Sequence record: OL615013
DNA: 64,000 bases
Source: Shigella phage ChubbyThor
Direction: 5' to 3' (one strand)
Each line of letters opens with the position of its first letter. Positions within the stretch are counted from its first letter, which is position 1. A program made the translations under genes and the position numbers. Under the pieces are notes generated by a model. It worked only from the letters and a program-made list of their open reading frames with translations. It did not search any database and was not told where the DNA came from. This document shows positions 1 to 64,000 of the stretch, one piece after another.

Positions 1-1734
1 GCTTCCATCATGAGCAAGTTCCCGTCGTCCTATACGTTCTTCGAACTCGGCTCGCTGAACGTACCGCCGTCGCGTGAAGACCTGTCGTATGACGAATTCA
101 CGCGTGAGACGCTCTCTGAGGAGTTTAAGGGCACCGCCAATGCAATCTTGACAGAAAAGATGCGCGACCTGGAGTTGGCGTGTAAGCGTGGTCCTCTTGC
201 CCTGTATATGGAGAAGGCAAGACTGAGCGAAATGTTCGGCAGCGGGTTCCGTAAGATGGTTGAAAAGGAATACCCGGCGGACAAGCGCTTCCACGATTCA
301 TATTATCGTTACCCGCTGCCTGTTGAGATTGATCGCGATTATGACCATACCGCTCCGTTCAATGAGCTGTCATCGCCGTTCTCTATGGAGATCTTCTATG
401 ACTGGGGTGAGTCCAGTACTTTGACCATTTCAGAAATCCAGAAGTGGATTGATCGTGGACAGCATGTTACTGTGGTGATCGAAGATAGTGTTCGTGCACG
501 TAATCTGAAGATCAAGCAGCTGAAAGATACAGGAACGATGGTCATCGTGGCCAAGCCGAACACATCCTATGTCACCAAGCGCAACCAATCTAAGGACAAC
601 CCTGCGTTCAATAATTCTCAGGCTCTCTATGATTTCTTTGAAACTTGGATTGGTAAAGAAGAAACGACGGTTGATTATCTGTGCTTCGCTGACAAGTTCG
701 TCGATTGGCTGAGTGCGGTGCTGGAGCCTGCTGAAGTCAAGTTCATGAACGAACTGACGTATGTCACGCCTCCGGTCACCAAAGACCCTGGCCTGTTTCC
801 GTTCACGTCCAGCAACTTCGACATAAAACAGTATGAAGAACTGACGGGCGACCAGATCTCAGATATTATCAACAAGGGCGAGCGCATCGTCTACATTGAG
901 GTGTCTGGCCATGAGTGTATCCATCAGGTGATGGACAGAACGTTGACGGCTGCGGCGGCTCGGGGTATTCGCAAATCTCTGTACGAGCACGCTGTCGGTG
1001 CAGACGATGAAGGCAAGCCAGTGTATATCAGCGACATGCTGAACGTTCACAAGAGGATCTTCTTAGCTCGCCGTAAATCCGTGCCAATGATGAAGAAGTT
1101 TCCAGAGGTCTTCATCCCGATCGATGAAATTCTGAAGATCATGTTGGAAAACGTGAAGCCTATGATGGAGCGCGATAGCGCCAGGCGCATACTGGAATCA
1201 CACCGCCGCATGCGCCTTGGGGCGGACCGATTAAAATACGGGAGCCGTCTGGTTCATCAGGCGTTTGGTGATGTTGAAGATGATCGTTATGGCAAATTGG
1301 TCAGTCGTTACAACAAGTTAATGAAAGTTGTGGACGATATCTTGGATGAGCAGACTATACGTCATTACCAAAGCCTGGCGAAAGCCCCAGTGTCGATCCA
1401 TGATAAACGTCGTTTTAGTCATTTCCAAGACACGATAAGTTCTCTTAACGTGAATTTGTACGCCAACGAGCGTGACGAAAAGATCTTCCGTTCAGAACAT
1501 CAGATGCTACAGATCTTTGGTTACGCTTCGGATGTGTTGCGGTCTCATGGATTTACGCCGTTTGATATATCGAGGACTCCGTCATTGAAAGCAAGGCGGG
1601 AAAACCGATTGACCATTGAGCGTCACCGTGTTATCCGGTTCTTGAAAGAGAATTACAAACCAAGCGCCCTGAACCCGATTGAAAATTCTTCGGATTACTT
1701 GGACGTTATTTCAAATTCCATCATCAGGGCATAA
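1..1734 (+). CDS. rIIA: rIIA-like protein, 5'-partial (reading frame open to window edge)
   Basis: Long ORF in frame with position 1 and no upstream stop; lies immediately upstream of a clear rIIB homolog, as in T4. No motif-level confirmation. Confidence 0.45.
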   Translation, partial: ASIMSKFPSSYTFFELGSLNVPPSREDLSYDEFTRETLSEEFKGTANAILTEKMRDLELACKRGPLALYMEKARLSEMFGSGFRKMVEKEYPADKRFHDSYYRYPLPVEIDRDYDHTAPFNELSSPFSMEIFYDWGESSTLTISEIQKWIDRGQHVTVVIEDSVRARNLKIKQLKDTGTMVIVAKPNTSYVTKRNQSKDNPAFNNSQALYDFFETWIGKEETTVDYLCFADKFVDWLSAVLEPAEVKFMNELTYVTPPVTKDPGLFPFTSSNFDIKQYEELTGDQISDIINKGERIVYIEVSGHECIHQVMDRTLTAAAARGIRKSLYEHAVGADDEGKPVYISDMLNVHKRIFLARRKSVPMMKKFPEVFIPIDEILKIMLENVKPMMERDSARRILESHRRMRLGADRLKYGSRLVHQAFGDVEDDRYGKLVSRYNKLMKVVDDILDEQTIRHYQSLAKAPVSIHDKRRFSHFQDTISSLNVNLYANERDEKIFRSEHQMLQIFGYASDVLRSHGFTPFDISRTPSLKARRENRLTIERHRVIRFLKENYKPSALNPIENSSDYLDVISNSIIRA

Positions 1735-1765
1735 TAGTCCTGTTAACCAACGTGGGAACTACAAG

Positions 1766-3328
1766 ATGAACAAGATTGACGAAAAGATCCTCAAGCATTT
1801 GAAGGCAGGCATGAGCCAGAGCGCAATTGCTACTCTGTTGGGCATACCCCGCTCGACTGTACAACGTGTTGCAGACACGGAACTCGGTGTTAACCCGTTA
1901 TCGCTGAAATCTCTGACCACTGAAGAGATTCAGCAGATTCAGGTGAAGAGCAAGGCTGGTGAAAGCAACCGCGCCCTGGCTGAGTTCTTTGCTGTAAGCG
2001 CCAAGACCATTGCTCGCGCTCTGCTGGTCCGGATTACTGAGGAGGAAAACAAGGTAACTGTGATCTCTCCTATCAAGCAGGAAGAGCAGGAAGTGTTCGA
2101 GGTCCAACCGGGCGGCACGGCCAAAGACAAAGATGACTCAGAATGGTATGTTGGGGCATATCTACCGAACCACAACAAGTATCTGTGTCTCACCAAAGAC
2201 GGTAATTTCACAGGGGCTTTCTTTGAAAAGTCTGAATTGACTCCTGTTGAAGGAAACAGCCGCGCTTTCGGCGTTGAAGCTATCGGTAAGATGGCAGAAA
2301 TTTCTGTGGCGCTGTCAGAAGGTGCGGATAAAGTTCCGAGCAACGTTGAAATCAGCGTTGTGGTTGACGGGGAAACTTATCCTGTTCGTGGATCTCTGGA
2401 TGCCCGTCGCCGTGTTGGTTACTTCGATGCCATCCTCGGCCGCACTCTGCGCCTGGCTCTGTCTTCTGTGGAATTCGCTGTCGCTATCAAAGACGTTGAA
2501 GAAGTGGCTGAAGACAAGAAGACCAAGCAGGACTTCGGCGCGAAAGACCTGGACGTGTTCCTGAACGAACACCAGATCCTGATTCTGCCTGACAGCGTTG
2601 TTATCGCGATTGATGGCAAGCCGGAAACGATCACCACTTCACATCCAGCATATGACCGCATCGTACAGGCGATCAAAGACAAAGACGTGAAGCTGGCATA
2701 CTCGCTGATGCGCCCTCGTGATGCCATCGCGAAGTACGCTGAAGGTCTGGTAGACGTGTCTGACAACCGTGTCCGCTGGTCTGGTCATGACATCACAGGC
2801 ACATCCATCGCCAAGCGTGTACTGGCGCTGATGCTGAAGGGTGACTTCCACAACCTGGACCGCATGGCGAAGTTTATGGATAAAATGTTCCAGAACCCGT
2901 CGGCTGCTCTGGTTCAGTCCGGGCGCATCTACGAGTTCATGGCGTACTCCGACATCGAGATTGACGACGATGGTGACATCATCCTCTACAAATCGGTGCG
3001 CGGGAACTACATGGACAAGTACAGCAACACGATCAGCAACGCCCCAGGCACTATCGTGCGCATGGCTCGCTCATTCGTGAACGACAACAACTCTGACCTG
3101 TGTTCATACGGTCTGCATGTGTGCTCCCTGGCCTACCTGAAACAGTGTTTCGGTTCTGTTGGCCAGCGCGTTGTTCGCTGTAAGCTGAACCCGAAAGATA
3201 TCGTGTCTATCACCAACGATTATGGCTCCAGTAAAATCCGCTGCTGCGAATACCTGGTGTTGGATGACTACACTGCTGAGTACAACCGCCAGCACAAGTC
3301 TATTGACGTCACTGGCCTGTACAAGTAA
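1766..3328 (+). CDS. rIIB: rIIB-like protein with N-terminal helix-turn-helix
   Basis: C-terminal block SVRGNYMDKYSNT..NAPGTIVRMARSFVNDNNSDLCSYGLHVCS..VVRCKLNPKDIVSI matches recalled T4 RIIB C-terminus; N-terminal HTH (SQSAIATLLGIPRSTVQRV). Start moved to ATG 1766 to avoid a 56-nt overlap with rIIA. Confidence 0.7.
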   Translation: MNKIDEKILKHLKAGMSQSAIATLLGIPRSTVQRVADTELGVNPLSLKSLTTEEIQQIQVKSKAGESNRALAEFFAVSAKTIARALLVRITEEENKVTVISPIKQEEQEVFEVQPGGTAKDKDDSEWYVGAYLPNHNKYLCLTKDGNFTGAFFEKSELTPVEGNSRAFGVEAIGKMAEISVALSEGADKVPSNVEISVVVDGETYPVRGSLDARRRVGYFDAILGRTLRLALSSVEFAVAIKDVEEVAEDKKTKQDFGAKDLDVFLNEHQILILPDSVVIAIDGKPETITTSHPAYDRIVQAIKDKDVKLAYSLMRPRDAIAKYAEGLVDVSDNRVRWSGHDITGTSIAKRVLALMLKGDFHNLDRMAKFMDKMFQNPSAALVQSGRIYEFMAYSDIEIDDDGDIILYKSVRGNYMDKYSNTISNAPGTIVRMARSFVNDNNSDLCSYGLHVCSLAYLKQCFGSVGQRVVRCKLNPKDIVSITNDYGSSKIRCCEYLVLDDYTAEYNRQHKSIDVTGLYK

Positions 3329-3345
3329 TCTTCAGTAAACCTACA

Positions 3346-3370
3346 AGGGGGCTTCGGCCTCCTTTTCTTT
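3346..3370 (+). terminator. Rho-independent terminator after rIIB
   Basis: GGGGGC-TTCG-GCCTCC hairpin (one G-U pair) followed by TTTTCTTT, 18 nt after the rIIB stop. Confidence 0.6.
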
Positions 3371-3379
3371 GAGGTCGAT

Positions 3380-3685
3380 ATGTTAACCACTGATGTCTAC
3401 TTCAAATATGCCCAGCAAGCATATGGACCACACCGCCGGATAACGAAGTTCCTGATTGACTCTTTCCAATTCGAAGGAGAGACCAGGGAATACTCCCACA
3501 AACAATTCCCTCCCCGTGAAGTGCATGGCGACCAGTTCGTGAAGTTGTTCTGTCGCTGTGGTGGTTGTGACTTCACAGATGATGGGTATGCAATGCACGT
3601 ATACTGCTGCAATTGCTGTGGTAAATACATAACAGTCTATAGGAGAACCAATCATGGCGAAGAAACCCGAAACCAAGAAAGTTGA
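3380..3685 (+). CDS. Small Cys-rich hypothetical protein (possible zinc binding)
   Basis: ORF with GAGG 6 nt upstream; CRCGGCDF...CCNCCGKY cysteine clusters. 3' end overlaps next gene by 32 nt. Confidence 0.35.
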   Translation: MLTTDVYFKYAQQAYGPHRRITKFLIDSFQFEGETREYSHKQFPPREVHGDQFVKLFCRCGGCDFTDDGYAMHVYCCNCCGKYITVYRRTNHGEETRNQES

Positions 3686-4079
3686 AACCGCAACTACAGC
3701 CCCCGTTGATGACATCCAGGCGAAGGAGGAAGGTGTGTTACCCACCTACCTGCAACGCGCTGTGGACAACATACCTACAGGCGGGGATGGAGGCGTCGTC
3801 TACGCTGGCGGGTACGGTTGGGTGTGCGAATACCAAGACGGCACCAAAGAACTCCTTCAGGAGCTTCCAGGACTGGCGTCCACGCTGAAGCGTTATGGTC
3901 GCGACAAGTATGGCAAGCCGTTTGAGAAGGGCGCTGTCGTCTCCACCAACATTACTGCAGATACTCTGAACCTTCTGGGCGTGGACGACCTGAAGCTGCT
4001 GGCTGAACCTTTGGGTATCACAGTAGAAGATCGCATTACGTTGATTGCTCAACTGATCGAAAAATTGCAGATTAAATAA
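3654..4079 (+). CDS. Hypothetical protein
   Basis: ORF with strong SD (AGGAGAA, 6-nt spacer) before ATG 3654. Confidence 0.5.
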   Translation: MAKKPETKKVETATTAPVDDIQAKEEGVLPTYLQRAVDNIPTGGDGGVVYAGGYGWVCEYQDGTKELLQELPGLASTLKRYGRDKYGKPFEKGAVVSTNITADTLNLLGVDDLKLLAEPLGITVEDRITLIAQLIEKLQIK

Positions 4080-4108
4080 AGCAGTGTACAACAGCTGAAT
4101 TAATCTAT

Positions 4109-4501
4109 ATGGTTATCGTTGACGAAAGCAATCTGATAGAGTATGCCCTGAGGCATTACATTGTTGATTCTATCTCACGGGATGAGTTGCTGACAGACAT
4201 ACAGCGAATTTCGCTAATTAACCAATCATTGAAGAGATTTGTGCCTGGCAAGAGTCCAAGGCTCATATTGAATCAGCTGATCACTCTCTTCAATACGTTC
4301 GAAGCAGAAGCAGTCTGTCGTATGCTTGTGTTGAAAACGGATAAGTCTCAGCTTCCGCGCCTCAAGGCTGCTTTGTTGACGTTAGGCGTATGGCGTGATG
4401 ATTTATGTTCCGGTTCATACGAACCAGATAACGAGCTATTAATGGCTCTGAACAACGATTTGGGCGAGTGGAGGAAACCATGCCAACAATCACTGTATTA
4501 G
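4109..4501 (+). CDS. Hypothetical protein
   Basis: ORF in a co-directional block; no clear SD. Confidence 0.35.
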   Translation: MVIVDESNLIEYALRHYIVDSISRDELLTDIQRISLINQSLKRFVPGKSPRLILNQLITLFNTFEAEAVCRMLVLKTDKSQLPRLKAALLTLGVWRDDLCSGSYEPDNELLMALNNDLGEWRKPCQQSLY

Positions 4502-5289
4502 TAGCACCGGAAGTTGTTCGCAACAAACCGGAAACCGAGCGTCTGCACACCGTGACAGGCACTGCCAAGGGTTGGGAAAAGACCAGTCTTAACCAAGACC
4601 CTGACGAGATCCTGACCGAGTGTAAAGGCCTGGATGCACTTCTGACCAAGAGCAATCTTCAGGCTGATGGCGTGACCAAAGTTGATCCAACCAAGCCTAT
4701 CGGCTTCGAGATCTCTTACGAAATTCACGACCCAAGCGCCGTGCTGACCACTGGCCTGACCATCACCCCTGCTACTGCTGGTGGTGAAGTCGGTCAGGTT
4801 GTTGAACTGCTGGCGACCGTCGCTCCGGCGAACGCGACCTACCAGGGTGTCAACTGGTACTCTGGTGACATCACCAAAGCTGTACACATCGGCGGTGGTA
4901 AATTCAAGCTGCTGGCTCCTGGTTCTGTGACTGTGTACGGTGTTACCATCGAAGGTGGCCACACTGACTCCACGGTCATCACAGTGGCGGGTGCGCTGGC
5001 TCTGTCTACCGATCTGGCTGCTTCTCAGGATGTAACAGCAGGTGAAGACGCAACCTTCACCATCGCTGCTACAGGCGGCACCACCCCATACACATATGCT
5101 TGGTACTTCTCTGATGTCCCTGGCGGTGAAGGTGTGGTGATCGATGCTGGCGCTAACGCCACTGCTGCTACAGCAAGCCTGGTTATCACTGCAGTTGATG
5201 CCGCCGACGAGGGTGAGTACTGGTGTGTTGTTGAAGACGCCGACGGCCACTCTGTGACCTCCACCCGTTGTGAAATGGCTGTGGTCTAA
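4480..5289 (+). CDS. Ig-like domain structural protein (Hoc-like / Big_2-type decoration protein)
   Basis: GGAGG 5 nt upstream of ATG 4480; two Ig-like modules (VTWYSGD...; TFTIAATGGTTPYTYAWYF...EGEYWCVVED) typical of phage capsid/tail decoration proteins. Confidence 0.6.
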   Translation: MPTITVLVAPEVVRNKPETERLHTVTGTAKGWEKTSLNQDPDEILTECKGLDALLTKSNLQADGVTKVDPTKPIGFEISYEIHDPSAVLTTGLTITPATAGGEVGQVVELLATVAPANATYQGVNWYSGDITKAVHIGGGKFKLLAPGSVTVYGVTIEGGHTDSTVITVAGALALSTDLAASQDVTAGEDATFTIAATGGTTPYTYAWYFSDVPGGEGVVIDAGANATAATASLVITAVDAADEGEYWCVVEDADGHSVTSTRCEMAVV

Positions 5290-5291
5290 TC

Positions 5292-5522
5292 ATGAAGGGC
5301 TTCCAGGACTTTCTTGAAGACTCGGCAGCCCCTGGCACCACTACCACCGATGTGGGGAAACCCGAAGGTGGTATGGTGAAAGAGCCTGTCAAGAAGCCCA
5401 AGGATCTCGAGGAAGAACAAGAGCAGACCGACTTCCAAAAGATCTTTGGAAACATCTTCAAAGACCTCGACCTGAAGAATGCACGAAAGTGGAACTTCAG
5501 GACAGGCAAATATGAAGACTAA
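5292..5522 (+). CDS. Small charged protein with T4 internal-protein-like N-terminal leader (MKGFQDFLED)
   Basis: Starts 2 nt after the Ig-like gene stop; N-terminus resembles the T4 capsid targeting sequence MKTYQEFIAE; followed by a terminator. Confidence 0.45.
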   Translation: MKGFQDFLEDSAAPGTTTTDVGKPEGGMVKEPVKKPKDLEEEQEQTDFQKIFGNIFKDLDLKNARKWNFRTGKYED

Positions 5523-5546
5523 AAGAGGCTCCGGCCTCTTTTTCAT
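5523..5546 (+). terminator. Rho-independent terminator
   Basis: AGAGGC-TCCG-GCCTCT hairpin followed by TTTTTCATTT. Confidence 0.65.
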
Positions 5547-5610
5547 TTCCAGCATTCGGTGTATAATGGACCCGTTCCCCATGAGCGGAACCTAACTGAG
5601 GATACACCAA

Positions 5611-6123
5611 ATGCAATCCATGATCAAACGTAAAGTAGAAATCTCCCTGAATGCCCATGTTGAAATGATCCAGCAGCTTGTGTCTGACGCATATGAGATA
5701 CAAAAGGATCGCCAATCGAAGGGAGGCGTGATGGACCCCACCTGTCCCGGAAACATACTACACTATCGCATGCTGCGCTGGACTGGGCATACGGCTGCTC
5801 TGAAGAAACTGCTTTCTAAAAGATTCCAGGCCGAAAACGACGCCTATGTGTTTGGCGTCTTCCATAATTCGCGTGAACGCGATGCGCTCTTCTATCCTTC
5901 CCGCAACCCAAAGACAGGCGAAGAACTGCCTATCCCTGATGTCGACAAGGAAGAGAGCACGGCCACCATCGCCCATTTCATGGGCACGAATATCGATAAA
6001 GCAAACATCATCGTGTTCTCTGATACACTTCATGATCCGAAACGCTTGGCTGCCGCCCATGAAATGTTGCGCAATAGCCGCAGTGCTTTCACAAATTTGA
6101 CTTTAGTAGTGTTTCTGGGCTAG
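5611..6123 (+). CDS. Hypothetical protein
   Basis: ORF with GAGGA SD; perfect TATAAT hexamer at 5562-5567 upstream. Confidence 0.5.
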   Translation: MQSMIKRKVEISLNAHVEMIQQLVSDAYEIQKDRQSKGGVMDPTCPGNILHYRMLRWTGHTAALKKLLSKRFQAENDAYVFGVFHNSRERDALFYPSRNPKTGEELPIPDVDKEESTATIAHFMGTNIDKANIIVFSDTLHDPKRLAAAHEMLRNSRSAFTNLTLVVFLG

Positions 6124-6132
6124 ATAGTTACA

Positions 6133-6156
6133 GGGGAGGAAACTCCCCTATTTCCC
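6133..6156 (+). terminator. Putative terminator hairpin
   Basis: GGGGAG-GAAA-CTCCCC followed by TATTTCCC; lies between stop at 6123 and the RBS of the next gene. Confidence 0.45.
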
Positions 6157-6172
6157 TAACAGGAGGCGCACA

Positions 6173-6403
6173 ATGTACAAGTTCAGAATTAACAGAGAAC
6201 GTAATTCGTTCAAGTTCAGAATTAACAGAGAACGTAATTCGTTCAAGTTCGGTGTAGTCGCTGGAGTTTGTTTGTTCCTGGCGCTCGAAAGCGTTGTCAG
6301 CCTGCTTACAACATCACAAATGCAGGTGACTCGTTACCTACTTGCCATTATATTTTCTGCTGTCGGTTTACTCTGCTCCTATTTGGGGTGTGTGAAGAAA
6401 TAA
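6173..6403 (+). CDS. Small membrane protein containing an in-frame 11-codon tandem duplication
   Basis: AGGAGG 8 nt upstream of ATG; C-terminal two hydrophobic segments; N-terminal KFRINRERNSF repeated exactly. Confidence 0.45.
   Translation: MYKFRINRERNSFKFRINRERNSFKFGVVAGVCLFLALESVVSLLTTSQMQVTRYLLAIIFSAVGLLCSYLGCVKK
6178..6250 (+). repeat. Perfect 33-bp direct tandem repeat (2 copies plus 7-bp partial third)
   Basis: caagttcagaattaacagagaacgtaattcgtt at 6178-6210 and 6211-6243, then caagttc; in-frame inside the ORF. Confidence 0.9.
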
Positions 6404-6445
6404 ACTGGCTGCACACAGCAATACTTTGATTTGAGAAACTACATC

Positions 6446-6934
6446 ATGATGCTGTTAATGAGCGTTCCACAGAACAAGATGACCCCTGAAACAGAGGGTA
6501 AGAATCACTTCAACATCTACAGCCAGAGCCAAACGGAACTCGGGCGCTTCCTCTCGCATTTTGCCCATCATCCAGTGACTACCTATGAGCACGGCGTGTT
6601 CAACTCCATGGAAGGCTACTGGTATTGGCTAAAGTACAGGGATGACAACCTGCGCTTGCTCGACGGCTACGAAGCCAAGCAATATGGGCAGGGGTTGGCG
6701 GCCACTCGCATCGCTGTCCTTGATCCATCATCCGAAGAATTCAAGCGGGACATTCTGTTTGCCACCAGCATGAAACTCCAGACAATGCCCGACCTGCTGA
6801 AGATCAGATTGGCGTACAGTCGACTCCCTCTGATCCATGCATACGTTCGGAACGGGAAATATAGTTTTCAAAACTCTATGGACTATATCATTGCACACAT
6901 TAATCGTCTCCGCATACAAGGAACTCTGAAATGA
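6446..6934 (+). CDS. Hypothetical protein
   Basis: ORF-track start is TTG at 6431; first ATG at 6446 used. No recognised motif. Confidence 0.4.
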   Translation: MMLLMSVPQNKMTPETEGKNHFNIYSQSQTELGRFLSHFAHHPVTTYEHGVFNSMEGYWYWLKYRDDNLRLLDGYEAKQYGQGLAATRIAVLDPSSEEFKRDILFATSMKLQTMPDLLKIRLAYSRLPLIHAYVRNGKYSFQNSMDYIIAHINRLRIQGTLK

Positions 6935-7515
6935 AATTTATACACACCATCGTCGGCACTTCCTATGATTGCACCGCACACGAGCCAAACCGCTCGCCCG
7001 TGTTTGTTCTGAACAAACTGGGTGAAGAGATCTGTGAACTGTCTGATGTGTTTCATGGTATCGGCACAGCGTCCGAACCGTTGAATGGTGAAGTTGCTGA
7101 CGTCATTATCTCTGCCATTGACCTCCTGTATGTTATGGATTTCAATGACCAACAACTGCATGGTTGCATGACCAAAGAAGAGTTGGTCGACTCGGTTCAG
7201 ACACGTTTGGGGTTGTGTGGTGATTGTTCTCCCGAATATCTTGAAGCAGATTGGTTCCGCATTATCGATCGTGAACCCCAGAAGCATCTGAACCTCATTC
7301 ACCATTACCATGGCCGGATCATCCGATTATGCAATCAGCCTTATCGTAGCCAAGACATTCTAGAGAGGCTCGTTGCTAATTTGATCAAACATGTCGCACG
7401 GATGGCTTGCGGTGAAGGTGCCTTGCACAGCGTGAATATGTTGAGTACCCACATCAAAGTAGAGCACGCCATTGAACACAAAGTTGAAAAGTGGCGCATT
7501 AAATTTGGCCTATGA
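6931..7515 (+). CDS. Putative MazG-like nucleotide pyrophosphohydrolase
   Basis: AAGGAA SD; ATGA overlap with upstream gene; LGEEICELSDV...GEVADVIISAIDLL resembles the MazG EExxE/ExxD motif pair. Weak. Confidence 0.35.
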   Translation: MKFIHTIVGTSYDCTAHEPNRSPVFVLNKLGEEICELSDVFHGIGTASEPLNGEVADVIISAIDLLYVMDFNDQQLHGCMTKEELVDSVQTRLGLCGDCSPEYLEADWFRIIDREPQKHLNLIHHYHGRIIRLCNQPYRSQDILERLVANLIKHVARMACGEGALHSVNMLSTHIKVEHAIEHKVEKWRIKFGL

Positions 7516-8342
7516 AATACAAAATAATTTTGGATGCTCTTATACAGAGAGCAAAACTTCGAGGTAGAATGGAAGGCGTTTATCAAGAACGCCACCACAT
7601 AATCCCTGTGTGTTTGGGTGGAACCAACCATTTTTCCAACCTTGTGTGGCTCACGCCAGAAGAACATTATGTTGTTCATCACCTGCTTTGGAGGATAACC
7701 CCGCTTAACCCCGGAGTGAGGAAAGCTTGGACTGGGATGAACAACATGTCTAGGAGCAACAAAGAATTTGGGGAATTCAGGAGAAATAATTCCACCAGAA
7801 TGAAAGAAGTGATGTCATCTGATGAACAAAAGGAACGTTGTCGTAAGCAATCCAAGAAAAACTCATTGAACCCAGAAGTGCAGAAGAAACGTGCGGGTAG
7901 CTTGAGAGGTTACACTTGGGATGACGAATCAAGGCGCAGGTTGTCAAAATCCAGGAAAGGGATACCACACTCCGAAGCACACAAAGCCAACCTTACCAAA
8001 TCAGTCACCGAACGGATGAGGCGACCAGAAGAAAGGGAGAGGTATTCTGCTATGTGGCGCCAGAACAATCCCATGAATAACATACAACCTTGGGAACACC
8101 CGACTGTCGTAAAGACGGGTAAATCCCGACAATGGCTCCTGGCTGGTGAATTCTTTGAATGGTGGTGTGGTAACGGTGAAGACAAAGTGAAGAACCGTTA
8201 TTGTTTAATGTTGAAAGAAACCGGGTTAAGCTCTGTGTGTTCTAAGGCCACAGCTCAAACTTGTATATCTAAATTTCAGAAAGGTTGGATACCAAAAGAA
8301 GATCCCGCCTGGTTGAAATTTTACGGAGATAATAATGGTTGA
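7512..8342 (+). CDS. HNH homing endonuclease
   Basis: HHIIPVCLGGTNHFSNLVWLTPEEHYVVHHLL HNH motif; start and stop both overlap the neighbouring genes; paralogous to ORFs at 24926-25621 and 52872-53531. Confidence 0.75.
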   Translation: MKYKIILDALIQRAKLRGRMEGVYQERHHIIPVCLGGTNHFSNLVWLTPEEHYVVHHLLWRITPLNPGVRKAWTGMNNMSRSNKEFGEFRRNNSTRMKEVMSSDEQKERCRKQSKKNSLNPEVQKKRAGSLRGYTWDDESRRRLSKSRKGIPHSEAHKANLTKSVTERMRRPEERERYSAMWRQNNPMNNIQPWEHPTVVKTGKSRQWLLAGEFFEWWCGNGEDKVKNRYCLMLKETGLSSVCSKATAQTCISKFQKGWIPKEDPAWLKFYGDNNG

Positions 8343-10236
8343 TGTAAACAGAAAATACAAAAAGCTCTCACACATCGAGCATATACTCCTTCGCCCAGAG
8401 CGCCATCTGGGGAGTATCCGTTCTTCTGTCGGGTTGGCTTGGGTATATGATCTCAGCAAAGACAAAGTTGTATTTAAAGACAATTTTGAATATAACCCCG
8501 CTCTTATCAAACAGTTTGATGAAATCATCACCAACTGCGTTGACCACAGCAAGACGCCTGAGGGTAAATCCCTGACGGAAATCACTGTCACGGTTTCCCC
8601 GATGAACGGTCAAATCATCGTTGCTGACAACGGGGGCATCCCTGTGGTCAAGCATGAATCTGGTATGTGGTTGCCAGAAATGCTATTTTCGGAATTGTTT
8701 GCGGGATCAAACTTCAACGACGATGACGAAGAGTACAACAACCAGAAGTCTGGTGGCCAGAACGGTGAAGGGGCTTCGCTCGTCAACGTGTTCTCAAAGT
8801 GGTTCCGTGTTGCTACCAGTGACGGCAAGAAGTCTTATGCCCAGCTGTTTGAAGACAACATGAGCAAGAAGTCTAATCCGGTCATCAGCAATACGCCGAA
8901 AGAGTTCGGCACCACCATCGCCTGGATCCCTGACTATGCTCGCCTGGGCGTCAAAGGGCTTGACCAGAACAACCTGCTGATGATCTATCGCCGCGCGTTT
9001 GAAGTGGCTGCGTGTAACCCGCGCCTGAAGGTTGTGTTGAACGGGAAGCAAATCCGGATTGACCGCTTTGGTCACTTCGTTGATTACTTCCATGCTGGTT
9101 CCGCTGTTGATGAATCTGGTGAATGGTCGGTTGCTGTAGCCCCTTCATCCGGTACGTTCATGCACGCATCATACGTGAACTCTATTGCCACCCACATCGG
9201 TGGTCCTCACGTTGATTATGTCGCCGACCAGATCGTGGCTGCGATTCGTCCTCAGCTGGTGAAGAAGTTCAAGACCGAGCTGAAACCTGCCATGATCAAG
9301 AACCACATGTCCTTGTTCATTGCCGCCGACATCAACAACCCGCGCTTTGACAGCCAGACCAAGGAGCGCATGACCACTCCTGTAAGCCAGTTCGGTACGT
9401 CGTACAAGCCGAGTGACAAACTCATCCGCAAGGCGCTTGAGTTCGTTATGGCTGGTCTGAGCAAAGAACTGGCTTCCCTGCGCAATGAGCAGGATGATGC
9501 TGAGTTTGAAAAGGCCAAGAAGGATATCAGCAAGCGGGATTATCGTGAGATTGAGAAGTATTACCCGGCGACCGCCCGTGGTGACCGCAGTGGTTGCTCC
9601 CTGTTGCTGACAGAGGGTGATAGCGCCTCCAACCCTATCCTGAACGCCCGTGACACCAAGAAGATCGGATTGTTCCCGCTTCGTGGTAAGTTCATCAACT
9701 GCCTGAACGCCCCGCGCACAAAGGTGATGAACAATGAAGAGTTCAAGAACCTGTGTACGATTCACGGCGGCGCAGTGCCAGGCCAGCCCCTTGACATCAG
9801 CCGCTACCCACAGACTGTTGTGGCTACCGATGCGGACGATGACGGCATTCACATCCGTGGGTTGTTGATCACCCTGTATTGCACCTACTGGCCGGAGTAC
9901 GTCCGTCAGGGCAGGCTGAAGCTGCTGCGTACCCCTTACATGCGCGTGTGGTGTGGTAAGGTGATGCATGAGTTCATGAACAACGCCGAGTATGAGGAGT
10001 TCCTGAAGACACCTGATGCCAAGAAGATCACGAAGAAGAAATATCTGAAAGGTCTGGGCGGTAACAGCACTGAAGACTTCAAACGTATTCTAAACAACCT
10101 GGATGCGTATACTACGACGGTCACGCTGGACGATGGCTATCAACAGTCACTGAAGAATGGCTTCGGTGATGAGGCCGCCGATTACCGCAAAACCTGGTTT
10201 AGCGATGTTTGCCTGTTTGAAACTGAGGATGAATAA
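8335..10236 (+). CDS. DNA topoisomerase II large subunit (T4 gp39-type ATPase, fused gp60-like C-terminal part)
   Basis: GGAG SD; RFDSQTKERMTTP and LLLTEGDSA...FPLRGK blocks match recalled T4 gp39; GHKL ATPase N-terminus. Confidence 0.9.
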   Translation: MVDVNRKYKKLSHIEHILLRPERHLGSIRSSVGLAWVYDLSKDKVVFKDNFEYNPALIKQFDEIITNCVDHSKTPEGKSLTEITVTVSPMNGQIIVADNGGIPVVKHESGMWLPEMLFSELFAGSNFNDDDEEYNNQKSGGQNGEGASLVNVFSKWFRVATSDGKKSYAQLFEDNMSKKSNPVISNTPKEFGTTIAWIPDYARLGVKGLDQNNLLMIYRRAFEVAACNPRLKVVLNGKQIRIDRFGHFVDYFHAGSAVDESGEWSVAVAPSSGTFMHASYVNSIATHIGGPHVDYVADQIVAAIRPQLVKKFKTELKPAMIKNHMSLFIAADINNPRFDSQTKERMTTPVSQFGTSYKPSDKLIRKALEFVMAGLSKELASLRNEQDDAEFEKAKKDISKRDYREIEKYYPATARGDRSGCSLLLTEGDSASNPILNARDTKKIGLFPLRGKFINCLNAPRTKVMNNEEFKNLCTIHGGAVPGQPLDISRYPQTVVATDADDDGIHIRGLLITLYCTYWPEYVRQGRLKLLRTPYMRVWCGKVMHEFMNNAEYEEFLKTPDAKKITKKKYLKGLGGNSTEDFKRILNNLDAYTTTVTLDDGYQQSLKNGFGDEAADYRKTWFSDVCLFETEDE

Positions 10237-10237
10237 G

Positions 10238-11569
10238 ATGGTTGCCAAGAGCATTACTGTAACGGACTTTGTCAACACTGACCATAAGCAGTTTTCTGTG
10301 GTCAACAGCATCCGTCAAATCCCTCAGCTGATTGACAGCCTCAAGCCGAGCCAGCGCAAGATCCTCTTTGCTGCTCTTGAGTACAACAAGGAGGAGATCG
10401 TTGACCGCCTTGGTATGTTCGCCGCCGCCCGGACCAACTACAAGTCTGGTGGTGAGAACATGAGCGGCACTATCGTGAACATGGCTCAGGGGTTCCCAGG
10501 CACGAACAACATCCCGTACTTTGACCGCGACGGCCAGTTTGGTTCTATCATGGGGCGTGATGCTTCATCTGCCCGATACATATCCGTCGCTGTATCTGAT
10601 GTTATCCGCAAGATCTTCCGCAAGGAGGATGAGGGTATTTTAGAATACAATTACCTTGGTGAAGAAAGACTGGAGCCGAAGTTCTTCCTGCCCATCCTCC
10701 CCATGTTCCTGGTGAATGGGATCAATGGTATCGGCACCGGATATTCCACCGACACCCCGTGTCATTGCGTTAAGTCCGTGCTCAGTGCCCTGAGAGCGCT
10801 TCTCCGTGGCGAAGACCCGAAAGACTTAAAACCGTACTGGAACGGCTACAAAGGGGAGACAGGCTATACTGAGGAAGGAAGAGCATACAGTCGCGGCATC
10901 TTCCGTCGCGTCAATGCCACCACCCTGCATATCACCGAAGTCCCAGTGGGTTGGTTCGCCAAGACCTATGAGACCAAGGTGTTGCTGCCTCTGTACAAGG
11001 CTGGTATCCTGACCGAGTACGCCAACGACACGACCGAAGATGGCTGGGATATCACGGTTGTATTCAAGCGGGGTGAACTGTCCAAGCTGGATGATAATCA
11101 GGTTGAGCAGATGTTCAAGTTGTACTCTGCTAACAAGCCTGTTTGGACAGCATGGGATGAAGACGGGGTAATCCATCGTTATGCGGGTTGGCAGGATATG
11201 TTGCTACCGTTCTTCAATTATCGCCTGTCACGGTATGAAGACCGTCGCCAGTATCTGTTGAAGGACATGGCAGACAGGATCCGCAAGCTGGGTGACCGGG
11301 CGGTGTTCATTGAATGGGCGACGCGTGTTGATCTCCGCCAAAAGATTGACGTACTGAAGTCTCTGTTCATGCAGGACTACCCGGACTTTGGCGGTGATCT
11401 TGACGAGTTGTTCAAGATGCCGCTGTCATCCATCACCCTAGACGCCCGTGAGCGCCTACTCAAGCAGATTGAGAACCTTGAAGCACAGCACAAGGAATTA
11501 AGTAAGAAAGAGGACATCGATCTTTACACTGAAGACCTTGATGACCTTGAAAAGGCTCTTGGCCTATAA
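10238..11569 (+). CDS. DNA topoisomerase II medium subunit (T4 gp52-type, GyrA-like)
   Basis: FFLPILPMFLVNGINGIGTGYSTD matches T4 gp52 FYLPIIPTVLLNGVSGIATGYAT; start moved to ATG 10238 (TAAgATG junction with upstream gene). Confidence 0.9.
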   Translation: MVAKSITVTDFVNTDHKQFSVVNSIRQIPQLIDSLKPSQRKILFAALEYNKEEIVDRLGMFAAARTNYKSGGENMSGTIVNMAQGFPGTNNIPYFDRDGQFGSIMGRDASSARYISVAVSDVIRKIFRKEDEGILEYNYLGEERLEPKFFLPILPMFLVNGINGIGTGYSTDTPCHCVKSVLSALRALLRGEDPKDLKPYWNGYKGETGYTEEGRAYSRGIFRRVNATTLHITEVPVGWFAKTYETKVLLPLYKAGILTEYANDTTEDGWDITVVFKRGELSKLDDNQVEQMFKLYSANKPVWTAWDEDGVIHRYAGWQDMLLPFFNYRLSRYEDRRQYLLKDMADRIRKLGDRAVFIEWATRVDLRQKIDVLKSLFMQDYPDFGGDLDELFKMPLSSITLDARERLLKQIENLEAQHKELSKKEDIDLYTEDLDDLEKALGL

Positions 11570-11611
11570 CATCGGAGGGGTTAGCCCCTCCTCACCTGCG
11601 AGGGTTGTGCT

Positions 11612-11899
11612 ATGTTCTATCTCCGTTCTGCGGCACCTGTGGTATTCATCATTTTCCTATTTGATTTCCTGGTTCCTCGCTTTATCAAAGAAGAGGTGGC
11701 GTTTGGTCTCTATGGTGAGACGGAAGACCCAGAGGTCGATGAATATTACCCAATGTGCGCCCTGAAAGATATCGAGGAGGGGGAAGATGTTGCAATGGTC
11801 GGCACCATGCGTTCTTTCAACCTGTTTGGGCTTGCACTCTTTCCGAAACTGATCGGCGAACTTCGCCCCTACGATCCTGATGCTACTGTAGAGGGTTGA
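11612..11899 (+). CDS. Hypothetical protein with hydrophobic N-terminus
   Basis: ORF with GAGGG SD. Confidence 0.4.
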   Translation: MFYLRSAAPVVFIIFLFDFLVPRFIKEEVAFGLYGETEDPEVDEYYPMCALKDIEEGEDVAMVGTMRSFNLFGLALFPKLIGELRPYDPDATVEG

Positions 11900-11901
11900 C
11901 C

Positions 11902-12213
11902 ATGTCACAGCTTCTGAGTCCTAAACTTCTGTCTATGGGTGATTCCCTGTATTTTCACTGCCCTGGATGTGGTATGCTTCACCCATATCGCGTAAAGGGT
12001 GATACCCAAGGTCCGATGTGGTCGTGGAACAACAATGTTGTTGAGCCTACGTTCACGCCGAGCCTGCTGGTGAATGCATCTGATCCAGCATCACGTTGCC
12101 ATCTGTTCCTGACCGACGGCAAAATACAATTCCTCGGCGACTGTTTCCATGATCTGAAGAACCAGACAGTGGATATGGTCGACATCCCTGAACCTGAAAT
12201 TTGGATTGAATAG
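11902..12213 (+). CDS. Hypothetical Cys-containing protein (CPGCG motif)
   Basis: ORF-track start is TTG; ATG at 11902 with GAGGG SD. Confidence 0.4.
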   Translation: MSQLLSPKLLSMGDSLYFHCPGCGMLHPYRVKGDTQGPMWSWNNNVVEPTFTPSLLVNASDPASRCHLFLTDGKIQFLGDCFHDLKNQTVDMVDIPEPEIWIE

Positions 12214-12216
12214 ATT

Positions 12217-12627
12217 ATGAAATTACTCGGTTATTTTCGCGAACTCCCAACGGGTACTGAAGGCAAGTTGTTCTCACAGGTGAAAGGGAATGACATCGGT
12301 GATACGATGGTTCCATTGTACACCCGTGACCTTCCTGCCGAAGGTGCCTGGGAGCGCCGTGTGGTCGCTGCCGCCAACAAATATGGTGATGTGATCGTCG
12401 TTGCCGACCGTCATCACAGCCGATTCATGAACAGTCAGCTCAAGATCCTGAAAGAGGCTGGCGTCATTAAATCCACCCATACCCGCGAACAGGGATTCAT
12501 CGACAACCAGGGCAACTTCCTCACTCGTGAAGAGGCTTGCGTCGTAGCCCGTGAAGCCGGACAAATCAATCAGGTGCGCCTGAAGACAACCCCATTCCGC
12601 GAACTCTTTTCCGAAGACCTCTATTGA
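12217..12627 (+). CDS. Hypothetical protein
   Basis: ORF in co-directional block. Confidence 0.45.
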   Translation: MKLLGYFRELPTGTEGKLFSQVKGNDIGDTMVPLYTRDLPAEGAWERRVVAAANKYGDVIVVADRHHSRFMNSQLKILKEAGVIKSTHTREQGFIDNQGNFLTREEACVVAREAGQINQVRLKTTPFRELFSEDLY

Positions 12628-12676
12628 AGAAAAAGGCGGTATTATTACCGCCTGATCCCCATACGAGATAACAACT

Positions 12677-12901
12677 ATGGCTAATGAAATTGGTGATGTC
12701 GCTCAGTTCCGCGCTATCTCTCGACGCCTGAAAATGTCAGGATTTGAAAAGGAAGAGATCGACGAAGATGTGCTGGGAGTATTGGAAGGAATGTTCGGTA
12801 CTTCTGTTGGGACGGAATTGTTTGAACTCTTAAAGATGGCGGCAGACAATGAGTTTGTAGAATACGCAACCGAACGAGCCATACATGGTATAAACTCATG
12901 A
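12677..12901 (+). CDS. Hypothetical protein
   Basis: Small ORF; ATGA overlap with next gene. Confidence 0.35.
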   Translation: MANEIGDVAQFRAISRRLKMSGFEKEEIDEDVLGVLEGMFGTSVGTELFELLKMAADNEFVEYATERAIHGINS

Positions 12902-13140
12902 ACCAAGAATTTGAAAACCTGTTTGAGCGTTGCTTTGAGCCTGCGTCTGTTGCGGGTTACATGGACCGCCTCAGTAAAGAGATCATATCCCGTCTGGTGG
13001 CGAAGGGTATCCATGTTGGTACGCTCGTGCGCAACGGTGACAACTTCATCATACAGATGTCCGACTGTCGTCATCGTTCTGGCATCTTCTACGTTAAATG
13101 CATTGACAACAGCATTATTGAATGGAGACAGTACGCATGA
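12898..13140 (+). CDS. Hypothetical protein
   Basis: Small ORF translationally coupled on both sides. Confidence 0.4.
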   Translation: MNQEFENLFERCFEPASVAGYMDRLSKEIISRLVAKGIHVGTLVRNGDNFIIQMSDCRHRSGIFYVKCIDNSIIEWRQYA

Positions 13141-13736
13141 CCACATATGTAATCCATGGTGGCGATCTACTGAAAGCCGCCTGCAGCTTTAATCTGATCG
13201 ACATCTTTGCCCATGGTGCCAACTGCTGGTCTACCATGGGCGCGGGTATTGCCCTGCACATCGGCAACAACTTCCCAGCCCTACGCGAAGTCGATGCGAA
13301 CGATCCTCGTGGTCCAGAGCAACGCCTGGGTGGCATGACCTATGCATTCGACCACAGCAAGGGCGTTTGGGGCGCGAACCTCTACACTCAGTTCTACCCA
13401 GGTCCGAATGCCCGCATGCCGTCTGTCATCAGTTCTGTTCAGACCCTGTTTGAGCAGGTTCACGAAATTGTGGAAGCAACGGATGAAGAAACCGTCTATG
13501 TCGGCCTGCCTGCTATCGGCTGTGGTATCGGCGGCCTGAATCTCTACAGCGTAGTACGCCATATTAACCGGATCGCTGAAAGCGTGTATGAAGAGACCCG
13601 CCGTCGTGTCGTCCCAGTCTTCTATATCAGGGAAGGAGACGGGTTCGATGATGATCTGATGGAACTTTCTCATCTGGACGCAGAAGGTATCATGATTGTC
13701 GAAGATGAGCAAGAAATCATCGACGAGGAGGCGTAA
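13137..13736 (+). CDS. Macro-domain protein (ADP-ribose binding / processing)
   Basis: GDLL...IFAHGANC and LPAIGCGIGGL resemble the macro-domain glycine-rich ADP-ribose loops; start at ATG 13137 overlapping upstream stop. Confidence 0.5.
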   Translation: MTTYVIHGGDLLKAACSFNLIDIFAHGANCWSTMGAGIALHIGNNFPALREVDANDPRGPEQRLGGMTYAFDHSKGVWGANLYTQFYPGPNARMPSVISSVQTLFEQVHEIVEATDEETVYVGLPAIGCGIGGLNLYSVVRHINRIAESVYEETRRRVVPVFYIREGDGFDDDLMELSHLDAEGIMIVEDEQEIIDEEA

Positions 13737-14369
13737 ATGTACAAGTCTAACTTCTTGGCAGTGGCCGACAGCGAGACTCTGGGGCGCTGGGATGATGCAG
13801 TTGTGTTGTCCTGGGCGCATACCATTGCCGACCTGACCAAGCGTTATACTCTTCAGCAGCTGGTTGAGGAGCGCACGACGTTCATTAAGCTGAATGTCAA
13901 AGAGCAGATCGAACTCGGTCGCGTGAAGGACCAGGGGACGGTAGAATGGTGGTTGGGGACGGGTAAACGTAACCCGTGTGATGCGGCTCGCGCCGTCAGT
14001 CTGTACCCGACTGAGCAGGACGTCTCTATCTTCCAGCTGGCCGATGAAATCCGCAAGGGTTGTCATCGTCTTGGGGTAGACCCGCGCTCGGTTGACTGGT
14101 GTGACCGTAACTTGTTCGATCTGCGCAAGGCTCAACACATCATTGAGGTGACGTGCAAGCAGGACTCCAACGAGCCTTGGGACTACCACCACACCTTCGA
14201 CATCGTGAGCTGGCTGAAGGGTGTCGGGCAACAAGATCGCTACGCTGGCATCAAGGCGTGGGAACTGGAAGGCATGGTCTATCATGATCCTCGTTATGAC
14301 GCCGCGCTTGATTGGCTTCGCATTCAAAAGACTATGGAAGACCTGATGGGTCTGGAGGTGGTAGGATGA
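13737..14369 (+). CDS. dexA: Exonuclease A (DexA-like, DEDD 3'-5' exonuclease)
   Basis: FLAVADSETLG (DxE exo motif) and KLNVKEQIELGRVKDQGTVEWW resemble recalled T4 DexA (IIDFETMG...FDLKSQKGHRLFTKSTIEWW). Confidence 0.6.
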   Translation: MYKSNFLAVADSETLGRWDDAVVLSWAHTIADLTKRYTLQQLVEERTTFIKLNVKEQIELGRVKDQGTVEWWLGTGKRNPCDAARAVSLYPTEQDVSIFQLADEIRKGCHRLGVDPRSVDWCDRNLFDLRKAQHIIEVTCKQDSNEPWDYHHTFDIVSWLKGVGQQDRYAGIKAWELEGMVYHDPRYDAALDWLRIQKTMEDLMGLEVVG

Positions 14370-14671
14370 GCGCATTCTTCGAATTCGTCGGCGTCATAAC
14401 AGTGACGGTATTCCTCGTCGTTGTACTTGGTGTGATCTATTCCCTGTTTGTCCACCCAGTGTTCCAGGCCGTCAGTATCATGCGTTGGATCACAGCTTGC
14501 TCCTTGTCGGTGGGTAACAAGCCGCCGACCCTGAAAGAGAGATGGAGTTTCTTCAAATGGGGATATGAAATCGGTGGTCCCAGAACAACCCGCTACTCTA
14601 ACAACACCGGAGAATGGTGTGGGATAGGCCGATGGCAAGTATTCAAATCTGAAGAAGATGAAGCCCCGTGA
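14366..14671 (+). CDS. Small membrane protein
   Basis: ATGA overlap start; single strong hydrophobic helix VGVITVTVFLVVVLGVIYSLF. Confidence 0.4.
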   Translation: MSAFFEFVGVITVTVFLVVVLGVIYSLFVHPVFQAVSIMRWITACSLSVGNKPPTLKERWSFFKWGYEIGGPRTTRYSNNTGEWCGIGRWQVFKSEEDEAP

Positions 14672-14684
14672 GGGGCTTTTCTAT
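14662..14684 (+). terminator. Rho-independent terminator
   Basis: GCCCC-GTGA-GGGGC hairpin (contains the stop codon) followed by TTTTCTAT. Confidence 0.6.
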
Positions 14685-14713
14685 ATCCGGGATAGAGTAT
14701 CATTGTTTCACCA

Positions 14714-14947
14714 ATGAATCCTCGGGAAACTGCTATGACTACAGCAAGAAGTTACAGAAAGAACTTCAACATCGAAGGGATTGAGTTCTACCACCATTAC
14801 GCCCAGGACACCCATGGCACTGTATGCAACACATACATGCTTGACGGTCGCCCTGTAGGTTCCGATGAGTTCTATCGTGTTTTGCGCGAGTCTACAGAAG
14901 AATCCCTGTCTTACATTATCAATGCCAACGGATTGATTAAACCATGA
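14714..14947 (+). CDS. Hypothetical protein
   Basis: Small ORF, ATGA-coupled to the next gene. Confidence 0.35.
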   Translation: MNPRETAMTTARSYRKNFNIEGIEFYHHYAQDTHGTVCNTYMLDGRPVGSDEFYRVLRESTEESLSYIINANGLIKP

Positions 14948-15630
14948 TCAACGTATCAATAAACGACCGAGATTTCGTCCACGCTGTTATGACAAACAAC
15001 AAAGACCCTCTTGCGTACAACGGGGAGAAGGTTACTCTGTTCTGGTCAGGCGGCGTGGACAGCACGTACATGCTATTCTGGCTGTTGGCTCACGGGTACG
15101 AAGTTCACACGATCTACTGCGAACTGGAGAACAACTCCTTCAAGGTGAAGCGTGAGAACTGGTCGCGCAAGAAGATCAGGGAATGGGTGACCACAAATTC
15201 GCCGAGGTTGAACACTCATTGGCATCACAGAGAAACCCCGATCAGCAAAATGAGCATCCAGTCTGGTGAGTTCCGGCCTTGTCTGGCTCAAGCCCCTGTG
15301 TGGTTGGTGAACACCCAATTCGCGGGTGGCCATTTTGATCGAGGACTGCCAAGAACTTATGTGATGGCATACGTCAACGGAGACGACGCTCTACACTGGA
15401 TCCCTGCCTTCAACAAGATCGTGGAGGGTTATAACATGTTGGCCAAAGACGGGCATGAGATCACCGTTCTCTTCCCTCTCGCCAGCATGAAGAAGACATG
15501 GTTCTACGAAGCCTTGTCGCCAATCTACGGGCTGATGACCTGGTGTGAATATCTCGTTCTGAAAAAGAACTGTGAATGCCCCGCTTGTGTCCGCCACCGT
15601 CATGAACTTTCCGTGTTTGAGGGGAAATAA
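14944..15630 (+). CDS. PP-loop ATP pyrophosphatase (QueC-like; NadE-like not excluded)
   Basis: SGGVDS PP-loop motif (LFWSGGVDSTYML) near N-terminus; C-terminal Cys cluster C-x9-CxCxxC. Confidence 0.5.
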   Translation: MINVSINDRDFVHAVMTNNKDPLAYNGEKVTLFWSGGVDSTYMLFWLLAHGYEVHTIYCELENNSFKVKRENWSRKKIREWVTTNSPRLNTHWHHRETPISKMSIQSGEFRPCLAQAPVWLVNTQFAGGHFDRGLPRTYVMAYVNGDDALHWIPAFNKIVEGYNMLAKDGHEITVLFPLASMKKTWFYEALSPIYGLMTWCEYLVLKKNCECPACVRHRHELSVFEGK

Positions 15631-15971
15631 TGAAACCGTCTGTTGTGGTGAACGACATCACCAGATTGATAAACCTTGTCAAAGATGTGTTCCCACAACA
15701 GGTGGATGTCGAGTATGTTGGGAAGAACGGGAAGTGCTATCAGGTTGCTCTGTTGTTGAAGCACGTGTACCCTCAAGCAGAGATCCATTACAGTCAGATT
15801 GAAGGCCACGTGTACACTCTGATTGATGGGAATTATTACGACATCGACGGCATCCACTTCAGTGTGCCACCGGACACGTGTTTGCTCGAACACAACAGAG
15901 GCCACAAACCACATCGCTGGCATAAAGGATTTGTGAACGTACCGATTTTAGAATGGTTGAGGAGACCATAA
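15630..15971 (+). CDS. Hypothetical protein
   Basis: TAATG-coupled ORF between PP-loop ATPase and phosphoesterase. Confidence 0.4.
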
Positions 15972-16531
15972 TGGCAGGAATTGTGAAGTATCTGGGCGAC
16001 ACCCACCTTGGGCACAAGAAGATCTTCAAGCCCCGTGGGTTCGACACACAGGAAGCCCACGACGCTGCGGTCATTGACAGTATCTATCAGGGACTGAAGT
16101 CCCGAGACGTCCTTGAACTTGCAGGCGACATCTGCTTCATCGGGGCTGAGGGGTTCATTCGCCTGATGCGCGAGGGTGCCAAGCGGAACATTGATGAGTT
16201 CAAGCGCCGCCCAGTTCCCGATGACTGGCGTCCGAACTTTATCATCAGGGTGGCGCAAGGCAACCATGACAGCTTCAAGATGTTGATGCAGCTGTATCAA
16301 GAGGGATGGATTAGCTCCTTCGGTGCGATGTATGAGCGTGACACTCCGGTTGGTCGTGTGCTGACCACTCACGTTCCTTATCAATTAGACCGCTGGGCGT
16401 ATAATATCCATGGTCATCTTCACGGCGAAATGCGTGAAGAACGCGAATACCTGAACTGCAGCTGGGAACAATTCAAGCGCCCTGTGACATTGGCCGAGCT
16501 GCTCTATACCAATCTGGGGATTGAAATATGA
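15971..16531 (+). CDS. Calcineurin-like metallophosphoesterase
   Basis: GDTHLG, GNHD and HGHLH metal-ligand motifs in canonical order; GGAG SD before ATG 15971. Confidence 0.55.
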
Positions 16532-16845
16532 AAATTTATTTTCCTGGTCAGAAAGTGCCTTCTGAAGTGGAGAAGGTGGAGTTCACGGGTTATCGGGGAG
16601 GAGATCCCAACTTGCGTTTCTCCTCTCCTTGTATCGTGAAAAGAACAGAAACGGGCTATTACGTCAGACCAATCGTATTGATGGGCAGCGTGATGACATT
16701 AAGAGCAACCGCCGACCATGTTTCTATACAAGGCAGCCCAGAGATTACATGTGGGATAACCCACATGAACTGCAAGCCGATTATCCCGACATGGTTGATT
16801 ATTGGTGTGCTTTCTGTTTTGGCTCTGAAAGGGGTATTGTTATGA
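16528..16845 (+). CDS. Hypothetical protein with C-terminal hydrophobic anchor
   Basis: ATGA-coupled ORF. Confidence 0.35.
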
Positions 16846-17180
16846 AAAAGCCGCGCATCACAGGACACCAACTCTCGGTTCTCTACGGGATAGAGAACTT
16901 TGAGAAAGGTCATCGCCGTTATGGTGAACGGTACTTGCATCCCAAATCCTGGGCCAATGACAAGGGCAACACCGTCTGGACGTTCCAGGTATGCCCGAAC
17001 GCTGGTGGTTTCACCTCCGTCAAAGGCGATCCATGGGACACCCGCACAGGGGCTTCCCTGCTCGCCAAGGGGTTGATCGAACCAGCTGGCTCAATGGTTC
17101 ATGACGGTTCGTACGTGAACTGGCCGAACACTGAGGTGACGTTCTACCGCCTGACTGAACTCGGTAAGTCTTATCTCTGA
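16842..17180 (+). CDS. Hypothetical protein
   Basis: ORF-track start at 16629 rejected (211-nt overlap); ATG 16842 overlaps upstream stop. Confidence 0.4.
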   Translation: MKKPRITGHQLSVLYGIENFEKGHRRYGERYLHPKSWANDKGNTVWTFQVCPNAGGFTSVKGDPWDTRTGASLLAKGLIEPAGSMVHDGSYVNWPNTEVTFYRLTELGKSYL

Positions 17181-17204
17181 ATAAAGATTCAGCGGTTATT
17201 GAAG

Positions 17205-17236
17205 AAGGGGGAGTATATACTTCCCCTTAGTTTATT
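17205..17236 (+). terminator. Putative terminator (long near-palindromic hairpin)
   Basis: AAGGGG(G)AGTATA / TATACTTCCCCTT near-perfect palindrome followed by AGTTTATT. Confidence 0.5.
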
Positions 17237-17250
17237 AAGAGGAACCGGAA

Positions 17251-17592
17251 ATGACCCCATTAAAAGAAATGTATGAGCGCCTGGCTGAACTGCAGGCGAA
17301 GGAAAAGCGCTTCTCGGAAGAAGAGACAGAGCTGTCCGAGCTGAACACTTTGATCGCCACTCGCGAGAAGTACCTCCAGCGCTACATCAACCATCCTCCC
17401 CACATGGTGGAGCGTGTGTCTGAAGCGATCATGCCGTTTGCTGGGCGTGAGTTTAATGAGCAAACTCGTGAAGAGATACTCAAAGTCATCGTAGCAGAAG
17501 TCCATTCCATGGTCTCCCTCGGCCAGATCTTTGGCCGCGCAGACCAGGAGGACATGATCTTCCTTCTGAACAAGAATGTGGTGGTGAAATAA
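17251..17592 (+). CDS. Hypothetical protein (predicted helical)
   Basis: GAGGAA SD 6 nt upstream. Confidence 0.45.
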   Translation: MTPLKEMYERLAELQAKEKRFSEEETELSELNTLIATREKYLQRYINHPPHMVERVSEAIMPFAGREFNEQTREEILKVIVAEVHSMVSLGQIFGRADQEDMIFLLNKNVVVK

Positions 17593-18095
17593 TGTCCATC
17601 AAGCCCCGTATGATGTTTGCGCACATGCGCTCGGCTCATGCATATGCACTGTCCAGCTATGCTCGGCGCCTGAAGGTCGGCTGTGTTATCGTTGACCCAA
17701 ATATTGACCAACCTGTTGCCATCGGCTGGAACGGGACTGCTCCTGGTGCTCCTAACGTCTGTGAGCAAGAAGTGGACGGTCAGTTGGTAAGCCTCGAAAG
17801 TGTTGTCCATGCTGAAGAGAATGCCCTGGACAATATACGAAAGGCTCACACCGGGCTTGTAATGTTCGTAACACACAGCCCCTGTCCGAGATGCACGAAG
17901 AAGATAATCGAAAGCGGTAATATCGACCAGATCTTTTACAATGTGCCATATCGAATCACAGACGGCATCGTTGAGATGATGAACGCTGGCATTGAAGTCT
18001 ATCGCATGGTCGACCAGTACGCCGTCGTCAAACATTGCTTTGATACCGAAGGCAAATTAACATCCACCCCTGTTTTAGTGAACCCTGACAAGTAA
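17592..18095 (+). CDS. cd: dCMP deaminase
   Basis: Zinc-binding deaminase motifs HAEENAL and SPCPRCTKKI (HxE...PCxxC); TAATG coupling. Confidence 0.75.
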   Translation: MSIKPRMMFAHMRSAHAYALSSYARRLKVGCVIVDPNIDQPVAIGWNGTAPGAPNVCEQEVDGQLVSLESVVHAEENALDNIRKAHTGLVMFVTHSPCPRCTKKIIESGNIDQIFYNVPYRITDGIVEMMNAGIEVYRMVDQYAVVKHCFDTEGKLTSTPVLVNPDK

Positions 18096-18105
18096 GGAAT
18101 TTATC

Positions 18106-18513
18106 ATGCGTTATGTAGATCGTATGCTCGGCAAAGACGAGCACGTTATTGCCTTCACTCGCCCGACCTGGTGGAGCGGCTTCTGGATGTATGTGTTGGT
18201 TGTGCTTCTGTTTGTGCCAACCTTCGGCGTCAGTCTGTTGTTCCTGATCCCGACTGTACTGAACGTCCTGACCACTGAATTCGCTGTGACCAACAAGCGT
18301 GTCATCGTCAAACGTGGTTTCATCCGTCGTGATGCTGATGAGTTGCGCATCGGCAAGGTGGAAACAGTGAAGGTCGACCAGTCTATCACAGGCCGCATCC
18401 TGGGCTTCTCTACCATCAGTGTCATCGGTACGGGCGGCACTCGCCTGCTGGCCACGGGTTGTGCTGGCGGCAATGCGTTCCGTCAGAAGATCTACGACCA
18501 GCTGGACGATTGA
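18106..18513 (+). CDS. Membrane protein with bacterial PH-like domain
   Basis: AAGGAA SD; two N-terminal TM helices then a soluble domain, resembling the DUF304/bPH_2 architecture. Confidence 0.45.
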   Translation: MRYVDRMLGKDEHVIAFTRPTWWSGFWMYVLVVLLFVPTFGVSLLFLIPTVLNVLTTEFAVTNKRVIVKRGFIRRDADELRIGKVETVKVDQSITGRILGFSTISVIGTGGTRLLATGCAGGNAFRQKIYDQLDD

Positions 18514-18515
18514 TT

Positions 18516-18728
18516 GTGATCACTTCAGGCTACACCATCGACCTGTATTGTGAATGCTCCGACTGCAAATCATGTAGTTGGGCTTGGGAAGAACACCACC
18601 CCAAATGCGGATTCAAGCAATACTCTGGTGAGACTTGGGGTGAGTGTGTCAAACAGGCGCGAGCAGACGGCTGGCAAATCGGGCGTGACAGATATACCTG
18701 CTACGCCCCTGGCCACAAAAGAAGTTAA
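18516..18728 (+). CDS. Small Cys-rich hypothetical protein (start uncertain, possible GTG)
   Basis: CECSDCKSC...HHPKC...C cysteine pattern; no ATG start free of overlap. Confidence 0.3.
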   Translation: MITSGYTIDLYCECSDCKSCSWAWEEHHPKCGFKQYSGETWGECVKQARADGWQIGRDRYTCYAPGHKRS

Positions 18729-19339
18729 GGCAATAGAAGTCCATCATCCCGCTCCGTTGGGGCGGGTTTAATCTCCTTCCGCATCTGTTCCTTCAGCACC
18801 CTGACGCGTTCGGCATGTCGGCGGTCTTGCATCTCCATATCCCGTTTCTTCTTCGACTTCAGCTCAAACTGTTTGCGGACATCCGGATCTTCACCTGGAA
18901 CAAGATGCTCTTCAGTCCAGATAATGAACTTCCAGTTCTTCTTGGCACACAGTTCACGGGTAGCCTCCCACTTGGCAGAGTTGACCAACCAGGTTCGCAT
19001 CGCATTGTTGAATGTCGACTCCTTCATGTTCGGAGTCTTCTTCGGCTGCTTGATCTGGTCTTTGGGCTTGATCTCAATGAGGGTGACCTGCAGTTCCTCT
19101 TGCCCTTCACGGCGCGTCCAGACCTTGAGGTCCATGAAGTAACGATGGGTGCGCCCGTCGACTGGGGAAATGTAAGGGATTACAGTCTCCTCGCTCGACC
19201 ACTTCACTATCGCGGAGTTCATATCACAGAACTTGAAAGCCACCAACTCCAGCGAAGAGCGGAAGATGATGTTGTTCACATTCCCCTGATACTTCTTGGG
19301 ATTAACCGGGGTGTATTTCCCCTGAAGATAGTTGCTCAT
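18725..19339 (-). CDS. Head completion protein (T4 gp4-like)
   Basis: YTPVNPKKYQGN...FRSSLELVAFKFCD...VKWSSEE..IPY block resembles recalled gp4-family head completion proteins of T4-like phages; AGGA SD. Confidence 0.5.
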   Translation of the reverse strand: MSNYLQGKYTPVNPKKYQGNVNNIIFRSSLELVAFKFCDMNSAIVKWSSEETVIPYISPVDGRTHRYFMDLKVWTRREGQEELQVTLIEIKPKDQIKQPKKTPNMKESTFNNAMRTWLVNSAKWEATRELCAKKNWKFIIWTEEHLVPGEDPDVRKQFELKSKKKRDMEMQDRRHAERVRVLKEQMRKEIKPAPTERDDGLLLP

Positions 19340-19389
19340 AATTTAGTCCTAAATAGCCATAACACTCTATCTATTTAAGGGCTGAGACC

Positions 19390-20358
19390 ATGTCCGACTT
19401 CAAAAAGACAATCGATAAGATCAAAGTTCTGAACACGAAGGGATTGTCCCAGGCTCAGAAGCAATTGACTTATCCCCTGGACGTCACTGGGGGTAAGACC
19501 CTGGGCCACTATGTCCTATTCAACATCAACCGCATCTCCGGTTCATCTTACGGTGACACGGCTACCCAGACTGTCGAGAACCCAATACAGAACCCTCTGG
19601 GGAATACTCCTGTGGTCTATGGGTCCAAGTCTGGTTCCATCACCAAATATGCATGGGCGCGTCACGTTCGCTCGAACGAATCCATCGTCCTGTGTATGCC
19701 AGAGTCCATTACAACCAACTATGGCGTTGGCTGGAATGGCAGTGAGCTGGGGCTGGCTGGAATGGGGGCACAGTTCCTTTCCCGCGCCGCCCAAGACATG
19801 ACTCAGTTTAAACTGGGTGATGCATTGAACGTCGGGAAGGAGATGGGGCGATTCGCTGCCACCAAGGCCATTCAGTCGGCCTCTGAGTCTATTCCGTTCC
19901 TACCGACCATTAACGCCCATGACACCCTTGAGTTGTTCACAGGCACCATGACCAACCCGTATGTGGAGATGATCTTCCAGGGCGTCCGCAACCGTGAGAT
20001 TCCATTTACATTCAAATTCACGCCGCGATCTCAGAAGGAAGCCAAGATGGTCCGTGAGATCATCCGTCTGTTCAAGATGCACATGTACCCTGAGTACAAG
20101 TACAACAAGAACTCCAGTGCCTTCTATCTGCATCCATCGACCTTTGATATCACGTTCATGGTCAATGGTGAGCGTAACCAATGGCTCCACCGCATCTCCA
20201 CCTGCGTGCTGTCCAACATGTTCGTCAACGAGACGCCGGACAGTTCATACGCGGTTCACAAAGATGATGGTATCGTGTCCACGCAGGTTGACATGACCTT
20301 CATCGAACTGGAGCCTCTGCATAAAGGGCGCTTTGAAACCGAAGGCGATAGCTTCTAA
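19390..20358 (+). CDS. Putative tail/baseplate structural protein (tail-tube-related gp48/gp54-like)
   Basis: Heads a co-directional structural block ending in the tape measure; sequence pattern partly shared with ORF 39987-40931. Assignment by position only. Confidence 0.35.
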   Translation: MSDFKKTIDKIKVLNTKGLSQAQKQLTYPLDVTGGKTLGHYVLFNINRISGSSYGDTATQTVENPIQNPLGNTPVVYGSKSGSITKYAWARHVRSNESIVLCMPESITTNYGVGWNGSELGLAGMGAQFLSRAAQDMTQFKLGDALNVGKEMGRFAATKAIQSASESIPFLPTINAHDTLELFTGTMTNPYVEMIFQGVRNREIPFTFKFTPRSQKEAKMVREIIRLFKMHMYPEYKYNKNSSAFYLHPSTFDITFMVNGERNQWLHRISTCVLSNMFVNETPDSSYAVHKDDGIVSTQVDMTFIELEPLHKGRFETEGDSF

Positions 20359-20369
20359 GAGAGGATGCC

Positions 20370-20924
20370 ATGAAATATTTTGAGAAGTTTCCCCTTGTTT
20401 GGCATCAATTGCAAGATGTCCAAGAGAATGACCAGGTGCTGTTACAGAACTTAACGCGCCGGGTAATGATCTTACAGAAAATTAAGGACATCGAAGGGCT
20501 TCTCCTGCCGTATACGATCCAAGAGGGGGAAACCCCAAGGTCTTTCGCAGAACGCGTTTACGGATCCTTCGAGTTGTTTTGGATACCTTGTCTGATAAAC
20601 GGCATCATGGACATCAATAAGGACTGGCCGAAACCGGAACGTCGTATTGTTGAAGAACTGACTGCAGACTATGGCATCGATGGTATGTGGGATACAGCCT
20701 ATTATGTCGACCAGTTCAACAATGTGACCGACGCCCGTGCGATCAAATTTGCGTATAACCTGGACCTGGATGAGCCGTCCATAATTGCTAACTATGGTCT
20801 GACGGCAGTTTCATATCATGATGATGCAATCAGTAAGAACGAAGCCAAACGGAACATCCAAGTACTCGACCCAGATTATGTGTCTTCGTTTGTCAATCAG
20901 CTGGAGCAGGAGTTGGCGAAATGA
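20370..20924 (+). CDS. Putative baseplate/tail assembly protein
   Basis: ORF in structural block, ATGA-coupled to next gene. Confidence 0.35.
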   Translation: MKYFEKFPLVWHQLQDVQENDQVLLQNLTRRVMILQKIKDIEGLLLPYTIQEGETPRSFAERVYGSFELFWIPCLINGIMDINKDWPKPERRIVEELTADYGIDGMWDTAYYVDQFNNVTDARAIKFAYNLDLDEPSIIANYGLTAVSYHDDAISKNEAKRNIQVLDPDYVSSFVNQLEQELAK

Positions 20925-22309
20925 TCGAAAACAGAGAGACCCAAGACGGTATTGTAACACCGTCAACAACATTTGACCTGAAGTATATGGCGATCCTCCC
21001 TCATACACCCCAGGGCGGAACACCAACGCCATACGACCTGACGGCGTTGTTTGAGGAGTTCAACGTCTTCCAGGATCTGGGTCTTGAAGGGAAGTCATCT
21101 CCATCGCTTACAGCCAATGTCTTGATAAAAGAGGGGTGGGACATTCTGGACACAATGCCTATCTTGGGTGGTGAAGAAGTTGTGGTGTCATTCAAGAGTC
21201 CGGCGGCCTCGGATTACACCACTCTCTCCCTGCGCGTGGCGCGGGTAGGGCGCGTGGCTGATGAGTCCAACAGCTCGTCCAAGAAAGCATTCTGGTTGCA
21301 CATGGTGACTACCGATGCCTACAAGGACAGCATGATCCGCTGCTCCCTCGGTCTTGACGGTTCGTACTCTGACATGGCAAAGGTAATCTTCAACCAGCTG
21401 GAGTCGCGCACCAAGTTCGAAGACATCGACCCGTCATATGGCATTCAAGAGCGATTCGCCACCCCGCTCTGGCCTGTGCTGCGATCTATTGATTATATGG
21501 CGAGCCGTTCTTATGACGAATTGTTCATGCCATTCGTCTTCTATGAAGACTTCAATGGCTATCACTTCAAGAGCCTGACGACGTTGTTCAACCAGGGCAG
21601 CCAGTCATTGACGGCAGAAGAGAAGCAGGAACTGGCTCAGCAGAACAAGTTATTCCGTGATCCTCAGGACGCGCCGCTCATGCAGGATAACAACTTCAAC
21701 TCTGAGCGTTTCATGCGCACTATCATTAAGGCAGAGAAGAAGCTGGCGCGTGACCAGTTCATGGCAAACTACCGTGATGTCCTGGCGGTGAATGAGCGTG
21801 TATACGACTTTGAGACCAAGACAGTCACCCCTACACAGCGCATCTACACTGAGTGGTTTGCAGAGACGGCTCACCTTGACCCATTCCCGATGTTCTCAGA
21901 TGAATTCGATCGTCAGAACGTCCGTTATATTGAAGCCCAACCGGATGGAGCGGAGCAGATTGATTATGCTCGTCGTGTTATCAACTTCAGTCTTGCCAGT
22001 ACTGTGATGCGCGTGTTGCTCGTTGGTGATAACCGCCTGAACGTCGGCCAGGTGTTCTACATCGAAGACCAGTCCAACCGTCCTAAGAAGAACGAAAACC
22101 TGGCAGAGTTAAGTAAGCTATCGACAGGCCACTATATCGTGACCAAAGTACGTCACAAGATTTCCCGCCTGACCAAAGATTATCAGTGCATCGCTGAGAT
22201 TGCCAAGGACAGTTTGCTGGAGCAGGTGCTTCCACCTCAGACCAATCAGACAACTGCTTCCACCACTACTCCTCAGGCGATTGAGAAAGGCCAAGCACAG
22301 AAGGTTTAA
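20921..22309 (+). CDS. Putative baseplate hub protein (gp27-like by position)
   Basis: Large ORF immediately upstream of the tape measure gene. Confidence 0.35.
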   Translation: MIENRETQDGIVTPSTTFDLKYMAILPHTPQGGTPTPYDLTALFEEFNVFQDLGLEGKSSPSLTANVLIKEGWDILDTMPILGGEEVVVSFKSPAASDYTTLSLRVARVGRVADESNSSSKKAFWLHMVTTDAYKDSMIRCSLGLDGSYSDMAKVIFNQLESRTKFEDIDPSYGIQERFATPLWPVLRSIDYMASRSYDELFMPFVFYEDFNGYHFKSLTTLFNQGSQSLTAEEKQELAQQNKLFRDPQDAPLMQDNNFNSERFMRTIIKAEKKLARDQFMANYRDVLAVNERVYDFETKTVTPTQRIYTEWFAETAHLDPFPMFSDEFDRQNVRYIEAQPDGAEQIDYARRVINFSLASTVMRVLLVGDNRLNVGQVFYIEDQSNRPKKNENLAELSKLSTGHYIVTKVRHKISRLTKDYQCIAEIAKDSLLEQVLPPQTNQTTASTTTPQAIEKGQAQKV

Positions 22310-22320
22310 CGAGGTGACCC

Positions 22321-24267
22321 ATGGCACAGGAAGCAACGAACAATGATGTTGTCAAAGTTCTAGACAAGATCAAGGCGGAGATGATGCAGCGCAAACAACT
22401 CCGCGCTCAGAATGAAACCAACAAACAGCTTGACCGGATGAACAAGAATCTGGCCAAGCTGGAATCTGCTGCTAAACAGGACACCAAGGCCGAGTCCAAG
22501 CCATTTGAAATCCGCATCCCGACGGTCAATGAGATCGTCATGGGATTCGCTCGCATGTCTCCGATCTTCACCCGCGATTTCGGCGTATGGATGAAGGATA
22601 CCGTCGATGTGGGCAACGAAGGCAATCGGGAACTGGAGAACATCGCAGGCAAAATTGACCGCCTCGGCGAGATCACCCGCATGCCAACAGATGACACGTC
22701 CCTGGAGTATCTGAACCTCATCTCAGATCAGTTGAAGTCGGCCAATGATGACAGCCTCAAGCGCATGGACGAGCAGAGTGTGTCTCTGGTTCGTGTAGGA
22801 TCATTCCTGAACATGATCGACGGAGTGATGATCGAGGTTCGTGATGATGTTGCTGAACTGAAAAAGAACTCCGATGACAGCCTTACTCGCTTGTCTAGCA
22901 TTGAAGACAAGATTGGGCGCACGGGTGGTCATATCGTTGGAGCGCTGACACGCATCTTTGATGAAGACCAGAAGTGGCGTGAGAAGGACGAGATGCGCCG
23001 TGGGGAAACCGACAAAGAAACGGGTGGTCATCCTCAGGCGAGTTCTGTTATACCCAAAGACGATGACCAGAAAGACGATTCCTCCGGTATCGGGGCGGCG
23101 GTGGCGGCCATGCTTGGCCTGAATGCACTGAAGGGATTCCTGCTCAAGCCATTCAAGATCATCGGTGGCGTTGTCGGGGCTTTCCTCGGTATGTTCTCCA
23201 AGCTGGGAGAAGGTATCACCAAACTTCTGGGTCCATTTGGGAAGGTGTTCAAGTTCCTGAAAGTCGGTCCACTGGCTCTTCTGTCTATGATCTGGGACTT
23301 CGGTAAAGGCTTCATTGATGCGAAGGAGATCCTGGGTAAAGGTGCTGTCACGATAGTTGACCGAGTACGGGCGGGCATATCCGAGTTGGTCGGCGGCTTT
23401 GGTGATCTATTTGACTGGGTGTCCAAGATCTTTGGCTTCGATACAGAGGCGGGAGAAACCCTGCGCAAATATACCCTCATGCTCACTGAGGCTCCCGCTC
23501 GCTGGCTGAATGGTATTGTAGACTGGATTAGTAACGACTTGTTTGCAGGGATCGGGAGAGGGACGTCTCTTACGGATATCCCTGGCAAGCTGGCAGACAA
23601 CCTTCAGTCGGAATTGATGAAGCTGGTCGACTGGATCACAGGTGGCATCAGTGGTGTTATCGACGAGGGCATGGGTGTCGCCAACAAGGTCATTGACGAT
23701 ATCAAGAAGGGTTTTGCCGAAAACGTGAAGAAGCCTTTCTTCAACATGCTGAACGCTATCACCAACGCGATGTTCGATATCGTTGACAAATTCGTCAGCA
23801 TCATCCCAGACGCTCTGGGTGGACAGGCTGCGAAGCAGAAGATGGATGAGGCTCGCCAGTCTATGCTGATTGGCACTGATGAGAATCCGTCTCCTAATAC
23901 GACAGCGGCCTCGCAGCCACAGACGCCACCACAACCGAACATTGATCCACAAACGCTGACTCCGATACCTTCTGGTGTGTCTTCAGATTACAAGAATGTG
24001 ACTGATGACCGCACCTCTCAGCTGAAAGATGCGTATGGTTCTATTGGGGGTGGTACTCTGGGTGGGGCTATGCCATCACAAGGGAGGGCGCTGTCTAATA
24101 TTGAACAAGTGCAAGGCGGCTATTCACCGCCTCCAGCCAGCGTCGTAATGCCAGTGCAGCAGAATGTGGATGCTTCTAAGAAGATCAACACGACCAATAA
24201 CTTCAACAGCTCATCCCTTGAGCCTGAGAACAAAACAGATAATTCCCGCATCCTGTGGGAATGGTAA
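22321..24267 (+). CDS. Tail tape measure / tail length determinator (T4 gp29-like)
   Basis: N-terminal coiled-coil-like region, central Gly-rich hydrophobic repeats (GIGAAVAAMLGLNALKGF...GGVVGAFLGMF), size 648 aa. Confidence 0.6.
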   Translation: MAQEATNNDVVKVLDKIKAEMMQRKQLRAQNETNKQLDRMNKNLAKLESAAKQDTKAESKPFEIRIPTVNEIVMGFARMSPIFTRDFGVWMKDTVDVGNEGNRELENIAGKIDRLGEITRMPTDDTSLEYLNLISDQLKSANDDSLKRMDEQSVSLVRVGSFLNMIDGVMIEVRDDVAELKKNSDDSLTRLSSIEDKIGRTGGHIVGALTRIFDEDQKWREKDEMRRGETDKETGGHPQASSVIPKDDDQKDDSSGIGAAVAAMLGLNALKGFLLKPFKIIGGVVGAFLGMFSKLGEGITKLLGPFGKVFKFLKVGPLALLSMIWDFGKGFIDAKEILGKGAVTIVDRVRAGISELVGGFGDLFDWVSKIFGFDTEAGETLRKYTLMLTEAPARWLNGIVDWISNDLFAGIGRGTSLTDIPGKLADNLQSELMKLVDWITGGISGVIDEGMGVANKVIDDIKKGFAENVKKPFFNMLNAITNAMFDIVDKFVSIIPDALGGQAAKQKMDEARQSMLIGTDENPSPNTTAASQPQTPPQPNIDPQTLTPIPSGVSSDYKNVTDDRTSQLKDAYGSIGGGTLGGAMPSQGRALSNIEQVQGGYSPPPASVVMPVQQNVDASKKINTTNNFNSSSLEPENKTDNSRILWEW

Positions 24268-24933
24268 TCAGATTCCGTGGGCTTGTATTAGCTCACGGAG
24301 TCTCTGTTTTGAATATGTTGTATCCTCATCCGGCACCACAGCATTCGTCTTCCTGAGCAGGAAAGCCTCAGAGTTCCAGTAGATGTCCTCCCGCAGCTGG
24401 GTGTCATACAGGTGGATGAACCCCACTATCTTGTTCAGACCAACCAGGAACCACATCGGGAACCGCTTGGTGATGATGTCTGTCAGCAGCGCCGGGTGCC
24501 CCTGGCCTGTACCCTTCACATAATCAATGAACGATAGGTTGCGCTCTTTGATGGCCGGGATCATCTCCCTCTCGAACTCCTCAAGGAAGTTGTATGTGAA
24601 GTTGTCGTACAGCTTGCGATATTCATCATAATTCGATTGCGCCTGGCGGGTAAGCAATGTTGTCACCCAGGTCTTCGGTGATTTGATGAAGTTGGCGATG
24701 ATGTAGTTCTCTACCACTTCACCCTGGGATGTTTCGAACCGACGAGCCAGGCGAGCAAACTGTTTGCACACGGCTTCCTTCGCCAAGAAGGTTTCGAACT
24801 TGTAGTTCATCGGTCCATACAAACTGTAGTCGAAGTCCTTGGTGGTGAAGTGCAACTTAATCGCCATGAAGACACAATACACGTTGAACGCCCGTTCAAA
24901 CTGCATTTTTTCCCAATCGGTATACTCACGCAT
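24268..24933 (-). CDS. Putative helicase loader (T4 gp59-like)
   Basis: FNVYCVFMAIKLHFTTKDFDY resembles recalled T4 gp59 YKLYLMIKQHMNGKYDV; AGGAAA SD. Weak. Confidence 0.35.
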   Translation of the reverse strand: MREYTDWEKMQFERAFNVYCVFMAIKLHFTTKDFDYSLYGPMNYKFETFLAKEAVCKQFARLARRFETSQGEVVENYIIANFIKSPKTWVTTLLTRQAQSNYDEYRKLYDNFTYNFLEEFEREMIPAIKERNLSFIDYVKGTGQGHPALLTDIITKRFPMWFLVGLNKIVGFIHLYDTQLREDIYWNSEAFLLRKTNAVVPDEDTTYSKQRLRELIQAHGI

Positions 24934-25621
24934 TTTTCATTTCCTCGAAAAACTTAACCCAATTCTCATCATTGTACGGCACCCATCCTTTTTGAAATCT
25001 TTGTATGCAACTTTTGGCGGTCATTTCGGCGCGATCTACCCCCAATTCCTTGGCCATCGTTACATTTCGACATATGCCCAACCTGGCACCATCGGCTACC
25101 CACCAATCATAGAATACTCCTGCCAAAGCCCAATATTTGCGGGTATGCTTCGCATTTGGACTCTCCCAAGGCTTTGAATGGATTTGTTTTAATTTGGAAC
25201 GTTGTGAATCTGATTTGGGTCTGTCCATCAGCGAATCGGAAATTTTCGATCTGTGTTCGCGGGATAACGCCACCCCCTTGAATCTTTCACTGCATTTTCG
25301 TTTAAACTCTGGAGTGCTGTTGGCTGCCTTCATCCTTTCCCATTTTCTGAGAGCAAACTCTTCATATTGGCGTGAAGTTTGTGATTTTGATCTATTTCTC
25401 ATCAAAGAAAAGATTTTCACGTATGCAGGGGACATACTGAATATCTTGGCCAAAAGTTTGTGAACTATGAAATGCTCCCGAGCAGTTAGAACAGCAATAT
25501 TCTCCGCAGTATCACTCCCTCCCAAGCTCCTGGGTTCTCTATGGTGTCTTTCTGAATACCCAATCAGATTGCGAGAATAAGACCTTTCAAGGATAGAAAA
25601 CAACGCTCGGGTGTAGTTCAT
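24926..25621 (-). CDS. HNH homing endonuclease paralog (degenerate HNH motif)
   Basis: ERHHREPRSLGGSDTAENIAVLTAREHFIVHKLL; C-terminal FQKGWVPYNDENWVKF module shared with the other two HNH genes. Confidence 0.6.
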   Translation of the reverse strand: MNYTRALFSILERSYSRNLIGYSERHHREPRSLGGSDTAENIAVLTAREHFIVHKLLAKIFSMSPAYVKIFSLMRNRSKSQTSRQYEEFALRKWERMKAANSTPEFKRKCSERFKGVALSREHRSKISDSLMDRPKSDSQRSKLKQIHSKPWESPNAKHTRKYWALAGVFYDWWVADGARLGICRNVTMAKELGVDRAEMTAKSCIQRFQKGWVPYNDENWVKFFEEMKNA

Positions 25622-25956
25622 TTGCGCTTCCTCTTATTTCGCCCAGCTTCTACATCATTTAGTTTCAGCCAGTTGGTCTCCTTGACGTCAGAAGACCCCC
25701 AGCCCTGGGATTCATGGTGTTTGATGTATTTCATCAACTCTGGCATGAGGTCCAGTTCGTGAATAAACCGCAACACCAGCATGAACCGCTTGAAGGAAAC
25801 AGGAATCTGTCGATACCCCATAGTCCAATGGTTCACCACGTTAGAGCAAGACAGCACCCTTGTCAATGCGCTCTGGTTCATCCCCATCATCTTCAAGAAT
25901 TTCAATAGGAACAGAGAGTCATTATTTTCCTTGACTTCTCGAAGTTTTGAAATCAT
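25618..25956 (-). CDS. Putative helix-turn-helix DNA-binding protein
   Basis: MNQSALTRVLSCSNVVNHWTMG HTH-like segment; ATGA-coupled to the HNH gene. Confidence 0.4.
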   Translation of the reverse strand: MISKLREVKENNDSLFLLKFLKMMGMNQSALTRVLSCSNVVNHWTMGYRQIPVSFKRFMLVLRFIHELDLMPELMKYIKHHESQGWGSSDVKETNWLKLNDVEAGRNKRKRK

Positions 25957-26179
25957 GATATTTGTCCGCTAATGTCTTGTAATGTTTGTCAGGATTATAC
26001 TCCTGTTTGGAATAGTGAAGAGTAAGGGAAGCGCTCAGACCGAGGATCATCACGGCGATGAGAACCCTGTGGTTCTTGATGTCGGGAATAGCTATCCACA
26101 CCAGCACCATTACAAGCGAGCTGACAACCAGGGACAGCAAGAACGTTAATGTAAACACCAATGCGAATAGCTCGTCCAT
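25922..26179 (-). CDS. Small membrane protein (2 TM helices)
   Basis: Two hydrophobic helices. Confidence 0.4.
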   Translation of the reverse strand: MDELFALVFTLTFLLSLVVSSLVMVLVWIAIPDIKNHRVLIAVMILGLSASLTLHYSKQEYNPDKHYKTLADKYHDFKTSRSQGK

Positions 26180-26180
26180 A

Positions 26181-26414
26181 TTACACCTCTTTGTGATTCT
26201 TCATCTTGCGAACAGTGCCCACAAATCCAAGATCCTTCCCACAGTGGGTGCAGATAGCATGGCAAGCACGGTTCTCGCGGTAGGTGCTGTGCTTACAGCG
26301 CCATTGCCTGAAAGCCGAACGGATAACCGGAATCATGCCGATACAGAAGAGGACCAGGAACACAATACCGGATATCTGAAGTTCAACCAAGAACTTCGCC
26401 CACCAGAAACTCAT
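26181..26414 (-). CDS. Small membrane protein with C-terminal Cys/His cluster
   Basis: Start moved to ATG 26414 (MSFWW...) just downstream of the ligase stop; ORF-track start would overlap ligase by 113 nt. Confidence 0.35.
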   Translation of the reverse strand: MSFWWAKFLVELQISGIVFLVLFCIGMIPVIRSAFRQWRCKHSTYRENRACHAICTHCGKDLGFVGTVRKMKNHKEV

Positions 26415-26418
26415 ATAC

Positions 26419-27849
26419 TCACCCATTATCCGACTCCAACAGGAACACGATGTTTTCGATGTATGCTTTTTGAATCGCATAGACTTCATCCAGCGTGTTG
26501 GCCACTTTCTTGTCAATACGGATTTCCGCAAGGCGTGGCAGGAACAATGACTTCAGCGCATCATCTGTCTTATCCTGTACGCCATTGGAGAGCACTGCGG
26601 CAATCTTGCCAATGTAGTCGCCCTGGTTCTCCCACATCCGGAGCCTCAGCTCATCTGAGATCCCTGAGACGCCAACAACAAGCAAGCCATCGGAAGTCTT
26701 ACACAGCAGGGAGCCAAAGGTCTTGGCGTGTTTGCCCTTCTTGTCGGCTTCGTTGAAACCAACAATTTCAAGGTCACACTCCACTTCCATCTTCAGCTTC
26801 AGACCTTCGGAAGAAGTCCCATCTTCCCACGGCATGTCGGCGGCCTTACAGATCGTGCCTTCTTCTTTACGAGCCAGCGCGTCTTTGAAGTGGTCGACAG
26901 CTTCGGCAAATGAGTGAACAACACGGGTTTCCTGAACCTGAACCAGCCCATCTTCTCCGTGGAACATTTGCATGATCATGTCGAAGCGGGTTTCATACGG
27001 TAGGTCTATGCGCTCGGCGTTGAACCATTTCTCATAAGGCACGACATCCCACACCCGATAGATCACCTGATAACGATCTTCCAGGGGTTCGCCAGTCTGA
27101 ATCACACTGTTGAGTTTGCCGTTACCGACAGCGCGAGGTAGGATAGAATTCGACTTGAGGTCAACAACGAGTAGTTCGCCATGGAACACGCTCTCACCAA
27201 TCCCCGTATCATAGATAATGTCCTTGAACACCAGTGACAGATTGTCAACCGAACCGCCTGCGATAAGGGAACCGGAGCGAGAGCGTATCTCAGGCTCTTT
27301 GTTGTAACGACAGATGATGTTGGCGAACATACCGTCTGACTTCAGCTGGCTGTAGACGCCGCGCTTGAAGTCCATCTTCTTCAGCAGGTCAATCGTCATG
27401 TTGTCATAACGATGATATGGAAGGATGTTGATCAGGCGGCCTGTACCCCCAGCTGCGTTGAATGCAGCGTTGATGCCCTTTTCAGCAATACCCGCCTTGA
27501 TATCACGGTCCAGGATCATCTGGATGAGTTCGTGGTATTGGGGATCCATCTTCAGGGCAACAGAGGCCAACAGGGCATCAGCCTTTTGACCACCGACAAG
27601 GCGCTGCGCCATCTGGTCGAGGACGTCATAGACTTCGCTGATGTCATCAGTCTTCTCACGGACGAGCATGCGAGGATACGCGCTGAGCTTCAACTCAGTC
27701 CGATAGAACGACGTCATTGGGTCATAGACATACTGCAGGAAGTCTACCAAGTCTGGGTTGTTCTTGAATGCTTCGGTCAGCACAGCTTTCTTCGCATTGC
27801 TGCCTTTGGTTTCGCGAAGTCGGTGAACTGTTTCGAGGATAGGGATCAT
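26419..27849 (-). CDS. ATP-dependent DNA ligase (T4 gp30-like)
   Basis: N-terminus ILETVHRLRETKGSNAKKAVL parallels T4 ligase ILKILNEIASIGSTKQKQAIL; adenylation motif LKSDGMFANI (KxDG); GGAGA SD. Confidence 0.85.
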   Translation of the reverse strand: MIPILETVHRLRETKGSNAKKAVLTEAFKNNPDLVDFLQYVYDPMTSFYRTELKLSAYPRMLVREKTDDISEVYDVLDQMAQRLVGGQKADALLASVALKMDPQYHELIQMILDRDIKAGIAEKGINAAFNAAGGTGRLINILPYHRYDNMTIDLLKKMDFKRGVYSQLKSDGMFANIICRYNKEPEIRSRSGSLIAGGSVDNLSLVFKDIIYDTGIGESVFHGELLVVDLKSNSILPRAVGNGKLNSVIQTGEPLEDRYQVIYRVWDVVPYEKWFNAERIDLPYETRFDMIMQMFHGEDGLVQVQETRVVHSFAEAVDHFKDALARKEEGTICKAADMPWEDGTSSEGLKLKMEVECDLEIVGFNEADKKGKHAKTFGSLLCKTSDGLLVVGVSGISDELRLRMWENQGDYIGKIAAVLSNGVQDKTDDALKSLFLPRLAEIRIDKKVANTLDEVYAIQKAYIENIVFLLESDNG

Positions 27850-27962
27850 GTGGTGTCTCCAGGGTTATATGTGCTGCTATTATAACCCTGGCGACTTCAA
27901 TAGATTATTGGCGGGTGCGGGATCTTGCCTGGCTGACGATGAGGTCAGTATGTAGTCCTCAG

Positions 27963-28304
27963 TTATTTCTTCGGGGGTTTAATGGAGGTGAAAGAATCCT
28001 TCCAACTCTTGAATTGTTCAACCAGAGCATCTTTACCCAGCTCGCCATTTGACACGCTGTGAACGTAGGCGAATGCTCCATAGCCGGATCCTGGCATAGC
28101 CTTGCAGATGCGCAGACTGACCAAAGACTCGCCCACAGAAACAAGGTAATGGTCGCGGCGATTGTTCATGGCATAGTGGTTGTCGTGAAACTTGTCGATA
28201 ACAACACAGTTCTGAGGTTCGACGTCAATCGGTAGCCCGTTGGCTTCGGATCCACCGCGCCCAAGCACGCAGCCTGGGAATAATGTTTCTACGAGTGTGG
28301 TCAT
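27963..28304 (-). CDS. Hypothetical protein
   Basis: AGAAGGAA SD 6 nt upstream. Confidence 0.45.
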   Translation of the reverse strand: MTTLVETLFPGCVLGRGGSEANGLPIDVEPQNCVVIDKFHDNHYAMNNRRDHYLVSVGESLVSLRICKAMPGSGYGAFAYVHSVSNGELGKDALVEQFKSWKDSFTSIKPPKK

Positions 28305-28358
28305 GGTCTGTTCCTTCTGTAAGTTCCCATGTATTATATGGGTGAATCGTTTAATGAA

Positions 28359-28709
28359 TTATTTGTTATGAAATCCCAGAGCCTTGCGGACTTCTTCACG
28401 GTGTTTCTGCTCTTTCTGAGCCTCTGTGCGATTAATCCGGCGCTTGTGGTGTCGGACAAGGGCTCTGTGCACAGCCTTGGCTTCATGGTGAGGCAGGCAA
28501 TCTGTGTTATAACCAATATCGACCGTGTAGCCCGAACAGCTGTTGACCGTGTAAGCATACACTTTGACGCCGTTATAGATCACAGCATCGATCCCAACCA
28601 GTCGCTCTCCGTTCCATTCAACGTCATCGGCGTCAATGGCATCGATTAGACAACGGATTTCGGCGCTTAGTGGTGGTATACAGAACAACCAGTTGATAAA
28701 CTTGATCAT
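28359..28709 (-). CDS. Hypothetical protein
   Basis: ORF in tightly coupled minus-strand operon. Confidence 0.4.
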   Translation of the reverse strand: MIKFINWLFCIPPLSAEIRCLIDAIDADDVEWNGERLVGIDAVIYNGVKVYAYTVNSCSGYTVDIGYNTDCLPHHEAKAVHRALVRHHKRRINRTEAQKEQKHREEVRKALGFHNK

Positions 28710-28710
28710 G

Positions 28711-28923
28711 TCACTTCCTCATCAGTGAGAGCAGGTTGACCACAGCCGGACGCGCATCAGGGGCGTAGAAGACGTCCTGAGAGTGCCTCTTACAGCACGG
28801 GCAATCCTTCGTGGCGATTACACAGGGAGCCTTGTCCACGGCAAATCCGGCGGCTTCGGCTTCCTTCACGGTGGTGAATGGCAGGTAAGCACTTGTGCCC
28901 TGCCCTCCGCATGAACATTCCAT
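28711..28923 (-). CDS. Small Cys-rich protein (CSCGG...CxxxxxxCPCC)
   Basis: TGATG-coupled to the upstream micro-ORF; 7 Cys in 70 aa. Confidence 0.4.
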   Translation of the reverse strand: MECSCGGQGTSAYLPFTTVKEAEAAGFAVDKAPCVIATKDCPCCKRHSQDVFYAPDARPAVVNLLSLMRK

Positions 28924-29039
28924 CAACGTTTCCTCTTAAAGGGGATGATCAGAGCTATGATGACAAGCATAGCTGTAATCACCCCGCATGCTATCAGACC
29001 AAAGGCGAACGACTTCAGAACAAACTCAATCAAATTCAT
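28923..29039 (-). CDS. 38-aa single-pass membrane micro-protein (not in ORF track)
   Basis: Hand translation MNLIEFVLKSFAFGLIACGVITAMLVIIALIIPFKRKR; ATGA overlap with upstream 398-aa gene and TGATG overlap with downstream gene. Confidence 0.3.
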   Translation of the reverse strand: MNLIEFVLKSFAFGLIACGVITAMLVIIALIIPFKRKR

Positions 29040-30229
29040 AACTTCCTCAATTTGGCTCTGGTGACCTGAGTTTGTTTAACGCCATTATACTCGGTCAGTT
29101 CTTTGACACGACCGCGGATGATCATATCGCCCTGCAGGAACTCGGTATCCATGTACGAGGTCTTCCAGGTAATTGTATTACCTTCTGCTGTTTTGAAAGT
29201 GAACAGGTAGCTGTCGCCGTATTCATTAGAGAAGAGGAAGGTACGCTTGTCAAACGTGACGCGGACTTCCAGCATTTCACCGACTTCTGCTACCCACTTG
29301 TTCTCCGTCTTGCGGTCGGTGCGAGGACGATGGATGTAATCGTAATATTTCTTGGCACCCCAACGGACTGTGTTATTGTCCTTGATGAGGTGGTAGCCCG
29401 GTTCGCACATGCGTTTCAGACGAACGTTGAACTCGTTGGATTCAGACAGCGCGCTGATGAAGAGCATCATGTGGTACATTTCTGACTCGGCATCTTCGCG
29501 ATATTCACGAGCCTTAATCAGAAACATCTCGGCATCAGAACCCGCCTTTGGCTTCTGCCCAGCACGCAGGTAGCCCAGCACCTGGTCAAACAGTTCTGAT
29601 TTGATGTCCACTCCGGCCAGCAGCACCTGGAAGCATGCACGCAAATAACCGTGGGTGTCCACGAAGCGTTCATTCCGGACGCGATAGATCCCCTCTGGGT
29701 CGTCTTCATCCGGCATGAAGAATTCGGTGATACCCAGATAGTAGGACATAATCGCATCAAGCGATTTCTGATGCGGTACGTAGTGATGCATGCAGGTGCT
29801 ACCAATCAGCATCTGGGTGTGGGTCTGCTCATTCTCAATCACATATGTGTTCTTGCGATTGATGAGCAGATTGCAGTGCTGGCACCAAGAAACGTTCTCC
29901 CCCTCGAAGCGGCGGATGAAGTCGGCATTGATGTTGTCAGACAGTTTGTTCAGGATGACCTTTGGGTATTCGTGATTGAACTGACCGATAATCTTCCATC
30001 CGCCGTAAGAAACCGGGCGGTCAATGCCTTCTCCTTCGAGGGTGACGGGTTTCCACCAGTGAGTGAGAATCTCACCAGTGATGTCACGGGTGTGGGTCTT
30101 GAAGGGTTCACCATAAGTCACAGTCGGGAACGGGACACCCAGCCTTTCGGCAGTGCGCTCGAGCTTCTTCAGCCGCTCAACGACCAGTTCTTCATTGTCG
30201 ATCGGAATGTTGAATGTTTTGGCGTTCAT
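29036..30229 (-). CDS. Hypothetical protein (398 aa)
   Basis: Start set at second ATG (MNAKTFNI) with GAGG SD; no recognised motif. Confidence 0.5.
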   Translation of the reverse strand: MNAKTFNIPIDNEELVVERLKKLERTAERLGVPFPTVTYGEPFKTHTRDITGEILTHWWKPVTLEGEGIDRPVSYGGWKIIGQFNHEYPKVILNKLSDNINADFIRRFEGENVSWCQHCNLLINRKNTYVIENEQTHTQMLIGSTCMHHYVPHQKSLDAIMSYYLGITEFFMPDEDDPEGIYRVRNERFVDTHGYLRACFQVLLAGVDIKSELFDQVLGYLRAGQKPKAGSDAEMFLIKAREYREDAESEMYHMMLFISALSESNEFNVRLKRMCEPGYHLIKDNNTVRWGAKKYYDYIHRPRTDRKTENKWVAEVGEMLEVRVTFDKRTFLFSNEYGDSYLFTFKTAEGNTITWKTSYMDTEFLQGDMIIRGRVKELTEYNGVKQTQVTRAKLRKL

Positions 30230-30356
30230 TTCCAGCCTCATGATTTAGTAACAACTCTTCAATAGAGATTAAATATTAGGCGCTTTATTCTTGAAAGTAA
30301 AGTTATTGAAATTAAAAAGCCCAGTACTTGACTGGGCTTCTTGGTATTCGGTCCGT

Positions 30357-30677
30357 TTATTCTTCAGCAGAATCAACGTTCGGGTCGCGATCCGGTTTAG
30401 CGTTCGGGAACAAGGATTCATAAAGATCCTGATACTTCTCGCTCGTTTCGATCGTTTTCTGGTAGGTGCCGTTCGCGCGGTCAGACACAACCTTACGCAG
30501 GTCGCTGGCCTTAATGCCCGTGTCTTTCGCCAGCTCGGCCAGAGTCTCAGTAATGAAAGTCTGTTCCGATTTGATGCGGACCTGGGCGGCGCGGCAGTTT
30601 TCAATCGCGCCCATCAGCTTGCGGCGAGACTCAGGATCAGACGGTAGTGCATAAAAGCCGATTTGTTCTACAGACAT
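30357..30677 (-). CDS. Hypothetical protein
   Basis: AGGAA SD 6 nt upstream. Confidence 0.45.
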   Translation of the reverse strand: MSVEQIGFYALPSDPESRRKLMGAIENCRAAQVRIKSEQTFITETLAELAKDTGIKASDLRKVVSDRANGTYQKTIETSEKYQDLYESLFPNAKPDRDPNVDSAEE

Positions 30678-30692
30678 TTGTTGTTCCTCTTG

Positions 30693-31028
30693 TTAAGATC
30701 TCATGCCTTGTGGGATCAGATTAGCCCCACGGCGGCGTAAAAAGAAGTTTACGATGGAGTGATATTGGAACTTCGGGATGATCTCTACACCGTCTTCCGT
30801 CGTATACCATTCCACTGTGTTGGTGCGCACTGGAAGGGGGAATGACGGCAGATCCAGCTGTACGAGTTCACCCTCTTGGCAGATCATGCCGATGCCATAT
30901 TCCTCCCAGATTTTACGATTGTCAAAGAACTCCAGAGTCTGCTCCGGACTCAGTTCAATCGCTTGTTTGGTGTGGCACACCTGTTTGGCGGCCTGCACCA
31001 GGCCAGCCATAAAATCATTGTGTAACAT
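30693..31028 (-). CDS. Hypothetical protein
   Basis: Start moved to ATG 31028 with AGGAG SD; perfect TATAAT hexamer about 35 nt upstream. Confidence 0.4.
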   Translation of the reverse strand: MLHNDFMAGLVQAAKQVCHTKQAIELSPEQTLEFFDNRKIWEEYGIGMICQEGELVQLDLPSFPLPVRTNTVEWYTTEDGVEIIPKFQYHSIVNFFLRRRGANLIPQGMRS

Positions 31029-31090
31029 GATGTGCTCCTGGTTTAACATTCAGATCATAGAATTATACCCTATGACCCACGGTATTGAAT

Positions 31091-32518
31091 TTAGCCGAAA
31101 TTCCAATTATTGACTGTTTGGGCTTTCTGCTCATCGCTCGCCGCCGAACCTGACTTGTTGAGGTCATGTTTGATGTGTACATTCTCAACATATTTGGCCT
31201 CAGCCTCAGTCAGGTCCTTCTTAACTTCATTCCAGTCCAGGTCAAACAGGATCTGTTTGTCTTGGTCCATACCAAACAGGAATGACTTGAGCTTCTGCTT
31301 GTTGGCATAACGGTTCTTGAGTATTGAGGCTCGGGCTTTCTTGACCGCCGCCAGTTCGTCAGGAGCATAGAATGCCATGATGAAGTCGGCCACCTTCGGG
31401 ATACCGATAGCATCTGCCAGATCACTGATTCCACCATCCGTGCTATTCTGATTCTCACGGTTGAACTGCATACCAGTCCATACAGGGACATCAAACTCAA
31501 ATCCCAGCGCACGAAACTCACGAGCCACAGACGTGTAATAGACGTTCGTGTTCTGCATCAGGTGGGCGGGCAGGCGCGAGGAAGCGGCTTCACCAAGATA
31601 GTCAATAACGATAACATCAGGAGCGCGACCTGTCGCCTGGATATACTCAAGGATGTCGCGGCGGAATAAACCTGTGTGTCCAGCGCCGGACGGATATTCC
31701 TTGATGACGATATCACCCTTGGGCGCACCATCTTGGCGACTGCGGAGCTTCTCTATCGTGGCGATGTACTCGTGCCTTGTGAGTTTCTCTAAAGACTCAA
31801 AGTCGCGACGCATGATACGGGCATCAAGACGGTGTCGCCAGACGTTCTCGGCCACTTCGAGGGTGAAGACAAAGACGTTCAGCCCCTGCTCCGAGTACCC
31901 TGCGGTCAGGTCAATCAGCGTTGTGGTCTTACCTGCGTTGATCGCGCCTGTTACGATGTTCAGTGTCTTCTTACCAACGCCGCCGCGCGTCGCCTTGTTG
32001 AAGATCTCAACCGCGAACGGGATCTTGGCCTCGTTGGAGTTCATATGGTCATACTGCTCTGCCGCCATCTCCCAATAGATGTGGCCGAGGTATGAATCAA
32101 ACCGGATCGCCAGGGCTTCCTGCAACAGGGTCGGGATGTTGTTCATCTCGTCCTTGCGCTTCTCATCCCCATAGATGTTGACGGCGGTCTTGATTGCGTT
32201 ATGTACAGCCTTTTGCCGCGCCCAGGTCTCTGTTTCCTTCGCCAGCCACTCTTCATTGAAGGTGTTGTCGTTGATGTTCTCCAGGGCAGATACTGCCTGG
32301 TCAAACACATATTCGTTCAGCTTTGTCCGTTCAAGAATGATAGACAGTGCTTCGATGGACGGGCGGGCATTGTACTCTGCGGCATAACTGTCAATCAGGC
32401 CAAAGATAACCTTTTCGCCTTCGTTGTCAAAATAATCGGCTTTCAGGTACGGCAGGATCTTTCTTTGATAATCTTCATTGTAAATCAACTGTGAAAGCAC
32501 GACAGATTCGAGTAACAT
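31091..32518 (-). CDS. Replicative DNA helicase (T4 gp41-like, DnaB family)
   Basis: N-terminus MLLESVVLSQLIYNEDYQRKILPYLKADYFDN parallels T4 gp41 MVEIILSHLIFDQAYFSKVWPYMDSEYFE; Walker A GAINAGKTT; ORF-track TTG start replaced by ATG 32518. Confidence 0.9.
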   Translation of the reverse strand: MLLESVVLSQLIYNEDYQRKILPYLKADYFDNEGEKVIFGLIDSYAAEYNARPSIEALSIILERTKLNEYVFDQAVSALENINDNTFNEEWLAKETETWARQKAVHNAIKTAVNIYGDEKRKDEMNNIPTLLQEALAIRFDSYLGHIYWEMAAEQYDHMNSNEAKIPFAVEIFNKATRGGVGKKTLNIVTGAINAGKTTTLIDLTAGYSEQGLNVFVFTLEVAENVWRHRLDARIMRRDFESLEKLTRHEYIATIEKLRSRQDGAPKGDIVIKEYPSGAGHTGLFRRDILEYIQATGRAPDVIVIDYLGEAASSRLPAHLMQNTNVYYTSVAREFRALGFEFDVPVWTGMQFNRENQNSTDGGISDLADAIGIPKVADFIMAFYAPDELAAVKKARASILKNRYANKQKLKSFLFGMDQDKQILFDLDWNEVKKDLTEAEAKYVENVHIKHDLNKSGSAASDEQKAQTVNNWNFG

Positions 32519-32524
32519 TGGCAA

Positions 32525-32854
32525 CTACCCCACCAAAAATTTATTGTATTCCTGAGCATTACGCTGCATGAGGGTTACAAGGATATCCCCTGTCACCTCA
32601 GTGAACAAGTCATTTTCTTTCAAATTCACAAACATCAGACGTAATGGTTTCTTCAATATATCGGTCACGAAAGACAGGCGGGGTTCGCCGTCCACTTCGT
32701 TGATGGCAACCTTGCCGAACCGGAATTGAACGCCACGGAATTTGCCAGAAGTGATCTTGATGATCGCCAGCTGATCAGCACCAGGGTCGATGATTGTGTA
32801 GTTATTGGGGGAGTTGCCTCCCCCTCCGTTGTCACTCGGATGTGTTGATAACAT
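32525..32854 (-). CDS. Hypothetical protein (occupies the T4 gene 40 position between uvsX and helicase)
   Basis: Positional only; start uncertain. Confidence 0.3.
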   Translation of the reverse strand: MLSTHPSDNGGGGNSPNNYTIIDPGADQLAIIKITSGKFRGVQFRFGKVAINEVDGEPRLSFVTDILKKPLRLMFVNLKENDLFTEVTGDILVTLMQRNAQEYNKFLVG

Positions 32855-33917
32855 GGTCCATTTGCTCCAGCATGTTCGCAGGCATAACAGTACCGTTAGA
32901 AACACCGAACATCTTCTTCACGTCATCGGCGAAGTCGACATTCTCCAGCAGCGGATACCAGAAATCATCATCCATCTGACGCTTCTGATATTTCTTTTCC
33001 TTCTCAGGATCGAAGCCGCCCTTGGCTGTACGCACATACCAGCCGGAAGACGGCATATCAACGTAACCCAGAGCACGAGCGATCTCAAGCAGGCCGCTCC
33101 AGCGGTCAATACCACCGTCGTACAGCACCGTCACAGGGAGCTTGGCTTTCTCTTTGACATGGCGACCTTTCATGATGCCGATGTTGAAGTTCCAGCCCAG
33201 CAGATCTTTGTCTTCCTTCACCTGAGAACGGGTGATGAACCAGATCAGGTTAGACGACAGGAAGCCCTGCTTGCCGCCTTTGATGTTAGGCTCGGCATAG
33301 ACGTTGCCGATCTCGTCATAGTAGGAGTTGATCCACACCAGAACGAGTTCTTTGCTGTTGATTTCGGGAGTAATGACACGCCAGAAGCTGTTGAGGGCAC
33401 GGGCACGGGTCATATCCTGTGTATCTTTACCAGCGATAGCGTCTTCAACTTCTTTGGTAGACGGCAACTGGCTGATTGAGTCGATGAACACGATGACCTT
33501 GTCACCCTTCTTGACTTCCTGAAGGATTTGCAACAGGCGGATCTTGGTCTGCTCAACGTTGTCAATCGGCACGTACAGGACGCGATCCATGTCAATACCC
33601 ATAGACGTCCAGTAATCGGCGTTGGCACCTTTCTCAGAGTCCGCGAAGATACACAGGGCATCAGGGAACTTGTCCATATACGCCTTGACATCTACCAGAC
33701 CGAACATCGTTTTGAAGGTACGGGAATCACCCACCATCATCTTGATACCGGAGATCAGGCCGCCGTCAATACGCCCGGACCAGGCGATGTCGATCAGGGG
33801 AATACCAGTAGAACAGATGATAGACGGTTCCAGAGCGTCTGATTGGGACAGCACTGAAGCCTGGTCGTCATGTTTCTTGGCAACCTTCAGCATGCGGTCC
33901 ATTAATGAACTGGCCAT
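32832..33917 (-). CDS. uvsX: Recombinase UvsX (RecA-like)
   Basis: Multiple blocks match recalled T4 UvsX: IPLIDIAWSG / IPMMNIALSG, KVIVFIDSISQL / KVVVFIDSLGNL, DMTRARALNSFWRVITP / DMTRAKTMKSLFRIVTP. Confidence 0.9.
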   Translation of the reverse strand: MASSLMDRMLKVAKKHDDQASVLSQSDALEPSIICSTGIPLIDIAWSGRIDGGLISGIKMMVGDSRTFKTMFGLVDVKAYMDKFPDALCIFADSEKGANADYWTSMGIDMDRVLYVPIDNVEQTKIRLLQILQEVKKGDKVIVFIDSISQLPSTKEVEDAIAGKDTQDMTRARALNSFWRVITPEINSKELVLVWINSYYDEIGNVYAEPNIKGGKQGFLSSNLIWFITRSQVKEDKDLLGWNFNIGIMKGRHVKEKAKLPVTVLYDGGIDRWSGLLEIARALGYVDMPSSGWYVRTAKGGFDPEKEKKYQKRQMDDDFWYPLLENVDFADDVKKMFGVSNGTVMPANMLEQMDHVINTSE

Positions 33918-34444
33918 TTCACTTCCTCTTTATTGTTGATCGTCGTTAATAATTCTACACCCATAACCTTCTGGGACAAAATGTTAATCGCCTCTTGGAT
34001 GCTCTTCAGAGACATCATCTCAACAGGCGACGGTGCATCATTATGTCGGTCGGTTAGGTACATATTGCGCAGATTGTTGTAGTTCGTGCGGTTGATGCAC
34101 GCAGCGTTCAGCGCAATATTCAGGATATACATCATCTGTTCAATGGTTACATCCTTCGGCATGGCGTGGATGTAATAGATCGAGCCTTCGAAGTAGACGT
34201 CCAGCAGTTCATCTGGTATCTCGACGCCACCACTGGCATACTCTTCGATCATCCTGAACAGAGACTCTGGTTGCTCGCTGGCGATCTTATGCGTGACAGT
34301 CGCCGAAAGACCATCACCCAGTTTAACAGGCCTGGTGTATTCAGTGATGAATACATTATGACCGCCGCCGATGATGTGCTCGGCGAAATTAGCGGATGCG
34401 TTCGCCGCGTTGTCTGCATGATATGAAACGACGACTGTAAACAT
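33902..34444 (-). CDS. Hypothetical protein
   Basis: ORF coupled to gp56-like gene; no recognised motif. Confidence 0.4.
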   Translation of the reverse strand: MFTVVVSYHADNAANASANFAEHIIGGGHNVFITEYTRPVKLGDGLSATVTHKIASEQPESLFRMIEEYASGGVEIPDELLDVYFEGSIYYIHAMPKDVTIEQMMYILNIALNAACINRTNYNNLRNMYLTDRHNDAPSPVEMMSLKSIQEAINILSQKVMGVELLTTINNKEEVKWPVH

Positions 34445-34998
34445 TAGAACTCCAGGGTCAGAGGGGTTTCTGCGGACTTGTCGTAATCCGCGCCGCCAGC
34501 AGCACGCAGACGATTGCGATCGTTCTTGCGCTTGTGTGCCAGCATGTAAGTCTCAATATCGATCTCCATGTAAGAACACGCAGCCGACAGGAAGAACATG
34601 AGGGTCTCGACACAAGGTTCGTTCATGAACTGCCCAAGGCGATACGTCACACCGCGATGCCCAACAGCACCCAAAGCAGATGGGGTGAATTCGCGACCAC
34701 CGAGGATTTCGAATTCTTCTTCGATCTCGCCTTTGGTGCGGTCCATAAGGATGAAGCACAGCATGAAGTGTACCACGTCCACCAGTTCATAGACTGCGTT
34801 CGCATGGTCAAACCCGATGTCGTTGCCATAGACCTTCCAGTCGCGGCTGGTTTCGTCAAGGAACTCTGCCCATTCACGATAGATGGAGTTGATGACTGCG
34901 TTCTGACTCCATACATTCTTCCACTCTTCCCCAAAGTAGGCCACGTTGGTGGCCTTTTGGAGTTCGAGCAGGCTTTTGATATGCCCTGCTGTGATCAT
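34444..34998 (-). CDS. dNTP pyrophosphatase (T4 gp56 dCTPase-like, all-alpha MazG/dUTPase_2 family)
   Basis: ELVDVVHFMLCFILM matches T4 gp56 ELVDIFHFVLNMFVG; size 184 aa. Confidence 0.55.
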   Translation of the reverse strand: MITAGHIKSLLELQKATNVAYFGEEWKNVWSQNAVINSIYREWAEFLDETSRDWKVYGNDIGFDHANAVYELVDVVHFMLCFILMDRTKGEIEEEFEILGGREFTPSALGAVGHRGVTYRLGQFMNEPCVETLMFFLSAACSYMEIDIETYMLAHKRKNDRNRLRAAGGADYDKSAETPLTLEF

Positions 34999-35564
34999 TT
35001 ACGTTCTCCGTAGAATTTAACGAACGGTGCCCAACCATCAAATGGATTGAGGAATTCGTAGTCCACTTTCATCTCGTCAATGAAAGCCTCTATATCGTCC
35101 TCTATGATACCAGCGCGGTCGGCCTTTGAAATGCGGGTGATAGGACATTTCGTACTCAGCGCCCATTCATATTCCTGAGGGGTGCGCAGATCGCTCACGA
35201 TATAATGTACATGAGGGTTCTGCTCCACCAAAGGAAGCTGGAAGCGCTTGAAGAATGCCAGGAACAGATCGGGCTGCACGTAACGCAAGCCCGTATCGCT
35301 GCCGAGATGGAGCCAGATCTGCCTTGGGGTTAAGCCCTTGGGGTTATCAGGGTGGACGTAAGGAACGTCCTTCACGGCATCCTCTACCTCCGCTGGCAGC
35401 CACGGGTAGATGTAATTGGCAACCCGGCGCAGTTCGTCTGAGAACGAAAGGCGCTGGATATCCATATCACCCTGTAGATGGTGATAGCTGATGAGGGACT
35501 CCAAACAGAAGTCCTTACCGGAGCGCTTGCGCCCCGTAAAGAATTCAAGGTTCGGGTACATCAT
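34995..35564 (-). CDS. Deoxynucleoside monophosphate kinase (T4 gp1-like)
   Basis: FFTGRKRSGKDF matches T4 gp1 FLSGVKRSGKDT P-loop. Confidence 0.75.
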   Translation of the reverse strand: MMYPNLEFFTGRKRSGKDFCLESLISYHHLQGDMDIQRLSFSDELRRVANYIYPWLPAEVEDAVKDVPYVHPDNPKGLTPRQIWLHLGSDTGLRYVQPDLFLAFFKRFQLPLVEQNPHVHYIVSDLRTPQEYEWALSTKCPITRISKADRAGIIEDDIEAFIDEMKVDYEFLNPFDGWAPFVKFYGERK

Positions 35565-36610
35565 ACCACACCTTCCAGGAACTTAGGATCAACGATCTTG
35601 CGGTCAACTGGAGAATGGGTGAGCGCAATGTTCAAACCATGATCCTGAATCCGGTTCATGTTGATGAGCTTATCGTTCAGTTTGCAGTACAGGCAGTATG
35701 CCATTTGCATGATCAAGCCACGATCAGCATCATATTCCTTCAGGTGGGCGACCACAGTTTCCCACGGGCTACCGATATCACAGTGATGAAGCACACCAGT
35801 GAACAGATTGCGGATATGGTTCTGGTTGGTCACGTTCTTGAAGTGAATCATGGAGTTGATGAACCCAGCTTCTACTTTGGTGTCCTTCGTGATCTTGCCC
35901 AGCTGCTTCTGGCTGACTTCATTGTTATAGTAATGAAGATTGTTAGAGAAGAGCTTGTACTGGCCGACATCAACATCCAGCACCTGAGCAATCACTTCCT
36001 GAAGAATAGAGAACTCAATGAAGTTGATTGAACTCATACCCCACAGAACATCCTGTGAGCGGTTGATGACCGTCAGGTTCAGACGACCTTCAACGATGGC
36101 GAACAACAGAGCCAGGTTACACACCATGTCTTTAGTCTTCGCTTCGCCGCTCTCGCTGAACTTCGCCAGACCAGCATCTGAATCTAGAGCCGGATCATAG
36201 ATGGTGAGGTACGCCTGACGGGTGTTTGGGTTCTTGCGCAGACGGTTGATGACGCTATCCAGCTGGCCATGGGCGTACAGACGCGGACCATAAGCGGCTC
36301 GCCATGTGTGGCCGTTGTCGGAAAAGTTGGCGGCGCGGGGCAACACGCGGGACAGGAAGCGAACGTCATCGCGCCCGGACAGAACCCAGAAGGTCTCGCC
36401 GATGGCAGCGATAGCCGATGAGTTACGGCCTTCAACGGAAAGCCAGCGGTCACGGATGTCACTGACGGTGATAGTCACACCATCAAGGAATCGGGTGCCG
36501 TCCGTGTTGATCTCCGCATTACCAGGATCAGATTCAATTCCGTATTCGCGGATAGCCAAGACAGCCTGCTTCAGCATGTCATTGTTGTTAATTGCTTTGA
36601 TTTCCATCAA
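35561..36610 (-). CDS. Thymidylate-synthase-family enzyme, probable pyrimidine hydroxymethylase (T4 gp42-like)
   Basis: VCNLALLFAIVEGRLNLTVINRSQDVLWGMSSINFIEFSILQEVIA aligns to E. coli ThyA [42 protein letters not shown], but PCH is VCN; sits in the T4 gene 42 position. Confidence 0.6.
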   Translation of the reverse strand: MMEIKAINNNDMLKQAVLAIREYGIESDPGNAEINTDGTRFLDGVTITVSDIRDRWLSVEGRNSSAIAAIGETFWVLSGRDDVRFLSRVLPRAANFSDNGHTWRAAYGPRLYAHGQLDSVINRLRKNPNTRQAYLTIYDPALDSDAGLAKFSESGEAKTKDMVCNLALLFAIVEGRLNLTVINRSQDVLWGMSSINFIEFSILQEVIAQVLDVDVGQYKLFSNNLHYYNNEVSQKQLGKITKDTKVEAGFINSMIHFKNVTNQNHIRNLFTGVLHHCDIGSPWETVVAHLKEYDADRGLIMQMAYCLYCKLNDKLINMNRIQDHGLNIALTHSPVDRKIVDPKFLEGVV

Positions 36611-37269
36611 TCAATACTCCCAAAATCACGACAGAGGAATGCCATTACAGCCTGGTCTACTGTTAGACCGTGAGACTTCATCATACCTGCGGCCACCGTA
36701 GGGAACAAGCCTTTATGGCGCTGGCGATGGTCTTGAACACGCTCCCACTTCTCTACCACGAGGCTCTCATTGAAGTCCGCACCGCCGTTACGTGATTTAA
36801 CACGGGCTATGCAGGTTTCAAGAGGGGTGTCCATGAAGAGAACAACCAGTTCGCGCGGTGGGCGCGTCAGGCGGGGGATCCAGGAACTCAGTAGAGTTGA
36901 AGGGATGATGCCTTCGAAGATCACATCGTATACCTGATATTCAGGTAGATCAGCGATGCTCAGGGCGAATAGCATTTGTTCGGTATCCTTCAGGGAATCA
37001 ACCCCCTTGGACTTTGACTTGTCATATTTGCCGATACACACCACGTTGAATGACGGGCAGACCGTCAACATAATCTTGCCATCATGCGTCACAACATACG
37101 CCTGAGGATCCCTCTCCGCCAGCTGAGACGGTACGGTGGATTTGCCGCTACCATTGGATCCTTTGACGTAATAGAGTTGCCCTCGTGCTGGGTAGATCCC
37201 CTTTACGACAGGCGGTTTAATGAATGTGTGGACGGGGCGCTTGAGCAACCCCTTGAGGGAGTAGGACAT
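36607..37269 (-). CDS. P-loop kinase of unknown substrate
   Basis: Walker A GSNGSGKST and Walker B-like YDVIFEG; start set at ATG 37269 with GGAG SD. Confidence 0.5.
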   Translation of the reverse strand: MSYSLKGLLKRPVHTFIKPPVVKGIYPARGQLYYVKGSNGSGKSTVPSQLAERDPQAYVVTHDGKIMLTVCPSFNVVCIGKYDKSKSKGVDSLKDTEQMLFALSIADLPEYQVYDVIFEGIIPSTLLSSWIPRLTRPPRELVVLFMDTPLETCIARVKSRNGGADFNESLVVEKWERVQDHRQRHKGLFPTVAAGMMKSHGLTVDQAVMAFLCRDFGSID

Positions 37270-37278
37270 AGACTGCTC

Positions 37279-37313
37279 CAATAAACAAAAGGAGCTGCTA
37301 TTATAGCAGCCCC
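37279..37313 (-). terminator. Rho-independent terminator (minus strand)
   Basis: Minus-strand GGGGCTGCTAT-AATAGCAGCTCC hairpin followed by TTTTGTTTATT, 30 nt after the stop at 37344. Confidence 0.6.
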
Positions 37314-37343
37314 TTCATCTATTGAACAGCTTCTGAACTTAAA

Positions 37344-38210
37344 TTACGCGGCAGCTTTCGCTTCGGCCAGCGCCTGAGGCAACCAGGCGTTGATTGCTTT
37401 GACCAGAGACTCGGCATCGGCCTCTTTGATCTTCTGGCGTTTGGTGAAGGACTTGCCGTTCACGTACAGACTGAAGCCCCAGCCACCGGAAACGATAGGC
37501 GCGACGTCAACGTATGTGTTGGTGCGGGCATGCAGGTTTTCAGGGTTGGCCAGTTCGGTGACCGGGAACTGGAACCAGCGCATGTCTGGGTTCACGTAGC
37601 TCAGGAACACACCTGGGACAACTCCTGCTTCAATCGCAGCCAAGACCGGACCGTGGTTAGAAGCGCGAGCCGCGTCAACCATTTCTTCACGTTTGGTATG
37701 ACGGCGTTTACGCTCTTCCAGCGCCGCCTGCGGGGTCAGGGTCTTACCCTTCGCCGCTTCTTTCAGCATAGAAGACGCCAGGGAACCCACTTTCGCGTCG
37801 GACGGCTGATTACCTTCTTCCAGCGCTGCGTTGACTGCGTCTTTAACCGCGTCTACCGGGGCGTCGGACACTGGGGCTTCACCTGCGTCGGCGTTACCAG
37901 CACCAGCGGTTGCGTCGGCGGAGATCGGCGCTTCAGCAACAACGGTTTCAGCGTCTTTCAGGGATACTTCAGCGTGGGCTTGCTCTTGGGCTTGCGCCAG
38001 AGCCTGCTGAGTTTCTTCCTTCTCTTCAGCGCTCAGACCTTCAATCAGTTCGAATCCGTTGGCGGACTGAAGAACGCCTTCCACCATACGGCGCAGGGTA
38101 ACGTTGCCGATCATCAGGCCTGCTTCTTTGATTTCAGCCTGGATAGCCGTAACGTCTTTGCCTTCAATTTCAATTTTGGTTCCAGAATCTACATGAAGAA
38201 TATATGACAT
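37344..38210 (-). CDS. Hypothetical protein with central Ala/Asp/Glu-rich low-complexity linker
   Basis: ORF-track GTG start replaced by ATG 38210 (MSYILHV); sigma70-like promoter about 70 nt upstream. Confidence 0.45.
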   Translation of the reverse strand: MSYILHVDSGTKIEIEGKDVTAIQAEIKEAGLMIGNVTLRRMVEGVLQSANGFELIEGLSAEEKEETQQALAQAQEQAHAEVSLKDAETVVAEAPISADATAGAGNADAGEAPVSDAPVDAVKDAVNAALEEGNQPSDAKVGSLASSMLKEAAKGKTLTPQAALEERKRRHTKREEMVDAARASNHGPVLAAIEAGVVPGVFLSYVNPDMRWFQFPVTELANPENLHARTNTYVDVAPIVSGGWGFSLYVNGKSFTKRQKIKEADAESLVKAINAWLPQALAEAKAAA

Positions 38211-38280
38211 AATAAAAACCCTTTCGTTATTAAGACCGTCTTCGCGGCATATTGCTGTTCTGACCGTGTAGTGAGAACAT

Positions 38281-38308
38281 AATATACTGCATTTTTCATA
38301 AATGTAAA
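38281..38308 (-). promoter_or_regulatory. Sigma70-like promoter (TTTACA, 16-nt spacer, TATATT) reading the minus strand
   Basis: Minus strand reads TTTACA tttatgaaaaatgcag TATATT; located in a 210-bp intergenic gap. Confidence 0.4.
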
Positions 38309-38422
38309 CCACTTTTTATTGAAAAGAAGTTTACACCTTAGTGTTAAACCGCGCCCAGCCAAGCGGAGCGCGAACTTGCGTGAATATTAACTTTCAACGT
38401 CAGTATTGAAAACAAGTTTCAG

Positions 38423-39166
38423 TCACTTGTTCAGCAAGTAGAAGTTGGGGATGTCTTCTGAATATTCAGCTGGCGTGAACTCCAGTTTCACTTTGGCTTC
38501 GACGTTTTCCCGAACTTTGCGAATAACTTCTTCCCTTTGTTCAGTGGCCATGACTTCTTCAATCGCGCCGTACAGAGTTTCAACAATCACGCTGATGTAA
38601 TTGTGAATCGCCCGACAGGTGTTCTGGTCATATTCCATGTCTGGGTCAATCTTCAGTTCAACCTGATCACGCCCAACCAGCAAATGCCCGTTAGACACAT
38701 TCACGGTGTGCTTGAACACATCACTCGCTTTCATGGACACGCCATCAGCCTGCGCCAGGTAAAACTCAGTCTTGGAGAACTGCTCCAGAACATCGGCAGG
38801 GAAATCGATTTGAATATCACTACGGTGGCGGCCAAGGTAATACAAGCAATGTGAAAGTCTGAGACACGCTTCTTGTGCCATCTTCACATGGGATTTTGCG
38901 TGTTCGTATCCAGCCAAGACATCACGCAAAAAGTCTGCGATTTCCTGGCTCCCATACTTGACCTGATCTTCTAAATCCAAGGCAGTAGGGCTATCCCACT
39001 CAACGCCCAAGACATCCAAGATGTTTTGTTCACGGACAGATTTACCCTGACGATTAAACCCCAGAGTGCACCCCACTTCAAACCCGGTTGGTTCAAAGGT
39101 GGTCAGTTTCACATCAAGACGAGCTGGAGTGAAATCTAGCCCGAACAGACGATAAATTTGTGACAT
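38423..39166 (-). CDS. Hypothetical protein
   Basis: ORF; no recognised motif. Confidence 0.45.
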   Translation of the reverse strand: MSQIYRLFGLDFTPARLDVKLTTFEPTGFEVGCTLGFNRQGKSVREQNILDVLGVEWDSPTALDLEDQVKYGSQEIADFLRDVLAGYEHAKSHVKMAQEACLRLSHCLYYLGRHRSDIQIDFPADVLEQFSKTEFYLAQADGVSMKASDVFKHTVNVSNGHLLVGRDQVELKIDPDMEYDQNTCRAIHNYISVIVETLYGAIEEVMATEQREEVIRKVRENVEAKVKLEFTPAEYSEDIPNFYLLNK

Positions 39167-39228
39167 GTTATAGCCTCATTGTTTAGGATTACCCGTTCAT
39201 GAATTATCCCTCGGAACGGGTTATAGAA

Positions 39229-39933
39229 CTATTTCTTCTTATGCATCCGACGCGCATCTTTCCAAACAGACATCTGACTCTGTTTCTGGAAGCGAGCGGT
39301 GCGCATGAAGAGGACGATCTCCCAGTACTGTGGCTCGATCTCATAGAGCTGAGTGCGGAAGCGGTCGGCGCGGTACAGCTTCACACAGTGATTGTACAGC
39401 GGGTGGTTGGCAAACCGCTTCAGAGCATCCCAAGTGAGCTTCAGACGCGTCTTTGAGCGGTACGCCCGTTCGTTGCGCAACTTGATGAGATCTTCGAACA
39501 CTAACAGCCTGAGCTTCGGTGGGAGGTAATGCATGTTCAGTCCCCAGAGGTATGTCACGCCCTTCTCTCCAAAGGTGATTCCATCACCCTTGGCAAAGTT
39601 GAAGAAGAACACCAGAGGATACATATCCCAGTACGGCAGTTCGTCCTTCGTCAGAGCATCGTATTTGAAATAGAACATGCGCCCGACCATATACCGCACA
39701 CCCTGTACGGGACGCTTGTGATCAGCGAACGCCTGTTTCATATGGTTGGGAGTCAGGTTGGCGTCCTTAGACACACGCTCCATGAACCACACATGCGAAC
39801 GGCGGATGTTGCGCTTCGCCTCTGGACCGAAGTGTTGGCGGTACTTTCGGATGTATCGCTTGACGAGTTCAGGGGCGTCCATCTCGGCCGGAAACAGCAA
39901 CGGATCTTCTTCGCCAGCTGCATTCTTTGCCAT
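39229..39933 (-). CDS. Hypothetical basic protein
   Basis: ORF; no recognised motif. Confidence 0.45.
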   Translation of the reverse strand: MAKNAAGEEDPLLFPAEMDAPELVKRYIRKYRQHFGPEAKRNIRRSHVWFMERVSKDANLTPNHMKQAFADHKRPVQGVRYMVGRMFYFKYDALTKDELPYWDMYPLVFFFNFAKGDGITFGEKGVTYLWGLNMHYLPPKLRLLVFEDLIKLRNERAYRSKTRLKLTWDALKRFANHPLYNHCVKLYRADRFRTQLYEIEPQYWEIVLFMRTARFQKQSQMSVWKDARRMHKKK

Positions 39934-39986
39934 TTGTCAACTCCTATAAATAACAACAGTTATCTTATTTAAGTGGAGTCCTCACC

Positions 39987-40931
39987 GTGGAAGACTATCG
40001 CAATTTTATCACACAGATGTTACAGCGGGGCTTGTCACGCAAGAACCGCTTCAGAGTGACCATCCCTCTGCCACCAGGGATCTTTGACTCCAATGCCACT
40101 CTGGCTAATGACGGAAAGGCGTACAGCACCAATTCATCTTTCGGTGACTTGTTTAAGCAGTCAGCCCGTATTGTAAACGCTTTCTTTGGAGGGACAAACC
40201 AGACTTCCCGTTCCCTTCAGATGATGTGTATGGTTGCCTCATTGCCGGGGGTTGGTATTGACACCACCCCAATGACGAACAACGGCAACCACATCAAGAT
40301 GCCGAACAACAAGTCCAACGTCGACCTCGACCTGTCATTCTTGTTGGCTAATGACTATTACGAGAAGTCTGTGATGGACAAGTGGAAGAGTCTGATCTTT
40401 GATCCATACACTACCAAGATGGGCTATTACGAAGACTTCGTCACCGACATCTGCATTGAGCAACTTGATACTGAAGATCAGGTGGTCCACCGCGTCTACA
40501 TCGTCGAGGCTCATCCGATCAACTTCAGTTCCATCGAGTTGGACAAAGGTGCTACAGATCAGTTCAACCAATACAACATCTCTTTCTCTTACAACAAAGT
40601 GCTATCGGAGACAGAATATGAAACACGCAGCCTTTCCAGCGATTTTCTTCCTCTCGGTATTGCTGACGCTCTTACCAGTGGTGACTGGGAAACTGCGGCC
40701 TCAAAAGCCGGACAGCTTTATCGGAAAGTCAAAGAAGGAAACTTCACAGGAGAGGCTCTCCTGGCTTACAAACAGCTTGACCAACTTGTAAACAACCTGG
40801 CTGGGATCAGCCTACAGGACTTCGAGCGCATCTCGGTGGGTATCTCTCGTGACATCATGGGCAACGATAACCTGACGGCGGCGGAGAAGACAAGCCTGTT
40901 GGGGATATTGCAAGATGTGATGGGCAAATAA
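39987..40931 (+). CDS. Putative tail/baseplate structural protein (tail-tube-related family), GTG start
   Basis: GGAG SD 8 nt before GTG 39987; VVHRVYIVEAHPINF block loosely parallels WLHRISTCVLSNMFV in ORF 19390-20358. Confidence 0.3.
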   Translation: MEDYRNFITQMLQRGLSRKNRFRVTIPLPPGIFDSNATLANDGKAYSTNSSFGDLFKQSARIVNAFFGGTNQTSRSLQMMCMVASLPGVGIDTTPMTNNGNHIKMPNNKSNVDLDLSFLLANDYYEKSVMDKWKSLIFDPYTTKMGYYEDFVTDICIEQLDTEDQVVHRVYIVEAHPINFSSIELDKGATDQFNQYNISFSYNKVLSETEYETRSLSSDFLPLGIADALTSGDWETAASKAGQLYRKVKEGNFTGEALLAYKQLDQLVNNLAGISLQDFERISVGISRDIMGNDNLTAAEKTSLLGILQDVMGK

Positions 40932-40956
40932 AAAGCCCTCCGAAGAGGGCTTTTTC
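40930..40956. terminator. Bidirectional rho-independent terminator
   Basis: AAAAGCCCTC-CGAA-GAGGGCTTTTT between convergent genes. Confidence 0.7.
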
Positions 40957-40957
40957 A

Positions 40958-42004
40958 TTAGTTAGACTTGAGATACTGCTCGAAGTCGTCAATGGAAGCC
41001 GTGTTCTTGGCATCCGGTGTAGACTGAGACTGAATTTGAGTCTGAGTCTGTGACGGCGCGGCCTGCTGTTGTTTCAGGCTGTCTTGAGCAGTTGGCTGCT
41101 GGTTGACGGGCTGCTGGTGAGCAGTCTGGGTGTTAGGGGCATGTGCCATCGTGGCCGCACCACCTTCAACCAGAGGCTGGCCATCAGGGATTGCCAGAAC
41201 TTTACGCAGACGCTTTTCCAGAGAGTCGTAGTCTTTGAAGTTAGCCGGATTGAAGAATTCAAACAGGCTGTGTTCACGAGACCACACGTCTTCCATGTAG
41301 GCTTCGTCGTCGCTCAGTGGAGCCGGAGCAGCCCAACTGACGTTGGAGAAGTTGGCCACCAGACCTTCCCAGTTCCCAAACTTCTTCTGCTCACCAAAGA
41401 GCTTCAGGTTCAGGTTGGCACCTTCCCACAGATCGAACGGATCGAATTTAGGGTCGGTTGGGAATTTCGGGTTCTGCGCCTGATCCAGGATTTTCTTGAT
41501 GGCGTTACCAAACTCCAGCAGGAAGACCTTGCCGTTGTTTTCCGGTACGTTGGCATCGTTGATCACCAGGATGTTGGCGTAGTATTTGGTGTCAGGCAGA
41601 CGTTTCTTCAGGATGTCCTTCAGCTTTTCGTCGTTCGTTTCTTTCTGCTGCGCCCACAGCGGACGGTCATGGTCGCGCACCGGATCGTCGTTGCCGAACG
41701 TCTGAGGTGAGTTCTCAATGTACCAACCACCAGGTCCCTGGAACTGATGCTTCATGATCATGGCGCAAGGGGTCAGGATCTGATCTTTATCGATCGTTCC
41801 TTCTTCCTGTGCCTTGATGTCTACCAGTGGGACTGGCAGGAAGCGGATGGTGTTCTCGGAGATGCCATCTTTGTTCCAAGTCCATTTCCAGATGCGAGGA
41901 TCCTTCTGGAAGCCGGACTTCTGGCCTTGCTGTGCAAGACGCGCCTGCATTGCGTCAGCTTGCTGACCACGGGACGCTTTCAGACGATCGAATAAATTAC
42001 CCAT
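40958..42004 (-). CDS. Single-stranded DNA-binding protein (T4 gp32-like)
   Basis: IRFLP, NNGKVFLLEFG and WEGANLNLKL parallel T4 gp32 IRFLP, NEGKVFKYRFG, WEGANFVLKV; acidic C-terminus; AGGAA SD. Confidence 0.85.
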   Translation of the reverse strand: MGNLFDRLKASRGQQADAMQARLAQQGQKSGFQKDPRIWKWTWNKDGISENTIRFLPVPLVDIKAQEEGTIDKDQILTPCAMIMKHQFQGPGGWYIENSPQTFGNDDPVRDHDRPLWAQQKETNDEKLKDILKKRLPDTKYYANILVINDANVPENNGKVFLLEFGNAIKKILDQAQNPKFPTDPKFDPFDLWEGANLNLKLFGEQKKFGNWEGLVANFSNVSWAAPAPLSDDEAYMEDVWSREHSLFEFFNPANFKDYDSLEKRLRKVLAIPDGQPLVEGGAATMAHAPNTQTAHQQPVNQQPTAQDSLKQQQAAPSQTQTQIQSQSTPDAKNTASIDDFEQYLKSN

Positions 42005-42102
42005 TTCTTAATTCCTCTGTTTCCGCCCCTCAGGGCTATTCTGTTACATGTATTTTCAGTTTGCTACAAAGCGGGGTAATTATACCCCGATACTACATTG
42101 AT

Positions 42103-42342
42103 TTAACCTTTAAGCACTTGATTTGCTGGGTCAATTTCAATAATGTCGAACACGTCCGAAAACGTCTTCTTGCCTTCCTCGTGGGTATGGTACTCAACGA
42201 CATATGAGCGACCATCAGGGGTAACGTAACGAATACGATCCGTCTGGTCGGCATGCTCGTTCAGGCTACCCACTCGCCAGCGCATTGCGCCAGGAAGAAA
42301 CTCGGCAGCTTTCATTGCGCTGTAAATTGATTCTTTGCTCAT
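42103..42342 (-). CDS. Hypothetical protein
   Basis: Small ORF. Confidence 0.35.
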   Translation of the reverse strand: MSKESIYSAMKAAEFLPGAMRWRVGSLNEHADQTDRIRYVTPDGRSYVVEYHTHEEGKKTFSDVFDIIEIDPANQVLKG

Positions 42343-42349
42343 AATAAAC

Positions 42350-42595
42350 CTACACTAATTTCTTGGACTTCAGCGTGTCTTTGATCAGGCGCGCATCGGA
42401 GCACTCAGCTGTCAGTCGCGACAACAATGGTGCTGTAATCATCTTTCTGACTTTGGTTTCGTCTATGTCGTTCTCTTCACAGACAGCAGCCAGAGTCTCA
42501 AGGATACTATCCTTGGTTTGGGCGGCGCGCAGTAGGACAATTTCAGAAAATGATTCTGGTGTCATTACAAGCGCTGGTAGTTTTTCGTCAGACAT
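42350..42595 (-). CDS. Hypothetical protein
   Basis: Small ORF. Confidence 0.35.
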   Translation of the reverse strand: MSDEKLPALVMTPESFSEIVLLRAAQTKDSILETLAAVCEENDIDETKVRKMITAPLLSRLTAECSDARLIKDTLKSKKLV

Positions 42596-42833
42596 CGATC
42601 GTGTTCCCCTTGCCCGAACCCTTCTTTATCGTGCGCAAGACGTCCTTGAAGCCGTCTGGAGCCGATTGTGGTCCCTTCACCCCAGAGACAATCTTGGGAG
42701 CACCCACCACCATTTTAATCTCCCCTCCGCACTCAGTGCAGGGGTTGGATTCAGGCTCATGGCGATCTGCAATAGATTTACGCAGTGTCAACGCGTTACC
42801 ACAGCCCTTGCATTGATAATCATACAGCGGCAT
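42588..42833 (-). CDS. Zinc-ribbon protein (FmdB-like CxxC...CxxC)
   Basis: YDYQCKGCG...NPCTECGG motif. Confidence 0.5.
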   Translation of the reverse strand: MPLYDYQCKGCGNALTLRKSIADRHEPESNPCTECGGEIKMVVGAPKIVSGVKGPQSAPDGFKDVLRTIKKGSGKGNTIDV

Positions 42834-43131
42834 GGAACACCCCCACAGTTGTCAGCACAAAACGAACCATAATGATAACCAGCAGCAACACTGTAGAAAA
42901 CACAATGCGCTTAATCATTTTGTCACGGATCTGAATGAACTGATATGAGAGGATAGCCTCGGCCTGTTGATCGGCACGAACGTTCGTGTCACGATGTGGT
43001 GACAGTGTGTAGAAGTTGATCTGGTACACATACGCATGAACCAGAGTGAAGAACGACTTCACCCAGACCAAGACAACCACTAACAACAAAGCGAACGTCA
43101 GGAAGTTCGCCAACAACCAGTAATCGACCAT
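42820..43131 (-). CDS. Small membrane protein
   Basis: Hydrophobic helices at both ends. Confidence 0.4.
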   Translation of the reverse strand: MVDYWLLANFLTFALLLVVVLVWVKSFFTLVHAYVYQINFYTLSPHRDTNVRADQQAEAILSYQFIQIRDKMIKRIVFSTVLLLVIIMVRFVLTTVGVFHAAV

Positions 43132-43721
43132 TATACACCTCTGTTGAAGTCTGGATTATTCTCAATGAAGTAAGAGCCACAAGCCATTATCGCAAACGAA
43201 TCCACGAGGTCATCGATTGGCTTGGGATCCTTAACTTCCAACATGTCCATTATACCGCGCATATTAACATTGAACAGCGACTCGAAGTGAGCGATCATGG
43301 CGTGTTTATCCGCGTTGCCCTTGTCGGTGAACATCTTCTTCACATGGGATGGCGTCACGATCTGGAAGTCGAAATTGTTACGGCGCAGGGCTTGCTTCAA
43401 CAGAGAGGTATTCTCTGCGGTCTGGCAGATGTTGTTGGAGTTCTTAGAGTTGCCCATGGCATACCCTTCAAGAGTGATCGCATCCGGCTTCTCGGTCAAC
43501 AGGACAGCCTCAGCCCATTTACAGATGTTATAGAAGCGCTCTTCTGGGGTCTCCCACTTCGGCTGCTTCATGATGAGGATGTTCTGGCGAATCTGAGTGC
43601 AGTACTTCTCCACAGTATAATATGCGTAGAAGCGCAGATGATCAAAATCAAGAGGGTCCTTGTCATCCCAGAAGCACAGGGATGGGCAACCATAGGAGTA
43701 GTCGATTCCGCAATATTTCAT
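43131..43721 (-). CDS. Putative RuvC-like Holliday junction resolvase
   Basis: N-terminal CGIDYS, mid LEGY and C-terminal DDLVDSFAIMACG resemble the RuvC-fold acidic motifs. Confidence 0.4.
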   Translation of the reverse strand: MKYCGIDYSYGCPSLCFWDDKDPLDFDHLRFYAYYTVEKYCTQIRQNILIMKQPKWETPEERFYNICKWAEAVLLTEKPDAITLEGYAMGNSKNSNNICQTAENTSLLKQALRRNNFDFQIVTPSHVKKMFTDKGNADKHAMIAHFESLFNVNMRGIMDMLEVKDPKPIDDLVDSFAIMACGSYFIENNPDFNRGV

Positions 43722-43772
43722 GTAAATAGCCCATAACGAAGTTTCATTGGTGTATGGGCTATTTACGCCGGG

Positions 43773-44264
43773 TTAACGGGTGATGATTTTACCTTCAGGT
43801 AGAATCAGACCAGGGTGGTCCAGGTTCTTCTGCATCTGTTGGATACTCTGCAGGATCACGGTAGTGTCGATGTGGCGTTTCACTTTGCGAGCCTCATCAC
43901 CATAAGAGATCTGCCCCTGAGGATCGATATAATGAGCCGACACAACCTGCAGGTCATACCCGCATTTCATCAGGTACTTGGCGATGTTGCTGACTTCCAG
44001 CGACAGGGATTCACCGTCAACGCCGATGTTGGCTGAGTAGACGATAGCGCCGTTTTCTGCTGCTGTCGGGTCAAACAACACCATACCAGCGATCGTCTGG
44101 ATCAAAGGAACTCCCTCGGTATCGAAAGCCACCTGATCGAACGCACCGATGAACTCATCCGGCACTTTACCTTCGGCATCAGAAACTGTGTGTTTCATCA
44201 GGTCCAGGACGTGTTGTTGTACTTCCTCAATCGGAGCACGTTCAACGGGTTTTTCGTTTTGCAT
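43773..44264 (-). CDS. Hypothetical protein
   Basis: Start set at ATG 44264 with GGAGA SD (23-nt overlap with upstream gene). Confidence 0.35.
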   Translation of the reverse strand: MQNEKPVERAPIEEVQQHVLDLMKHTVSDAEGKVPDEFIGAFDQVAFDTEGVPLIQTIAGMVLFDPTAAENGAIVYSANIGVDGESLSLEVSNIAKYLMKCGYDLQVVSAHYIDPQGQISYGDEARKVKRHIDTTVILQSIQQMQKNLDHPGLILPEGKIITR

Positions 44265-44766
44265 TACTTTTCTCCAGTTCATAATCGCGCTCCACAACAT
44301 ATTGGTAGACACGCATCTTAATATAGTCGGCACCACCTGCTGAAGACAGCACCCTCCATCCACTACTGAGGGCATTCATCTTATATTGACCAACCCCCTC
44401 TTGAAAATAACTTTTAATCTGTTCCAGCTTTCGCCCACGATGATAATAAGAGATGAGTTCACCGATAACAATACAATCGGGATAATTTTTGTCAAGGGTG
44501 TCAATATTGCGGTGGACATAGACAGGCAACACTTCTTCATCGTCGATAGGGCTGTAGCACGGGTCTACGATGACCACCTGTAGGCCATACGACAATAAAT
44601 CCTTGACGCCCAGACGACAGAACTTATAATCTTCGTGCTTCATTGCCACCTGGAGAATATTCTCTTTCTTGGCATAATCGGACAGGAAGATAAAGAAGTC
44701 TGTGTTGGGATCGGGATATTGTATAGACAATTCTTTGCCTATTTCACTAAAACAAAATCCGCGCAT
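44242..44766 (-). CDS. Hypothetical protein
   Basis: Start set at second ATG with GAGG SD. Confidence 0.4.
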   Translation of the reverse strand: MRGFCFSEIGKELSIQYPDPNTDFFIFLSDYAKKENILQVAMKHEDYKFCRLGVKDLLSYGLQVVIVDPCYSPIDDEEVLPVYVHRNIDTLDKNYPDCIVIGELISYYHRGRKLEQIKSYFQEGVGQYKMNALSSGWRVLSSAGGADYIKMRVYQYVVERDYELEKSNAKRKTR

Positions 44767-44815
44767 TTTCATTCCTCGTTATAATTACTCTTACAATATA
44801 CCGTGGAGATACATT

Positions 44816-45622
44816 ATGAATTTGCCATCATTGCCCAGAACAGAAAAGACATATAAAAGCGACTTTTGGCCTACTGTGATCAAATATCGCGCCTTTACTG
44901 CGGGGCAACAAACTTTATTACTTCAGGTGTCAGATCCGCAAACGCCGATTGAAGAACGCGCGGCCATGATGGAGAGCCTCTTCAGCGAATGTGTAAATGC
45001 AGGTGCGCCATTCAGCAAACTACCAATCGGTGTTGTCGAAGAAGTGTTCATCCGTATGCGCATGATCGCCATCGGCGAATTGATGAAGATTCGCTACAAG
45101 TGCAATAATCAGGTTGAAGAAACGATCGATCTGGGAGATGGCCAAGAAAAGCGCCAGATGGTTCCCTGTGAGCAGGAACTGACTCTGCCTATCCCGCTGA
45201 ACAATGTAAAATGCATTGCTCAGGACGGCTTCCAGGAGACGTTTGACCTGCCGGGTGGCTATCACCTCAAGATGCGCCAACCTTCCTTCTCGGACGCCAC
45301 GGCGCTGTCTGATGCTGTAAGTGTTGAGATGATGCTGGCCACCTTTATCGACTGCCTGTACGATGATGACGGTCAGGTGTGGAAGGTTGAGAATCCTGAA
45401 GAAATCGGGATCACTCCGGAAGAGGCTACCGAGCGCCGCCGTGTGAAAGAAGCGTTTGTTGAGTGGGTGAAGGATAACATCGAATCAGATGTCATCGACA
45501 GCATTACGAAGAACTTCTTCCACAAAATACCGCGCATCCACTACAAGAGTTCAATCAAGTGTCCGAAGTGTGGTAAGGAACACAAGATCGAATTCAATAG
45601 CATTAATGAAATTTTCATCTAA
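44816..45622 (+). CDS. Hypothetical protein with C-terminal CPKCG zinc-ribbon-like motif
   Basis: GGAG SD 8 nt upstream; TATAAT hexamer about 30 nt upstream; ORF-track start rejected. Confidence 0.4.
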   Translation: MNLPSLPRTEKTYKSDFWPTVIKYRAFTAGQQTLLLQVSDPQTPIEERAAMMESLFSECVNAGAPFSKLPIGVVEEVFIRMRMIAIGELMKIRYKCNNQVEETIDLGDGQEKRQMVPCEQELTLPIPLNNVKCIAQDGFQETFDLPGGYHLKMRQPSFSDATALSDAVSVEMMLATFIDCLYDDDGQVWKVENPEEIGITPEEATERRRVKEAFVEWVKDNIESDVIDSITKNFFHKIPRIHYKSSIKCPKCGKEHKIEFNSINEIFI

Positions 45623-45769
45623 TGTTTGAAACTGATTTACTATCCTACTTCGTGATGTGTGATGAATTGAAGTTACACGGCTATAGCATATTTGAAATCA
45701 ACGAGTCGATGCCGTGGCATCTTGACTTGTTAACCGAAGCCCTCAAGGTCAGGTTGTCTAAGAAACAGT

Positions 45770-45795
45770 AATCCCGCTTCGGCGGGATTTTTATT
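45770..45795 (+). terminator. Rho-independent terminator
   Basis: ATCCCGC-TTCG-GCGGGAT followed by TTTTTATT. Confidence 0.65.
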
Positions 45796-46132
45796 GGCTT
45801 AACTGTAAAACAGGTTAACGCGTGCTCTCTTTACCTGAAATTGTTATAATGGGCTTGTTCCTGAGTCATTTGTTGGGGATCGTCTATTTTGAATCAGATT
45901 GTCAGTAAAATACCATTTTTCAAGGAGTGTTCTGAGGTGTACAGTTATTGCCTCGCTCTTATGCCTCCATGGCATTGGAATGGTGCTGCCTGCATAAGGC
46001 GGTGTGATGAGCGAAGCGAATAGGATCGAATAACAAATAAAATGAACGGAAGCAGAGCTTCCTATAGTATATAAGGCAAAATCCGCTGCGCATAAATACC
46101 TTCAAATCCTTGTTTGACAACCGGAACTCAAT

Positions 46133-47743
46133 ATGTTAGACAATATGAGATGGTTTTATGGCACCGTTGAAGATGTCAACGATCCAGACCAAAACGGGCG
46201 CGTCGCCGTCCGCATCTATGGCGTCCACACTGATGACACCGTCCTCCTGCCTACGGACAAACTCCCATGGGCGAAGGTGCTGATGCCTGCTTCAAACGCC
46301 TCCTCTGCTGGTTTAGGTTGGTCTCCAACGGGTATCATTCCTGGCACTGAGGTCATGGGGTTCGCCCTTGACGAAGCATACCAGAACTTACGCATCACCT
46401 GGACTTGGCCTGGGGCAAATCCCACTGATGGAGCTGACACGAATCCGCTGGCTCTCGGACAGGTCGTTCAATCTGTAGAACGTCAGGCGTACAACGCTGT
46501 CACTGACGTTCCTGTGAAACAAGAAGACGAACCACAACCAGATCCACAACCACCTGTTGGCGGGTATGATCCTGAAAAATGGATGACCATCGCTCGTGGC
46601 GAGCTGGGTGTCAAGGAGTACGCCGGAAAGTTCAACAACAACCCGCGCATTATAGAATATCACAAGACAACCTCCCTTGGCGCTTCTGAAGATGAAGTGT
46701 CGTGGTGTGCGGCGTTCGTGGGCTGGGTTATGTTGCAGGCTGGATACACGTCTACGCGCTCCGCTCTTGCCCGATCTTACCTTACATGGGGTAGTGCACT
46801 GTCAGCACCACAATATGGTGCTATCGTAGTCTTCCGGCGCGGTAACAACCCTACATTTGGACACGTGGCGTTTGTACAGAAGTTCGACGCAAACTATGTC
46901 TGGTGTATCGGTGGCAACCAATCCGATTCAGTGAAGGTCAGCCGCTTCAGCCGTTCGTCAGTCCTGGGCTACCGCTGGCCTGGTCCGGCGAATACAGCTT
47001 CAGCCGCCCCAGCGCAACAGAACGGGAAATGGTCTGAGCCTATCCCTGATCGTACCCCAAAAGAGCAGGCAACTCCGGCTCCTACAGGGCGCGTACAGGA
47101 TATTGATAACACGGGCGAAACTATGGTTCCGGCAGCGGGTGGCTCCAAGTACCCGTACAACAACGTCATGGCATCCCGAGCAGGTCACATAATGGAGGTG
47201 GACGACACTCCTGGTGGTGAGCGTCTTCATTGGATGCACATGTCCGGTTCCTACAAACAGATGCTCCCGAACGGCGACGTCGTCAACAAGTCAGTGAAGG
47301 ATCATTATGACCTGACCATGTTTGACAAGCGCTATTATGTCGGCGGGGACCACAACCTGACGGTCAAAGGAACTGAAGTGCAGCGCAAGACTGGCGAGGT
47401 CTATCACCTTCACTCCAACAACTACTCCAACGTGGTTGCGGGTACAGCGCTGATGAAATTCAGTGACCTGGCTGAGTTGCAAGCACAGAATATTCTGCGC
47501 ATCATCTGCGAGACTCTGGAGGTCGGCGGGACGTTGAAGGTTCCTAAGATTCTGGCAACAGAGATCATCGCCGACAAACTGACGGTTGCTCAGACGATTA
47601 ATGGTAACATCATATATGCCGAAGGTGCTGGTCGCGCTTCTTCTCTGTCAGGTGCAACCCCTGCATCCCCTACGGGACCAGGTGAGATTGATATCAAGGC
47701 AGAATTAAAAGACAATGGTGGTAATTTCGGCACCGAAGAGTAA
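46133..47743 (+). CDS. Baseplate central hub/spike protein (gp5-like) with internal CHAP/NlpC-P60-like peptidase domain
   Basis: N-terminus WFYGTVEDVNDPDQNGRVAVRIYGVHTDD resembles gp5/VgrG OB-fold; central block with conserved Cys (SWCAAFVGW) and His (FGHVAFV) resembles CHAP amidases. Confidence 0.55.
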   Translation: MLDNMRWFYGTVEDVNDPDQNGRVAVRIYGVHTDDTVLLPTDKLPWAKVLMPASNASSAGLGWSPTGIIPGTEVMGFALDEAYQNLRITWTWPGANPTDGADTNPLALGQVVQSVERQAYNAVTDVPVKQEDEPQPDPQPPVGGYDPEKWMTIARGELGVKEYAGKFNNNPRIIEYHKTTSLGASEDEVSWCAAFVGWVMLQAGYTSTRSALARSYLTWGSALSAPQYGAIVVFRRGNNPTFGHVAFVQKFDANYVWCIGGNQSDSVKVSRFSRSSVLGYRWPGPANTASAAPAQQNGKWSEPIPDRTPKEQATPAPTGRVQDIDNTGETMVPAAGGSKYPYNNVMASRAGHIMEVDDTPGGERLHWMHMSGSYKQMLPNGDVVNKSVKDHYDLTMFDKRYYVGGDHNLTVKGTEVQRKTGEVYHLHSNNYSNVVAGTALMKFSDLAELQAQNILRIICETLEVGGTLKVPKILATEIIADKLTVAQTINGNIIYAEGAGRASSLSGATPASPTGPGEIDIKAELKDNGGNFGTEE

Positions 47744-47816
47744 GTTGGTATAAGTTTAGTGGCAGAGGGGCAGCATGCCTCTCTGCTCCTTATAGGCATC
47801 CTGAGAGGATCGCGAA

Positions 47817-48197
47817 ATGAAAGAGTACAAAGATGTCGATCTGAAGTTCGGCATGCACCCGGTGACCAAAGATGTCACCATGAAATCAGGCGTATACGCT
47901 GTCTTGCAATCTGTGCGGAATATTGTCATGTCTTCAGCCGGTGACTGGCCCACTTATCCTGGGATCGGCGCGGGGCTTTATGGGCTGCTGGGTGAAAACA
48001 CGACACCGACTATCCAGGTAGATGTGAAGAACAAAGTAGAGGACGCCATCGCCCTGTATGAACCCAGGGCAGAGGTAGAAGAAGTCACGGTGAGTCTGTC
48101 AGAGGATTACCACTCTCTGGGCGTGACCATCACATTCTATGTGGTCAACAATCCAGATCCAATAACAGACACCGTGTGGTTGAAAAGGACGAATTAG
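47817..48197 (+). CDS. Baseplate wedge protein (gp25/GPW-like)
   Basis: Size and pattern (KDV..HPVTKDV...NIVMSSAGDWPTYP) typical of the gp25/GPW family; GAGAGGA SD. Confidence 0.65.
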   Translation: MKEYKDVDLKFGMHPVTKDVTMKSGVYAVLQSVRNIVMSSAGDWPTYPGIGAGLYGLLGENTTPTIQVDVKNKVEDAIALYEPRAEVEEVTVSLSEDYHSLGVTITFYVVNNPDPITDTVWLKRTN

Positions 48198-48544
48198 AAT
48201 TTCGTCCTGAATGCCGGAGCCACGACTAACATGAAGTGGCTCAATAACCTGAACATCTCCTTACCGTTGAAGTGGTAGAGGATAATTATCGGTCTGACAC
48301 CAACTACCGAACCATCCAGCTTCTTGTTCAACACAAATCTGGAATCGACACTGACCTTCCCACTCTCTTCTTCTCCTTGTTTGTCGTAGACCACGCAACT
48401 TGTGACATAACCGATCTGAGATCCATCCTCAGACTGCAATGGTAGCATGTGCCCTTCAGACAACAGATGATGCAGGTTCTGGTATAAACCTTTGTCTGGT
48501 ATGGGGACTGCCAGCTGCATGCTCAGCTCTTTGTAATCTTGCAT
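48194..48544 (-). CDS. Hypothetical protein
   Basis: ORF. Confidence 0.4.
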   Translation of the reverse strand: MQDYKELSMQLAVPIPDKGLYQNLHHLLSEGHMLPLQSEDGSQIGYVTSCVVYDKQGEEESGKVSVDSRFVLNKKLDGSVVGVRPIIILYHFNGKEMFRLLSHFMLVVAPAFRTKF

Positions 48545-48549
48545 GAGGA

Positions 48550-49011
48550 CTACTCCGCCAGGGTGATCACAACCATATTTAAGACTGTGTCGATAGCTCG
48601 GCCTGTTTCCTCTTCATGGAGGGTTTCGGCGCGGAGGTGTACGTCGGTGATGAAATTGTCGATGTGCATTGACGTCAGGTACGGGCGGTGCTGGCTGACC
48701 GGACGGTTGATCAGTACATAGTTGCGCAGTGTGTTGAAGTCCTGCTGAGAGCACCCTGTGGTGTCGATACGAAGGAAGCGTTCATTGTGGCTTGTCTTCA
48801 GTTCAGTTACTTTGCCGAGGTAGACCAGAGGTCCATTGCGACCGATACGGAACATAACATCAACAACAGACTTGAAGATTTCGCGTTCAATCAGTGCGGT
48901 GGGTGACCAGCAGATCTCTTCTTTGTCGTCGGCGTACAGGGTGTCGATCACCAGAGGGAGTTGAATGTAACCGAAGTTGTGCAGTGGATTGGTGAGTACT
49001 TTGTTTGTCAT
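48550..49011 (-). CDS. Hypothetical protein
   Basis: ORF. Confidence 0.4.
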   Translation of the reverse strand: MTNKVLTNPLHNFGYIQLPLVIDTLYADDKEEICWSPTALIEREIFKSVVDVMFRIGRNGPLVYLGKVTELKTSHNERFLRIDTTGCSQQDFNTLRNYVLINRPVSQHRPYLTSMHIDNFITDVHLRAETLHEEETGRAIDTVLNMVVITLAE

Positions 49012-49116
49012 GATATAGTTCCCGCTTTCAATTTGTGGCGAATGCCAATGAATTACTGGGAAGTATAAGCGCAGGGATTATAGAAGTAAAGCCCCTCATT
49101 GAGGGGCTTTGACAGA

Positions 49117-49341
49117 TCAGCGTTTGAGGCTGGCGGCGAGTCCACTAACGTCGGTCACGGTCTGGTCAGCGAGGACGATTACAGGCATAGACATGCGTGG
49201 CTTACCCGTCAACTTCTGAAGTTCTTCCAGCTGGTAGTCTTTGTCCAGCTTGAGGATCTTGTGTTCCAGCCCTTTCATCTTGCACAGATTTTCAGCTGTA
49301 ACACACTGAGCGCAACCTTGTTTGGAATAGATCGTAATCAT
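49117..49341 (-). CDS. Glutaredoxin-like redoxin (NrdH/NrdC-like, CAQC active site)
   Basis: 74 aa, CxxC near N-terminus in thioredoxin-fold context; immediately upstream of nrdB. Confidence 0.7.
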   Translation of the reverse strand: MITIYSKQGCAQCVTAENLCKMKGLEHKILKLDKDYQLEELQKLTGKPRMSMPVIVLADQTVTDVSGLAASLKR

Positions 49342-49350
49342 TTCTCACCT

Positions 49351-50454
49351 TTAAGCGAATTTGAGGCCGTCGGATACTGAACCAGTCAGTACACCCATCA
49401 GATAATCAGGAGCTTCAGCTTCCTGCAATGCGTATTGCATTGTTTTATTATCTAGCCAGTCGTTAATCCATGGGACTGGGTTCTCCTTGCGAGGTTCACC
49501 AGGATATGGGTGTCCGATAGCCCCCATTCGATGGGTTGCCAGCCAGTCTACCATCTGATGAAGGATCTTGGCGTTCAGCCCCAGGATGGAACCGTCTTTG
49601 AACAGGTAGTTCGCCCACTCCTTCTCTTGATGAACCACGTCCAGGAACATCTGGGTCATCTCACCACGCAGTTCCTCACGGATGATTGCAAAGTCGGGGT
49701 CCATGCCAGGCAGGCGGTTTAGCAGCGTCTGGGTCAGGATCAGGTGATCTTGCTCATCACGGGCGATCTGGCGGATAATTTTAGCGTTACCCTCCATCTT
49801 CTGCTGGAACTGCATGAACGCCCAAGAACATGCAAAGGACACGTAGAAGCGGATACCTTCCAGTGTGTTGGCAGCAAACAGAGCACGCCAGAATGCACGT
49901 TTGGCATTCATCAGATCTTCTTGGGTGAAGACGCGCCCAGCCATGCGCATGCCGCTGTAACGAACCATGTCGTCGTAGTACACGCTGATCTGGTGGGCAC
50001 AGTCTACGATCTCTGCAACGTCCAGCACGTGGTCAAACACGATACCAGGATCGTTCACAGTATTGCGCAGGATGTGGGTGTAAGACAGAGAGTGGATGGC
50101 TTCCTGGCGCGTCCATTCAAGGACAGCGAACTGCATTTCAGGGGTGGAAGCCCATGGGCCAAACGCCTCGAACGGAGCCGCACCCTGAATAGAATCCAGC
50201 ATGGTCTGGCGCTTCAGGTTGCTGAAGTAGACGTGCTTCTCTGCTTCATTCAGAGTAGCAAAGTCGGCCTTGTCCTTGGTGATGTCTACCTCTTCAGGGC
50301 GCCAGAACTGGCTGAGGCCTTTTTCATACCACTTCTGTACGAATGGCCAGGCCACGACGTCGTAGCGCTGGATGCTCACTGGGTCACCGAAGAACGGCAG
50401 ACCAGTGTTGTTCGAGCTTGGGTCGAATACGGAGAATTGTTTCTGTTCGCTCAT
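49351..50454 (-). CDS. nrdB: Ribonucleotide reductase class Ia small subunit
   Basis: Diiron/tyrosyl radical subunit pattern and size (367 aa); adjacent to nrdA. Confidence 0.9.
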   Translation of the reverse strand: MSEQKQFSVFDPSSNNTGLPFFGDPVSIQRYDVVAWPFVQKWYEKGLSQFWRPEEVDITKDKADFATLNEAEKHVYFSNLKRQTMLDSIQGAAPFEAFGPWASTPEMQFAVLEWTRQEAIHSLSYTHILRNTVNDPGIVFDHVLDVAEIVDCAHQISVYYDDMVRYSGMRMAGRVFTQEDLMNAKRAFWRALFAANTLEGIRFYVSFACSWAFMQFQQKMEGNAKIIRQIARDEQDHLILTQTLLNRLPGMDPDFAIIREELRGEMTQMFLDVVHQEKEWANYLFKDGSILGLNAKILHQMVDWLATHRMGAIGHPYPGEPRKENPVPWINDWLDNKTMQYALQEAEAPDYLMGVLTGSVSDGLKFA

Positions 50455-50523
50455 GTTTCTTTCCTGATTAATAGGGGTGATCTCTCACCCCTGATGATAT
50501 AACGGCAGCAGATTTAGACCAAT

Positions 50524-52812
50524 TTATACAACACAGCTATCGCACTGAGTTTCCTCAGCCTGCTTCAGCTCTTCGTCTTCCTTGGCGTCCTTGTTTGTGT
50601 TGTAATACAGAGTCTTGCCACCCCACATATAGAACGACAGGATATCCTGCATCATCTTGGCGCGAGGGATCTTGCCATCTGGGTACTTCTCTGGGTCATA
50701 CCACGTGTTGGTACTGATGGACTGGTCAACCCAGCGCTGGATGACAGCAGCGGTCTTCAGGTACTCAATGCAGTCCAGGTCCCACTTGAGGTCATACAGC
50801 GGTCCAAGGGTCTCTACATCCGGAACAACCTGCTTGTATGCTCCGTCCTTGCTTCCTTTGACGCTCACCAAGCCCTTCGGTGGCTCAATGCCGTTCGTTG
50901 CGTTGAGGACTTGTGAGGAGCTTTCGGTAGGGGCTACCGCCAACAGAGTGGCATTGCGGATACCATAGGTCTTCAGGTCATCCTTCAGCTCATCCCAATC
51001 CAGCCCGTATGCCAGCCCTTCCGGCTTCTTACCATTTGGCAGGATGTCGAGTGGAAGCGGCTGAAGATCGGCGGTGACCTGCCCATTATTGTGGATGGTT
51101 CCGCGTTTACAAGCCCCGAACTTCATAGCCAGACGGTTGGATGCTTTGACCAGATAGAAGTGAAGGTGTGCCATCCACGCATCCAGCATCTCGAGGCCAG
51201 CTGGTGAACCGTAGCCCGTGAAGTTCTTGGCCAGGAAGTGAGCCACGTTCACGATACCAACACCCAGAGGACGATAGTCTTCAACAGCTTTACGAGCCTG
51301 AATCGCTGGATAGTCCTGATATTCCAACAGCATGTCCAGCGCAGACACCAACACGAACGCCACGTCTTCCATTTCCGTAGGATCTTCGAACGCCGTCAGG
51401 TTAAAGGAAGCCAGGGTACACAGAGCCACGCGTCCGTTTTCATCGTTGTACTGCTCGAACTCACGGGTCGGCAGGGTGATTTCAAGACACAGGTTGGAGC
51501 TGTAGATGGTGTCGAGGTTGAATGGGCTGTATTCATTCATGTGATCGACAAATGCGATGTAGATGCGGCCTGTGTCTGAACGCTGGTCTAACAGCATCTG
51601 GAACACTTCTTCGGCCTGCAGCTTCTTAGAACGAACCAGGCCTGCATCGGCGGCCTTGATCATGTTCTCATACAGAGTACGGAACTTGTCAACGTCGGCG
51701 AAGTATGCTTCGTACATTTCGCGGTTGTCTTTCGGGTCGAACAGATACAGAGGCTGCTTGGCAACCAGGCGCTCAAACATCACGCGGTTGATCTGAATAC
51801 CGTAGTCGATACGGCGTTCGCGGTTTTCTTCAGTGCCACGGTTATTCTTCAGTACAACGACGTCATCGAACTGGTAATGCCACAGAGGGATGTACGCTGT
51901 CGCCGCACCACCACGAATGCCGCCCTGGGAGCACGACTTGAGCGCCCCAGTGAGATACTTGATGAATGGGATCAGGCCTGTGTGAACCATCTCTCCACCG
52001 CGAATAGGACTGCCAATCCCACGGATAGCCCCGACGTCAAAGCCGATACCCGCACGTTTGGACACATAGTCAACGATGGTCTTGGCCGTTGCGTTGATAG
52101 AGTCCAGGGTGTCACCAGTTTTGATCAGGACACAGGAACTGAACTGACGGGTAGGAGTACGAACACCTGCCATAATCGGGGTGGGAAGACTGAACTTGCC
52201 TGTGCTGGCATATTCATAGAACTTCTTCACCATCTCCAGGCGGCTGTCTTTGTCCCAGTTAGAGAACAACGCCATGGCGATGCCCATGTACATGACCTGT
52301 GGGGTTTCGTAGAAGATCTTGCTGTCTTTCTTGGAACGGTCGCGCAGCAGATACTTCTCTGTCAGCTGGCCCATGGCCGCCCACGTGAAGTTCTTATCGC
52401 GTTTGTGGTTAATGACATCGTTCAGCTCGTTGAACTCTTCGGTCGTGTAGAGATCAAGGAACTCACGATCATACACGCGCTGTTTGATGTTCTTGACGAA
52501 GATATCCAGCAGGTGAGGCGGCTTGTACTGGCCATAGACAGCCTTGCGCAGATCATATGACTTCAGACGAGCAGCCACATACTGGTAATTGGGTTTGTCT
52601 ACAGAGATCAGTGAAGCCGCAGCCTGGATGAGGATATCCTGAATGCGATCTGTTCTCATGTTGTCGGTGAACTGAATCTTCGATGCAGCGATTACCTCTG
52701 ACATTGATACACCAGTCAGGCCGTCACATGCGCGGTCTACGACTGCGTGTAGTTTCTCAATATCAAAGGGGACAGAAGATCCGTCACGTTTAATAACGTT
52801 AATTTCGCTCAT
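50524..52812 (-). CDS. nrdA: Ribonucleotide reductase class Ia large subunit
   Basis: N-terminal ATP-cone (VIKRDGSSVPFDIEKL) and 762-aa catalytic subunit. Confidence 0.9.
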   Translation of the reverse strand: MSEINVIKRDGSSVPFDIEKLHAVVDRACDGLTGVSMSEVIAASKIQFTDNMRTDRIQDILIQAAASLISVDKPNYQYVAARLKSYDLRKAVYGQYKPPHLLDIFVKNIKQRVYDREFLDLYTTEEFNELNDVINHKRDKNFTWAAMGQLTEKYLLRDRSKKDSKIFYETPQVMYMGIAMALFSNWDKDSRLEMVKKFYEYASTGKFSLPTPIMAGVRTPTRQFSSCVLIKTGDTLDSINATAKTIVDYVSKRAGIGFDVGAIRGIGSPIRGGEMVHTGLIPFIKYLTGALKSCSQGGIRGGAATAYIPLWHYQFDDVVVLKNNRGTEENRERRIDYGIQINRVMFERLVAKQPLYLFDPKDNREMYEAYFADVDKFRTLYENMIKAADAGLVRSKKLQAEEVFQMLLDQRSDTGRIYIAFVDHMNEYSPFNLDTIYSSNLCLEITLPTREFEQYNDENGRVALCTLASFNLTAFEDPTEMEDVAFVLVSALDMLLEYQDYPAIQARKAVEDYRPLGVGIVNVAHFLAKNFTGYGSPAGLEMLDAWMAHLHFYLVKASNRLAMKFGACKRGTIHNNGQVTADLQPLPLDILPNGKKPEGLAYGLDWDELKDDLKTYGIRNATLLAVAPTESSSQVLNATNGIEPPKGLVSVKGSKDGAYKQVVPDVETLGPLYDLKWDLDCIEYLKTAAVIQRWVDQSISTNTWYDPEKYPDGKIPRAKMMQDILSFYMWGGKTLYYNTNKDAKEDEELKQAEETQCDSCVV

Positions 52813-52871
52813 TTATATTTCCTGGATTTATTGGTGAATGAACTCCACCCCAATAATAAACTCTTCGGGGC

Positions 52872-53531
52872 TTATTGACTTACAAACTCTAACCACTCTG
52901 GGTCGGCTTTGGGATTCCACCCAGATTTAAATTTATTAATCATTGTGAAATGCGGAGTCGTCTTGTTTTTGAACCCAAACGCTTTCGCCATGAACGTGCA
53001 ACCTTTTTGGTTGCACAACCACCAATCATAATATTCGTCGGCGCGTTTCCATATATCCAAAGACTCTTTGGTGGCATGGTTACTTTCCCAAGGTTGTTTT
53101 ATCACGCAGATATTGTTTTCCTTCAAACGTTTAGACTGTATTTCCCGCAAATGAGGATACTTTACATGTGTCTGTTTCATTTGATCGGAACGAATTTTCC
53201 TCAAATTAGGGTTGTCTTTGTACATCTGTTTATTGGAATGAGAAAGTTTTCTCCGCAACCAACCGAATAATTTGTTACAAGATCTACCGGAGAATTCATT
53301 GTTTACGCACATAGCATTAGCTGCAAATGCTAATTTGAAATTTTTGGGATATATTTTGACTAACAATTGATGTGCCAAATAATGTTCTTCTGGTGTCAAC
53401 TCCACCAGATTATGTTTGTCATCTTTCCCTCCCATACATCTAGGGATAATATGGTGGGTTTCAGAATAACCAACCAATGAACGGGTCTTGGCTCTTTGTA
53501 TCAGAGAGTCATAGATATTTTGATAATTCAT
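52872..53531 (-). CDS. HNH homing endonuclease
   Basis: THHIIPRCMGGKDDKHNLVELTPEEHYLAHQLL; C-terminal KFKSGWNPKADPEWLEF module; inserted between phoH and nrdA. Confidence 0.7.
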   Translation of the reverse strand: MNYQNIYDSLIQRAKTRSLVGYSETHHIIPRCMGGKDDKHNLVELTPEEHYLAHQLLVKIYPKNFKLAFAANAMCVNNEFSGRSCNKLFGWLRRKLSHSNKQMYKDNPNLRKIRSDQMKQTHVKYPHLREIQSKRLKENNICVIKQPWESNHATKESLDIWKRADEYYDWWLCNQKGCTFMAKAFGFKNKTTPHFTMINKFKSGWNPKADPEWLEFVSQ

Positions 53532-53600
53532 GATTAGTCTCGGAACATATTATACGCCGCCCTCGTAGATTGAAGGCGGCGGGGAGTGTTGGTGAGTTAC

Positions 53601-54443
53601 TTAAATGTCGTACAGATCGTTGACTTCCAGCATCAGGCGGGTGAAGTCACCACGCCCGTTGCGGTCGGACTTGTCGAATTCGATGATACTGAACGGCTGG
53701 ACCCATTCAGGGTACTCATCACCGACACCAACACCATCGATCTTCAGAGTTCCGGCCTCCAGCTTGGCGTTGAAGTCGCGGAAGGAACCGACGTACCTTT
53801 CCAGGGCGCTATCACGCAGGCGCTTGTTGGACTGTTTGATGTCACCGTTGACAAAGATGTAGGTTGAATCAGATGCGCGGGTCAGCAGGTTCTTCAGCTG
53901 CTCCATATCGCATTCTTGGGCTTCTTCGATGATCAAGAAGGTGTCGTCAAAGGTCATCCCCTTGATGGTCTCCAGATCCTGGATCTCGATGATCCGCTTC
54001 TCCCACAGGTAGTTGAAGAAACCGTCGCTGCCAGTATCGGTCTTCAGCACCTTCTTCAACGTCTGAATCAGGGGCATCAGGTATGGCATGAGCTTTTCGT
54101 ACGTGTCGCCAGGACGGAAGCCTGCTGTCTGACCTGTTGGCAGCGGAGAGCGCGTGATGACGATCTTGCTGACAACTTTATCGATCAGTAGCTTGGCGGC
54201 GGCTGAGGCACCACAGTACGATTTACCTGTACCAGCAGGACCGATCGCGATGGTGAGGTTTTCTTCAAGAGCAGATTGATATGCGAGGTTCTGATTCTCT
54301 GAGAGGCCATTGAACGGAGCGATTCTAAAGTCACCTTTGGAGAACTTCATCCAGTCATCTTCTTTCTGAACAGTCTCCTTCTTACGTGCTGACTTGGTCT
54401 TGCCCGCTGGCTTCATACTTACAACTTTGGTGGCAGATTGCAT
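53601..54443 (-). CDS. phoH: PhoH-like ATPase
   Basis: Walker A GPAGTGKS and PhoH-type downstream motifs; start set at ATG 54443 with AGGAAGG SD. Confidence 0.85.
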   Translation of the reverse strand: MQSATKVVSMKPAGKTKSARKKETVQKEDDWMKFSKGDFRIAPFNGLSENQNLAYQSALEENLTIAIGPAGTGKSYCGASAAAKLLIDKVVSKIVITRSPLPTGQTAGFRPGDTYEKLMPYLMPLIQTLKKVLKTDTGSDGFFNYLWEKRIIEIQDLETIKGMTFDDTFLIIEEAQECDMEQLKNLLTRASDSTYIFVNGDIKQSNKRLRDSALERYVGSFRDFNAKLEAGTLKIDGVGVGDEYPEWVQPFSIIEFDKSDRNGRGDFTRLMLEVNDLYDI

Positions 54444-54547
54444 GGGAACCTTCCTATATCTCAGGGGTGTCATCAACCTTAATTAAGGCGACACACCCAG
54501 CATACCCGAGGGGTGGATAAAGAAAAAGGCCGTTTCCGGCCTTTGAG

Positions 54548-55342
54548 TTAACTGAAACTCTTGTATGCAGCAGCGAGCTTCGTGTCGTACTGGTTCTTGG
54601 CATACGCCGGACCATTATAGCGCCGCGCAAACTCAGCCCAGTTCTTGTCCTTCAGAGCCTGCCAGAGCTTGGCGTCGGCCTTGATGAACTTCACGAATGC
54701 CATCAGATGAGCACGTTCGCCCGTCAAGAAGTCATTGAACATCTCCTTGGCGTTGGCGTACCCACAGACCTGGCAGTTGAAGCCCATGATCTGGAAGAGG
54801 CCGTAAGAGGCGCTCTCGTACGCACAATCCTCGTCGATGTTAATGGCTGCATGGAGTCGATCCAACTCCGCGTCGCCGCCCGTGTACCCGCCTGCCACTG
54901 GACTGACAAGGGTTGGATACATTTGACCAGCCGCGTTCGCCCGAGCCTGCCCGAACTTCGCCATCATCTTCTTGTACATGATGTGACGCTCAAACAACGT
55001 CTTGATCTTACCAGACTTGGTGAAGCCAGTGCCACGGGATTCAACCTGATTGACTGCCTTCACAGAGGCGAGGTCAACTCCCAGCTGGTTGGCTGCGTCG
55101 ATAAGGTCAGCCTCAGTCAGGTGATCCTGATGGGCGTCTCCGGCGTTGCGAATAGCATAGGAGGTCTTTGGACCCACAATACCATCAATGACAAGCCCCG
55201 CACCCGCCTGAACAGTCTTGACAGCGTTCTCTGTTGCCTTACCAAAGATGCCGTCAGCGACGAGGGTGAAGCCGATTTTGTTGAGGCTCTGCTGAAGTGA
55301 TTTGACTTCAGTGCCACGGTTGCCAAGTTTTAGAATGGCCAT
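54548..55342 (-). CDS. Endolysin: N-terminal peptidoglycan-binding domain plus muramidase-like catalytic domain
   Basis: PG_binding_1-like repeats (GxEVKSLQQSLNKIGF...DGIFGKATENAVK); start set at ATG 55342 with GGAGG SD. Confidence 0.65.
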   Translation of the reverse strand: MAILKLGNRGTEVKSLQQSLNKIGFTLVADGIFGKATENAVKTVQAGAGLVIDGIVGPKTSYAIRNAGDAHQDHLTEADLIDAANQLGVDLASVKAVNQVESRGTGFTKSGKIKTLFERHIMYKKMMAKFGQARANAAGQMYPTLVSPVAGGYTGGDAELDRLHAAINIDEDCAYESASYGLFQIMGFNCQVCGYANAKEMFNDFLTGERAHLMAFVKFIKADAKLWQALKDKNWAEFARRYNGPAYAKNQYDTKLAAAYKSFS

Positions 55343-55411
55343 AAGAAAATACCTCCGCAATGAATGCGAAGGTATTTAAAGTGAAAGTGAACTACTTGAG
55401 GAACTGCTGCA

Positions 55412-55711
55412 CTACATCGATTCGAGCATGGAGTTATATTTGGCTATCTTTCGACCAAAGCCTTGCTTCATGCCATTATAAGCACCGACCGCAGTGTCAT
55501 ACCCCTTTGTGGACATGTACTGATTTATGTCGTCGGTGCGCGCTAACCAATGACCTTCCTGCTGCCTGTAAATCAGAGTCAGGATAGAAGACTCGGACGT
55601 TACCATGATTCTGCCCGTAATCCTGATTACGGATGATACCCAGACTTTGCCCGTCACTTCTTTAAGGTGGGCGCAAGAGGCTTCGGCCAATTGCTCAAGA
55701 GTCATTTTCAT
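55412..55711 (-). CDS. Hypothetical protein
   Basis: ORF. Confidence 0.4.
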   Translation of the reverse strand: MKMTLEQLAEASCAHLKEVTGKVWVSSVIRITGRIMVTSESSILTLIYRQQEGHWLARTDDINQYMSTKGYDTAVGAYNGMKQGFGRKIAKYNSMLESM

Positions 55712-55893
55712 CTTGCCACCACAGGCATGACTTCGTTGAAGGACGTACGAACTTCAGTGTCGTACCCGTATTTTTCCAGGACTGCTAACATCGCCTGCTC
55801 GAGTTCCTCTTGGAACTGAGGGAAGACTTTGTTCGGAATGCGGTCAGCAACCCAGAGAGCGCCTGAAGAGGCTTGAATGACAGCGCGGGGCAT
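55708..55893 (-). CDS. Hypothetical protein
   Basis: Small ORF, ATGA-coupled. Confidence 0.35.
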   Translation of the reverse strand: MPRAVIQASSGALWVADRIPNKVFPQFQEELEQAMLAVLEKYGYDTEVRTSFNEVMPVVAR

Positions 55894-55954
55894 GGTAATC
55901 TCCTACCAAAAATCTGAATGAGAGGGGAGTTGCCTCCCCTGTTATGCGTCTGGC

Positions 55955-56443
55955 TTAGGCCAGTTTGCTCACCAGAGCTTCAACTGCGTCGGCGCTCAGT
56001 TTACCCATTTTGACGTACTGGGTTTTGGCTTCGCCGCCTGCTGCTTTCACGATGTCTTCGTTTGCGTAGCCTTTCTTAGGGAAGACCATCACAGAGAAGG
56101 AACCGTTGTTCAGCGGGTTCAGCTGGATGCGACCTTTACCAACTACGATGGTGCCGTAAGTTTCGGTGTTCGCTTCGACGACGTGGATGTCGTGACCCAG
56201 GTCTTTCAGCATGCCAACTTTGTCGGCGGTCTTAGCAACCACAGCTTTGTCAACCACAACCTGCTCTACCAGGGTGAAGCCGTTAGTCGCTTTCACTTTG
56301 CCGTTCAGCAGGTTCATGAAGGAAGTTTTACCACCAGTGAAGCCAGCTGCCTGAGCGATGCGGAACATTTCAACTTTAGCAACTTCGGTGTTCAGTTCGA
56401 AAGAGATGGTGCCGTTGGTGATCAGAGTTTTGGTAGTAGCCAT
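55955..56443 (-). CDS. Hypothetical protein with strong expression signals
   Basis: Start set at ATG 56443 with AGGA SD; preceded by sigma70-like promoter and a terminator; followed by a 60-bp gap. Confidence 0.5.
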   Translation of the reverse strand: MATTKTLITNGTISFELNTEVAKVEMFRIAQAAGFTGGKTSFMNLLNGKVKATNGFTLVEQVVVDKAVVAKTADKVGMLKDLGHDIHVVEANTETYGTIVVGKGRIQLNPLNNGSFSVMVFPKKGYANEDIVKAAGGEAKTQYVKMGKLSADAVEALVSKLA

Positions 56444-56516
56444 GATGTAATTCCTCATAATGTAGTTGGTTCGTTTCACTTTTCATTCGGCGGTGTGTTG
56501 CCGCCCTATGTGAACT

Positions 56517-56545
56517 ATAATAGTGCATCATTATTGAAGAGTAAA
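56517..56545 (-). promoter_or_regulatory. Sigma70-like promoter (TTTACT, 17-nt spacer, TATTAT) reading the minus strand
   Basis: Minus strand reads TTTACT cttcaataatgatgcac TATTAT in an AT-rich gap. Confidence 0.4.
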
Positions 56546-56580
56546 GTCTTTTTCAATAAATTTTTAAAATAATTTTGAAG

Positions 56581-56610
56581 TATTTTAAAAGGCCTCATTC
56601 GACGAGGCCT
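56581..56610 (-). terminator. Rho-independent terminator (minus strand)
   Basis: Minus strand AGGCCTCG-TCGAA-TGAGGCCT followed by TTTTAAAATA. Confidence 0.6.
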
Positions 56611-56638
56611 GGAGGGAGGTGATGTGAAGTAAAAAGTT

Positions 56639-56845
56639 TTAGCTCGGGCGAACTCTTACAAACTCTCTGGCCAATTCGGCCTGCTCAGCGCTGATAGGAA
56701 CCCCATGGAAGTCCACCTGGCCATTCTTCCAGCCGTGGATGAAACTCGGGGACTCTTCCCCAGATAGGACATACCCCTCACGAGATTTCAAGTATCCCCG
56801 CACGATCTCCCCGTCGTCCAGTTTGTTCAGTTCTTCTAACGTCAT
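56639..56845 (-). CDS. Hypothetical protein
   Basis: Small ORF coupled to primase gene. Confidence 0.35.
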   Translation of the reverse strand: MTLEELNKLDDGEIVRGYLKSREGYVLSGEESPSFIHGWKNGQVDFHGVPISAEQAELAREFVRVRPS

Positions 56846-57900
56846 TTCACTTTCCTCAGTTCAGCGAATTGTAATGAAGCGGCCATACCCTGGTAGACGT
56901 TCTTGGCGATCAGCTTCAGGAGGTCTTGTATCGGCATGTTGCCCTTTGATGGCATGACCATGTCGTTGATATCCTTCCACGGAACGTCCGGTGGGAACAG
57001 CACGACCTTGACACCTTTATCTATCATCTTCTGAATACCATCACAGACCTGCGGGTTCCGGTACTGGTTGTCAGGGATATAGATGTCGCCCTTCACGCTC
57101 AACAAGTCGGCATCTGCTGACGCCATACAATTCGGCAGGAAGAGGCTATCAATCGGACCTTCCACCACCAGCTTGGTCTTGTGAATGTTCACCCGGTCTT
57201 CCCCATAGACTTTGGTGTCCTCGTCCTTGGGCTTGACTGTCGCGTATCGCAGGGTCGCGTTCTTGTCGAATGCACGCCCCTGAACGACCTTCATCCGCCC
57301 GTCTTGCGTCCAGAATGGAATCACCAGCCGTTCGTCATCAGGGATCTTCAGTTGCTTTTCGGGGTCTGTTTCAAACAGCTTCAGGTCTTCACGAAAGCGC
57401 TGTGTGTAGTACAGTAAGGACCAAGTGCTCTCCGGCAGCCCTCGCCACTGTACGTACTGTCGAGCCTTATGGTCAGGCGGTAGTAGATCAAGCCGGAGCA
57501 TATTGCCGAGGAGGCTTTCGTCGCGTTTTGCCGCCACTGAGCCAATACGGGCGGTCTGTGTCAGCTTTGGCAACGGCTTCAGGGAAGGAAGTGGTCTGCC
57601 TGACGTATCACCCAGCAGGCGGAACTTCTCCATGTTGTACTCTGTTGAGAGGCGTTCGTCGAACTTCTTCAGCCAGAACTCAAATGACCAGCCATTCATC
57701 TGGTTGCAGTTGTGGCACTTGAACCGGAAGCAGTCATGATCCCGATCATAGAAGAAGTATCCACGGCGCTTGTTAGCAGACTTCGTGGAGTCACCACACA
57801 GGGGACAACGGAAGTTTGCGACAGTACCAACGCGCTCCCACTTGAACTTGTCAAGGCGGGGCGACACGTTGTTGATAAATTGCTCGTCAAGAAATTTCAT
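56842..57900 (-). CDS. DNA primase (T4 gp61-like)
   Basis: Zinc finger FRCPLCGDS / T4 FRCPVCGDS and VEGPIDSLF / T4 LEGPIDSLF; start set at ATG 57900 to match T4 N-terminal length. Confidence 0.85.
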   Translation of the reverse strand: MKFLDEQFINNVSPRLDKFKWERVGTVANFRCPLCGDSTKSANKRRGYFFYDRDHDCFRFKCHNCNQMNGWSFEFWLKKFDERLSTEYNMEKFRLLGDTSGRPLPSLKPLPKLTQTARIGSVAAKRDESLLGNMLRLDLLPPDHKARQYVQWRGLPESTWSLLYYTQRFREDLKLFETDPEKQLKIPDDERLVIPFWTQDGRMKVVQGRAFDKNATLRYATVKPKDEDTKVYGEDRVNIHKTKLVVEGPIDSLFLPNCMASADADLLSVKGDIYIPDNQYRNPQVCDGIQKMIDKGVKVVLFPPDVPWKDINDMVMPSKGNMPIQDLLKLIAKNVYQGMAASLQFAELRKVK

Positions 57901-58511
57901 TAGATCTTCGGCCTCTGGAACACTTCGGTCACAGTATAGTCTACACCACGACTTTGAGCTATACACAGTTGGCGCCAAGCCCCATACAGGATATTCTGCT
58001 CCCCAGCCGTGTTGCGCTCAAAGTGGGCGAAGCCGTCGAGGAGTTCCATGTAGCTGCGCATATGTCGGGTAACGGTTCTTCCTCTCTTGATCTGTTCATC
58101 AAGATACTTCTGATAATGCTCTGGTGATGACAATGAAGAGTACTGCATGTCTGGCACATGAACTGGCATCAGGGACTTGCGGGGTGTGAAGTAGAACAAC
58201 CCCCACTTTGGTGGCAGGTCTTCAACCCTGATCACATCCTGAGGGCAGACATAAAAGCGGTATGCGCCCATCCCTGTTGTGGGGTCCATCCGATGGGGCT
58301 TCTTCTTGTCAGTGAGGAAGTCGGCGCGGGACACCTTCACTTCCATCAGGACAGAGCACCCGCCTGAACGAAACCCGATGGCATCAGGTGATTCTTTGTT
58401 GTCAAACGAATTTGGCTCGATGAAGACAGCGCCGCAGTTCATGCGACCGCGCAGGTAGTTGGCCGCGATCTCACATCCTTCACGATGTGTCGGGGTAAAG
58501 ATTTTGCTCAT
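57900..58511 (-). CDS. Putative PD-(D/E)xK-fold nuclease
   Basis: D(AIGF)...LMEVKVSRADF resembles PD-(D/E)xK motif II/III; ATG 58511 with AGGAAAGGA SD; stop overlaps primase start (TAATG). Confidence 0.4.
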   Translation of the reverse strand: MSKIFTPTHREGCEIAANYLRGRMNCGAVFIEPNSFDNKESPDAIGFRSGGCSVLMEVKVSRADFLTDKKKPHRMDPTTGMGAYRFYVCPQDVIRVEDLPPKWGLFYFTPRKSLMPVHVPDMQYSSLSSPEHYQKYLDEQIKRGRTVTRHMRSYMELLDGFAHFERNTAGEQNILYGAWRQLCIAQSRGVDYTVTEVFQRPKI

Positions 58512-58568
58512 TGTCCTTTCCTTTCGGTGAATAATGAGCAAAATTATATGCCTTTATTTCGTATTGAC

Positions 58569-58922
58569 TTACGACAGCTGCTTCAGTTTGTAGATCGTCT
58601 GATAGCACAGCGTCTTGATTTCATCAAGCGTGTTCTGAAGGTGGGAGTCACACTGCCTGTAGATGCCATCGACGTCTATCACCACGCTGTTGACATAGGA
58701 GATAGGGTCTGGGTTATAGAGCTTGATGTTCTCAAACGACGGAACGTACTGGCCACCCGCACCGATGTATGCTTCGGTAAACGTGTCCAGCAAGTCCTCC
58801 AGTTCCCCGTAGAACTCCCCGAGTGCCTTGTGCTTGGCGTAGGACGTTGTAACGAAGTGCAGGGCATGAGAGTGGGCTATAGCAAGCAGTCCACGGTTGA
58901 TGAAAATACTCGCGTTAACCAT
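58569..58922 (-). CDS. Hypothetical protein
   Basis: AGGA SD; no recognised motif. Confidence 0.4.
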   Translation of the reverse strand: MVNASIFINRGLLAIAHSHALHFVTTSYAKHKALGEFYGELEDLLDTFTEAYIGAGGQYVPSFENIKLYNPDPISYVNSVVIDVDGIYRQCDSHLQNTLDEIKTLCYQTIYKLKQLS

Positions 58923-58935
58923 GATGTTGTCCTCA

Positions 58936-58967
58936 GAAAAAGAAATCCCCCTGTATTTAGGGGGATT
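58936..58967 (-). terminator. Rho-independent terminator (minus strand)
   Basis: Minus strand AATCCCCC-TAAATACA-GGGGGATT followed by TCTTTTTCT. Confidence 0.65.
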
Positions 58968-58971
58968 GTCA

Positions 58972-59211
58972 TCACGGCTTGACCAGAGTCATCTTGACGG
59001 TTTCACCCGTGTCGGTGTCTGTCAGGGTCATGACGTCTTGTGCGTTCACAGACTTCACTTTCCCTTGTCTCTTGTCGCCGTTGCGATTGTAGTAGTCGAT
59101 CAGTTCGCCTTTGGTTGGGCGGCCAACATCGGTGATGTCATACTGTCCACGCTTGCCCAGCGCCCGGTGGTCGACCTTTGCCTCTGTCAGGAAGTCTTTA
59201 AACCCTTTCAT
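58972..59211 (-). CDS. Small basic protein with internal-protein-like leader (MKGFKDFLTE); candidate packaged protein
   Basis: N-terminus nearly identical to ORF 5292 (MKGFQDFLED) and similar to T4 IP leader MKTYQEFIAE; GGAGG SD. Confidence 0.45.
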   Translation of the reverse strand: MKGFKDFLTEAKVDHRALGKRGQYDITDVGRPTKGELIDYYNRNGDKRQGKVKSVNAQDVMTLTDTDTGETVKMTLVKP

Positions 59212-59220
59212 ACAACCTCC

Positions 59221-59790
59221 TTAGACAGGCTTGACGCCGAGGAACTTGGCGATATCAGCAGCCAGGTTTTTACCCTTGCTGATGTCGTGTTCTTTACCGC
59301 CGACAGTAACGATCACATATGGGTCGTCTTCACCGCCGAAGTTCACAGACACAGCCTTACCATGGCCGGGGATGCCAGAGTATTCGAACTCAGTGCGACC
59401 ACTCTTGCGAGACTTGCCAACACCCAGTGCTTTACCGATCATCTTGTCCATGTTCGCCAGTTCCTGAGCATAGGCTTCGGTCACCTGGCCTTTGTCAGCA
59501 GACTTGCCAAAGAAGAATTCGAAGCCGTCATGGACAGCAACGACTTCCTGACCTTGGGAGATACCGTGAGTCTGGTCTGGGGTCAGCTTCACCTTGATGG
59601 TATTGCCGTTGGTTAACTCCAGGTTGTAGACATCCGCCTGATTGTCAGGAGTGATCTGGGTCACGGTAGCACCGGAGCACCACTGAGTGCCGTCAGCTTG
59701 CTTGGTGATGGATACGCTTTTGCCCTGGACACCAGCATGGGTCTGAGGCTGAGCAGCTTGTTCTTTAAAGTATTGAAGGAACGGTTTCAT
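59221..59790 (-). CDS. Protein with internal-protein-like leader (MKPFLQYFKE); candidate packaged protein
   Basis: GAGGAG SD; TATAAATA 25 nt upstream of ATG. Confidence 0.45.
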   Translation of the reverse strand: MKPFLQYFKEQAAQPQTHAGVQGKSVSITKQADGTQWCSGATVTQITPDNQADVYNLELTNGNTIKVKLTPDQTHGISQGQEVVAVHDGFEFFFGKSADKGQVTEAYAQELANMDKMIGKALGVGKSRKSGRTEFEYSGIPGHGKAVSVNFGGEDDPYVIVTVGGKEHDISKGKNLAADIAKFLGVKPV

Positions 59791-59815
59791 CTCGAATCTC
59801 CTCGGGGATTTCAGT

Positions 59816-59823
59816 TATTTATA
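59816..59823 (-). promoter_or_regulatory. T4-type late promoter core TATAAATA
   Basis: Exact TATAAATA on the minus strand, 25 nt upstream of the ATG at 59790. Confidence 0.5.
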
Positions 59824-59865
59824 AGCCCCCGAAGGGGCTTTATTCTGTTCAAGTCCAGCTAGTTT

Positions 59866-61866
59866 TCACCAAACATTCAGAAATAGTGCATGACCCATAC
59901 CACCGTTTGACTGAAGAGACCATTTTCCTGTTTCTCTTCCCAGGCGTTCTATGTTGTTGAGTTGGTTTATCGACAATTCAGAAGAGTCAAATAATACCAC
60001 ATCACGTTTTTTGGGTTCTCTCAAATAAGGTCCGAGATCAATATCAATCATCCGGTTTATAAATTCTACTACTTCGGCTTGTTTCTTTGGTAATGTGATA
60101 TCCGGATTGTTTGTCACTTTCTCCAAGCGTTTATTTTCTGCGCTTATCATGGATAGCATAATTTGTGTAACTTTGCCGTCAGACAAGTTGTAATCGTTCC
60201 AAATCACTTCACCTTTATCCGTGATGGTTATATCATTCAAGAAAACCTGGTTTGGGTTGTATGTCTGACTTTTCAACTGTTGGAGGTTTCTGGAAAGATA
60301 TTCCATTTTTGATGAGATTTCATTAATCACACTCTGGACCAAATCTTTGTTCAAAGGAAGTTCATATGTCTTCGGATTGTTCAGGGTACGCCCTTTCTGA
60401 GAGACAATTGGGGTGAATGCAACTTTGCCTTTGTCATGATAATAGGTTACGTTGGTTATCATAGAAGTACCGGCATATTTTCCCGTTTCGGGGAAATTGA
60501 TTCCAGACCAAGTGATGGACATGCCGTTCTCTGTTTCCCCGAACACTGATGCGTTTTTCGGGATTCGCAGGTCTTTGGAACTGATAGTTGGGCCAGAAGA
60601 ATACTTCTTATACAGGTCGTGGAACTGGGCGACAATCGCCTGCGCCGCACTTTTGAAGTCGCGGTATTTCAGATCTGCTGCTTTATCTACCAGTTTACCA
60701 TCTTTATAAACCAGGTAATCTGATTTGATGGTGGTGTCAGAAGGTTCCCAAGCAGCGCCAGTAGCACTGATCAAAATCTCACTGAACTTGGAAGACAGGA
60801 CGAAAACATGATCGTCTTTGCGGCGTATATTAGAATCAAGTTTGTTGATCTCAGCCCAAACTTTGTCCGCCTTCGCTTTCGCCACATAGTTGTTACGGGC
60901 TGTGGTAGAAAGACCTGGAGGAGGGATAATGTCATCACCCTGGATACTGGTTGCCCCCACCCCAAATTCGACGTATGCGATGATCTTACCACCAGACTTC
61001 AGTTCCCAACCCATACCCTGACGGTCAGACGCTGCCATCAGTTTGCGGTCCACTTCACCACGACCAACATACTCTTTGTTGAACACAGTTACCTGGGCGA
61101 TGGTTTGGGTGCGGGCAATCTTCGCCATTGCGCCGTCTTTGACCATGATGGCCAGATCATTGGAACTCAGAGTCACGTCGTTGGCACCGACTACCTTCAC
61201 AACAGAACTGAAGATACCGTTGGATTTTGCCATGACGGAGATGTTCCAGTCGGGGTTGTTTGACGAAGTCCCCACATCAGGGGTGTTGTTCTGAACCGGA
61301 ACGTCACCGACCTTGTCCGGGTCATCCCAGGTGATACCCTGCATCTTCGGACCGTCGAATACCTGAGCCGGATCTTTACCCTTACGAACGAGCCACACAT
61401 AACCACGGTCAGGGACAGGCGCGTAGGTCAGGTCCATCACGTTCAGCTTCTGCTTCAGGCCGGACTGGCGGATGATCTTAGGAATCAGGGTCATCCCGCG
61501 TTCCAGCGCTTTCTTAGAGAAGTTGACAGCATAACCATCGATGGTCTTGCCCAGAGGGGTCGCCAGGAACTGCTTGGTCGCTTCGATCATGGAGGCGATG
61601 ACGCGCATTGGGTTCTTGAAGCGAGCGATGGCATCAGGATAAACAGAGCCGCGCTTCTGGCCGATGAAGACCTGACGAACGTTCTTGCCCAGCCCCTGAG
61701 GGGTATAGAACTGAATGCGGTATTCCTTTTCATCTTCGTCGATGAAGGTGAAGAACACATCGCCTGCGTTCTTCTTGCCCATGGTCAGCTCATACGGAGC
61801 AGAGTTGAACGCTTCGTCCAACTGATCCTTTTCCTGCATGAACTGAAGGAAATTTGGCTTTGACAT
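59866..61866 (-). CDS. Large (666 aa) candidate packaged protein (Alt-like by size and leader; function unknown)
   Basis: Start set at ATG 61866 (MSKPNFLQFMQE) with AGGAG SD; leader resembles the three other MK..F..F..E N-termini. Confidence 0.4.
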   Translation of the reverse strand: MSKPNFLQFMQEKDQLDEAFNSAPYELTMGKKNAGDVFFTFIDEDEKEYRIQFYTPQGLGKNVRQVFIGQKRGSVYPDAIARFKNPMRVIASMIEATKQFLATPLGKTIDGYAVNFSKKALERGMTLIPKIIRQSGLKQKLNVMDLTYAPVPDRGYVWLVRKGKDPAQVFDGPKMQGITWDDPDKVGDVPVQNNTPDVGTSSNNPDWNISVMAKSNGIFSSVVKVVGANDVTLSSNDLAIMVKDGAMAKIARTQTIAQVTVFNKEYVGRGEVDRKLMAASDRQGMGWELKSGGKIIAYVEFGVGATSIQGDDIIPPPGLSTTARNNYVAKAKADKVWAEINKLDSNIRRKDDHVFVLSSKFSEILISATGAAWEPSDTTIKSDYLVYKDGKLVDKAADLKYRDFKSAAQAIVAQFHDLYKKYSSGPTISSKDLRIPKNASVFGETENGMSITWSGINFPETGKYAGTSMITNVTYYHDKGKVAFTPIVSQKGRTLNNPKTYELPLNKDLVQSVINEISSKMEYLSRNLQQLKSQTYNPNQVFLNDITITDKGEVIWNDYNLSDGKVTQIMLSMISAENKRLEKVTNNPDITLPKKQAEVVEFINRMIDIDLGPYLREPKKRDVVLFDSSELSINQLNNIERLGRETGKWSLQSNGGMGHALFLNVW

Positions 61867-61908
61867 TTTGTATCTCCTGATGGAATTATGGCGGTTTCTT
61901 CTAATTAG

Positions 61909-61936
61909 CGAAACCAAAAGAGAGCCGAAGCTCTCT
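61909..61936 (-). terminator. Rho-independent terminator (minus strand)
   Basis: Minus strand AGAGAGC-TTCG-GCTCTCT followed by TTTTGGTTT. Confidence 0.6.
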
Positions 61937-61943
61937 TGTCAGA

Positions 61944-62336
61944 TCATGCCCAGGTGGATTTACTTACGGAAAGGTAGTGATCTTTAGACTCGATCAGTTC
62001 TTTACCGGATTTGACGATGGCGTCCATGGAGTAGAATCCAATCTGGAACCCATCTTTCAGGAAGATCGTGTGGTGCATGTGGTCAACTGGCAAACCATTC
62101 ACTGGGGAATTTTTGAAATTCCAACCTTCAGCCAGGAATTTTGCGTGGACCGCTTTCATCGTAGCGTCGCGATCACCGTTTGTCATGATACCCATTTCAA
62201 CGTTGTCTGCCAAACCACGGTCAACAATCTGACCTTCGAGGGTTACAACGCCGAAGCCAAGGGATTCAAGGATAGACATTTCTGGTTTGGTGAAATCTGT
62301 TTTGATCGCGTTCATGATATAGTTCCTTCGTTTCAA
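61944..62336 (-). CDS. Hypothetical protein
   Basis: ORF. Confidence 0.4.
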   Translation of the reverse strand: MKRRNYIMNAIKTDFTKPEMSILESLGFGVVTLEGQIVDRGLADNVEMGIMTNGDRDATMKAVHAKFLAEGWNFKNSPVNGLPVDHMHHTIFLKDGFQIGFYSMDAIVKSGKELIESKDHYLSVSKSTWA

Positions 62337-62387
62337 GTTGGTGTCGTACTGCTTATGGAATGAAGTATAGGGAAGGATATTGAAGAA

Positions 62388-62412
62388 GTAAAGGGGCGAA
62401 AGCCCCTTTTAT
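62388..62412. terminator. Putative terminator hairpin
   Basis: AAAGGGGC-GAAA-GCCCCTTTT between two minus-strand genes. Confidence 0.5.
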
Positions 62413-62422
62413 TGAATTATTT

Positions 62423-63061
62423 TTACGGCGTTGGGTTCACCACAGGAATATGGAATCTGATCCCGGCGATGATATCCTTCAGCTGAGGCTTCCAACCATC
62501 CACCAAACGGGGGAGAGCGATAGCACCAGGCTGAACTAAAATGATGTCGCTGCCTGTGATATTGTGCTGAGGGAACTGGGCAAGGTACTGCTCCATGGTG
62601 ACACCCTCATCAATCAGAACCGCACCGACGTCAGACGATGCGTAGGTTGCACCCAGACCGTCAACGCCCCACGCCAAGATGCCCCAGTCAGGGATGTTGG
62701 CTTCAGATGTGATGGTGAATCCAAACACGGTGTTCAGGGAGGTGAAGGAATAGACATCGTGAGTTATGTCATACACCAGATACCCCTTGGCCAGCATATC
62801 GGCAAAGATCGCGTCCGTATCTCCCGCCGCCGGAGTTGGCACAGAAAACAACAGCTCGCCCTCAGGAGGGGCAGGATACGTGCCGAGGGCATAGAGGCAC
62901 CATGCATCAATGCACTTCTTAATGAATGCCTCGGGTGCGACGTAATCGGCAAGGCGCACAGTCCCCGAGTACTCGGATACGATGATGCCTTCCTTCGCGC
63001 CCTGTAGAGCGATGAAGACCAAGATATGTTCATATCCGGTCTGAGATGGAGTGATGTTCAT
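62423..63061 (-). CDS. Hypothetical protein
   Basis: Start set at ATG 63061 (MNITPSQ), TAATG-coupled to upstream gene. Confidence 0.45.
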   Translation of the reverse strand: MNITPSQTGYEHILVFIALQGAKEGIIVSEYSGTVRLADYVAPEAFIKKCIDAWCLYALGTYPAPPEGELLFSVPTPAAGDTDAIFADMLAKGYLVYDITHDVYSFTSLNTVFGFTITSEANIPDWGILAWGVDGLGATYASSDVGAVLIDEGVTMEQYLAQFPQHNITGSDIILVQPGAIALPRLVDGWKPQLKDIIAGIRFHIPVVNPTP

Positions 63062-63675
63062 TATCTTGTCCTCTTCAGTTTCTCTATCGTGCGCTTGTTC
63101 ATGGCGATCACCCGAGGATCTACCTCGGAGATGGTCCGGCCTTTGAAGGACACACATTTCTGAAGATATTTAGCTTTCTTCACGACGTCAGCGGCATAAG
63201 CGTTCGATGCGGGATTACGGGCGAAGCCAGCATTGTAAGAGGAGAGGGATTTGCGTACATTCTGCTTGTGATATGTCAGCCAGAACTGCATCTCATCGAG
63301 GGCGGCTTGCGCGGCATATTCTTGGTCGGTCAACAACTTGATGGCGACATTGGCATAGCACTTGCGATTCTTACAACCTTCGCGATCACCAACTGTCTTC
63401 ACCTTGTTCTGAAAGGCTCCCATGTTGGCCGCCTTGAGACCGTAGCGCATTGACACTACATCTTCACCAGCACGGCTCTCTCGCCAAGATATGGCAGCCA
63501 GGGTGTAACCAAGATCTTGTGTCTTGCCTATGTGATAGGCAGTTGCCAGCGTATTAAGTTGTTGCTCGGAGAAATCATAAACACATTGACTTGTATTTTG
63601 GGAAGCGTGCACATTCCCGCTGGCAATGGTAAAGGTCACGGACAAGGCCATGGCCTTCAACGTTGTCATCGTCAT
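63061..63675 (-). CDS. Secreted/periplasmic protein with N-terminal signal peptide
   Basis: MTMTTLKAMALSVTFTIASGNVHA-SQ signal-peptide-like N-terminus; AAGGAA SD. Confidence 0.5.
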   Translation of the reverse strand: MTMTTLKAMALSVTFTIASGNVHASQNTSQCVYDFSEQQLNTLATAYHIGKTQDLGYTLAAISWRESRAGEDVVSMRYGLKAANMGAFQNKVKTVGDREGCKNRKCYANVAIKLLTDQEYAAQAALDEMQFWLTYHKQNVRKSLSSYNAGFARNPASNAYAADVVKKAKYLQKCVSFKGRTISEVDPRVIAMNKRTIEKLKRTR

Positions 63676-63730
63676 GATGGCGTTCCTTATGTGGATTGTC
63701 GACTTGCAGCTCGCTTGAGCCTCCTGACAG

Positions 63731-63770
63731 GGGTTAAAAGATAAAGGGCACGTGGTATTTAGTGCCCTTT
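63731..63770 (-). terminator. Rho-independent terminator (minus strand)
   Basis: Minus strand AAAGGGCAC...GTGCCCTTT hairpin followed by ATCTTTTAA, just after the stop of the partial gene. Confidence 0.5.
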
Positions 63771-63772
63771 GG

Positions 63773-64000
63773 CCTCATTCATAGATGAGGTGGTAGGATT
63801 CTTCGATGCACTCCAGCCAGCCGTAGACGAACTGTAGAGGGTCATCCCAGTCACACGCCTTGCCGATCGTGAACTGACCGTCTAGACAATCCCCGCGCTC
63901 GTAGAAGTTCACGGTGCCATCAATCGTGATAACGTTTCCAGTCTGCATCACTGTTTTGACACCAACCGCAACCTTGTGGTGTTTATGTTTCGCATTCCAG
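63773..64000 (-). CDS. Hypothetical protein, 5'-partial (start beyond window end)
   Basis: Open frame from window edge to TGA at 63773; not in ORF track because truncated. Confidence 0.3.

Follow-up and report, generated by a model that had tools for sequence, protein, structure and literature searches.

The 5-NeOmdU pathway of phage ViI (Kuttervirus) involves the dUMP hydroxymethyltransferase gp66 and the 5-hydroxymethyl-dU DNA kinase (5-HMUDK) gp67, followed by gp247, gp226, gp243, and gp160 (Lee et al. 2018 PNAS; Lee et al. 2021 NAR). The last four are, respectively, a serine:DNA transferase, a PLP decarboxylase, a second kinase, and aGPT-Pplase1. In 2021, this ViI route was reconstituted (Lee et al. 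2021 NAR); its chemistry is established in ViI and CBA120, and purified ViI gp67 phosphorylates 5-hmdU in DNA in vitro (PMC8989533). 5-NeOmdU has been measured in ViI, CBA120, CBA6, 1.255.O, and a Taipeivirus. The 5-HMUDK gene adjoins that of the dUMP hydroxymethyltransferase (Fig. 2 of Lee et al. 2018), and SKML-39 and Ag3 are listed among the 5-HMUDK phages (Table 1 of the same paper; PMC5889632). With their thymidine hypermodified, these phages of broad host range are protected from many restriction enzymes, which matters for phage therapy as well as for the sequencing and cloning of such DNA.

Here, we analyzed a 64-kb stretch of the Shigella phage ChubbyThor genome (the window), which is Agtrevirus phage DNA; the region discussed is 99.0% identical at the DNA level to Salmonella phage SKML-39 (Agtrevirus). 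It very probably encodes two parts of the pathway by which Ackermannviridae hypermodify thymidine, namely, the nucleotide-pool genes and the enzyme that acts first after replication. This reading is based on family assignments, residue conservation, fold, orthology to ViI, and the finding of all five ViI genes in SKML-39, the closest relative; the family matches of the four module proteins lie well outside chance expectation (E = 3e-107, 1.6e-185, 4e-47, and 3e-40). The core interpretation of the initial annotation is thus correct, and the module is already known as the front end of this pathway. The region is recognizable as such from raw sequence and holds no new biology; its value is practical only, as public annotation still labels the DNA base kinase "terminase small subunit" and the hydroxymethylase "thymidylate synthase."

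Organization of the gene cluster and its neighbors

Four overlapping open reading frames occupy the minus strand at 34444-37269, at the coordinates and with the co-directional, coupled arrangement originally proposed (Table 1). The junctions overlap or abut throughout: the kinase stop and the start of the thymidylate synthase (TS)-family gene form TGATG (a 1-nt overlap with the ATG at 36607), followed by ATGATG between the TS-family and dNMP kinase genes and ATGA between the dNMP kinase and NTP pyrophosphohydrolase (NTP-PPase) genes. The coupled chain runs past these four genes, via a TAATG junction into an ACT-like gene and from there into uvsX (32832-33917, 16-nt overlap). At its other end, a terminator precedes the kinase ATG (37269), which has a GGAG 7 nt upstream.

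Table 1. Features of the module and its surroundings in the ChubbyThor window
Feature	Coordinates	Strand	Evidence or remarks
dCMP deaminase, predicted to supply dUMP	17592..18095	+	Pfam dCMP_cyt_deam_1 E=7.6e-17; HAEENA, PCPRC motifs
ACT-like phage protein	33902..34444	-	Pfam PF24021 ACT_phage E=3.5e-80; coupled (TAATG) to NTP-PPase gene
All-alpha NTP pyrophosphohydrolase, dimeric dUTPase (dUTPase_2) / T4 gp56 family	34444..34998	-	Pfam and PHROG
dNMP kinase, T4 gp1 family	34995..35564	-	P-loop GRKRSGKD at 35511-35534; phrog_139
TS-fold dUMP hydroxymethylase (predicted activity), ViI gp66 orthologue	35561..36607	-	Catalytic Cys163, VCN motif at 36116-36124
5-hydroxymethyl-dU DNA kinase (5-HMUDK; predicted activity), ViI gp67 orthologue	36607..37269	-	Pfam PF18748, gp67 identity
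Hairpin terminator	37288-37316	-	13-bp stem and T-rich tail, TGTTTATT; separates upstream gene from kinase gene
T4 gp2-type DNA end protector	39229-39933		E=5e-26

The flanking genes on both sides had been put forward as candidates for the transferase steps, a proposal that did not hold up. Two of them are ruled out by their assignments, namely, the DNA end protector and the ACT-like protein, and the remaining two (37344-38312 and 38423-39166) have no match in Pfam or NCBIfam and belong to PHROGs families of unknown function only.

The ACT-like protein is found in 269 phage records, and all among those listed are ViI-like by organism name; where these are annotated, the gene lies between uvsX and the dUTPase gene. 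A search for it in other hmU phages found none. The protein is also fast-evolving. It is unlikely that it represents an unrecognized component of the hmdU nucleotide module, acting as a ligand-sensing regulator or as an activity that excludes thymidine nucleotides from the pool, or else that Agtrevirus differs from ViI in the extent or the sequence contexts of T modification. The pool-exclusion role was considered because no dTMPase or dTTPase is assigned in this phage family.

The DNA kinase and the distal genes of the pathway

The gene at the head of the cluster had been described as a 221-aa P-loop kinase; the class stands, and the length is corrected to 220 aa, counted from the ATG. Its product matches Pfam PF18748 (HMUDK_HMUD1) with E = 3.2e-107 and 356.9 bits (cut-off, 27) over profile positions 1 to 195 of 196, corresponding to residues 18 to 212 of the scanned 224-aa TTG-start translation and to approximately residues 14 to 208 of the ATG product. 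It shares 88% identity with ViI gp67 over all 220 aa without a gap, and its Walker A motif is intact (GSNGSGKS, residues 37 to 44, at 37138-37161). In the profile comparison of 5-hmdU DNA kinases with thymidylate kinases that the initial annotation had suggested, the thymidylate kinase family phrog_761 is matched only weakly (E = 8e-6), and no Tmk match is found in NCBIfam. A sequence search of the PDB with the kinase returned generic P-loop noise alone and no solved 5-HMUDK relative. The P-loop protein is therefore a 5-hmdU DNA kinase as suspected, with a DNA phosphorylation activity that is predicted from its sequence and from the proven activity of gp67.

The hydroxymethylase gene adjoins that of the 5-HMUDK, and an aGPT-Pplase is absent from the 64-kb window, both aGPT-Pplases being encoded in SKML-39. 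No homologue of ViI gp226, gp243, gp247, or gp160 was detected by tblastn in the window. All five ViI genes have homologues in SKML-39 (gp67, 88% identity; gp160, 84%; gp226, 92%; gp243, 85%; gp247, 87%), where the distal genes lie approximately 40 to 55 kb from the module. Because the window holds the kinase and the pre-replicative genes only, we infer the complete pathway in ChubbyThor from its relatives: the distal genes presumably reside in the ChubbyThor genome, which would then carry the same modified base. A literature search for an Agtrevirus nucleoside analysis found none, and 5-NeOmdU in Agtrevirus is our prediction. As a side note, the tblastn search of the window also paired gp243 with the gp67-type kinase, but only through the P-loop and at chance level.

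The absence of the distal genes from the window would also fit a module that yields plain 5-hmdU DNA, with a kinase that is inactive or serves nucleotide metabolism, and several genome papers as well as the older Ackermannviridae literature describe these phages as hmdU substituted. However, ViI-type virions contain no 5-hmdU (PMC8989533), the kinase is highly conserved (88% identity to gp67) and its Walker A motif intact, and every distal gene is present in SKML-39 at 84 to 92% identity, which makes such an end point very unlikely.

The thymidylate synthase-fold enzyme and its nucleotide supply

The protein encoded next to the kinase had been assigned to the TS family, which is borne out; the length of 349 aa given for it includes one more codon, a TTG that precedes the ATG at 36607. 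Its catalytic cysteine does lie in a VCN motif (M-V162-C163-N164), as had been read from the sequence, where classical TS has P-C-H. The consensus of the wider family is P-C-N at this motif, so that the change from H to N is family-wide and that from P to V is local. The protein matches Pfam Thymidylat_synt above cut-off (E = 4.5e-16) and phrog_3676 with E = 1.6e-185, and it is 77% identical to ViI gp66. All seven NCBIfam TS equivalog models were missed, with at most 57.5 bits against cut-offs of 108 to 427 (the best, 57.5 against 327).

Profile and structural comparisons, both suggested by the initial annotation, favor the CMP hydroxymethylase MilA over true TS. In a search with the family profile, MilA is matched with E = 2e-55 and the best TS with 5e-30. 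An AF2 model of the protein (pLDDT, 94) finds MilA as its top Foldseek match (TM, 0.74 over 346 columns), with TS at 0.53 to 0.57 over about 264 columns. In this predicted structure, the C terminus is extended by a helical domain of about 110 residues. MilA has such a domain too, and true TS lacks it, its short C terminus capping the active site.

At the level of residues, E71, C163, R183, S184, D186, N195, H225, and Y227 align with E58, C146, R166, S167, D169, N177, H207, and Y209 of Escherichia coli ThyA. Within the family, C163, R183, D186, H225, and Y227 do not vary, the consensus keeps S184, and at least 90% of the members share N195, the counterpart of the uracil-recognizing N177. ThyA His147 is replaced by Asn in the MAFFT alignment. 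The folate-side residues Trp80 and Trp83 of ThyA probably correspond to Ala92 and Phe95, a mapping obtained by ungapped manual re-registration anchored on Tyr106 (ThyA Tyr94), which differs from the MAFFT placement. Taken together, the protein is a hydroxymethylase-type enzyme and not a true TS, its activity being a prediction. Homology, genomic context, and the DNA chemistry of relatives suggest a hydroxymethylase rather than a methylase activity, and the 5-hmdU-derived bases in ViI and CBA120 DNA point to 5-hmdUMP as its likely product.

The closest homologues outside Ackermannviridae are those of M6-like and SPO1-like hmU phages (31 to 35% identity, E = 1e-23 to 1e-33), and T4-type td shows 23 to 25% identity (E = 1e-4 to 1e-6). 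Two further contexts were observed: on a metagenomic phage contig, genes for a dUTPase_2, a P-loop protein, and the TS homologue follow one another, close to that of a dCTP deaminase, and in Ralstonia phage RP13 a TS-family homologue adjoins the DNA polymerase. Neither extends what is already known.

The other enzymes of the module agree with the functions first proposed for them. The NTP-PPase matches Pfam dUTPase_2 (E = 6.8e-8, 33.4 bits; cut-off, 22.9), and its best PDB sequence matches are dimeric dUTPases (1w2y, E = 0.0026). Direct BLASTP comparisons are marginal, both for the NTP-PPase with T4 gp56 (E = 0.005) and for the dNMP kinase with T4 gp1 (E = 0.003, P-loop region), and kinship is therefore demonstrated via shared PHROG profiles: phrog_173 is matched by the NTP-PPase with E = 3.3e-40 and by gp56 with E = 5.8e-39, and phrog_139 by the dNMP kinase with E = 4.2e-47 and by gp1 with E = 1.8e-65. 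The two proteins are thus gp56-like and gp1-like, respectively, as initially named, and the dNMP kinase P-loop GRKRSGKD aligns with GVKRSGKD of gp1. The dCMP deaminase located some distance away is likewise confirmed by its Pfam match and its HAE and PCxxC motifs.

The initial annotation had left open whether C or T is replaced. A dCMP (or CMP) hydroxymethylase that modifies cytosine as in T4 could be suspected with MilA as the closest solved structure. It is nevertheless highly improbable: the nearly invariant Asn195 occupies the ThyA Asn177 column, at or next to which both T4 gp42 and MilA have Asp, and the dCMP deaminase encoded in the window drains dCMP to dUMP. In addition, gp42 shows no significant pairwise similarity to the TS-fold enzyme by BLASTP and belongs to a different PHROG, and ViI-type virion DNA contains normal dC and modified T. 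Of the two bases first considered, T is therefore retained and C is dropped. Hardly credible at all is the reading that follows the database labels, a dTMP-making thymidylate synthase at 35561-36607 and a small terminase subunit at 36607-37269: RefSeq product names for SKML-39, Ag3, and ViI say so, the best PHROG of the kinase (phrog_800) is labeled "terminase small subunit," and the Pfam Thymidylat_synt match exceeds its cut-off, but phrog_800 is also matched by gp67, whose action as a DNA base kinase is proven (PMC8989533), ViI and SKML-39 have a distinct small terminase gene beside that of the large subunit, and the PF18748 match, the missed TS equivalog cut-offs, the loss of His147 and probably of Trp80 and Trp83 (the latter by manual re-registration), and the MilA-like model with its extra C-terminal domain all speak against it.

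Predicted pathway and comparison with known systems

In the known hypermodification pathway of ViI-like phages (Ackermannviridae), 5-hydroxymethyluracil takes the place of thymine and is then partly converted to 5-(2-aminoethoxy)methyluracil. In ChubbyThor, the dCMP deaminase and the dUTPase-type pyrophosphatase would supply dUMP ahead of replication, to whose C5 the TS-fold enzyme would transfer the methylene of methylene-tetrahydrofolate via Cys163. Release of the intermediate by hydration and not by hydride transfer would give 5-hmdUMP, which the gp1-type kinase would convert to 5-hmdUDP and a host NDP kinase to 5-hmdUTP, so that the phage polymerase could put 5-hmdU in place of T. The 5-HMUDK would be the first post-replicative enzyme, phosphorylating 5-hmdU in the DNA at the expense of ATP. 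An aGPT-Pplase2 serine:DNA transferase and a PLP decarboxylase, both encoded outside the window, would follow, the serine hydroxyl displacing the phosphate and decarboxylation leading to 5-(2-aminoethoxy)methyl-dU; leftover 5-hmdU would finally become thymine.

ViI and ChubbyThor share the gene order uvsX, ACT-like, dUTPase, dnk, TS-family, and kinase. They differ in that ChubbyThor belongs to the genus Agtrevirus, subfamily Aglimvirinae, and in that the window contains no small open reading frame matching ViI gp70. With MilA (PDB 5jnh, 5b6d), a CMP 5-hydroxymethylase from the mildiomycin pathway, the phage enzyme has in common a TS core with a C-terminal helical extension and a residue other than His after the catalytic Cys, although identity is only about 20%, the MilA substrate is a cytosine ribonucleotide, and the base-specifying position holds Asp in MilA and Asn in the phage enzyme.

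The hydroxymethyl-dC module of T4, comprising the dCTPase/dUTPase gp56, the dNMP kinase gp1, and the dCMP hydroxymethylase gp42, follows the same logic of pyrophosphatase, hydroxymethylase, and dNMP kinase and has uvsX and gene 41 as neighbors. However, the target is C in T4 and would be U here, and the subsequent step is glucosylation in T4, compared with phosphorylation and amino acid transfer in the ViI-type pathway. The TS homologue of M6-like Pseudomonas phages is likewise paired with a 5-HMUDK (PMC5889632), yet there 5-NedU is derived from glycine via a radical SAM isomerase, and in SPO1-like Bacillus phages the modification stops at 5-hmdU.

Gene cluster and DNA kinase

The P-loop kinase of the minus-strand cluster 34444-37269, which the initial annotation had read as a pyrimidine-modification module, matches the Pfam family HMUDK_HMUD1 (5-hydroxymethyl-dU [5-hmdU] DNA kinase, abbreviated 5-HMUDK) over the whole profile (E = 3.2e-107) and is 88% identical, ungapped, to gp67 of the type phage, Salmonella phage ViI (Kuttervirus). 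ViI gp67, among other homologues, moves the gamma-phosphate of ATP onto 5-hmdU in DNA (Lee et al. 2021, PMC8989533). Matches to thymidylate kinase and polynucleotide kinase families are tens of orders of magnitude weaker in the PHROG search, and no nucleotide kinase was found for this protein in NCBIfam. It belongs to phrog_800, labelled "terminase small subunit", as does the proven kinase ViI gp67; the gene bears that name in RefSeq in SKML-39 (a Salmonella Agtrevirus and the closest relative), Ag3 and ViI because phrog_800 carries the label, and mislabelled orthologues stand in NC_019910, NC_013693, and NC_015296. A small-terminase identity is rejected: in ViI as well as in SKML-39, the large terminase gene has a separate small terminase gene next to it.

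Inspection of ORFs and junctions reveals four ORFs with stop/start overlaps (TGATG, ATGATG, and ATGA), and the coordinates, gene lengths (to within one codon), V-C-N motif (V162-C163-N164), and outlying dCMP deaminase first reported are all borne out. The kinase gene is the most upstream of the cluster, encoding 220 aa from an ATG with a GGAG ribosome-binding site ahead. Coupling extends past 34444 through a TAATG junction into an ACT-like gene, which overlaps uvsX by 16 nt. Directly upstream of the kinase ribosome-binding site lies a strong hairpin terminator with TATAAT within its loop and stem; module transcription must therefore read through or restart there.

Features of the window discussed in the text
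Feature	Coordinates	Strand	Match or size
MazG-type nucleotide pyrophosphatase	6931-7515	+	phrog_1247, E = 1.9e-35
HNH homing endonuclease (paralogue 1 of 3)	7512-8342	+	phrog_655, E = 1e-54 to 1e-66 over the three
HNH homing endonuclease (2 of 3)	24926-25621	-	phrog_655
HNH homing endonuclease (3 of 3)	52872-53531	-	phrog_655
PP-loop ATPase ("QueC-like" in other annotations)	14944-15630	+	phrog_1550, E = 3.6e-73
dCMP deaminase	17592-18095		
ACT-like protein	33902-34444	-	PF24021
dUTPase-type pyrophosphatase	34444-34998	-	184 aa
gp1-type kinase	34995-35564	-	189 aa
Thymidylate synthase-family protein	35561-36607	-	
5-HMUDK	36607-37269	-	HMUDK_HMUD1
Hairpin terminator	37288-37316	-	13-bp stem
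Segment differing from SKML-39	38414-38480		67 nt in place of 345 nt
T4 gp2 DNA end protector homologue	39229-39933		E = 5e-26

Thymidylate synthase-family enzyme and nucleotide supply

Pfam detects a thymidylate synthase (TS) fold in the product of 35561-36607. With the seven TS equivalog models of NCBIfam, whose cut-offs lie at 108-427 bits, it scores 19-57. Aligned with Escherichia coli ThyA, it keeps several nucleotide-binding and catalytic residues (Glu58, Cys146, Arg166, Ser167, Asp169, Asn177, His207, and Tyr209), and His147 is replaced by Asn; folate-side Trp80 and Trp83 correspond to Ala and Phe when we re-register the segment ahead of Tyr106 ourselves, without gaps. The consensus of the family is P-C-N, so the His loss is a family trait and Val a local variant. 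Having Asn where ThyA has Asn177 points to uracil rather than cytosine.

In a family profile search, MilA, the CMP 5-hydroxymethylase of mildiomycin biosynthesis, scores E = 2e-55 versus 5e-30 for the best true TS. The AlphaFold2 model (pLDDT 94, pTM 0.93) superposes on MilA over 346 columns (TM 0.74), including a C-terminal helical domain of ~110 residues not present in true TS, versus only ~264 columns for TS structures (TM 0.53-0.57); the protein does not model as a canonical TS. Outside Ackermannviridae, its nearest phage relatives are the TS homologues that M6-like and SPO1-like phages encode; these phages produce 5-hmdU or its derivatives. T4-type td is far more distant. Many metagenomic and actinophage members among homologues P0049-P0104 reach 490-600 aa, a length implying that they are fused to a second domain.

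The 184-aa protein is a pyrophosphatase of the dUTPase_2/dimeric dUTPase family and the 189-aa protein carries a gp1-type P-loop (GRKRSGKD). Their description as gp56-like and gp1-like holds at the family level through PHROGs shared with T4 (phrog_173 and phrog_139, respectively), direct pairwise similarity being marginal. A second, MazG-type pyrophosphatase beside the topoisomerase genes could be a candidate remover of dTTP or dUTP from the pool.

Distal pathway genes and neighboring ORFs

In ViI, synthesis of 5-(2-aminoethoxy)methyl-dU (5-NeOmdU) requires the kinase together with gp247, an aGPT-Pplase2 that acts as serine:DNA transferase, and gp226, a PLP decarboxylase; the phage additionally encodes gp243, a second kinase, and gp160, an aGPT-Pplase1. 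None of these last four proteins has a homologue in the 64-kb window, and all four have one in SKML-39 (84-92% identity), ~40-55 kb from the module; a gp247 homologue is also present in Ag3 and P46FS4. The proposal that unassigned neighbors supply the transferase steps is consequently unsupported. One of them is a homologue of T4 gp2, another is the ACT-like protein, whose listed matches all come from ViI-like phages, and the remaining two have no enzyme-family match in Pfam, PHROG, or NCBIfam. In the listed records that are annotated, the ACT-like gene is flanked by uvsX and the dUTPase gene, and its product diverges much faster than its neighbors (56% identity to Kutterviruses versus 88% for the kinase).

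The pathway steps have been demonstrated biochemically for ViI (PMC8989533), and from orthologues 77-92% identical we infer the same steps here. dCMP deaminase and dUTPase would supply dUMP, which the TS-fold enzyme would convert to 5-hmdUMP; this would be raised to the triphosphate by the gp1-type kinase together with the NDP kinase of the host and then incorporated by the polymerase. In DNA, the 5-HMUDK would activate the hydroxymethyl group by making it a phosphate ester, the leaving group for serine transfer, with decarboxylation giving 5-NeOmdU and leftover 5-hmdU becoming thymine.

Relatives of the window and the known system

At the DNA level, the module region shares 99.0% identity with SKML-39 and 96-98% with Shigella phages MK-13 and Ag3, all three of genus Agtrevirus (Ackermannviridae), and the first 25 kb best match Shigella phage Gloob (96.9%). 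This makes the window a mosaic closely related to Agtreviruses already sequenced. At 38414-38480 it is without a 95-aa ORF found in SKML-39 (gp112) and ViI (gp70). On the low-coordinate side, identity to SKML-39 is ~96-97%; on the far side it is ~83% across the adjoining 1.5 kb and ~95% across the 10 kb beyond. This pattern suggests that the segment is locally divergent or recombinant. The three HNH ORFs adjoin the topoisomerase II large subunit gene, the helicase loader gene, and nrdA, the corresponding SKML-39 sites being empty; two SKML-39 homing endonucleases, one between topoisomerase genes and one near nrdB, are absent from the window. The PP-loop ATPase gene is missing in SKML-39, 100% identical in Gloob, and ~62% identical in many Kutterviruses; its Pfam QueC match is limited to the N-terminal PP-loop (28 bits), and no other 7-deazaguanine genes are in view in the phage.

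SKML-39 and Ag3 have already been named as 5-HMUDK-encoding phages (Lee et al. 2018, Table 1), with the kinase beside a dUMP hydroxymethyltransferase (Fig. 2 legend; PMC5889632). Reviews treat the modification as a hallmark of Ackermannviridae, and it has since been measured in a Taipeivirus too. In the papers searched we found no nucleoside analysis of an Agtrevirus itself, the only small gap relative to the known system. The genes are arranged as in ViI (uvsX, ACT-like, dUTPase, dnk, TS-family, kinase), and recognizing the module was a correct rediscovery of this known system.

Follow-up and report, generated by a model that had tools for sequence, protein, structure and literature searches.

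Three adjacent genes on the minus strand of Shigella phage ChubbyThor (Ackermannviridae; OL615013) very probably encode head-internal (ejection) proteins, loaded in the manner in which T4 loads its internal proteins (IPs) and Alt. The genes, for proteins of 666, 189 and 79 amino acids (aa), lie between the gp46 and primase genes in the 64,000-nt stretch analyzed here (the window), and their features are collected in Table 1. The first-pass annotation had read them as virion-packaged proteins with T4-type head-targeting leaders. This core reading is supported by mass spectrometry (MS) of purified virions of relatives, in which homologues were found, by conservation of the leader across genera, by a protease and a scaffold of the T4 type, and by Alt-N and Ip9 modules in the 666-aa protein. 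The homology to the Alt N-domain (Alt-N), the Ip9-like C-terminus and the Glu105 junction of the 189-aa family are new here.

Table 1. Features of the locus, by position in the window
Feature	Position	Strand	Remarks
Terminator-like hairpin, upstream of 666-aa gene	61918..61937	(-)	
666-aa gene (CHUBBYTHOR_130)	59866..61866	(-)	ATG at 61866; begins MSKPNFLQFMQE; SD AGGAG
Putative propeptide of 666-aa protein, residues 1-18	61813..61866	(-)	MSKPNFLQFMQE KDQLDE
Alt-N-like invariant domain of 666-aa protein, residues 19-192	61291..61812	(-)	hhalign
Ip9-like C-terminal module of 666-aa protein, residues 587-663	59878..60108	(-)	Ip9 homology
GC-rich hairpin 3' of 666-aa gene	59823..59840	(-)	abuts promoter; no T-run on this strand
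Late-promoter element TATAAATA	59816..59823	(-)	25 nt before ATG of 189-aa gene at 59790
189-aa gene	59221..59790	(-)	leader MKPFLQYFKE; SD GAGGAG
Leader MKPFLQYFKE of 189-aa protein	59761..59790	(-)	
Glu105 codon of 189-aa gene	59476..59478	(-)	module junction; putative second protease site
79-aa gene	58972..59211	(-)	leader MKGFKDFLTE; SD AAGGAGG
Strong intrinsic terminator	58944..58967	(-)	closes 189/79-aa unit
DUF5856 (ferritin/Dps-like) virion protein, 117 aa	58569..58922	(-)	no leader; Pfam 8.8e-30

Gene Starts and Transcription

The three consecutive ORFs, each preceded by an SD sequence, lie where the first-pass annotation had placed them, and its choice of an internal ATG for the large gene holds as well. 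The ATG at the leader is the start in 116 of 120 homologues of the 666-aa protein, while the 683-aa GenBank version uses a TTG that extends the gene into the terminator hairpin; the internal ATG is therefore the correct start. A protein annotated in ChubbyThor is 100% identical to the 666-aa ORF.

The element TATAAATA was found at the distance from the 189-aa gene that had been noted. It occurs twice within the 64-kb window, the second copy being upstream of the gp54 baseplate gene. A promoter consensus derived from 33 annotated sites in LIMEstone1 reads nnTAAATA, and 10 of the 17 copies of TAAATA in the window are situated 31-40 nt upstream of an SD and start. The element is the late promoter of the 189/79-aa unit, and the call is sound. 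The earlier promoter claim stands, together with the end of the unit at its terminator and the position of the 666-aa gene upstream of the promoter. The exact element is conserved in Agtrevirus and Limestonevirus only (Kuttervirus, Taipeivirus and Miltonvirus do not have it before their 189-aa gene), the core common to the family being TAAATA. Nor does a TAAATA-core promoter occur between the upstream hairpin and the ATG of the 666-aa gene, where CTAATTAG is found instead, so late expression of this gene is an assumption. The loop of the terminator that closes the unit contains CTAAATAC, the promoter core of the next gene. That gene, for the DUF5856 protein, belongs to the same late cluster; its membership in the leader-protein system is uncertain.

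A Leader with the Spacing of the T4 Capsid Targeting Sequence

All three proteins share the pattern [FY]-x-x-[FY]-[LFM]-x-E, with spacing identical to that of the T4 capsid targeting sequence (CTS) MKTYQEFIAE, of which record X04567 marks residues -10 to -1 as cleaved off. An anchored form of the pattern (^M{1,2}x{1,5}[FY]xx[FY][LIVMF]{1,2}xE, with aromatic residues at -6 and -3, a hydrophobic residue at -2 and Glu at 0) has exactly three matches, these three genes, among ATG-started ORFs of at least 35 aa on both strands of the window. Residue shuffling gives an expectation of 0.087 matches per 116 ORFs, so three adjacent matches far exceed chance, and the CTS-like leaders that had been proposed are real. 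The pattern also picks out T4 IpII and IpIII and RB32 Ip7 and Ip9. Identity to the T4 CTS is 4/10 for MKGFKDFLTE, 3/10 for MKPFLQYFKE and 3/10 for PNFLQFMQE aligned at its Glu; identity to RB32 Ip7 is 4-6/10.

The first-pass annotation had named leader similarity in related phages as a point on which its reading depended. The leader is in fact conserved across six genera of Ackermannviridae (Agtrevirus, Limestonevirus, Kuttervirus, Taipeivirus, Miltonvirus and Nezavisimistyvirus), solely at positions 1, 2, 4, 7, 8 and 10. Among 30 homologues of the 189-aa protein, in whose leader a helix is predicted at 4-13, M1, F4 and E10 are invariant, position 7 is F or Y (H in 2/30), position 8 is F, L, M or Y, and positions 3, 5, 6 and 9 are free. 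The leader of the 79-aa protein ends in a canonical L-T-E↓A. Those of the 189-aa (F-K-E↓Q) and 666-aa (M-Q-E12) proteins are non-canonical relative to L/I-x-E; the F-K-E position is L-I-E or L-V-E in Serratia-phage homologues, and T4 gp21 is reported to cleave at I/LxE, following the Glu, and to cut xxE as well, though less strongly (PMC12991175).

The leader is found on six unrelated types of cargo, most of them confirmed in virions. For instance, LIMEstone1 ORF173 is an ART-PolyVal ADP-ribosyltransferase that bears the same leader and has been detected in virions by MS; LIMEstone1 ORF167, a small ORF, and an unannotated 59-aa ORF of phiEa2809 bear it as well. The neighboring virion proteins DUF5856 and DUF7270 are without it, and association with the virion thus does not require the leader. 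Literature searches on capsid targeting sequences or internal proteins of the head in named Ackermannviridae found nothing.

A 666-aa Protein with an Alt-Type Carrier Domain

Residues 1-12 of the 666-aa protein fit the CTS pattern and are followed by a conserved canonical protease site, L16-D17-E18↓A19. A set of 36 homologues shows no variation at F6, L7, F9, E12, Q15, L16 or E18, and E18 is among the five invariant residues of a divergent family (A3). L-D-E18 aligns on I4-T5-E6 of T4 Alt, after which Alt loses six residues. The site of cleavage is probably L-D-E18↓A, instead of or besides M-Q-E12.

The N-domain that follows is homologous to that of T4 Alt. In an hhalign comparison of profile A3 with the Alt profile A4 the match had a probability of 95.5% (E 1.5e-8, 166 columns; negative control 0.6%), with residues 9-180 of the 666-aa protein falling on Alt 1-181, co-linear from the N-terminus; the match is significant only profile against profile, the single T4 sequence giving E 0.021. 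The Alt-N-like domain is always N-terminal in 93 distant relatives. An Alt-type ADP-ribosyltransferase (ART) domain (PF03496) is present in 3 of 14 distant Alt-N carriers, as it is in T4 Alt, and Pfam detects none in the 666-aa protein, nor in any of 10 variants from Ackermannviridae. The protein is therefore a relative of Alt by its carrier domain and not an Alt enzyme.

Beyond the N-domain the homologues (120 sequences of 541-1105 aa) have a mosaic architecture. The last module, residues 587-663, aligns with residues 14-89 of RB32 Ip9, its whole mature body, at 36% identity (E 3e-13); it also matches phrog_7673, "internal head protein" (7e-9), and tblastn matches it to the "internal head protein" Ip9 in 153 T-even records. 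In the mosaic region of the 666-aa protein and the 10 variants no Pfam domain was detected, and none of the cataloged domains of polyvalent proteins (PMC5512222) was found in these sequences. AF2 modeled the 666-aa protein poorly (pLDDT 58), Foldseek retrieved nothing from the PDB at E<=0.001, and we do not trust weak fold matches to GNAT and RNase E. The suggestion that fold prediction might reveal an ADP-ribosyltransferase or another effector was not borne out, since Pfam, AF2 and Foldseek yielded no effector fold in any of the three proteins. A hydrophobic-x-E motif was sought at the module junctions of the 666-aa protein, no consistent pattern was found, and internal cleavage is accordingly not claimed. 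"Alt-type carrier" is the description that suits the 666-aa protein best.

The 189-aa and 79-aa Proteins

The 189-aa protein consists of the leader (1-10), a β-barrel N-domain (about 25-94), a junction V-T-E105↓A and an α/β C-module (106-189), with a dip in the pLDDT of the predicted model at 101-110. The junction has the form [VLMA]-[TNS]-E in the family, and downstream of it are found four unrelated modules or a stop codon. The invariant Glu105 is the point at which modules are swapped, truncated or joined to the body of the 79-aa protein, and V-T-E105↓A probably serves as a second site of cleavage. The 79-aa protein is the leader followed by a basic body of 69 aa (pI 9.35). Minus its leader, this body forms the C-terminal module of NW77_067 of phiEa2809 and of P0148/P0149, the Erwinia-phage fusion (phiEa2809) keeping a single leader. 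Natural fusions carry one leader per polypeptide, and their modules are joined exactly after hydrophobic-x-E. A 181-aa protein of SFP10 that we had taken for a further fusion of the 189-aa and 79-aa proteins proved to be the N-domain with a different C-module. Searches of Pfam, PDB sequences and PHROGs assigned no function to the three proteins, the only matches being a sub-threshold TOBE domain and the Ip9-like PHROG.

Homologues in Virions and Head-Assembly Genes

Homologues of the 189-aa protein (LIMEstone1 ORF80, Sajous1 gp215) and of the 79-aa protein (Sajous1 gp216) are virion proteins, and Sajous1 gp214 is linked to the 666-aa family through a name in FrontPhageNews. MS of LIMEstone1 virions detected ORF80, ORF81 (55% coverage, 23 peptides) and ORF82 (PMC3296691), and CsCl-purified Sajous1 gave 196, 32 and 20 spectra for gp214, gp215 and gp216 (PMC10892097); these data come from relatives of ChubbyThor and give presence in the particle, not position inside the head. 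DUF5856 homologues were likewise detected in virions (LIMEstone1 ORF78, PMC3296691; Sajous1 gp217, PMC10892097). The assembly genes, which are located outside the ChubbyThor window, were checked in LIMEstone1, a close relative: ORF140 is a Peptidase_S77 (1.5e-30) of the T4 gp21 prohead protease type, and ORF139 is a T4_CASP (3.6e-44), a gp22-type scaffold. In T4 the CTS is removed and about 1000 copies of IPs are retained (PMC8442874), and Alt is packaged and injected (PMC5512222, PMC9503650).

Taken with these precedents, a pathway can be proposed. Each protein would be made late with a short amphipathic N-terminal propeptide, which, together with the Alt-type N-domain in the case of the 666-aa protein, would dock onto a gp22-type core during prohead assembly. 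A gp21-type protease would then cut after Glu, at L-T-E10 (79 aa), F-K-E10 (189 aa) and most likely L-D-E18 (666 aa). The mature proteins would remain in the capsid beside the DNA and exit with it at infection, perhaps to act as effectors; a role against host defenses is no more than conjecture. The 666-aa protein would comprise an invariant Alt-N carrier and exchangeable cargo modules, the Ip9-like module last, and the 189-aa protein would be a two-module polypeptide with a probable second cut at V-T-E105↓A.

Relation to Known Systems

The T-even IPs offer the closest parallel. Their leaders are also of 10 residues (T4 MKTYQEFIAE and RB32 MKTFKEFINE, against MKGFKDFLTE), varied cargo stands behind the conserved leader, and the genes lie side by side, split by hairpins with promoters; the promoter-hairpin layout resembles that of T4 ipIII-ipII. 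The T-even IPs include Ip5, Ip7 and Ip9 of RB32, a phage in which three IP genes are neighbors. A gp21-type protease and gp22-type core in the phage family, presence in virions and homology to the Ip9 body are further likenesses. The systems differ in that the ChubbyThor leaders are just 3-4/10 identical to the T4 CTS, with F or M at P3 in two of three, and in that the cargo has several modules and a greater length (189 aa and 666-1105 aa, against 76-193 aa). In addition, the 189-aa protein, with a pI of 6.5, is acidic to neutral, unlike the classic basic IPs of T4, the genomic position is different, and for ChubbyThor cleavage and injection are predictions.

The 666-aa protein resembles T4 Alt, an NAD:arginine ADP-ribosyltransferase, in its N-terminal domain of ~180 residues, a short propeptide ending in L/I-x-E and its size (666 vs 682 aa). 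Unlike Alt, it has no ART domain and carries mosaic cargo including the Ip9-like module, and its propeptide is longer (18 vs 6 aa) and opens with a CTS-like segment; T4 alt has an annotated late promoter, whereas the 666-aa gene lacks a TAAATA-core element. MuF-fused effectors and polyvalent proteins (PMC5512222) likewise combine a conserved head-packaging domain with variable C-terminal modules, are predicted to be injected, and are represented within the same leader "regulon" by the ART-PolyVal of LIMEstone1 ORF173. Here the carrier is Alt-N and not MuF or a portal, and the architecture is polyvalent-like with uncharacterized domains. In the giant phages SPN3US and phiKZ (PMC5694885, PMC10052503), many head-internal proteins have propeptides, which a T4-like, gp21-related prohead protease removes by cutting after Glu, and are ejected along with the DNA. 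These proteins are alike in concept and belong to another phage lineage with another cleavage motif.

Alternative Explanations

The leaders might target the prohead core while the proteins are scaffold accessories, DNA-packing proteins present in bulk like T4 IPII/IPIII, or are degraded or expelled, and not effectors at work in the next host. We regard this as improbable, though it is the strongest of the alternatives. The invariant N-domain and abundance in virions (196 spectra; 23 peptides) suggest a structural or stoichiometric role, two of the three proteins are basic (pI 9.0 and about 9.3), no enzymatic fold was detected in them, and T4 IPII/IPIII are likewise without a defined effector function. 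A fast-changing cargo mosaic on a fixed carrier is, however, typical of conflict-driven effectors; an ADP-ribosyltransferase stands behind the same leader in relatives, Alt-type ART domains occur on distant Alt-N carriers, and some genera can dispense with the 79-aa gene and the C-modules.

A published study of Vi01-like phages (PMC10892097) describes the same four genes, with the same virion MS, as the Sajous1 gp214-217 operon and places their products on the tail as metal carriers (a "ferrojan horse"), while by the sequence evidence given here at least the three proteins with leaders fall into the head-internal class. There is very little to recommend a tail location: its authors saw unchanged infection in TonB- or FeoB-deficient hosts and Phyre2 confidence of 63% (gp215) and 27% (gp216) (PMC10892097), the name "tail completion" has no backing in Pfam or PHROGs, we found no tail homology, and leaders, Alt-N and Ip9 homologies all indicate the head interior. 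Equally hard to credit is the idea that the N-terminal similarity reflects a generic amphipathic helix, uninvolved in targeting or cleavage, and that the proteins enter virions by other interactions; a leader of just 10-12 residues with so modest an identity to the T4 CTS, and leaderless virion proteins in the same cluster, would allow it, but the pattern occurs nowhere else in the 64 kb, lies on adjacent genes, persists while the positions in between vary, is shared by unrelated, mostly virion-confirmed cargo, and includes an invariant Glu aligned with the known Alt cleavage site, and a fusion protein loses its second leader exactly at Glu.

Implications

Phages of the Ackermannviridae are in wide use for biocontrol and for diagnostics, with Salmonella, E. 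coli O157, Shigella, Klebsiella and Dickeya as targets, yet internal head proteins go unmentioned in a review of the family from 2024. If ChubbyThor and its relatives do load head-internal proteins in the T4 manner, recognition of the tag and the carrier would assign to the head interior four abundant proteins now labeled "unknown structural" or "tail completion", a reading that argues against the published tail-based iron Trojan horse (PMC10892097). A shortlist of proteins co-delivered with the DNA would result, including the ADP-ribosyltransferase encoded elsewhere in these genomes, and such proteins would be natural candidates for host takeover in the first minute, for anti-restriction and for host-range differences between near-identical phages. 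The leader would be a portable tag with which foreign proteins could be packaged into Ackermannviridae phages, like the CTS in T4.

Recognition of the carrier would also suggest that the Alt N-domain acts generally in delivery, carrying exchangeable cargo in about 90 metagenome sequence clusters. More tentatively, Ackermannviridae and many uncultured relatives might load strings of modules combinatorially by means of the propeptide, with or without Alt-N, the protease cutting at invariant hydrophobic-x-Glu junctions (E10/E18, E105) to free several injected proteins per precursor, and modules being swapped, fused or split exactly there. We think this possible and on balance doubtful; were it true, Alt-N would rank with MuF as a general head-delivery carrier, of which T4 Alt would represent just one cargo version.

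Leaders and gene starts

When the leaders of the 666-, 189- and 79-aa proteins are aligned on their glutamate (position 0), each has aromatic residues at -6 and -3 and a hydrophobic residue at -2. The spacing is identical in the T4 capsid targeting sequence MKTYQEFIAE, read from PMC8442874 and from T4 record X04567, which marks residues -10 to -1 as removed in IpII and IpIII. An N-terminally anchored regular expression matches exactly three ATG starts on the two strands of the 64 kb, those of the three genes, against 0.087 matches per 116 ORFs expected from residue shuffling. This confirms the T4-like leaders that the first-pass annotation had read on three adjacent genes. The same expression recovers T4 IpII/IpIII and, in the T-even phage RB32, Ip7/Ip9 in their loci. 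A 77-aa ORF (MSFWWAKFLVELQISGIVFL, window 26181-26414) matches the loose unanchored motif only, looks like a membrane protein and was set aside as a false positive.

ChubbyThor is Agtrevirus-like (Ackermannviridae), and the window DNA is ~94% identical to Ag3, SKML-39 and SW16-7. Near-identical Ackermannviridae sequence also appears under OR844944.1 (Enterococcus phage Efm 3-10) and MN871475.1 (Pseudomonas phage Pa-sanjiao), probably through mislabelling or contamination of those entries. The 666-aa product matches CHUBBYTHOR_130 at 100% identity, and the GenBank TTG start of the latter (683 aa; extension 61867-61917) is probably 17 codons too far upstream. The internal, Shine-Dalgarno-supported ATG at 61866, chosen at first pass, is the right start, since 116 of 120 homologues begin with the leader, and extending to the annotated TTG runs into a terminator hairpin.

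Features of the leader-bearing gene cluster in the window
Feature	Position	Strand	Remarks
666-aa gene	59866-61866	minus	starts MSKPNFLQFMQE; strong Shine-Dalgarno
189-aa gene	59221-59790	minus	starts MKPFLQYFKE; strong Shine-Dalgarno
79-aa gene	58972-59211	minus	starts MKGFKDFLTE; strong Shine-Dalgarno
DUF7270 protein, 212 aa	62423-63061		true start MNITPSQTGYEH; upstream in same cluster; without leader
DUF5856 ferritin/Dps-like protein, 117 aa	58569-58922		without leader; virion protein in relatives
Late-promoter octamer TATAAATA	59816-59823		25 nt before ATG of 189-aa gene
Terminator	58944-58967		hairpin loop contains TAAATA core for next gene, DUF5856

Leader similarity extends to related phages across six genera: the leader of the large protein reads, for instance, MAIPSFLNFLEE, MSTPNFLDFMKE or MTPSFSGFLAE, that of the 189-aa protein MKTFLEFFTE or MKKFSEFLIE, and that of the 79-aa protein MKNFQDFLLKE or MKSFGDYLLKE. 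Among 30 homologues of the 189-aa protein, M1, F4 and E10 of the leader never change, position 7 takes F or Y (H in two of the 30) and position 8 F, L, M or Y, and positions 3, 5, 6 and 9 are free to vary; this pattern reads as the signature of one helix face plus a cleavage Glu, and AF2 predicts a helix at the leader. A conserved leader on unrelated cargo is a described hallmark of T-even internal proteins (PMC3012670), and RB32 likewise has three adjacent IP genes, Ip5-Ip9-Ip7.

Genome-wide in the related phage LIMEstone1, the motif occurs only on the three cluster genes, ORF167 and ORF173, besides a match in gp54 that is likely a false positive. ORF173 (L010:35190-35648; 152 aa) joins the leader MKTFLQYLQE to an ART-PolyVal ADP-ribosyltransferase domain (Pfam, 5e-12); a late promoter is annotated for it, mass spectrometry identifies it as a virion protein, and 229 phage records contain leader-bearing homologues. 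Like T4 Alt it is an ART that is packaged, but one of the H-Y-E clade. ORF167 (L010:29807-29992) lies beside tRNA-Met and encodes a hypothetical protein of 61 aa whose leader is MMKSFSDYLNE; it was not detected by mass spectrometry of virions and may be another small packaged protein. In Erwinia phage phiEa2809, a 59-aa ORF lacking annotation (L013:5204-5383) starts MKTFVEFIRE, identical to the T4 sequence at 7 of 10 positions; its ATG overlaps the NW77_067 stop (TAATG; coupled genes), and a terminator hairpin lies 3' of it.

Late promoter

The late-promoter match reported at first pass holds for the 189/79-aa unit, but the exact octamer is not family-wide: it is conserved in Agtrevirus and Limestonevirus only. 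In Kuttervirus, Taipeivirus and Miltonvirus the counterpart is CTAAATAC or CTAATTAC, or none is obvious. Within the window the octamer occurs once more, ahead of the gp54 baseplate gene. Early papers described the core as not identified; TAAATA is the late-promoter core for this phage family. The call for the 189/79-aa unit is good because the 33 annotated late promoters of LIMEstone1 share the core nnTAAATA, TAAATA is depleted about two-fold in the window (17 copies versus ~32 expected), and 10 of the 17 copies, including those of the 189-aa and DUF5856 genes, lie 31-40 nt upstream of a Shine-Dalgarno sequence and start codon. No TAAATA element for the 666-aa gene was found between the upstream terminator (61918-61937) and its ATG. 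T4 ipIII-ipII has a similar layout of intergenic hairpin and promoter.

Presence in virions

Homologues of these proteins, which were first proposed to be packaged, are present in LIMEstone1 and Sajous1 virions by mass spectrometry. LIMEstone1 particles contain ORF80 (the 189-aa homologue), ORF82 and ORF81 (the split large gene; 23 peptides, 55% coverage), ORF78 (DUF5856) and ORF85 (DUF7270), and the authors noted ORF78-85 as an unexplained structural-protein cluster. The ORF82/ORF81 split (L004:4348-5944) is a frameshift inside an otherwise invariant N-domain; both halves were seen by mass spectrometry, and either a sequencing error or a genuine split may account for it. LIMEstone1 also has genes for a protease of the gp21 family (Peptidase_S77, 1.5e-30) and a scaffold of the gp22 family (T4_CASP, 3.6e-44).

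CsCl-purified Sajous1 yielded 196, 32, 20 and 10 spectra for gp214, gp215, gp216 and gp217, which we equate with the three genes plus DUF5856 because of gene order, the name of the FrontPhageNews homologue ('putative tail completion protein') and mirrored Phyre2 hits: the published molybdate-binding and ferritin matches correspond to the weak TOBE match and DUF5856 assignment found here. The Sajous1 authors proposed that gp214-217 form a tail 'ferrojan horse'; however, they found no TonB or FeoB dependence. Head packaging is the likely explanation for the three leader-bearing proteins. GenBank and PHROGs label them hypothetical, structural or 'tail completion'.

Modular cargo and an Alt-type carrier

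In the AF2 model of the 189-aa protein (pLDDT 76.6), the leader helix is followed by a beta-barrel (25-94), and a linker modelled at low confidence leads to an alpha/beta C-domain (105-184). Glu105 is invariant in the family, in the context [VLMA]-[TNS]-E|[AGSNV], and is followed by any of four unrelated modules or at once by a stop codon (P0150, Serratia phage 2050H1). In phiEa2809 NW77_067 and two further homologues (P0148/P0149), the post-junction module is the 79-aa protein body, beginning exactly past the 79-aa leader. A polypeptide evidently needs no more than one leader, and a fused or separate 79-aa body would end up with an identical mature N-terminus. These arrangements are indirect but pointed evidence that junction and leader Glu residues are processing sites. 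Predicted protease-cut N-termini are AKVDHR (79 aa), QAAQPQTH and AYAQELAN (189 aa), and AFNSAPYELTMGK (666 aa).

In the 666-aa protein, residues 1-192 hardly change across 36 homologues, and the remainder differs in content and length (541 to 1105 aa overall). RB32 Ip9 is annotated as a T-even internal head protein, and its whole mature body aligns with residues 587-663 of the 666-aa protein (36% identity, E 3e-13; Ip9 is found in 153 T-even records by tblastn). This homologous module recurs in many large-protein variants, at times internally. Exhaustive phmmer with residues 1-200 gave 93 cluster representatives (279-1677 aa), all with the carrier domain N-terminal; it is preceded by 4-50 residues, often resembling the capsid targeting sequence, that end [L/I]-x-E before (A/S)(F/L)(N/D)(S/T)xPY. 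E18 is among five invariant residues in the alignment (28% mean identity), and ADPrib_exo_Tox, the Pfam family of T4 Alt, lies at the C-terminal end of 3/14 long relatives.

T4 Alt starts MELITE|LFDEDT (annotated '6 amino acids cleaved off'). The propeptides of its relatives, which come from several genera, vary yet end in L-x-E, the Glu of which is invariant. Single-sequence comparison of the carrier domain with Alt is suggestive only (E 0.021). Profile-profile comparison with the Alt N-domain gave 95.5% probability (E 1.5e-8) over 166 co-linear columns (residues 9-180 on Alt 1-181), placing L-D-E18 on I-T-E6 of Alt; with the 189-aa family as control the probability was 0.6%, a negative result. 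This makes the 666-aa protein an Alt-type carrier that lacks an ART domain, with E18|A19 its likely maturation site.

Function and wider occurrence

The ADP-ribosyltransferase or other effector fold raised at first pass for the 666-aa protein had no convincing match, and searches with the cargo returned neither a domain from Pfam nor a relative from PDB, nor a fold match that convinced. A possible anti-defence role is suggested only by analogy to IPI* and Alt (PMC3012670, PMC5512222, PMC9503650); since the DNA of these phages is hypermodified, type IV restriction would be a relevant defence. Full-text searches found no literature tying capsid targeting sequences or internal head proteins to Ackermannviridae, and a 2024 review of the family is silent on internal head proteins. 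The concept is already known from T4; its extension to Ackermannviridae is new, as are junction-Glu modularity and an Alt-N carrier whose mosaic cargo is non-ART and includes Ip9. If the DUF5856 protein were a Dps-like DNA-binding protein within the capsid, it would be of interest in itself.

Among metagenomic relatives (P0151-P0243), ~90 sequence clusters have an Alt-N-like carrier at the N-terminus of proteins that reach 1677 aa. Pfam leaves most of the cargo unmatched, apart from an Alt-type ART domain in three cases and one anthrax-LF-like match below threshold. These carriers represent a large and still unexplored reservoir of putative injected proteins.
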